Shown piece after piece: positions 1 to 29,514 of a stretch of DNA of 29,514 bases; position 1 is the stretch's first letter, and every line of letters starts with the position of its first letter. Below the pieces are notes generated by a model that saw only the letters and a program-made list of their open reading frames with translations, was not told the DNA's origin and made no database searches. The DNA comes from an uncultured Dehalococcoidia bacterium (lineage in GTDB: Bacteria; Chloroflexota; Dehalococcoidia; Lucifugimonadales; UBA3495), in NCBI GenBank assembly GCA_950072105.1, contig CATMOE010000045.1, positions 1 to 29,514 of the forward strand, written 5' to 3'. The position numbers were made by a program, and so were the translations under genes.

Positions 1-1348
1 CGGGAGATTGGGGCAACCGCCCGATTTCGATGCCATGTCGGCCTACCGGGGAGTGACCAAGTGGGTGGCGCAGATAAATCAGGCCGAACGTATCCCGGAA
101 ATGATGCGGCGGGCCTACACCTTCCTGCGGTCAGGCCGGGGCTGCCCGGTCATGGTCCAAGTACCCGGCGACGTCGCCTCCGCGGATATTGACGAAGCCG
201 CCTTTGATTACCGCCCGGTCAAGGGTTACAAAAGCTCCGGTGACCCCAGCGACGTAGCCGACGCCGTCAAGGCCCTTTTGGCCGCAAAAAGCCCAATCAT
301 TTACGCGGGACAGGGGATATTGTGGGCCGAAGCCTCGGAGGAACTACGGGAATTTGCCGAGTTGGTGAATGTGCCGGTAATGACCACCAACACCGGCAAG
401 AGCGCCTTCCCGGAGAACCACGCCTTATCCCTGGGCACCGGGGCCGGGACGATGACCAAGATGGCACGCCAATTCCTGGATGATGCGGACCTGGTATTTG
501 GCATCGGGTGCAGCTTCACCACCAATCTAGCTTCCGTGGGCATACCCAAAGGCAAAATTTTGGTCCAATGCACGGTGGATGAGAAGGATCTGAACAAGGA
601 AGAGCAGCTCCACCACGCCATCATCGGCGATGCCCTGTTGGTGCTACAGCAGTTGACCGAAGAAGTGCGGATGCAGGTGGGCGCGGCGGGCCGCCGGGGC
701 AATGGCACAGTGGAGGCTGAGATAAAGCGGGTTAAGGACGAGTGGCTAGGCGAGTGGATGCCCTTGCTTACCTCCGGCGAGGTTCCCATCAACCCTTACC
801 GGATCATCTGGGACTTGATGCACACGGTTGACCGTACCCAGACAGTCGTGACGCACGACTCGGGCCATCCCCGCGACCAAACCATCCCCTTTTACGAGTC
901 CATCGTCCCCCGGGGATACCTGGGCTGGGGGAACTCTTCCCAATTGGGTTATGGCCTGGGCCTGGCCTTGGGAGCAAAGTTGGGCGCTCCGGAAAAGATG
1001 GTCGTCAACATCATGGGAGACGCTGCCATCGGGATGTCCGGTATGGATATTGAAACCGGGGTGCGGCACCAGATACCCATCTTGACGATAGTCCTGAACA
1101 ATCACGTGCTAAGCGGCTACTCCAGAAACTACCCTGTGGCCACCGACAGCTTCGCTTTCACCAACCTGTATGGGGACTATGCCACCCTGGCCCAGTCGTT
1201 GGGGGCCCACGGGGAAAGGGTTGTTGATCCGGGGGAGATAATCCCGGCCATAGGACGGGCCAAGCAAGCGATGGATACCGGACAGCCGGCATTGATCGAG
1301 TTCATGACCAAAGAGGAAAACAACCTGTCCCGCTTCCCGCCCCGGTAA
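1..1348 (+). CDS. Thiamine diphosphate-dependent enzyme (acetolactate synthase large subunit-like superfamily), 5' truncated by window
   Basis: Frame is open from the window start. Central domain PIIYAGQG...PVMTT..GKSAFPENH and ThDP-binding motif GDAA-x24-NN (MGDAAIGMSG...IVLNN). Stop TAA at 1346-1348. Confidence 0.9.
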   Translation, partial: GRLGQPPDFDAMSAYRGVTKWVAQINQAERIPEMMRRAYTFLRSGRGCPVMVQVPGDVASADIDEAAFDYRPVKGYKSSGDPSDVADAVKALLAAKSPIIYAGQGILWAEASEELREFAELVNVPVMTTNTGKSAFPENHALSLGTGAGTMTKMARQFLDDADLVFGIGCSFTTNLASVGIPKGKILVQCTVDEKDLNKEEQLHHAIIGDALLVLQQLTEEVRMQVGAAGRRGNGTVEAEIKRVKDEWLGEWMPLLTSGEVPINPYRIIWDLMHTVDRTQTVVTHDSGHPRDQTIPFYESIVPRGYLGWGNSSQLGYGLGLALGAKLGAPEKMVVNIMGDAAIGMSGMDIETGVRHQIPILTIVLNNHVLSGYSRNYPVATDSFAFTNLYGDYATLAQSLGAHGERVVDPGEIIPAIGRAKQAMDTGQPALIEFMTKEENNLSRFPPR

Positions 1349-1435
1349 GATTTATGCCAAATCAGCCTGAGACTGGACGGGCGTAGCCCTGGTTGGAATA
1401 GCTGGCCCAAAGGGACCGGACAAATTCTGCCTTCG

Positions 1436-1468
1436 CCCCCCTTTCGTAAAGGGGGGTTGGGGGGATTT
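1436..1468. repeat. REP-like palindrome family A (aaatccccccaacccccctttacgaaagggggg), reverse orientation
   Basis: Exact reverse complement of the copies at 12615 and 19605; intergenic. Confidence 0.85.
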
Positions 1469-1489
1469 CCCCCGTTCGGAGAAGACGAT

Positions 1490-2841
1490 ATGCAACACTT
1501 CGACCTGATGGTAATAGGCTCCGGATCCGGCCTTGAAGTCTCCTCCGAGGCGGCGGGTCTTCGATTGTCGGTGGCCATCATCGAAGAAGGCCCTTTCGGC
1601 GGAACCTGCCTGAACCGTGGCTGCATCCCGTCCAAGATGCTTATCCACTGTGCCGACGTGATGGACACCATCAAAACCGCCCATATTTTTGGCATCAAGG
1701 CAACGGTTCAAGGGATAGATTGGCAGGCCATCATTGCCCGCGCCGTTAACGAAGTGGATGCTGATGCCAGGGCCATCGAAGAAGGCAACCGGCAAGCAGA
1801 CAACATCACAGTGTTCAAAGGCCGGGGGCGGTTCCCCTTGAAGTGAACGGGGAGGAAATCTCCGCCGAAACCGTGCTCATCGCCGCCGGAACCAGGCCGA
1901 TGGTGCCCGACATCCCCGGCCTGCAGGGTGTTCCGTATATCACTTCAGACGAGGCTTTGCGTCTCCCAGAACAACCCCGCCGTTTGGCGATTTTGGGAGG
2001 CGGCTACATCGCCGCGGAAATGGCCCACTTCTTCGGCGCTTTGGGAACAGAGGTGACTCTCATCCACCGCGGCCCCCAGTTGCTGCGGGCCGAGGACGAC
2101 GACGTGGCTCGCCGGTTCACCGAAGTGTATCAGCGCAAGATAAACATGCTGCTGAACACCCAGATCTCTCGAGCGGACTCTCGCGGCCATGAGATCGTCT
2201 TGCAAGTGTCATCGGAGGGGAGCACGGCAGAGGTCGTGGCCGACGGGTTGCTGGTAGCCACCGGGCGAGTTCCCAACACGGATTTGCTGAACGTAGCTGC
2301 CACCGGGGTGGAGATTGATGAGCGGGGCTTCGTCAAGACCGACGAATTCCTGGAAACCAACGTACCCGGTATATGGGCGCTGGGGGACATCGTTGGGAAG
2401 TACCTCCTCAAGCACAGTGCCAACCTGGAGGCGGCTTACGCAGCCAATAACATCTTCAATCCAGAGAACAAGTTCGCCGTTGACTACAACGCCATGCCCC
2501 ACGCGATATTCGCTTCGCCTCAGGTGGCTTGTGTTGGCCTGACCGAAAGGGAAGTGAACGACCAGGGTATCGAATACGCCGTCGCCAGCTACGACTACTC
2601 GGATACCGCTTACGGATCGTCCATAGAAGACCGGGATGGCTTTGTAAAGGTCTTGGCCGAACGGCACTCAGGGGAGATTCTGGGCGCTCACATCATCGGG
2701 ACCGACGCTTCTATACTCATTCAAGAAGTGGTCAACGCCATGCGGGCGGGCCTAAATGTGCGTAGTATCACCCAGTCGATCTACGTTCACCCGGCACTGC
2801 CCGAAGTTGTTCAGCGAGCGTTTGGCGAACTCGATCTGTGA
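1490..2841 (+). pseudogene. Class-I pyridine nucleotide-disulfide reductase (mycothione reductase / dihydrolipoamide dehydrogenase-like), frameshifted near 1834-1837
   Basis: N-part from ATG 1490 has GSGSG and the redox disulfide GGTCLNRGCIPSK. C-part in another frame has GGGYIAAE, ATGRVPN, GDIVG, LKHSANLEA and the HPALPE C-terminal motif. The two parts join as ...GRGRF | LEVNGEEI... Could be a real lesion or an assembly error. Confidence 0.8.
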
Positions 2842-2908
2842 CGTTCGATGTAGTGAGAGACGCACCCCCATCCACTCGAATGAACTCTTAGCCTACATCC
2901 GCACCGTT

Positions 2909-4597
2909 TCAGGGACGCATGCGGGTAAAGTCAACATCCTCTTGCCAAACCCGAGGGCGTGGCTCCGAATCTTGCTGCACCATAACGTTGCATAGCCAGT
3001 TGCCGTCGTCCGGTTCGGGGTAATCGCTGCGGTAGTGGGAGCCACGGGACTCCCGGCGGGCCAAAGCGCTTTGGCAAGTCAGCTGGGCGACGGTCAAGAT
3101 GCTTTGGACATCCAGCCACTCTTGCCAGGCCATGTTATACACCTTGATAGCTGGCACGGAGGCTGTTCCGGCCCGTTGGGCGAGTTCTTCCAAAGAGACA
3201 AGGGCCTCCTCAAGCCCAAGGCCGGAACGGACGATTCCGCCTTTGTCCCACATAAGGCTTTCGATCTCTTTCCGTATCGAGTGGATGTTCTCACCACCGT
3301 CTCGGCCCATGGGCAGTGTGGCGTCGCCGATGGCATCATCTATCTGTTTCCCATGCACCACCGGTTGGGAGCGGTCCGAGGCGAACTCCGCCATGGCATC
3401 TCCGGCCAGCGCTCCGAACACCGTGGACTCGGCGACGCCGTTGCCACCCAGCCGGTTGGCTCCGTGAACTCCGCCCGAGTCTTCCCCGGCGACAAACAGC
3501 CCGTCCAGGCCGCTGCGGCACAATTGGTCGATGCGCACGCCACCCATGTGGAAGTGAGCGGTGGGGGAAACTTTGACCGGCTCGCGGCCCAGATCGAAGC
3601 CCACTTCGCGGCACCTGGCCGCCATGCCGGGAAAGGTGCGCTCCACGAATTCGGCCCCCAGGTGGGAAACGTCAAGCAGCACGGCTCCGTCGGGGGTACC
3701 CCGTCCGGCCTGGATCTCCATGTATCCGGCTCGAGACACCATGTCTCGCGTGGACCGCTCCATGCGCTCCGGGTCGTAGCGCTCCATGAACCGTTCGCCC
3801 AGGGCGTTAAGCAGGTAACCACCGGCGCCTCTCAATCCCTCTTCCAGCACCGAGCCGGTGATGATCGTCTCGCCGGCCACCAAGCCGGTGGGATGGAACT
3901 GGTACATCTCCATGTCCTGAAGCACGCAACCGGCCCGGTAACACAAGGCCATGCCATCGCCGCACTTTTCTAGGGACGGCGCGGCGATGGTGTACATCCG
4001 GGCGCCCCCGCCGGTGGACATCAGCGTGGCTTTCGCGTTGACGGCGGTGAATTCGCCGGAACGTATGTCCAGCAATAGCGCTCCTCCCACACCGCCGTTT
4101 TCATCTTTGAGCAGGGAGATGGCCCGTTGCTCATCAAGTAAAGTCAGGTCTGCCATAAGAACGTTTTCTTTCAGACGGGACATTATCTCGATGCCGGTGA
4201 GGTCGCCCCGGTGAACGGTGCGGTCGAAGCTCTGACCGGCGAAGGCCTTTTGCAAGATGTGCCCCTGGGCGTCGCGATCGAAAAAGCAGCCTAGCTGCTC
4301 CAGTTCGGAGATGATTAAGGGGGCATTATTCACCAGGACCCAAGCCAATTCCTGGTTATTTATGAAGGCCCCGCCGCGTATCGTGTCCTCGAAGTGCAGA
4401 TCGAAGGTGTCTTTTGGGTCCATGACGGCGTTGTAGCCCCCCTGTACCATGCGGGTACAGCCGCTCTGTCCCACCAACCCCTTGGCGGCTACAGCGATTT
4501 GGAGGTGTTGGTTCGCCCGCCGGGCGTGAAGCGCCGCCAACAATCCAGCGCCTCCGCCGCCCAGGATCAAGATGTCGGTCTCTAGTTGCTGATACAT
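2909..4597 (-). CDS. sdhA: Succinate dehydrogenase/fumarate reductase-family flavoprotein (TfrA/NadB-like, probably non-covalent FAD)
   Basis: GGGGAG FAD motif, QFHPTG, EGLRGAGG, ERSTRD, TAHFHMGG, HGANRLGGN and RRESRGSHYRSDYP. Divergent from the operon carrying sdhCDB. Symbol is family-level only. Confidence 0.88.
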   Translation of the reverse strand: MYQQLETDILILGGGGAGLLAALHARRANQHLQIAVAAKGLVGQSGCTRMVQGGYNAVMDPKDTFDLHFEDTIRGGAFINNQELAWVLVNNAPLIISELEQLGCFFDRDAQGHILQKAFAGQSFDRTVHRGDLTGIEIMSRLKENVLMADLTLLDEQRAISLLKDENGGVGGALLLDIRSGEFTAVNAKATLMSTGGGARMYTIAAPSLEKCGDGMALCYRAGCVLQDMEMYQFHPTGLVAGETIITGSVLEEGLRGAGGYLLNALGERFMERYDPERMERSTRDMVSRAGYMEIQAGRGTPDGAVLLDVSHLGAEFVERTFPGMAARCREVGFDLGREPVKVSPTAHFHMGGVRIDQLCRSGLDGLFVAGEDSGGVHGANRLGGNGVAESTVFGALAGDAMAEFASDRSQPVVHGKQIDDAIGDATLPMGRDGGENIHSIRKEIESLMWDKGGIVRSGLGLEEALVSLEELAQRAGTASVPAIKVYNMAWQEWLDVQSILTVAQLTCQSALARRESRGSHYRSDYPEPDDGNWLCNVMVQQDSEPRPRVWQEDVDFTRMRP

Positions 4598-4630
4598 AGG
4601 CCCCTGCGCTTGGGTGAATTACTATGGCCA

Positions 4631-4659
4631 AATATAATCTACCGGCAACCCCGCTGCAA
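4631..4659 (-). promoter_or_regulatory. Putative sigma70 promoter of the flavoprotein gene
   Basis: Minus strand TTGCAG-17 nt-TATATT, ending 33 nt upstream of the ATG at 4597. Confidence 0.5.
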
Positions 4660-4684
4660 CGTCCCTGTAGTTCCTTGGCATACC

Positions 4685-4762
4685 GTCATCCCGGCGTAGG
4701 CCGGGGTCCAAGCACACCGCTCTGGGGAAAGTTTCCTGGATTCCGGCCTGCGCCGGGATGAC
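4685..4762. repeat. REP-like inverted pair family B (gtcatcccggcgcaggccggaatcca)
   Basis: Arms 4685-4710 and 4737-4762 are near-perfect inverted repeats; another copy at 13574-13599. Confidence 0.85.
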
Positions 4763-4808
4763 AGTGGAATTCTGAGGTAGAGGCGCCGCGCCCGTATTCG
4801 GGCTTTCC

Positions 4809-4837
4809 TTGACACCCTATGTACCCCTGGCTACAAT
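4809..4837 (+). promoter_or_regulatory. Sigma70 promoter of the hydro-lyase/sdhCDB operon
   Basis: TTGACA (4809-4814), 17 nt spacer, TACAAT (4832-4837); near consensus, about 60 nt upstream of ATG 4900. Confidence 0.75.
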
Positions 4838-4899
4838 CGCCGCCAGAAGCCCACGGACCGGCCCATTTCTCCAGGCATTTCGATGATTAGGAAAGTCTG

Positions 4900-5847
4900 A
4901 TGGTCAGTGCTAGCACCGGTATATCCCAAGAACTGCTGTACCAGGTTGGGTACGAAGTTAATAAAAGGGCCGCCATCGTTGTGCCCCAGGACGGGCTGAC
5001 GGCCTTCGGCAACGCCTGGGAACGGGAAAGCAAGCCCTTGGCCCACTTCATTTTGGGCAAGATTCTGGAGAACGCCAAACTGGCCGTGGCCGACGCCCGC
5101 CCCATGTGCGGCGACACCGGATTGCCCCGCTACTACGTGAAAGTGGGCAACGAGGCTCGCATCGATGGCGGCTTCGTGGCTCTGGAGCGCTCGCTACGCC
5201 GGGCGGTGGCTGACGTTACCCAGGATATCCAGCTTCGGGCCAACAGGGTCCATCCGTTGACCCGCAAAAACCCGGGCAACAACCTGGGGGTGTTCGCGCC
5301 CAACATCGACTACTCTTTCGAACCGGATGGCGATTGGATCGACATCATCGCCGTGCACAAAGGCGGCCTTTTCGGCACCGATTACCGTATGTTGTTTCCC
5401 GCCGACGGCACCGACGGGATCAAGCGGTTCTTGTTGGACAACATGGCTGAGTTTGCCCGCCGGGGCCTTTCCTGCCCGCCCGTAGTGGTGGGAGTGGGAC
5501 TGGGCGGCACCAAGGACCAGGCTGTTTCCCTTTCTAAAGAGGCCGCTTGCTTGCGGCTCATCGGAAACCGGCACCCGGATCCAGTCGTTGCGGTCTTGGA
5601 AGAAGAACTACGGGAGTTGGCTAACAAAACAGGGTTTGGCGTCATGGGTGTCGGCGGCGACACCACGGCACTGGACGTGCACATCGAGATCGCTTACACC
5701 CACACCGGCGGCGTGCCCATCGCCATATCCCAGTTCTGCACCGCTTACCGCCGGGCAGTGGCCCGGATCCACGCCGATGGAGAAGTCGAGTTCCGGGAAG
5801 ACCCTCTCTGGTTCACGGATTACTACCGCCGGGAGGGGATCGACTAG
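4900..5847 (+). CDS. Fe-S hydro-lyase alpha subunit (class I fumarate hydratase / L-tartrate dehydratase alpha family)
   Basis: RPMCGDTG (cf. CQDTG), SCPPVVVGVGLGG, GVMGVGGDTTAL and QFCTAYRR give the three [4Fe-4S] Cys. RBS AGGA upstream. Confidence 0.9.
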   Translation: MVSASTGISQELLYQVGYEVNKRAAIVVPQDGLTAFGNAWERESKPLAHFILGKILENAKLAVADARPMCGDTGLPRYYVKVGNEARIDGGFVALERSLRRAVADVTQDIQLRANRVHPLTRKNPGNNLGVFAPNIDYSFEPDGDWIDIIAVHKGGLFGTDYRMLFPADGTDGIKRFLLDNMAEFARRGLSCPPVVVGVGLGGTKDQAVSLSKEAACLRLIGNRHPDPVVAVLEEELRELANKTGFGVMGVGGDTTALDVHIEIAYTHTGGVPIAISQFCTAYRRAVARIHADGEVEFREDPLWFTDYYRREGID

Positions 5848-5875
5848 AGGCTAATCCGGCAATTTGTTCCATTAG

Positions 5876-5965
5876 TGGTTCGACAAGCCTGTCCTAAGCC
5901 TGCCGAAGGGCTCACCACGAACGGAAGACCGGACTAAGACGGTTTGTCCTGAGCTTGTCGAAGGA
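5876..5965. repeat. REP-like cluster family C (tggttcgacaagctcaccacgaacgg / gtcctgagcttgtcgaagg), nested
   Basis: Matches the copies at 21341-21499. One unit is interrupted by a 23-nt related unit (5888-5910). Confidence 0.8.
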
Positions 5966-6000
5966 CACCGCATCCGAAGAAATTCTCAGGAGTGATGACC

Positions 6001-6675
6001 ATGTCCCAGTATCAGGGACGGGAATGGCACCTTGATTGTCCCTTAACCGGGGAAGACATAGACCAACTTAACGTTGGAGACTTGGTGTACCTGAGCGGCC
6101 CGGTATTCACCGCCCGGGACGGGGTCTATAAACACATGCTGGTGGAGGGCCATGCTCCGCCCATCGATCTGCTTGCCCTGACCAACGTTACCTTCCAATC
6201 AGCCCCCGCCGGAGTGGAGGTATCCCCGGGAAAGTACCACGTGTCTTCCCTGCAAGCCACCGCCGGGTTTCGATACGCCCAGTACATGCCTCAACTACTG
6301 GAGGAGTTCGGCGTCAAGGTTGTGGTCGGCAAGGCGGGCATGTCCGAGGAAGTCTACCGGAACGTGTTCCTAAAGCACGGCGCGGTTTGTCTCACCACCA
6401 TGGGTTACGGACTGGGCGCCATTTACGGCGGCGCCATCAAGGACGTTCTAGGGGTGTACTGGGTGGAGGAGTTGGGTATCTCCGAGGCACTGTGGATACT
6501 GGATCTGGAGCGTTTGGGGCCCCTACTGGTGGAGGGAGACGTTCGGGGTAACAGCTTTTTCGCCGGAGCCAACGAGGAGATCAACCGAAACTTGGGGTCC
6601 TTGTACGAAGGGCTAAAACCTCCGGTCTACAGCCGCTTGGGCGAAGAGCACAAGCCGGAAATCGAGCTCTTTTAG
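6001..6675 (+). CDS. Fe-S hydro-lyase beta subunit (fumarate hydratase / tartrate dehydratase beta family)
   Basis: LNVGDLVYLSGPVFTARD, VVVGKAGM, ELGISEALW and GPLLVEGD motifs. AGGAG at 5988-5992 favours the ATG at 6001. Confidence 0.9.
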   Translation: MSQYQGREWHLDCPLTGEDIDQLNVGDLVYLSGPVFTARDGVYKHMLVEGHAPPIDLLALTNVTFQSAPAGVEVSPGKYHVSSLQATAGFRYAQYMPQLLEEFGVKVVVGKAGMSEEVYRNVFLKHGAVCLTTMGYGLGAIYGGAIKDVLGVYWVEELGISEALWILDLERLGPLLVEGDVRGNSFFAGANEEINRNLGSLYEGLKPPVYSRLGEEHKPEIELF

Positions 6676-6684
6676 GGGATAGCG

Positions 6685-7089
6685 TTGGCTCTTTCTTTCC
6701 GAACTTGGTCCTTGCACGGCAGTGCTTCTCCCGACCGAAACTCGGGAACGCGTGCCGGCTGGTGGGCCTGGTTCCTCCAACGGCTGACGGGAGTGGCGCT
6801 GGTTGGGTATCTATTTCTGCACATCCTCGTTATTTCAACAGTTCAGGCTGGAGAGGACGCATTCAACAGCGTGTTGATCGTGCTCCAGAAGCCCTTCTTC
6901 GTGGTGTTGGACCTCTTTCTCATCGCCGCCGTCGTATATCACGGCTTGAATGGCGTGCGCGTCCTTTTCTTCGATCTGGGAATCGGACTCAAGCAGCAAG
7001 CCGGTATGTTCTGGATCTGCATGGTTCTGACCACGATTATTACAGTGGTGGCGGGATACTTTTCCTTGCCGTTGATATTCCGGAACTGA
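6685..7089 (+). CDS. sdhC: Succinate dehydrogenase cytochrome b subunit
   Basis: WFLQRLTG, YLFLHI and YHGLNGVR; three hydrophobic helices; upstream of sdhD and sdhB. TTG start is uncertain. Confidence 0.88.
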   Translation: MALSFRTWSLHGSASPDRNSGTRAGWWAWFLQRLTGVALVGYLFLHILVISTVQAGEDAFNSVLIVLQKPFFVVLDLFLIAAVVYHGLNGVRVLFFDLGIGLKQQAGMFWICMVLTTIITVVAGYFSLPLIFRN

Positions 7090-7116
7090 ATCGGACAGGA
7101 GCTCAGATCAAGGCTT

Positions 7117-7512
7117 ATGGCCGCGCCGTTAACTGAAAATCAAGCTACTGGAGTAGTTGGATTCTGGCCCTGGTTCTTCCAGCGGATCAGCGGTGTGTTG
7201 CTGATAGCTTTGCTGGCGGTCCATATCTGGATGGGCCACTTTTCCGGACTGCGAGCGGTGATAGAAGGAAGCCAAGAAGAGTTGGTGTTGTACAGCATCG
7301 TGCAGCAACGGCTGGCACAGGGACTCTTCGTATTTGTGGACTTCTCGTTGCTGGGCTTGGTTCTTTACCATGGCCTCAACGGCATGCGCAACATCCTGCT
7401 CGAGTGGCCCGCCGCCGCCCGGCGAGCCCAAGCGATGACTTTGGGTCTGTGGGTCCTGGGCGCTGCCACCTTTGTCTACGGCGCGTGGGCTTTGCTGGCA
7501 TTTATGCTGTGA
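7117..7512 (+). CDS. sdhD: Succinate dehydrogenase membrane anchor subunit
   Basis: WFFQRISG, AVHIW and YHGLNGMRN; three TM segments. Confidence 0.85.
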   Translation: MAAPLTENQATGVVGFWPWFFQRISGVLLIALLAVHIWMGHFSGLRAVIEGSQEELVLYSIVQQRLAQGLFVFVDFSLLGLVLYHGLNGMRNILLEWPAAARRAQAMTLGLWVLGAATFVYGAWALLAFML

Positions 7513-7540
7513 TGGATGAAGTCGAGTTGTTGGACGACAT

Positions 7541-8284
7541 ATGGCGGACATAACTCTCACGATAAAACGAACCGGTGCGGCGGATGAAGCCGGTCCTAGC
7601 TGGCAGAGTTTTCAGGTGCCCGAGATCGCCGAAACCATGAGTGTTTTGGACGCTCTGATATGGGTTCAACAGAACTCGGACCCCACTTTGGCATTCCGCC
7701 GGGCCTGCCGGGTGAAGATGTGCGGCACCTGTGGAGTGGTGATCAACGGGCGTGAAGGTTTAGCCTGCGGCACGCTGGTGCGGAGCCTGGTGGGAGACCG
7801 GGGTGGCGAAGTGCGGGTGGAACCTATGCGGCATCTGCCGGTGGTGCGGGACCTGGTGACCGACCCTGGGGTTTTCTACCAGCACTTGGCCGGGGCAGGC
7901 GCTGCGTTTTCCCCCAAAGACGGCGGCCAGGAACCGGCAGAGATCTTGCCGGACTCCAAGGAACGGAAGACGATCGACCCCCACCGGGAATGCATCTACT
8001 GCGGCCTGTGCTACTCGGCGTGTTCCGTGGCTGGGCTGGACTCGGGTTTCCTGGGTCCGGCGGCCTTGAACCGGGCGTTCACCCTGGTATCCGACAGCCG
8101 GGACGGGGGCGGTAAACAACGATTGCAAGCAGTCGCCGATGAGCAGGGAATATGGCGGTGCCACACGATTTTCGAGTGCACGGCAGTCTGCCCTAAGGGG
8201 ATCCCCATCACCGCGGCCATCCAGGGGCTGAAGCGAAAGGTAGTTGTAAGCAAGCTTAAGGGTCTGATTGGGCTGGATCGGTAG
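7541..8284 (+). CDS. sdhB: Succinate dehydrogenase/fumarate reductase iron-sulfur subunit
   Basis: ACRVKMCGTC...LAC [2Fe-2S], CIYCGLCYSAC and CHTIFECTAVCP ([4Fe-4S]/[3Fe-4S]). Confidence 0.93.
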   Translation: MADITLTIKRTGAADEAGPSWQSFQVPEIAETMSVLDALIWVQQNSDPTLAFRRACRVKMCGTCGVVINGREGLACGTLVRSLVGDRGGEVRVEPMRHLPVVRDLVTDPGVFYQHLAGAGAAFSPKDGGQEPAEILPDSKERKTIDPHRECIYCGLCYSACSVAGLDSGFLGPAALNRAFTLVSDSRDGGGKQRLQAVADEQGIWRCHTIFECTAVCPKGIPITAAIQGLKRKVVVSKLKGLIGLDR

Positions 8285-9548
8285 CCAGGGCTTCCAGGGC
8301 TTGGCGGACGATCTGTTTTCGTATTTCCCGCTCTTCCTCGGGAGGCAAGTCCGAGTCGCCCAATAGGTTGACGATTCCTTGTCCACGGACGATTCGGTTA
8401 GATCCCACCGCCTTCGCCACGGCGGTCATGGCGGTTACTTGAGCCACGGGAATGCCGGCTTTTTCCAACTCGGTGGTGATCGCAGCGCCGCTACGAGTGC
8501 TGGTCCCTCAAGTCGACGTCAAAATCACCGAATCGACCCCGGCCTCTATCAGCCTGGCCGCCATCTCACGGCCCATGCGCCGGCTGTTTTCCAACGGGTT
8601 GCTGTTTCCGGTGGTCGACAGGAATTCCGGGTGCAGCTTCCCAACCAGGCCGTCCCGCTCCATCTGCCGCAGCACGTCGACGGGCACCAACCGGTGGGGG
8701 TCTTGTTCCACCGGACGGTTGTCGTAGCCGCCGTGGGCGACCTCGTACTCCCCGGCCTGCAATGAGTCCATGCCATCGATGGAGTAGGCTCCCCAAACCT
8801 GGGCAAAAGCCCTGGGTATCTGGTCGGGGTTCCCTTTGGGGACGAGACCGCCGTCGGTGACTATGGCGACGGTCGCTCGGGACATGTCGGGCACCGGCGG
8901 CGGCGCTGGGACTGCTTCAATCGATTTGATCGGCACCTCCGCCTCAAAAGCTTCGCCACGCATCTTGGATAGAAGCATGCCGGTCAGGCGGCGGGCGGCG
9001 GTGTTTTCGACGAATTCGGACCGGAGTTTGCCCTGGGAGAAATAACCTTCGTCAGCCGGACGTCCGATGACTCCCTGGGCGGCTAGTTTGTTTGCCAGCC
9101 GTGCCATGTCCGCCAACACATCCCTCATCCGGGAAACGTCATCCCCCGAGTCCACGATGTAGATCGATTCACGGTAAAGGTCCACGCCGGGGTTCTCTCC
9201 GGCCATGGCTGTAACCGCTGGAATGCCCAGGTCTTCTTGAACGGCGGCGCATACCGCTCCGGCGGCGGTCCCATACCGGCCTGCCTGAAAGCAAGGACCG
9301 GCCACGAAGAGTTCGGCTTGAGCTTCTTTGACCTGTTGAGTGACCATGGCGGTCACTTCTTGGACGTTCTCGGCGGCGTAGTTATCTCCGCATATTATGG
9401 TGGTGACTACCTGGGTCCCGTCACCCAAGACCTGTTCAAGCAACCGGCCGGGTCCCACCGCGCCGGGACGAATCTCCGGCGGTAAACCGGCCTGTTCCTC
9501 GCCGCCAATCCCGCCGAAAAACTGGTTCAGGTAGTGGACTACTCGCAT
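8256..9548 (-). CDS. grdB: Glycine/betaine/sarcosine/D-proline reductase family selenoprotein B (430 aa, Sec encoded by in-frame UGA at 8508-8510)
   Basis: N-term MRVVHYLNQFFGGIGGEE, GPCFQAGRYG, HGGYD and DPHRLVPVD. After VILTST-TGA the same frame continues GTSTRSGAAITTELEKAGIPVAQVTAM...VGSNRIV, the typical GrdB C-terminus, to TAA at 8256. Symbol is family-level only. Confidence 0.92.
8480..8496 (-). promoter_or_regulatory. Putative bacterial SECIS hairpin
   Basis: mRNA UGA-GGGACCAGCAC-UCGUAGC-GGC-GCUGCGA: 7-bp stem (one G.U) starting 12 nt after the UGA, with a G-first apical loop. Confidence 0.65.
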
Positions 9549-9578
9549 CAGGTATCCTTTGCCGGGTGGAATAAGTCC

Positions 9579-10880
9579 TTAGTAAATTATCGATTGCAGC
9601 CGGGACGCGCCCTGGTTGTTGGTTACTCCGCACACGCTGACGCCTGGCAATTCCTTTAGATCTGCCAGCAAGGTCTCCACCTCCGGGTTGCCGGCGATGA
9701 CCGTTTCGACGGCAGGGGCCGGCCAAGAGATGTCGGCGGCTTCGCTTACGTTGACCACGGCATCCACACCGGGGATGTTCATCAGCGCCGCCGACTCGGC
9801 CCGCCGGTCCGGGGCCGTGTCGCTGACCATGATTGCCGTTTTTATCCCCAGGTCCTCGCACAGCCGGGCTGTCTCGAACATGTCTGAATGGGGCGCGCCA
9901 CCGGCGTATTTGGTGATTATCACGCCATCGGCCTTAAATGTGTGCTTGACGATCTGGGCCGCCACCATGCAGTTTCGGTTGAGTTCATCAAGTTGTCCCG
10001 ACGATGTCGTGGCGACGACCCCGGCGAAGGTGATCTCCTTCGCTTCGTGAAGCCGGTACAGGTCCAGAATTATGGGATGGTTCTGGTGGAAGTAGGTGTC
10101 TAGCCCCCGCGCCCCCCAGGAATAAGAAACCACCACGGCTCCGTCCAGCCACTCGTTGGGGTGCAACGGCACTGGCAGCATCCCCCGGGTGTTGCCGCCG
10201 TAAAGGATGTTCTCGTCAACTTCCGTTCCGTGCTGGTGGCCGTGGATCTGGCCGATGTAAGCCACTCTGGGCAGATCCTTACGTCCGTCTTCACCCGCTC
10301 CGTCTAGATCGAAAACCTGGGTACTGTCGGGAGTCTTGCCTTGGGCGGTCCGGGCCAGGTACACGGAGGCTTTTACTGAAGCTAGGCGTAGGGCGTTGAG
10401 GACGGAATGGCGCGCCACTTCGGGGTGGGGGTGGGGTACCACGACCAGATGGCGCAGATTCCCGTAGGAGGAAGCTTGGGATGGCGGACCGCTCATCTCC
10501 AGTATTTTGGCGATCCCGCCACGCCGGGAAGTATACCCGCGTTCTCCACCCGGTTGGCCGCCGTCCACCACGGCAACTGCGGTGCCTCTAAGAACGTGGG
10601 TCGTGCCTTGGCCTGCCGCGGCGATAGGGCTCAAGATACCGGGAAAATCGGGTCCGGCGCCGGTTTCTTTAGCGCGAGGTTCCACGATATCGAACACATA
10701 GCCGACCCGGCAGGAATCGCCGGGGCCGACGATCTCCAAGTCCACACTTTCTAGCCGCTGGTCCTCAAGGAGATATCGGCGCAATTCTTCCAGATCGACC
10801 TGAAGGCGCGACCCGTCCAGTAGGGTTTTGGGGCCGGCGAAAAATGCGGTGATGGGGTGATTTGCCAGGGTTAACGTCAC
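9579..10880 (-). CDS. grdE: Glycine/sarcosine/betaine reductase protein B alpha/beta (GrdE/GrdG/GrdI-family) subunit
   Basis: DIVEPRAK, FPG, GQGTTHVLRG, LPRVAYI, LHPNEWLDGAVV, TYFHQNHPII and ADGVIITK. Directly upstream of the grdB-like gene; RBS AAGGAG before GTG. Symbol is family-level only. Confidence 0.88.
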   Translation of the reverse strand: MTLTLANHPITAFFAGPKTLLDGSRLQVDLEELRRYLLEDQRLESVDLEIVGPGDSCRVGYVFDIVEPRAKETGAGPDFPGILSPIAAAGQGTTHVLRGTAVAVVDGGQPGGERGYTSRRGGIAKILEMSGPPSQASSYGNLRHLVVVPHPHPEVARHSVLNALRLASVKASVYLARTAQGKTPDSTQVFDLDGAGEDGRKDLPRVAYIGQIHGHQHGTEVDENILYGGNTRGMLPVPLHPNEWLDGAVVVSYSWGARGLDTYFHQNHPIILDLYRLHEAKEITFAGVVATTSSGQLDELNRNCMVAAQIVKHTFKADGVIITKYAGGAPHSDMFETARLCEDLGIKTAIMVSDTAPDRRAESAALMNIPGVDAVVNVSEAADISWPAPAVETVIAGNPEVETLLADLKELPGVSVCGVTNNQGASRLQSIIY

Positions 10881-10911
10881 GCGACTCCTTCTTCAAGGGA
10901 AAACTTACTAA

Positions 10912-10964
10912 ATCAGCCCGGCGCCGCATCCATCATACCTGACTAGGAGCGATACCGGGCTGAT
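10912..10964 (-). terminator. Long hairpin between cupin and grdE-like gene (terminator/attenuator candidate)
   Basis: Perfect 10-bp arms atcagcccgg (10912-10921) and ccgggctgat (10955-10964) with an extendable inner stem. Followed on the minus strand by TTAGTAAGTTTT. Confidence 0.45.
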
Positions 10965-11027
10965 CGATTTTCGTGGTTTGGGCGCCGTCCATTCGCGAGT
11001 GGATTATGGGGTAGGAAGGCGCGGGAA

Positions 11028-11600
11028 CTAACGGTCCATTTTCTTAACAGTATTGGCATTGGGGTCGTACTGATACCGGGTTACCTCGGTCAGTTTCTGA
11101 GACTCCAAGCGGACCACCAAAGCCCTTCCTCCGGTGATGTTTTCGGTGTGGTGAATCTCTCCCGGAAGGAAGAACGCTACCTTACCGTTTTTCTGGACAA
11201 AGCTGCCGGTCTCTTTGATCCGGGGAGTATCAACGCCTTCCCCTTTGTAGAACCAGCGCCACTTGGTCTGCTTGATGGCTCCGTCGTATACGCCGTAGAC
11301 AACCCAAGCTGCTCCGTGGTCGTGGGGGAGGTTGTCTTGGCCGGGTTTCTGAACGGTGCACATCAATAGGAAACCGGGCTCCGGGCTGCCGGAGTTTTCA
11401 TCAAAGTGGAGGTCGTACCGGCCGAACCCGCCTTCCTCGGGAAGGTTCAACTTTTCTTCCAACCAATCTGGGACATCCAGCAACACCTGCATGTGATCGG
11501 CCACGGCTTGGGCCTGTGCCAAAGGGTCCTTAGTGGAAGCGAAAATCTCTTTCACGTCGTCTACGAAAGCTTCCATGGTATAAGTCGCGGTTTGCGTCAT
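11028..11600 (-). CDS. Cupin (double-stranded beta-helix) metalloprotein, cysteine/thiol dioxygenase-like
   Basis: PHDHGAAWVVYGVYDG...PGEIHH 3-His cupin motifs; RBS AGGAGG. Confidence 0.8.
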   Translation of the reverse strand: MTQTATYTMEAFVDDVKEIFASTKDPLAQAQAVADHMQVLLDVPDWLEEKLNLPEEGGFGRYDLHFDENSGSPEPGFLLMCTVQKPGQDNLPHDHGAAWVVYGVYDGAIKQTKWRWFYKGEGVDTPRIKETGSFVQKNGKVAFFLPGEIHHTENITGGRALVVRLESQKLTEVTRYQYDPNANTVKKMDR

Positions 11601-11734
11601 CCCTAACCTCCTACGCTAGCGGCTAATGCTAAAGTTGGGCTCAATTGTGATGGGCAACCGTCTAAGTGTCAACCTGGCGTTGCTCCGTATTTTCAACATG
11701 TTTCATTGTTCCCGGCGAGTCTGAGCGGCGACCA

Positions 11735-11763
11735 TTGACGAGGGCACACCGCAGTGGTAGATT
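11735..11763 (+). promoter_or_regulatory. Sigma70 promoter with extended -10 for the isochorismatase-family gene
   Basis: TTGACG, 17 nt spacer ending TGG, then TAGATT. Confidence 0.65.
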
Positions 11764-11854
11764 CTTGGCAATAAGCAGCGTCAGATCTGTGGGTGCGGTA
11801 CTCGCATTTCGCCGTATGACGCCCAATCATCCGGCGCAGATTAGGAGACTTCAA

Positions 11855-12574
11855 ATGACTCAACGAGTATGGGACTCTTTTCTCACGGAGCAAGACCAAG
11901 CCCACCTGGCGCTCACCGGGCGCAAGCCCGTGGGGTTTGGCGAAAAGCCGGCCCTGCTGTTGGTGGACCTGTACCGGTGGGTCTTCGGTGACGACCCCGA
12001 GCCGTTGCTGGAAGGGATCAAGACCTGGCCGTCGAGTTGCGGACTGGCGGCGTGGGATGCTATTCCCCATATCCAGACATTGCTCCAAGCGGTCAGAAAC
12101 GCCGGGATACCCGTCATCCACATGACGGGCCTTGACGGTTGCGGCGTAGAGGGATGGAGCACTCGCAAGGGAGACCGTCGGCCGGTTGACACCGACCCAG
12201 CCGCCGCCGACCGGCGAAGCCGCGAATATGACATCATCGATGAAGTCGCGCCCATAGACGGCGAGGCATTCCTGCGAAAGTCTTCGCCCAGCAGCTTCTG
12301 GGGCACTCCCTTGGCGGGACACTTGAACTACCTGGGAGTGGATACCATCATCACGGTTGGAGAGAGCACCAGCGGCTGCGTCCGGGCCAGTGTGGTGGAT
12401 GGTTGCACCAACCGGTACCGAATGATCGTGGTTGAGGAATGCGTGTTTGACCGCCATGAAGCCGCACACGCCATCAACCTCTTCGACATGAACCAGAAAT
12501 ACGCCGACGTTCTGTCCCTGGCCGACGTACTGGAATGGATCGCCGACTGGAAAGCAAGAAAGGACGAATCCTAA
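11855..12574 (+). CDS. Isochorismatase-family cysteine hydrolase (maleamate amidohydrolase / N-carbamoylsarcosine amidase-like)
   Basis: GFGEKPALLLVD, K-SSPSSFWGT and GESTSGCVRASVVD give the D-K-C triad; FDMNQKYADV. RBS AGGAG at 11843. Confidence 0.9.
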   Translation: MTQRVWDSFLTEQDQAHLALTGRKPVGFGEKPALLLVDLYRWVFGDDPEPLLEGIKTWPSSCGLAAWDAIPHIQTLLQAVRNAGIPVIHMTGLDGCGVEGWSTRKGDRRPVDTDPAAADRRSREYDIIDEVAPIDGEAFLRKSSPSSFWGTPLAGHLNYLGVDTIITVGESTSGCVRASVVDGCTNRYRMIVVEECVFDRHEAAHAINLFDMNQKYADVLSLADVLEWIADWKARKDES

Positions 12575-12614
12575 GCCCGCGCCGATCGGCGTCCGCCACA
12601 CACACGTAACATCC

Positions 12615-12659
12615 AAATCCCCCCAACCCCCCTTTACGAAAGGGGGGTTGGGGGGATTT
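12615..12659. repeat. REP-like palindrome family A, full perfect hairpin
   Basis: aaatccccccaacccccc-ttt-acg-aaa-ggggggttggggggattt; 21-bp perfect arms. Confidence 0.9.
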
Positions 12660-12695
12660 CCCCACTGCCCCCATTCTCAATCAAACGGAGCCGCC

Positions 12696-13523
12696 ATGCA
12701 GGACCTTTCCTACCCCGGCGCGATAACATCGGTGGTAAATTTTGGCGACCGGGTCAAGGGTTTCCTGGCCGTACCGGAGAATCAGTCCGGTCTTTTTGGG
12801 GCGGTGATCTTGGGCCACGAGCGTTACGGCTTGGCGCAACACACCCTGGACCTGACGGCCAAGTTTGCCGCCCACGGGTACGTCGGTCTAGCGCCGGACC
12901 TGTTTTCCCGATGGGAAGGGGATGTAGAAGCGTTGAACCGGGGCGACGTTCGGGTGACCCTCACCGACGACGATCTCAGGTCTTACCTGGGCGATAGCCT
13001 GGACTATCTGCTGAATCATCCCCAAGTTGACCCCGGCCGCATCGCCGCCATGGGGGTCTGCCAAAGTGGGGATTATCCCCTGGTTTTGAACAGTGTCCGG
13101 AAAGAGATCTGCGCGAATATCGTGGTATATGGCGGCGCCCAAGCTAAGGTCTGGGAGGTGGACGAGGCCAGACCCGTACCCTATGAAACCATTCTGGACG
13201 GCATCCAAGCGCCGATACTGGGAATCTTTGGCGAGCACGATCAGGTGGTTTCGGTGGACGACGTTCGGCATCTGCAAGACGTGTTGCAAGCCAAGCGAAA
13301 GACCTACGAGTTCAAGCTATTCAGGGAGATGCCCCACGGTTGGTTCAATTCCACCATGCCCGGACGCTACCGGCCCAAAGAGGCCGAAGAAGCCTGGTCG
13401 TTAATATTGGATTTCTTAAGCAGGGTCCATGATGGAGGGTTTCCCCCGGACCGGGTCATTTGGAAGTTCGAATCCAACATCGCTTCGGACTACGACTTTA
13501 CTACCAAAGTGAGACTGGCCTGA
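12696..13523 (+). CDS. Dienelactone hydrolase family protein
   Basis: HERYGL, APDLF, nucleophile GVCQSG, GEHD and PHGW (C-D-H triad). RBS GGAG. Confidence 0.88.
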   Translation: MQDLSYPGAITSVVNFGDRVKGFLAVPENQSGLFGAVILGHERYGLAQHTLDLTAKFAAHGYVGLAPDLFSRWEGDVEALNRGDVRVTLTDDDLRSYLGDSLDYLLNHPQVDPGRIAAMGVCQSGDYPLVLNSVRKEICANIVVYGGAQAKVWEVDEARPVPYETILDGIQAPILGIFGEHDQVVSVDDVRHLQDVLQAKRKTYEFKLFREMPHGWFNSTMPGRYRPKEAEEAWSLILDFLSRVHDGGFPPDRVIWKFESNIASDYDFTTKVRLA

Positions 13524-13573
13524 CAAAGAAACTTGACCGTCGCACCGGGGACATTGTCTCAGCGGAAGTCCAA

Positions 13574-13640
13574 TGGATCCCGGCCTGCGCCGGAATGACG
13601 AATGCACACTGGAATGACGAACGCATACGGGAATGATGAA
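13574..13640. repeat. Family B REP half followed by 19-bp tandem repeats (ggaatgacgaa...)
   Basis: tggatcccggcctgcgccggaatgac at 13574-13599; units start at 13592, 13611 and 13630. Confidence 0.75.
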
Positions 13641-13780
13641 GTGTGCGGCCGAAGATCGGCGTTTCTATCTTCGGAGCAATGATGATCGTATAACTGATAA
13701 ACTACCTGCCGGTGCCTTCAGATTACAATATTCGGCAGTTTTGATATAGTTAACATGGCGTTCACCGAATAGGAGAAGAC

Positions 13781-15094
13781 ATGCTCACCGTAAAAGAAAA
13801 CGACAGATTGACCCGGGTTGGTCCTAACACGCCCATGGGCGAGTTGATGCGCCGTTACTGGCAGCCCATCGCCGCGGCGGTGGAACTGGACGACAATCCG
13901 GTTAAACCCGTTAAGCTGCTGGGTGAGTCCCTGATCCTTTACCGCGACCGAAAGGGAACGCTGGGCTTGATCGGCGATACTTGTCCCCACCGGCGTATTT
14001 CCTTGGCCTACGGAATCCCCGAAGAAGGCGGGTTGCGGTGTGCATACCACGGCTGGATGTTCAGCGAGACCGGACAATGTGTGGAAATGCCGGCGGAAGC
14101 CCCGGACAGCAGTTTCCCCAGCCGCGTCAAGATTACCGGATACCCAGTTCAGGAAATATCCGGCCTGATCTTCGCCTACCTGGGGCCCGAGCCAACACCC
14201 TTGCTGCCTAGGTGGGACCTGTTCGTCTGGGATAACGTTCTTAGAGATATCGGAAGCACCGTTGTTCCCTGCAACTGGCTCCAGATCATGGAGAACTCTT
14301 TGGATCCGACCCACGTTGAGTGGCTGCACGGCCGGTTCTCCAACTATGTGTTAGAGAGGCTTGGCCGGGACGATCTGAAGCGGGAGTTCTTCCGGGTGGG
14401 AGAAGGCGCCTCCGGAGCGGAAGGACAGGTAACCAACAATTTCGACCATGAGAAGATAGGATTCGACGAGTTCCAACACGGCATCATCAAGAGGCGGGTG
14501 GTGGCCGGCCGGACTGAAGAGCATCCAGACTGGCGCATCGGCCATCCCATCCTCTTCCCCAACATCTTGCGAGTGGGAAGCAACTTCCAATATCGGGTCC
14601 CGATGGACGACACCCACACGCTGCACATTTGGTTCACGGCGTATCCCCAGCCGCCTGGGGAGACGGTCGAGAAACAGGACAAGGTTCCCTTCTACCATGT
14701 GCCACTGCCCGTTGACGAGCAAGGGGTGGCAGATTGGCAGTTGATGGACAACAACAGCGGTCAGGACATTACGGCCTGGGTTACCCAAGGGCCTATCGCG
14801 GACCGGTCTCAGGAGAAGTTGGGAGAGTCGGACAAAGGCATCATCATCTACCGGCGCATGTTGCGGCAGCAACTGGCTATCATCGAGGATGAAGGCGAAC
14901 CTATGAACGTCTTCCGCAATCCGGAGTCAAATGTCTGCATCGACCTGCCCTGGGAAGGGAGCGAAGACCCCTGGGCTTATGCTAGGCGAGGCTTGATGCG
15001 CCGTACCAGCGCCGCTGGAAAGTACGCCCCAGTCCTCAGAGAAATGGTGGCGAGATTGGACGGCGAGGAAGCTCTTAAGGGGCCGGTCCACTAA
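13781..15094 (+). CDS. Rieske non-heme iron oxygenase (phthalate 4,5-dioxygenase / LigX-like alpha subunit)
   Basis: LTRVGPNTPMGELMRRYWQP, Rieske CPHR...CAYHGW, mononuclear Fe ENSLDPTHVEWLH, GQD...QGPIADRSQEKLGESDKG. RBS AGGAG. Confidence 0.93.
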   Translation: MLTVKENDRLTRVGPNTPMGELMRRYWQPIAAAVELDDNPVKPVKLLGESLILYRDRKGTLGLIGDTCPHRRISLAYGIPEEGGLRCAYHGWMFSETGQCVEMPAEAPDSSFPSRVKITGYPVQEISGLIFAYLGPEPTPLLPRWDLFVWDNVLRDIGSTVVPCNWLQIMENSLDPTHVEWLHGRFSNYVLERLGRDDLKREFFRVGEGASGAEGQVTNNFDHEKIGFDEFQHGIIKRRVVAGRTEEHPDWRIGHPILFPNILRVGSNFQYRVPMDDTHTLHIWFTAYPQPPGETVEKQDKVPFYHVPLPVDEQGVADWQLMDNNSGQDITAWVTQGPIADRSQEKLGESDKGIIIYRRMLRQQLAIIEDEGEPMNVFRNPESNVCIDLPWEGSEDPWAYARRGLMRRTSAAGKYAPVLREMVARLDGEEALKGPVH

Positions 15095-15149
15095 GCTGGC
15101 AGTTCATTAGTTGATACTTTCCCGCGATCAACAAGGTTAGGAGTAACTA

Positions 15150-15362
15150 GTGAAACTCGAGGATCTATCGGTCGGCCTCAACGTCCTGCTAGACACCGGC
15201 GATCTGGCCGAAGTAATCTCGATAAACGACCAGGAGCAGACCGTTCGTATCTGCTACCTGGATGCGTTGGGTCAGCCGGAGTTGGTTGGCTCGGAAGTCT
15301 GGCTCTTGGCCGACGAGGTTATCTCCATCGATATGGGGTCTCACTCGGAAGGGCGCACCTAA
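15150..15362 (+). CDS. Small hypothetical protein (70 aa, predicted beta-rich)
   Basis: AGGAG RBS before GTG; co-directional 55 nt after the Rieske gene; acidic, alternating hydrophobic pattern. Confidence 0.7.
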   Translation: MKLEDLSVGLNVLLDTGDLAEVISINDQEQTVRICYLDALGQPELVGSEVWLLADEVISIDMGSHSEGRT

Positions 15363-15410
15363 CTCGGTGGCCGTGGGCGGGATAAACCGCCGTTTAAATC
15401 ATCCAGCGTT

Positions 15411-15438
15411 GTAGGGGCGCATGGCCGTGCGCCCCTAC
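15411..15438. repeat. GTAG-type REP palindrome (gtaggggcgcatggccgtgcgcccctac)
   Basis: Near-perfect palindrome with a GTAG...CTAC boundary; intergenic. Confidence 0.75.
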
Positions 15439-15496
15439 GTGATTCCCATATTTCTTCCTATGATTCTTTGAGAATCGGCATTCCAGGAGCAAAGAT

Positions 15497-16453
15497 ATGT
15501 CCCCTACCGGAGTTTCCTTTGGAATCCATCTGCCGGTCAGGATACTACCCGGCGCCGGACCCAATCCGCCCTCAGCGGCTCTCCTCGTTGATACGGTAGA
15601 CGCCGCCAAGAAGTCTGGATTCTCTTCCGTATGGGTGACCGACCATATCGTCTACATGGATCCTTGGCTGGACTGCATGATGATGCTGGCCGCCATCGCG
15701 GGGCAGGCGAACAATCTTGGTATGACTATTGCAACCGGAGTGCTTGGCCTGCCCCTGCGCCACCCTGCGGCGATTGCCCAGACGTTGGCGACCTTAGACG
15801 TTCTGAGCGGTGGCAACCTGATAATCGGCGTGGGAGAGGGCTCCACCGAGTCCGACTTCTTGGCGCTGGGCATCCCATTCCAAGAACGGCGGAAGATGCT
15901 GGAGGACGGGGTGCCGGCGTTGCGGGCTTTGCTCAGTGGAGAGAACGTCAGTCACCACGGACCTTACTACGATTTCGACAACGTTACCGTCGCCCCTAGG
16001 GGATTACAGCAGCCGTGCGTGCCCATCTGGCTTTCCAGTTGGGGGTCACCGGCGGGGATGCGCCGGGTGGCCCGCTTGGGCGACGGTTGGGTGTCCTCCG
16101 GCTGGCACTCCACGCCCGAGGAATTCAACGAGGCGTTGAATAATCTGGATACGGCCCTCAAGAACCGGGGCAAGGACCCGGGCAGTTTCCCCAACGCAGT
16201 GAACACCATTTTCATGTATATCGATGAAGATGGGGACCAGGCAAGGTCGGTGGCCGTGCCAATCATCGAGCAGACGATTCGGGCCAAGTTCGAAACCGAA
16301 GGTGGACATTTCCTGGTGGGTAGCTACCAGGAGTGCCAGGATCTGCTGCGGCGGTGGATGGCGGCCGGCGCTAAGGAGATCTGCCTTTGGCCGGTGACCG
16401 ATGCCGTGACCCAGGTGCAGCGATTCGGCCAGTTCTTGCTGCCCGGGTTATAG
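15497..16453 (+). CDS. LLM-class flavin-dependent oxidoreductase
   Basis: SVWVTDH, LPLRHP, TLDVLSGGNLIIGVG and RRVARLGDGW; RBS AGGAG. Confidence 0.9.
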   Translation: MSPTGVSFGIHLPVRILPGAGPNPPSAALLVDTVDAAKKSGFSSVWVTDHIVYMDPWLDCMMMLAAIAGQANNLGMTIATGVLGLPLRHPAAIAQTLATLDVLSGGNLIIGVGEGSTESDFLALGIPFQERRKMLEDGVPALRALLSGENVSHHGPYYDFDNVTVAPRGLQQPCVPIWLSSWGSPAGMRRVARLGDGWVSSGWHSTPEEFNEALNNLDTALKNRGKDPGSFPNAVNTIFMYIDEDGDQARSVAVPIIEQTIRAKFETEGGHFLVGSYQECQDLLRRWMAAGAKEICLWPVTDAVTQVQRFGQFLLPGL

Positions 16454-16465
16454 GACCGGGCAGGA

Positions 16466-17587
16466 CTAATCCCCCGCGAAGTGGGGCATGACTTTGGTGG
16501 CGAACAGCTCTATCTGCCGCATAATTATCTGGTGTTCGTATAGTCCGGTGGACATCCAAAGGAACAATTCTTCGAAATCTAATGCCTGGTCCAGTTCCCG
16601 GATCTGCTGGGTGACTCTCTCCGGAGTTCCCTGAAACACCAGACCCGGCGGAAAGCCAAAGGGAACGAACCAGGCGTTAAACAGCCAGTCGAATTGGTCC
16701 CGCAACTCCTGGGCTTGTTCTTCAGTATCTGCGATGCACAGGGTCGCCCCCATGGCTATCCCTTGGCCGGTCCTTAGCTCTCGGCCCGCACCCTGGGCCT
16801 CCTGACGGTACGCCTGGAAGAGGTTCTGGCAGAACTCCACGTCGTCGGACAGGACCACTGGTGTTCCGCCTTCCCTTGCCCAGAAGCGGGCGGTGGTGGC
16901 GCTATAAGTGAAGGGAGCGTATACGTCTGGATAGGGTTTCTGATACGGTTTGGGAGCGATGCCGATCTCTCGCAGTTTGCCATCGGAGTCTGCCCCCTGG
17001 CCCCAATTTAGGGTGGCCGGCATCTGCCAGGGAGTGTTCTCTGGCGGCACCTTCCAGAAACGTCCATTGTAGGAGAAGGTGTCCTTGGTCCAGGCTAGCT
17101 TGATGATCTCCCAGGACTCTTCAAAGGCCGCCCGGTTCAACTCGTCCTGCTCCGAGTGGTCCGAGGAAGTTGCGCCGAGGCCCATAGGCTGCCCCAGGGT
17201 GTTGACCCATCGGGACTGGTAGCCCCGGGCGAACCCCACATAGACCCGCCCCTTGGTGATCTGGTCCAGCATGGCTACGTCTTCGGCCACCCGCAAAGGG
17301 TGATGGGAGGGCAGCACCAGGGCCAACTGACCGACCTTCAGGTTCTTGGTGCGTGAGGCAACGAAAGCGTCCAACATAAGTGGGTTGGTGGACAGCTCGA
17401 ACCCTTCGATGTGGAAGTGGTGCTCGGTGAACCCTATGCCGTAGTAGCCCAGTTCGTCGGCGAACCGGGCTTGCTCGTCTATCTCTCCGAGCATCCTTTG
17501 GTACAAGTCGTCCCGAAGGCCGGCCATCCCCTGTTCCAGTTCGTGACGGCGGCCGATGGTGGGTAGCATGAACAGATGGAATTTCAC
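16466..17587 (-). CDS. LLM-class flavin-dependent oxidoreductase (alkanal monooxygenase alpha-like)
   Basis: FTEHHF, HPLRVAEDVAMLD, GFARGYQ and PKPYQKPYP. The GTG start overlaps the upstream stop (TAGTG), indicating translational coupling. Confidence 0.9.
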   Translation of the reverse strand: MKFHLFMLPTIGRRHELEQGMAGLRDDLYQRMLGEIDEQARFADELGYYGIGFTEHHFHIEGFELSTNPLMLDAFVASRTKNLKVGQLALVLPSHHPLRVAEDVAMLDQITKGRVYVGFARGYQSRWVNTLGQPMGLGATSSDHSEQDELNRAAFEESWEIIKLAWTKDTFSYNGRFWKVPPENTPWQMPATLNWGQGADSDGKLREIGIAPKPYQKPYPDVYAPFTYSATTARFWAREGGTPVVLSDDVEFCQNLFQAYRQEAQGAGRELRTGQGIAMGATLCIADTEEQAQELRDQFDWLFNAWFVPFGFPPGLVFQGTPERVTQQIRELDQALDFEELFLWMSTGLYEHQIIMRQIELFATKVMPHFAGD

Positions 17588-18837
17588 TATATGATCCCGT
17601 CTTCCGTCAATTTGGCCAGGTCCGCGGAGGAGATGCCCAAGAGCTGTTGGAAGACCATTTCGTTGTCGTGGCCCACGGGCACGGACCCTCGCCAAATCTT
17701 GCCGGGTGTTTCCGAAAACTTGGGGACGACGCCGGTGCCCTTTACCGTTCTACCCAGATTCACGTCTTCCCACTCGATGTGAACGTTACGCGCCTCGTAA
17801 TGGCGGTCTTCCGCCATGTCCCTAGCGGTCATGATGGCGCAACACGCTACCTGGGCGGCGTTCATGGTTTCGACTACCTCGCTCACCGTACGCTCCAGCA
17901 CCCATCCTCTTAAGATGGCGTCGAACTCTATACCATCGGGAGAGTCTAGCTCGGTGGTGGCCCTCTGCCATCTTTCTTCCTCGGGGTCCAGGCCAATCAC
18001 CCTGCATAACCGATTGAACGGGCCGCCCAGACCAGCAAGGTTGACCCAACCGTCGCTGGCCTGGAACGTGTCGTAGGGTTGGAATATGCCCGCTGCGTTG
18101 CCGGAGCGCTCCCGGTTCAAGCCCAGTTCATAGTAGGCTACCATGGTGCCGGCCAGGACACGATGGATCGCCTCAAATTGGGCGAGGTCGATCACCTGGC
18201 CCTGGCCGGTGCGTTGGGCGTGGATGTACCCGGCCAGAGAGGACCAGATGCAGAACAGGGCGGTGATGAAATCCCCTGTCCATGGCGCGGCTCTCGATGG
18301 AGACGCGGGCTCGGCGAAGCCGGTCAGGTTCATCATTCCGCCGAAACCTTGGCCGATGAAGTCATAGGATGCTCTGTTCAAGTAGTCCTCATTCCCGTCC
18401 TGTCCGTAGCCAGAGACATGAGCGATAACAAGGCGAGGGTTGGCCTTGAGGATCGTTTCGTCGTCCAGGCCCCACGCTGGATAGGTCCCAGGGATGGAGC
18501 TTTCCATCCATATGTCCGCTTGGCGGAGAAGGTCTAAGAATATCTCCTGGCCCCGGGGTTTGCCGGTGTCCAGAGTAACGTGGAAGCTGTTGCGCCGGTC
18601 CTGGACCCAAGCCGCGGCCACGGTATTGCCGTTGTCGCCTGTGATGGGGAATTCCAGCTTCCTCCACACGTCTTCTCCCTGGCCGGAGGGACGTTCAACC
18701 ATGATAACCTCTGCTCCCATTTCGGCGGCCATAGTCGCCGCGAATGGCTGAGCGATCAGAGAACCGCTGGATATGACGCGGACGCCCTGGAGGGGGCCGA
18801 ACGCTTGGGTTAATACCTTTGGTCCATCGGGATCCAT
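17587..18837 (-). CDS. Family III (CaiB/BaiF) CoA-transferase
   Basis: GPLQGVRVI, AEMGAEVI, VSGYGQDG, catalytic Asp in WTGDFITA, GQGQVIDLAQFE. Confidence 0.92.
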   Translation of the reverse strand: MDPDGPKVLTQAFGPLQGVRVISSGSLIAQPFAATMAAEMGAEVIMVERPSGQGEDVWRKLEFPITGDNGNTVAAAWVQDRRNSFHVTLDTGKPRGQEIFLDLLRQADIWMESSIPGTYPAWGLDDETILKANPRLVIAHVSGYGQDGNEDYLNRASYDFIGQGFGGMMNLTGFAEPASPSRAAPWTGDFITALFCIWSSLAGYIHAQRTGQGQVIDLAQFEAIHRVLAGTMVAYYELGLNRERSGNAAGIFQPYDTFQASDGWVNLAGLGGPFNRLCRVIGLDPEEERWQRATTELDSPDGIEFDAILRGWVLERTVSEVVETMNAAQVACCAIMTARDMAEDRHYEARNVHIEWEDVNLGRTVKGTGVVPKFSETPGKIWRGSVPVGHDNEMVFQQLLGISSADLAKLTEDGII

Positions 18838-19063
18838 ATGTTTCCTCCCTCGCTGAGTGATGGTTGTGCGGTATTAGGGTGGTATGACTTTCCAGTGCCA
18901 GGATTGGCGACGCCGTACATTATAAGCGAAAGCTGGGCCAAATAAAGCCGTCTAATTCTTCACTGCCAAGACCAATGGCTGAGCACGGTTGTGTTGTTGC
19001 GTGGTCTCGGCGGGTGGTATAGTGTGGGCCACGCCAGCGATCACCTCGAATGGGAGGGTCTTT

Positions 19064-19564
19064 ATGAGCTACAAACCGAAGTGCCTGGGACACATAAACA
19101 TCTTCGTCCGTAACGCCGAGCGGTCTCGGGACTGGTACGCCGATGTGTTGGGCCTGCACTGCTACGACCTCAGGCCGGATGCCGCTTTCATGGCGGCGGA
19201 CATTGAGCAGTCCCATGAGATCGCCCTGGTCCAGGTAGGCGACGACGCTCCAGGGCCCGAACGGGGACGGGTGGGTCTCAACCACATGGCTTGGTACATG
19301 GAAACCCTGGAGGACCTGAAAGAGTTCTACCTGAGGGTTAAAGAGAAGAACATTCCGATAGTCCGGGTAGGCGATCACGGTATCTCCATGGGCGTTTATA
19401 TCCAAGACCCCGATGGCAACGGCATCGAGGTGTTCTACGAGTTACCCAGAAGCGAGTGGCCCCGCCAGGACAAGCTGTTCACCGACCTGGGTAATGGCGA
19501 CGGGCGCTTCCCCGGACCCTGGGACGAAGAACTGAAAAAGCAAGCGGCCGCCGCCACCCACTAG
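19064..19564 (+). CDS. VOC/glyoxalase family protein (catechol 2,3-dioxygenase CatE-like)
   Basis: LGHINIFVRN, SHEIAL, GLNHMAW and DHG..MGVYIQDPDGNGIE. GGAGG RBS; upstream TGG-TATAGT extended -10 at 19015-19023. Confidence 0.88.
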   Translation: MSYKPKCLGHINIFVRNAERSRDWYADVLGLHCYDLRPDAAFMAADIEQSHEIALVQVGDDAPGPERGRVGLNHMAWYMETLEDLKEFYLRVKEKNIPIVRVGDHGISMGVYIQDPDGNGIEVFYELPRSEWPRQDKLFTDLGNGDGRFPGPWDEELKKQAAAATH

Positions 19565-19604
19565 AAGCTGTTCTGAAATAACTCTGAGTTGGGTTGGAGT
19601 GCGG

Positions 19605-19637
19605 AAATCCCCCCAACCCCCCTTTACGAAAGGGGGG
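19605..19637. repeat. REP-like palindrome family A
   Basis: aaatccccccaacccccctttacgaaagggggg. Confidence 0.85.
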
Positions 19638-19701
19638 CTTTACGGTTCTGTTGGCAGGACCTGTAGAAATATGATCTCTGGGTGGTAGGAGGATGGGGCC
19701 A

Positions 19702-20592
19702 ATGCAGATCGGTGTCAGTATGCCCATAACCGACTTCGGCGCCGATCTTGGCGCGGTGCGGGATTACGTGCAAGCGGCGGAGGAGTTGGGATACAGCCAC
19801 ATCCGCACACTGGACCACGTATTGGGCGCAGACCCTCAACACCACCCCGATGTTCCCCGCTTCCCGTATACCCATGAGAGTTATATCCACGAGCCTTTCA
19901 CCTTGTTGGGCTATTTGGCCGCGATAACAACCTCGCTGCAACTGACCACGGGAATCATAATTCTTCCTCAGCGGCAGACGGTCTTGGTGGCCAAACAGGC
20001 GGCCGAAGTAGACGTGCTTAGCGGTGGGCGGTTGCGCATGGGGATCGGAGTGGGCTGGAACCCGGTAGAGTACGAGGCGTTGGGTAAGGACTTTCACACC
20101 CGGGGCGACCTGTACGAAGAGCAGGTCTCATTGCTGAGGTCCCTTTGGACTCAGGAAGTGGTTAATTTCGAGGGCCGGTGGCACCGCGTTACGCACGCCG
20201 GTATCAATCCTCTGCCGGTGCAGCGGCCTATCCCCATATGGATGGGAGCCGGCTCCGGAGCAGGTGGCATTCCCAGCAACCGGGTTTTGCGGCGCATCGG
20301 CCGGCTTGCCGACGGTTGGTTCCCCATGTTACCTCCCAACCAAGAAGGTAAGGAAGCCATTGATCGGGTGCGGCGCTATGCCGTGGACGCGGGCCGGGAC
20401 CCGGATTCCGTGGGACTTGAAGGCCGGGTCACCGTGGCGGCAGGTGGGCCGGAGGATTGGGCAGGCGAGTTGAAGGCGTGGTCGGAATTGGGAGCTACCC
20501 ATATCTCGGTGAATACCGGTGGGGCCGGCTTCACCACCCCCGATGAGCATATAGAAGCCATCCGGCGGGTAAAAGAAGTGATTGGCGGGTGA
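19702..20592 (+). CDS. LLM-class, probably F420-dependent, oxidoreductase (Rv2161c-like)
   Basis: DHVLG, HEPFTLLGYLAA, ILPQRQTVLVAKQAAEVDVLSGGRLRMGIGVGWN.EY and NPLPVQRPIPIW. AGGAGG spacing favours ATG 19702. Confidence 0.9.
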   Translation: MQIGVSMPITDFGADLGAVRDYVQAAEELGYSHIRTLDHVLGADPQHHPDVPRFPYTHESYIHEPFTLLGYLAAITTSLQLTTGIIILPQRQTVLVAKQAAEVDVLSGGRLRMGIGVGWNPVEYEALGKDFHTRGDLYEEQVSLLRSLWTQEVVNFEGRWHRVTHAGINPLPVQRPIPIWMGAGSGAGGIPSNRVLRRIGRLADGWFPMLPPNQEGKEAIDRVRRYAVDAGRDPDSVGLEGRVTVAAGGPEDWAGELKAWSELGATHISVNTGGAGFTTPDEHIEAIRRVKEVIGG

Positions 20593-20639
20593 GTCCTCTC
20601 TTCGTCTATTTATTTGATGGCGTGTGCGGGAAGAAATTT

Positions 20640-20704
20640 GCCACAGAGACACAGAGAGCACGGAGATTTTTTTGATTTTCTCCGTTTCTCTGTGCCTCTG
20701 TGGC
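20640..20704. repeat. Inverted repeat of cacagag(a) units (hairpin)
   Basis: gccacagagacacagagagcacggaga (20640-20666) pairs with tctccgtttctctgtgcctctgtggc (20679-20704). Confidence 0.8.
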
Positions 20705-20747
20705 TTTCTAGGTGGCGCTGGGCAGAATATACATTTAGGAGTGAACC

Positions 20748-21263
20748 ATGCCAAGAGTGGCTTTGGACCTGAACAAGGCGGAAGACAGAGCAAAAGTTAG
20801 CGGTAGCTGGCGGGTGGCCGATGGGTTGGTGCCCGGCGAGCCTAATGAGGGCCTGGTATCTCAGATCCTGGCCAGTCCGGCGCGCCTGGGAGACTTTGAC
20901 GATTCCGGATGGGAGGAATGCACCAACGTTCGGGCAAGCCGCTCGGTTGGGTTCACCTTCGGCTGGTGGCGCGTCACCGTCCAATTGCCCGAACGGATCG
21001 ACGGTGTTGAGATAGCCGGTTCCCGTGTCTTCTTCGAAACCAACGCGGACAATTACGGAGAAGTGTGGGTGGACGGCCAGATAGACCGGGCCACCGGCGT
21101 CGTAGTGGGTATTAACGCCCAGCATCGCGTTGAAGTTAGCAACAGCGCAGTCCCAGGGACGAAGCACGTTATCGCTTGCCTAGTGGCCAACGGACCCTTG
21201 GCCGAGCCCAGGGGCGGCATCTTCCTGCGATATGCCACTTTGGCTTTTGAGTCCTCTGGCTAA
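20748..21263 (+). CDS. Hypothetical protein, probable jelly-roll/galactose-binding-like domain
   Basis: AGGAG RBS. FDDSGWE, GWWRVTVQLP, DNYGEVWVDG and IACLVANG resemble GH2-type sugar-binding domains. Confidence 0.72.
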   Translation: MPRVALDLNKAEDRAKVSGSWRVADGLVPGEPNEGLVSQILASPARLGDFDDSGWEECTNVRASRSVGFTFGWWRVTVQLPERIDGVEIAGSRVFFETNADNYGEVWVDGQIDRATGVVVGINAQHRVEVSNSAVPGTKHVIACLVANGPLAEPRGGIFLRYATLAFESSG

Positions 21264-21340
21264 GGCCCAGCCTGGCATTGCCTAGGACAAAGAACTGTCG
21301 CCCCGAATGACACGAGAATCCGGATGGTTGTTCCAGGGGT

Positions 21341-21499
21341 CCTTCGACAGGCTCAGGACGAACGGGAAGGAGAGCCCCAACCGTTCGTGGTGAGCTTGTC
21401 GAACCACCCGTGTGGCGCACCCTTGTACAGGCTCAGTGCGAAGTGTTTCGTCCGTTCTCGACGATAACCCCAACCGTTCGTGGTGAGCTTGTCGAACCA
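21341..21499. repeat. BIME-like cluster of family C REPs
   Basis: ccttcgacaggctcaggacgaacgg (21341) and a degenerate copy (21421) alternate with exact 32-bp direct repeats at 21375-21406 and 21468-21499. Lies between convergent genes. Confidence 0.85.
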
Positions 21500-21521
21500 G
21501 CCCTAAGAGACAGATCCCCGA

Positions 21522-22742
21522 TTACTCCAGAACCCCATCATCCTCAAACGACCGGTACTCATCCTCGGACAGCCCCACCAACTCCTTGAGGGCGTACTCG
21601 GTATGCTCGCCAAGAAGAGGCGCCGGAGTATCCAGGCTGCCCGGTGTCTTCGACAGATCGAACTCGCTTTGATCGCTGGGATATGGTCCGATCTCGGCAT
21701 GGTCCAGGAACTTGAAGTGTTCTCTTTGAGTTAGTTGTGGATCTTCGAAAAGGTCCCGGCAGTCGTTGACTACCCCGGCGGGGACCCCAGCGTTTTGCAG
21801 GGTGCGCATCAATTCCTGAGGGTCTTTATCTCCGGTCCATTCGGCGATCATCTTATCCAAATCTTCTTCCACCGTTTTTCGCCCCACCAGGGTTGACGCT
21901 TGATGACGGCGGTCGTCGTCCCAGTCCACGGGGTTGATAAGTTCCAAAAATGCCTCCCACTCCTGATCGGTTTGGCAAGCGATGGCGATCCAGCGGTCTT
22001 CGCCCCTACACGGATACGCCCCATGGGGCACCGCGCCCGGATCGCTGTTGCCCCGGCGGCCTTGCTCACGTCCGTTGACGCTGCAGTCCAAGATGAAAGG
22101 CGCGGTGAAGTGCAGGGAGGTTTCCAGTTGGGACATGTCCAAGTGAAGCCCTTTTCCGGTCCTTCGCTGGTAGTCCAGGGCCGCCAGGATGGACGCCACG
22201 GCGAATCTGGGGCCGATGAAGTCGGTATAAGCCCCGTAGGGGTTCACCGGGTCCCGGTCGGGCCAGCCGGTGATGTGGGTAAGTCCGGCCAGGGATGATA
22301 GGACCGGTCCAAACCCCGGCTGCCGTTCCATGGGGCCGCCCCTTCCCAGCATCGACGTACTGTACATGACGATGGCAGGGTTGATCGCTTGCAGGTCTTC
22401 GTATCCCAGCCCCCATCGCTCCATGGTTCCCGGGGTAAAGTTCTCAGTAACCAGGTTGGCCCAAGACACCAGCCGAAGCACCAATTCTTTGGCCCTGGCA
22501 TGGCCCATGTCGATGGTGATTCCGTACTTGTTGGGGTTATAGCTGGCGAAGTAGCCGCTGCGGTTTATGCCGGATATGCCGTCCTTGAAAGGAGCTGCCC
22601 GGCGCAGCGTTTCCGGCCGCTTGCCCGACTCGACCCTTATCACGGTAGCGCCGTACTCGGCCAGGTACCGGGTGGTCATGGGACCGACGGCCACCCAGCA
22701 GAAGTCCAGGACCTTGATCCCTTCCAAAGGTTTTTTGTCCAT
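21522..22742 (-). CDS. Family III CoA-transferase (catalytic, BbsF-like)
   Basis: PLEGIKVLDF, LAEYGATVIRVES, ENFTPG and catalytic Asp in AYTDFIG. Start overlaps the upstream stop (TGATG). Confidence 0.92.
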   Translation of the reverse strand: MDKKPLEGIKVLDFCWVAVGPMTTRYLAEYGATVIRVESGKRPETLRRAAPFKDGISGINRSGYFASYNPNKYGITIDMGHARAKELVLRLVSWANLVTENFTPGTMERWGLGYEDLQAINPAIVMYSTSMLGRGGPMERQPGFGPVLSSLAGLTHITGWPDRDPVNPYGAYTDFIGPRFAVASILAALDYQRRTGKGLHLDMSQLETSLHFTAPFILDCSVNGREQGRRGNSDPGAVPHGAYPCRGEDRWIAIACQTDQEWEAFLELINPVDWDDDRRHQASTLVGRKTVEEDLDKMIAEWTGDKDPQELMRTLQNAGVPAGVVNDCRDLFEDPQLTQREHFKFLDHAEIGPYPSDQSEFDLSKTPGSLDTPAPLLGEHTEYALKELVGLSEDEYRSFEDDGVLE

Positions 22743-24010
22743 CAGATGGCCCCGCTTTCTTTAAGAGTCGTGACTTGCTCCAACGTTAGGCCGAGCTCAT
22801 CCTGGTAGATCTCCCGATTGTGCTCCCCGATCAATGGCGGACGGCGGCGGAGGCTCATGCGCTCTCCGTGCCGGTCCTTCACAAAGAGTCCGGGATAATT
22901 TACGGTGGTATCGAGTTCAGGGTGATGGAGTTGTTGGAAGTAGTCTCGCGCCTTCAGTTGGGGGTGGTCCAGGATATCCTGCTGAGTCGCCACCGGAAAC
23001 AGCAATATTCGACGCTCGACGCTGGCCGCCACCAGTTCCTGCCGGGTATGAGTGGCGAAAAATCGAATCAGGGGCGCGACGCCTTTCTCCATGATTTCCG
23101 ATCGGACTTGGCCGTAACCAAGCTCCTCCCAGTTGACGTCATTCAGAAATTCGTCGCCCATGTCCTCTTCGTCCATCCAGGCCAACAGGGTCCGAGTGCT
23201 GGCGGCAACCCCCGAGCTCCCACCTTGGAGAACGTAGTTGATGTAGCCATCCTTGCAGGGCCAGCAGGTGCGGATAATGCTGTCGCCCGAGGTCTGGCGG
23301 AAAACCCCCATGCGTTTCAGGATCACGCCTTCCAGATCCCAGCTTTGAGGCGCATGCGCCAAGGTCTTGGCCACGGCCTGCTGGCAGGAAACGTCGACGT
23401 GCTGCCCTTCTCCGGTGATCGCCCGATGTGTATGCGCGATCATGGCCCCGGCGGCGCCGGCGGCAGCGCCATGGAGATGAAAGTGGGGAATGCTCACCCG
23501 CAGGGGAGGACGGTCGCTGTCTCCGGTCAGGTACATGAAGCCGCCCAAGGCCATTCCGACGATGTCGGGGGCTTTCCAGTGAGCGTAGGGACCATCGCTG
23601 CCGAAGGGTGTTATGGATACCATCACCAATTCTGGGTTGATGGCCTCCAGGCCGGTATATCCCAGAGACAGGCTGTCCATATAGCCCGGAGGGAAGGATT
23701 CGATGAGGAAATGGGCGCTCTTAACCAAACGCTTCAGGAGGTCCCGCCCGTCGGCTGTTTCCAGATTGAGGGTGACGCTTCGTTTGTTGGCGGAATAGGA
23801 CCACCAGAACAGGCTTTTCTCAGGATGTACATCGTCCTGGTAGAAGGGGCCGATGTTACGGGCGGCGCTGCCTCCGGGAGGCTCCACCTGAATGACGTCG
23901 GCGCCCAGGTCCGCCAGGATCTTTCCGCAGAGGAGACCTCCTTGGCCGGTCAGGTCTAAAACCCGGTAGGGGCTGAGCAGCAGTTCTTGAGCGCCGTCGC
24001 CGTTTGACAT
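22742..24010 (-). CDS. Family III CoA-transferase (BbsE-like, catalytic Asp apparently absent)
   Basis: RVLDLT, LADLGADVIQVEPPGG, NKRSVTLNL, SITPFGSDGP and GEGQHVDVS. The active-site segment reads PHFHLHGAAAG. Confidence 0.9.
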   Translation of the reverse strand: MSNGDGAQELLLSPYRVLDLTGQGGLLCGKILADLGADVIQVEPPGGSAARNIGPFYQDDVHPEKSLFWWSYSANKRSVTLNLETADGRDLLKRLVKSAHFLIESFPPGYMDSLSLGYTGLEAINPELVMVSITPFGSDGPYAHWKAPDIVGMALGGFMYLTGDSDRPPLRVSIPHFHLHGAAAGAAGAMIAHTHRAITGEGQHVDVSCQQAVAKTLAHAPQSWDLEGVILKRMGVFRQTSGDSIIRTCWPCKDGYINYVLQGGSSGVAASTRTLLAWMDEEDMGDEFLNDVNWEELGYGQVRSEIMEKGVAPLIRFFATHTRQELVAASVERRILLFPVATQQDILDHPQLKARDYFQQLHHPELDTTVNYPGLFVKDRHGERMSLRRRPPLIGEHNREIYQDELGLTLEQVTTLKESGAI

Positions 24011-24080
24011 TTCTCCGATTTTCTCCCGGAAGCCGTTAAGTATCGTGGTGTTGGGACCGGTTTCGTCTTTGAATTTTAAC

Positions 24081-25553
24081 TCATCCCGTGGACACAGAAC
24101 TTGCCTCTTTGACTTCGCGAAATTTGAATGCGGAGATCGCCATACCGAGAAGCAGCATAACGGTCATCGCCCGATAGGCGTTTCGCATACCTAAAGTAAA
24201 GGCGTTGCATACCCCGGAGTCAACGCCACACTGGACCGCCGCCAGGGTAGGTTCGTGGCCCATGGACCCCATCGTCGCGGTCACTATGGCGGTTGCCACG
24301 GCGATGCTGGTGACGTTGGCCGCGTTTCTGGTCAGGTTGAGGAACGCCGAGACCACGCCGTATCGCTCAAGGGGCACGGCGCTGAGAATCGAACTGGTGT
24401 TGGCCGAATAAAAAGTCCCCATACCCGCGCTCGTTAGGATCAACGCGGGCAGGATCAATCCTTTGCCTGAGGTCTCGGTGAGTCCGCTGAGAATGAACAG
24501 CCCGGCGGCGGCAAGAGCCAGGCCGCCAACGGTAAAAATCCTCGGCCCGTAGCGGTCGGAGAGCTCGCCGCTTAGGGGCCCCAACACGGCCATGAAAAGC
24601 GCTCCGGGTACCACCAACAGGCCGGCATCTCTTGGGCTGTAGCCCAACACTCTTTGCAGGTAGAACGGGGTGAGAAACAGGACCGCCGAGCTGCCAAAGA
24701 AGATAAGGAAAGCGGCGGATGTTCCGAAGGAGAAAGTTTTGCTCCGAAATAGCCTTACGTCCAACAAGGGAACGGAGATACGCAGTTCCCACCAGATAAA
24801 CGTCCCTAATAGAACGAAGAAGGCCGAAAAACCGGCCAGTATGAATGGTGAAGCCAGACCGAATCTGTGGACGTTCATCAGTGCCAGGAGGAAGATGACC
24901 AGCGCTGCGGTGGATAGGATGGCGCCGAGCCAGTCGAAACCGTGCTGAGTACTCCCGTTTCTTGCCGGTTGAGAACGCCGGCCATCGAGCACGATGATGC
25001 TTGCCAGGACTCCCAGGAGCCCCAAAGGCACGTTGAAGAAGAATACCCAACGCCAATCCAGAGCGTTTACCAAAAACCCGCCGAAGGCCGGTCCGGCCAC
25101 GGCCCCGGTACCCACGACGGTCATTATCAGGCCCAGCGCCTTGCCTCTTTCGTGGGAAGGAAACATGGCGGTGATGATGGCCATGCCGGTGCCCTGGGTC
25201 ATCGCCGCGCCCACGCCCTGAAGAAGCCGCGACAACACCAACATGGTGAGACTTGGCGCGAATCCGGCTGATACAGCTCCCAGCACGAATATCAGGGACC
25301 CGGTGATATAGACTTCTTTGCGGCCCACTAAGTCTGCCAGGCGTCCCATTGGCAACAGCAGGGCGCTGATGGTTAGGAGGTATCCAATGACTACCCACTG
25401 GACGGTGGGAAGGTCGGAGCTGAAATTGCTGGCGATGGACGGCAACGCCACATTTACGCTGCCGTGGTCTATTACGTTGGAAAAGCTGCCGATGGCAATG
25501 GCGCCGAAGCCCCAATATTTGTAGTTGGAACTTCGAGTGGCGGGTGAACGCAT
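24081..25553 (-). CDS. MFS transporter, DHA2/EmrB-QacA-like (about 14 TM)
   Basis: VNVALPSI, motif A GRLADLVGRK, RLLQGVG, GPAFGG and WRWVFFFNVPLG. Confidence 0.92.
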   Translation of the reverse strand: MRSPATRSSNYKYWGFGAIAIGSFSNVIDHGSVNVALPSIASNFSSDLPTVQWVVIGYLLTISALLLPMGRLADLVGRKEVYITGSLIFVLGAVSAGFAPSLTMLVLSRLLQGVGAAMTQGTGMAIITAMFPSHERGKALGLIMTVVGTGAVAGPAFGGFLVNALDWRWVFFFNVPLGLLGVLASIIVLDGRRSQPARNGSTQHGFDWLGAILSTAALVIFLLALMNVHRFGLASPFILAGFSAFFVLLGTFIWWELRISVPLLDVRLFRSKTFSFGTSAAFLIFFGSSAVLFLTPFYLQRVLGYSPRDAGLLVVPGALFMAVLGPLSGELSDRYGPRIFTVGGLALAAAGLFILSGLTETSGKGLILPALILTSAGMGTFYSANTSSILSAVPLERYGVVSAFLNLTRNAANVTSIAVATAIVTATMGSMGHEPTLAAVQCGVDSGVCNAFTLGMRNAYRAMTVMLLLGMAISAFKFREVKEASSVSTG

Positions 25554-25778
25554 CAAGGTGGTCCTGGCGAGATTCCCAAGAGAACGGATCGGTTGCGGGA
25601 GTTTACCTGATGGGACTTTGGTAGACGACGCTAATCTTAACTTCTTGTTTTTCCTGGTCTTCTTGCATGTTTGGAATTCGGGTTAGTGGCACAAGTTGGT
25701 TTGGATACTAGCCATCGGGGCCGGGAATGCTACTTGAAATTTGCTGCTAACGGTCGTCGCCGCAGCGGCCCGGGAGGG

Positions 25779-25887
25779 AAATCCCCCAACCCCCTTTACG
25801 AAAGGGGGCTAAGCCCGAGGGTTATCGATCGTTCGCCGAACCAACAGTTCATGTCATTCTGATGGAGCGTAGCGACTGAAGAATCTC
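25779..25887. repeat. Family A REP variant (25779-25808) and a tgtcattctga...gaagaatct REP-like unit (25852-25887)
   Basis: aaatcccccaaccccctttacgaaaggggg, then tgtcattctgatggagcgtagcgactgaagaatctc, in a 400-bp intergenic gap. Confidence 0.7.
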
Positions 25888-25957
25888 AGCTTGTTCAGGG
25901 AATACGGTTCTGTTCCTTCAAGGCTCCATTGCGAATCTGCGATCTGGCGGGAGGTGA

Positions 25958-27088
25958 TTAATCATCTGCGGAAGTGTGGGCACTGGTGGTTTGCTCGGTC
26001 TGGGACAGGTTGGGTATGACGTGTTTGCCAAACAACCGTAAAGTTTCCATAACCTCTTGGTGGGCCATGGGGCCGATCTGGAACAGGGGCATTATTTCGT
26101 CCACTCCCGTGGGAGTGTATTGCTCCAGGTAACGCAGGCAGTCGTCGGGGTCGCCGATGCAATAGCGTCCTGATTTGATCTGGTCCAACGACGAGACTTC
26201 GTCCCGCTTGGGGGAATCGGCGGCCGTTGATCGCTGGTAGTGCCACTGGTAGTCGCCGGGAACGTTGGTGGGGTCTTGCTCCTGCCACACCCTGACGTCG
26301 CGAAGGCTTTGTTGGTGACGATACCAATCGATGATCTCGGCTCCCCGTTCCTGGGCTTTCTGACGGGTTTCGGCGCAGATCGCCAGCGTGCTGATGGACA
26401 CTTTGTCATGTACCATTTTGCCCACGGGCTTGGCGTCCCGGATACCGTCGCGATAGGCTTGAATGAGTTGGGTTAGGCGGTCCGGACCTCCTCCCGACAT
26501 GGCCAGACATCCCAATCCCAGCTCACCGGCTTTTCGAAAAGTCTCTTCCTGGCTGCAGCCCAGCCACATGGGTGGATGGGGTTTCTGCACCGGTTTGGGG
26601 TGGACCTCCCGGGGCGGAATATCGTAGAACTTTCCCTGGTAAGAAAACTCCCCTTCGGTCCACGCCCGGGGGATGATCTCCAACGCTTCGTCCACCATGC
26701 CGGTGGCGTTTCCCAGGTCGGTGCCGAAGGCAGCCATTTGGTAAGGATAGCCGGACCGGCCTATGCCCAGATCCACCCTTCCGTTGCTCAGTATGTCCAG
26801 GGTGGCCGTTCGCGCCGCTATGTGGAGCGGATGCTGCACCGGCGGCACGGCCACGGCTATCCCCAGCCGGATGCGGGAGGTGCGCTGGCTGATCGCGGCT
26901 AGAGTAACGTCCGGGGCACTGGAATGGGACCACTCGGTGCGAAATTGGTGGTCCGCCATCCACACACTCTCGAAACCCAATTCCTCTGCCAGGACCACCT
27001 GGTCCATCATCTCCCAATAGTGGTCGAAGTCGCTGGTGTCCGACCAAGGCCGGGGGACCTGGATCTGGTAGAACATCCCGATCTGCAT
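25958..27088 (-). CDS. LLM-class flavin-dependent oxidoreductase
   Basis: VWMADHQF, SHSSAPDVTLAAISQRTSRIRLG, TLDILSNGRVDLGIGRS and PKPVQKPHPPMW. Confidence 0.92.
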   Translation of the reverse strand: MQIGMFYQIQVPRPWSDTSDFDHYWEMMDQVVLAEELGFESVWMADHQFRTEWSHSSAPDVTLAAISQRTSRIRLGIAVAVPPVQHPLHIAARTATLDILSNGRVDLGIGRSGYPYQMAAFGTDLGNATGMVDEALEIIPRAWTEGEFSYQGKFYDIPPREVHPKPVQKPHPPMWLGCSQEETFRKAGELGLGCLAMSGGGPDRLTQLIQAYRDGIRDAKPVGKMVHDKVSISTLAICAETRQKAQERGAEIIDWYRHQQSLRDVRVWQEQDPTNVPGDYQWHYQRSTAADSPKRDEVSSLDQIKSGRYCIGDPDDCLRYLEQYTPTGVDEIMPLFQIGPMAHQEVMETLRLFGKHVIPNLSQTEQTTSAHTSADD

Positions 27089-27221
27089 GAACGACGTTCC
27101 TTTTGTGATGATGGCGCGGTACCCAGAAATACGGGTATCGTCGGCTGCTCAGTCACGCATAATACTACCATATGCCAGGTGCGGCTCCGGGTATCCGTCT
27201 AGCTGAATGGCAGTCAAAGCC

Positions 27222-28763
27222 CTAAGTCCGGCTGTTGTAACGGTAGTGGGGCGCCGCCTCCATCTGATTCCAGGACTGATAGAACCGCTCCACGTAGGGG
27301 GCCAATCGATTCACCATGCCTCGTCTTTCTAACGTTGCTTGGTCCAAGGGCCGGGAAAAGCGGTCCTTTAGCTCGTTTATCACGTCTGCCTTGCTGAGGC
27401 CGGGGAACTCACCGTCATTCATGACGACGCGGCCGTCGATGAGCACGGTCTTGATGTCGCGCGCTTTGCCCCGGTTGATCAGCACGTCTACGATATTAAG
27501 GTCCGGGTCCAAATAGGATCCCTCCAAGGACGCGAAGTCCATGACTACCATGTCAGCCCTCCGGCCCTTCTCCAACGCTCCGATGGAATCATGGAAGGAA
27601 GTGGGCCGGGCGGCGTTGATCGTCGCCATCCGAAGTACTTGGTGGGGGTTGACCGCCGGTTCGTTGATGCCTGGCATACGGTGGAGATGGTTCACCAGGC
27701 GCATCTCTTGAACCATGTCGTCGTCGTCGTTCAGGGCGGTGCTGTCGGTGCCCATGGCAACGTTGACGCCACGGGCGGCCATCTCGGTCACCGGAGCGAT
27801 GCCGTTCTTGAGCCGTAGATTGGAGCTGGCATTGTGGCACACAGTTGTTTCGCTCTGTGCCAAAAGTTGGATGTCTTCATCGGTCAGCCATACCGAATGG
27901 GCGCAGGACAGTTCGGGCCCTAGGAAATCCAGGTCTTGCAGGTGGGCGACCGGAGTTTTGCCCCAAGTCTTGAACCCGTACTCCTTCTGATAGCTGCTCT
28001 CCAACAAGTGGATGTGGATGCCGGCGTTGTGACGTCCGGCGGCCTCTTTCGTGCGTTGGAGGGTGTCATCGGTGACCCAATGCAGGTTGGCGGGGCTCAA
28101 TAGCACGCTGACGTTGCTGCCGGGATCGTCTTCGAAACGGCGGTGTAGGTTTTCGAATAGGGCGAAATAATCATCGGTGGGCAGGGCCACGGCCGCCAGG
28201 TAGCTGCGCAGGCTGTCCGCCAGATCGGCGGGCAGGCCGGAGAGGAAGGCTTGATCGTCGCCATAGACCACCCGGTTCTGTTCCCGGAAAGAGATGGAAA
28301 ACGCCGTCCTCATTCCGGTGTCGGCGAAGCCGCGGAGAACCGTGTTTTGGTCCTCTTCGATAGTCGCGACGGGCGTCAGAGAGTGGTTGTACATCACCGT
28401 GGTCGTCCCCGACTCGATCATCTGCATGGCGGTGTATACGGTCATCAGGTAGTGGTCCCAAGGACGGCGGCCCCATCCGGCGACCAGCCATCGCTCTAGG
28501 GAGTCGTCGCAGGTGCCCATCTGGAATGTGGTGACAGCCCTTCCGTGATGGTGGGCGTTTACCAGCCCCGGAAACACTATGTCGTTGGAGCCGCCGAGTT
28601 CTTCATCCGTTGGGTGAGTGGCTTTAAGGGTCCGGTAGTCACCGACCTCTTCGATCAGCCCGTCCCTTTGGAACACCGCGCCATCGGTAATGATAACGCT
28701 GGAATCGGCGTCGTTACCCGCCGTGCAGATCACGTATTTTCCTCGGATCAGTGATGAAGCCAT
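27222..28763 (-). CDS. Metal-dependent amidohydrolase/deaminase (MtaD/AtzA/TrzN-like subgroup)
   Basis: PGLVNAHHH, HIHLLES, AHSVW, SNLRLKNGIAP, MGTDS and GALEKGRRADMV. GGAGG RBS. Confidence 0.92.
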   Translation of the reverse strand: MASSLIRGKYVICTAGNDADSSVIITDGAVFQRDGLIEEVGDYRTLKATHPTDEELGGSNDIVFPGLVNAHHHGRAVTTFQMGTCDDSLERWLVAGWGRRPWDHYLMTVYTAMQMIESGTTTVMYNHSLTPVATIEEDQNTVLRGFADTGMRTAFSISFREQNRVVYGDDQAFLSGLPADLADSLRSYLAAVALPTDDYFALFENLHRRFEDDPGSNVSVLLSPANLHWVTDDTLQRTKEAAGRHNAGIHIHLLESSYQKEYGFKTWGKTPVAHLQDLDFLGPELSCAHSVWLTDEDIQLLAQSETTVCHNASSNLRLKNGIAPVTEMAARGVNVAMGTDSTALNDDDDMVQEMRLVNHLHRMPGINEPAVNPHQVLRMATINAARPTSFHDSIGALEKGRRADMVVMDFASLEGSYLDPDLNIVDVLINRGKARDIKTVLIDGRVVMNDGEFPGLSKADVINELKDRFSRPLDQATLERRGMVNRLAPYVERFYQSWNQMEAAPHYRYNSRT

Positions 28764-28792
28764 CGTTACCCCTCCGTTAGGTATCGGGCCTA

Positions 28793-28827
28793 ATTATAAG
28801 TCGTTGGGAGGTCTCTGGGGCTATAAT
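28793..28827. promoter_or_regulatory. Back-to-back TATAAT -10 boxes for the divergent amidohydrolase and SDR genes
   Basis: TATAAT on the minus strand at 28793-28798 and on the plus strand at 28822-28827; no clear -35 elements. Confidence 0.45.
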
Positions 28828-28903
28828 ACTGGCCGAAGGAAAATAAGTTTCTTGACCGGGGCGTCTAGCTCCGGATGAGACACGAGAATGTGGAGTGCAG
28901 CTT

Positions 28904-29514
28904 ATGGCCGGACTGGAAGGCAAAGTGGTTCTGATCACCGGGGCCGGTGGAATGAGGGGCGTGGGCCGGGCTACCGCTTTGAAACTGGCAAGTCAGGGGG
29001 CCGATCTGGCCATCACCGACGTGCATCGGGAACCGGCCGACCTGCCGCCCCACGAAGTGAGACTGGGGTGGCAAGGGCTTGATAGCGTCGCGGCGGAGAT
29101 CGGGGAAATGGGGAGGCGCTGCCTGCCGCTGATTTGCGACCTGGGCCAAAGCGATCAGATAGAGCAGATGGTGAGTCAGGCGGTGGAACATTTCGGCCAC
29201 ATCGACATTCTTGTCAACAACGCCCGGGCCATTATCGGGCGAGACAAGGTACCGGTTACCGAGTTGGACCAAGATGTCTGGGACCATTTCATCGCTATCA
29301 ACACCACGGCGGTATTCCTGTGCACCAAGCTGGTTGGACAAGAGATGGTGCGTCAGGGCACTGGGGGCCGGATCATAAACATCGCTTCCAACGCCGGCAA
29401 GCAGGCCAGCGCCATGGGGGCGGCCTATTCGGCGTCCAAGTTCGCGGTTTTGGGTCTTACCCAGGCTTCAGCCATGGACCTGGCGAAGCATCAGATAACG
29501 GTGAATGCCGTATG
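28904..29514 (+). CDS. Short-chain dehydrogenase/reductase (SDR), 3' truncated; absent from ORF track
   Basis: Manual translation gives MAGLEGKVVLITGAGGMRGVGRA...DILVNNA...IINIASNAG...AYSASKFAV...ITVNAV, with the S-Y-x-x-x-K catalytic set. GGAG RBS. Confidence 0.92.
   Translation, partial: MAGLEGKVVLITGAGGMRGVGRATALKLASQGADLAITDVHREPADLPPHEVRLGWQGLDSVAAEIGEMGRRCLPLICDLGQSDQIEQMVSQAVEHFGHIDILVNNARAIIGRDKVPVTELDQDVWDHFIAINTTAVFLCTKLVGQEMVRQGTGGRIINIASNAGKQASAMGAAYSASKFAVLGLTQASAMDLAKHQITVNAV

Follow-up and report, generated by a model that had tools for sequence, protein, structure and literature searches.

Loss of both active-site cysteines in a conserved UxxSxxS branch of the selenoprotein B family

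A 29,514-nucleotide stretch of DNA from an uncultured Dehalococcoidia bacterium (the window) encodes a GrdB-family selenoprotein B in which both of the cysteines that follow the selenocysteine (Sec) at the active site are replaced by serine. The locus raises the question of whether this replacement is authentic and, if so, whether it implies a different chemistry, as a preliminary description of the sequence had proposed. That description read the motif as U-x-x-S-x-x-S with both serines encoded by AGC, and the minus-strand codons agree (ACG TCG ACT TGA GGG ACC AGC ACT CGT AGC GGC GCT; Table 1). They place Sec347 in the context VILTST-U-GTSTRSGAAI, with a single in-frame TGA in 8256-9548; the end previously given at 8487 takes the motif through Gly354, and the last Ala is at 8484-8486. 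The statement that clostridial proteins have both cysteines is also correct, all 14 of the Bacillota loci in the set of 80 fetched being UxxCxxC.

Table 1. Features of the selenoprotein B locus, in window coordinates
Feature	Position	Strand	Basis and remarks
Selenoprotein B, GrdB-family, UxxSxxS clade	8256..9548	-	430 aa, Sec347; profile matches, translation, AlphaFold model
U347, in-frame UGA decoded as selenocysteine	8508..8510	-	Codons; Sec machinery in genome
Ser350 (AGC), first Cys replaced	8499..8501	-	Outside SECIS stem; common to UxxSxxC grade and FarB-type proteins
Ser353 (AGC), second Cys replaced	8490..8492	-	Codon's first base paired in SECIS stem
Cys86, clade-specific gain, invariant in clade	9291..9293	-	Alignment; N-terminal domain, weakly in register with Sec347
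SECIS upper hairpin	8481..8495	-	Nucleotides 16-21 pair with 25-30, counted from U of UGA
GrdE-family partner, 433 aa, without GNCVSAC pyruvoyl-forming site	9579..10880	-	Profile and alignment; upstream of grdB, co-oriented
Cupin with weak similarity to mercaptosuccinate dioxygenase (E 0.00018)	11028..11600	-	Directly upstream of grdE, co-oriented; putative system member
Isochorismatase-family amidohydrolase	11666..12574	+	Putative system member

Profile searches placed the window protein within the protein B superfamily, with 480 bits against TIGR01918 (cut-off 65) and 452 bits against PF07355 (cut-off 22). It also combines an in-frame UGA and a SECIS element with host Sec machinery (SelA, SelB, SelD, and tRNA-Sec are all encoded in the source genome), and TGA occupies the Sec position in 77 of 77 UxxSxxS loci tallied. 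All of the substrate-specific (equivalog) models were missed, i.e., GrdB (TIGR01917; 434 bits, cut-off 602), GrdF (NF040794; 472 bits, cut-off 800), and GrdH (NF040795; 439 bits, cut-off 775). The protein lacks the UxxCxxC motif of GrdB together with all four GrdB motif elements that are found in the available part of PMC9751293, each of which occurs in 0-2 of 78 clade rows; two GrdF elements occur in 0 of 78. Gene calling by standard rules stops at 346 aa in nearly all of the 120 matches listed and, therefore, the motif is not visible in protein databases.

A sequencing error, a sporadic change, or a decaying gene could be suspected, since the source genome is a 164-contig assembly (92% complete, 6% contamination). 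However, the motif is present in 78 homologues from several phyla, and the same genome encodes a second UxxSxxS paralogue (61% identity) along with a UxxCxxC paralogue. The site is spanned by contigs of three independent RNA libraries, with the Ser codons unchanged among the 40 of 171 difference rows listed, and the SECIS element carries a compensatory change (see below). The gene was found in six RNA libraries, although library coverage is no proof of transcription. These results refute an artifact or decay, the probability of which we regard as negligible. Close homologues with Cys throughout, which the preliminary description had named as grounds for doubt, were not found; among homologues at least 54% identical to the window protein, 78 of 79 are UxxSxxS and the remaining one is UxxSxxC. 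All UxxSxxS rows share at least 56% identity with the window protein, and all others share less than 49% except one revertant. The proposal of selection rather than decay in the preliminary description is upheld by the clade-wide invariance of the motif, the compensatory SECIS change, and two TCC codons at +3. Promoter and terminator scans of the window gave results at chance level. Two orthologues of the window gene (93% and 94% identity) occur in a single assembly (G001, contigs C10 and C23). The source genome further encodes a PrdB-like selenoprotein (L121:1575-2801, G000 contig C105) that has UxxC and an extended C-terminal part; most family relatives give comparable weak matches.

We tabulated the motif in 178 distinct, near-full-length homologues, a set that is weighted towards close relatives, neighbours of FarE-like genes, and low-scoring outliers and is not a census (L060, unreadable at the motif, and L023, partial, are outside it). 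The motif was UxxSxxS in 78 rows, UxxCxxC in 69, UxxSxxC in 13, UxxGxxC in 6, UxxGxxS in 5, UxxAxxC and UxxDxxC in 2 each, and UxxDxxS, UxxCxxA, and UxxCxxS in 1 each. Hence, one or both cysteines are missing from 31 of the 100 non-UxxSxxS rows, and their loss recurs across the family. A FastTree analysis (112 rows after thinning at 82% identity, motif columns taken out) recovered a clade of 35 UxxSxxS rows plus a single UxxSxxC revertant with a support of 100, nested within a group that holds UxxSxxC rows (support 97). A quick IQ-TREE run on 72 rows (a random 18 UxxSxxS and 22 UxxCxxC, all other classes, and two FarB-type rows, with motif and Cys86 columns dropped) gave the same two nodes supports of 100 for the clade and 99 for the Ser+3 group, including FarB-type proteins. 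With roots set by midpoint only, the simplest reading of these trees would be a loss in the order CxxC, SxxC, SxxS. Clade members are found in Chloroflexota (Dehalococcoidia/SAR202), Binatia, and Syntrophobacter-type and other deltaproteobacterial MAGs. The source genome itself, going by the closest named relatives, is probably a SAR202-like representative of Dehalococcoidia. None of 301 Bacillota-phylum genomes, of which 96 have protein B genes, contained the exact motif DNA pattern, and 2 of 400 other genomes of the host phylum did; the clade is therefore patchy. Literature searches outside subscription journals and theses returned no description of it. The suggestion of an undescribed subfamily thus stands, as the group is monophyletic, falls under all equivalog cut-offs, and had no match in the literature search. 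Judged from alignments and trees, the UxxSxxS clade is a real, conserved branch of the selenoprotein B family. A separate Cys-free protein B lineage, UxxGxxS (L022, L265, L267, L268, and L269), occurs in the same genome family; its members have Glu232 and are without Cys86.

The SECIS element bears on each serine differently. Its pair 19-27 joins the first base of the +6 codon to the third base of the +8 codon, and is A-U in 85 of 85 rows with Ser at +6; among the 92 rows that have Cys at +6, it is U-A in 88 and U-G in 4. This coupled change is shared by the main clade, three other lineages, and the revertant. In addition, the +8 codon is GCT in 78 of 78 clade rows, a codon that makes up just 9.7% of Ala codons elsewhere. 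The co-variation and the fixed GCT show that Sec insertion is under selection. Folding energy of the region by itself gave no signal (z 0.18), and the predicted SECIS is supported by covariation, though not by folding energy alone. Since the element confines the +6 codon nearly to NGC (Cys, Ser, Arg, Gly), Ser353 need have no chemical role, and a hydroxyl function is not shown by the Ser alone. The Ser+3 codon lies outside the stem and draws on both Ser codon families (AGC in 71, AGT in 5, and TCC in 2 of 78 clade rows), which points to protein-level selection at this position. One clade member, L012 (G024), has gone back to UxxSxxC with its paired SECIS base also changed back and Cys86 retained.

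The pyruvoyl-forming site GNCVSAC, which was found in 12 of 13 partners of UxxCxxC proteins, is absent from all 64 clade GrdE proteins, so the window partner is not of the GrdB type in this respect; GrdI likewise lacks the site. Clade GrdE would thus be unable to make a pyruvoyl group and, by this reasoning, primary and secondary amines (e.g., glycine and sarcosine) are improbable substrates. The preliminary description had proposed tabulating the motif to see whether it marks a clade with distinct neighbours. This was borne out as to the single clade and a partner without the pyruvoyl site, but not as to neighbours that would name a substrate, since no transporter, substrate or pathway gene, or GrdD substitute common to the whole clade emerged from neighbour clustering or Pfam scans. 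Relatives of the isochorismatase (at least 62% identical) lie near clade grdEB in 18 of 80 loci, including Binatia-type loci, i.e., the linkage crosses phyla. A DUF255 thioredoxin-like gene with WCxxC adjoins 27 of 66 clade loci vs. 0 of 14 canonical loci, and a glutaredoxin-like gene follows grdA in 8 of 43 genomes. GrdC is grdEB-adjacent in 20 of 65 loci and GrdA in 17 of 65. The cupin had no Pfam or NCBIfam match and was linked to grdE in 2 of 80 loci. A link to sarcosine via the isochorismatase neighbour was dropped because the partner is without a pyruvoyl site, and a link to thioethers via the cupin was dropped because cupin linkage is genus-restricted. Elsewhere in the window, one of the genome's two succinate dehydrogenase sets and a two-subunit Fe-S fumarate hydratase (2909-8284) are convergent on grdB, an arrangement present in 2 of 80 loci. 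A dihydrolipoyl-dehydrogenase/mycothione-reductase-like gene occupies two overlapping plus-strand frames (1457-1846 and 1843-2841); its relative in L039 is also split, but broken elsewhere.

The remainder of the system was sought in 56 clade genomes (54 UxxSxxS, one revertant, and one unreadable at the motif), which are interrelated, derive from about two main lineages, and include many incomplete MAGs as well as several single-chromosome assemblies. GrdA and GrdC were each found in 53, acetate kinase in 11, and COX1 of a haem-copper oxidase in 52, whereas no genome gave a GrdD. All six clostridial controls had GrdA, GrdC, GrdD, and acetate kinase, and none had COX1. In the source genome, GrdA with its CxxU and GrdC both scored over cut-off on contig C28, providing both proteins expected of a complete system, and GrdD is absent from this 92%-complete genome as from the 55 others, while 6 of 6 controls were positive. 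CxxU was kept in 31 of 31 GrdA loci read and, since GrdA retains it, protein B would need no resolving Cys. GrdD carries the thiol that forms acetyl phosphate, and its alignment contains an invariant C-terminal Cys. Cys262 of GrdC is invariant and aligned with the FabH nucleophile, and the GrdC model resembles FabH and thiolases. A C-terminal GrdC tail of ~30 residues is missing from 25 of 25 clade copies vs. 0 of 6 controls; complex prediction for the clostridial tail with GrdD gave a score of 0.02, which weighs neither way, and docking of GrdD by the tail is only a correlation. The loss of GrdD follows host lineage rather than the motif: three relatives whose protein B motifs are confined to UxxCxxC or UxxGxxS likewise combine GrdC with the absence of GrdD, and the source genome itself has a UxxCxxC paralogue. 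With its FabH/thiolase-type Cys kept, GrdC may give the acetyl group to CoA in the absence of GrdD. That GrdC alone releases acetyl-CoA, for respiration and not as acetyl phosphate, is a tentative proposal to which we give slightly less than an even chance. The GrdD homologue PlsX is present and might stand in for GrdD, which we count against a GrdD-free reading.

Protein B had further been described as having a lone Sec. The neighbouring cysteines are indeed gone, but an invariant Cys86 was gained in the clade, which makes the claim uncertain. All 78 UxxSxxS rows have Cys86, as does the revertant; the position is Ala in the other 99 rows (in a subset of rows, all 44 canonical and all 12 UxxSxxC ones) and Gly in 2 FarB-type rows. 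In an AlphaFold model (pLDDT 92), the protein forms two alpha/beta domains whose elements follow one another in the same order; Sec347 lies just ahead of helix 348-363 and Cys86 ends strand 80-87, before helix 90-107. HHalign of the two domains sets Cys86 opposite Sec347. Cys86 might therefore stand in from the N-terminal domain as a resolving or protecting thiol, keeping the redox logic in a new geometry. We consider this rather doubtful, since the domain alignment is weak (E 0.005, probability 7%) and other Cys-free lineages (UxxGxxS, UxxDxxS) are without Cys86. Moreover, Cys96 and Cys372 are lost in the clade, Cys96 at the same node (1 of 78 rows keeps it), such that the gain of Cys86 may reflect a local exchange among Cys53, Cys96, and Cys100. 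A sequence search for a solved protein B structure found none, and fold searches gave generic alpha/beta matches only (best Z 11.1, rmsd 7.4, 131 aligned), with no bearing on function. A stand-alone N-terminal domain of protein B adjoins grdA in G024 (contig C2, 2079041-2079496).

The claim of the preliminary description that loss of the cysteines implies a different mechanism is not supported in that form. The available parts of PMC10838667 and PMC6778437 give carboxymethyl transfer from the Sec of protein B to protein A as the normal route, with the CxxC shielding Sec from oxidation, and in the former the carboxymethyl-selenoether is handed on to proteins A and C. Sec group transfer is thus the ordinary mechanism and the cysteines are described as protective; the recurrent Cys loss noted above, which includes FarB-type UxxSxxC, weakens the claim further. 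From family chemistry, the Sec347 selenolate, at a helix start with Ser350 and Ser353 on the next turns, would displace X of X-CH2-COO- to form a carboxymethyl-selenoether. The substrate would probably be pre-activated, i.e., a haloacetate, an onium, or an S-carboxymethyl compound, and the carboxymethyl group would then move to the Sec of GrdA, which the DUF255 thioredoxin-like or the glutaredoxin-like neighbour may re-reduce. The protein B cysteines would be accessory, and may have been shed in the two steps CxxC to SxxC to SxxS while compensatory change preserved the SECIS. By analogy to the textbook enzyme, we think it fairly probable that Sec attacks a pre-activated X-CH2-COO- and passes the carboxymethyl group to GrdA, leaving the cysteines dispensable. 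The whole reading, in which the window gene encodes the substrate-attacking protein B of a stripped-down glycine-reductase-type complex of mostly aerobic hosts, is one that we favour with modest confidence. Counted against it is a review (PMC13188914) that describes the UxxCxxC motif as a probable site of interaction with GrdA; the cysteines would then be functional.

An ordinary betaine-type reductase with GrdHI chemistry (glycine betaine to trimethylamine and acetyl phosphate), in which PlsX or another protein replaces GrdD and the Cys-to-Ser change is nearly neutral, would accommodate the presence of PlsX, the recurrent Cys loss in several lineages, and the absence of the pyruvoyl site from GrdI as well (PMC10838667, available part). 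We consider it unlikely, since the window protein falls below the GrdH cut-off, true GrdH rows are UxxCxxC and on another branch, acetate kinase is in so few of the 56 genomes, and no betaine transporter is among the scanned neighbours. A different reaction altogether, i.e., a Sec-dependent peroxidase, an alkyl scavenger, or a biosynthetic carboxymethyl donor run in reverse from acetyl-CoA, would suit aerobic hosts and frequent thioredoxin-like neighbours, and peroxidase activity of GrdB is named in a title in the reference list of PMC3091704. However, the retention of GrdA and GrdC, often adjacent to grdEB, speaks for a C2-transfer pathway, and the reverse direction would be unfavourable without strong coupling; such a reaction seems quite improbable. 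To return to the glycine-reductase-type complex, a bolder version is that SAR202-type Chloroflexota and Binatia possess an oxygen-compatible, four-protein selenium reductase that takes a halide or sulfur leaving group off carboxymethyl compounds and yields acetyl-CoA via GrdC alone, UxxSxxS and the relocated Cys86 being aerobic adaptations. This is speculative, and we regard it as possible at best. The motif by itself implies no new chemistry; rather, what it marks is a GrdD-less system of aerobic hosts that is as yet uncharacterised.

If the four-protein reductase exists, it would open a new path of assimilation or dehalogenation in soils and in the dark ocean. The greater novelty lies in the system (GrdE without a pyruvoyl site, tail-less GrdC, and no GrdD) rather than in the motif. 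The available part of PMC6778437 treats a gene without the motif as a likely pseudogene; given a large conserved clade without it, UxxCxxC is wrong as a required criterion. The retention in strict anaerobes of cysteines said to protect Sec and their loss in oxidase-bearing hosts make their role testable, and CxxC, SxxC, SxxS, and one revertant form a natural series for probing it. Likewise, a complex without GrdD offers a natural means to probe the division of carboxymethyl-selenoether cleavage between GrdC and GrdD. Annotation of these proteins as 'glycine reductase' is probably misleading in metabolic models of bacteria that are abundant in the deep ocean and in soil.

Among known systems, the glycine and sarcosine reductases (GrdB/GrdE and GrdF/GrdG with GrdA, GrdC, GrdD, and TrxAB; TIGR01917, NF040794) share with the clade the fold family, the STUG site, the SECIS position, a GrdA with CxxU, and a GrdC over cut-off (649 vs. 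450). The clade differs from them in being without the CxxC, the pyruvoyl site, GrdD, and an adjacent trxAB, in its shortened GrdC, and in its mostly acetate kinase-free, aerobic hosts. Betaine reductase (GrdH/GrdI; NF040795) resembles the clade in having Sec at the same site, a partner that is not processed to a pyruvoyl protein, and a pre-activated substrate; unlike the clade, it retains UxxCxxC and is on a separate branch, and the window protein scores 439 vs. its cut-off of 775. Closer is the fluoroacetate reductase FarB/FarE (Cloacibacillus porcorum MFA1; NF053623), which is likewise on the Ser+3 branch (support 99) with its first Cys changed to Ser, shares Asp232 with the clade, and has a partner without the pyruvoyl site. 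In the available part of PMC10838667, FarB is without the Sec-protecting CxxC, and processing cysteines are absent from FarE and GrdI. A FarE model search of 301 Bacillota-phylum genomes gave no match over cut-off; FarB-type loci were found via a profile search and a metagenome scan (111 of 150 representatives scanned). Two such loci have partners that score 681 (L277) and 665 (L278) on the FarE model (cut-off 675), and protein B of both is UxxSxxC. At L276:2302-3183 (minus strand), a 293-aa protein B fragment with Cys for Sec (CxxSxxC) is divergent from a FarE-like gene. These FarB-type rows, assigned by their FarE-like partner and not MFA1 FarB itself, are 43-45% identical, without Cys86, and keep the second Cys; the reservation that characterised reductases might already carry the motif thus applies to the first Cys but not to the second. 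The window GrdE scores only 164 bits on the FarE model (cut-off 675), and the hosts of the UxxSxxC grade differ from clade hosts in that GrdD is present in 7 of 7 tested. With FarBE, the window pair shares CxxC loss and an unprocessed partner, FarB-type proteins having lost one Cys and the clade both. FarB is the nearest functionally implicated relative, and cysteine loss, as traced in these sequences, is stepwise and half-precedented by the UxxSxxC grade, including FarB-type proteins.
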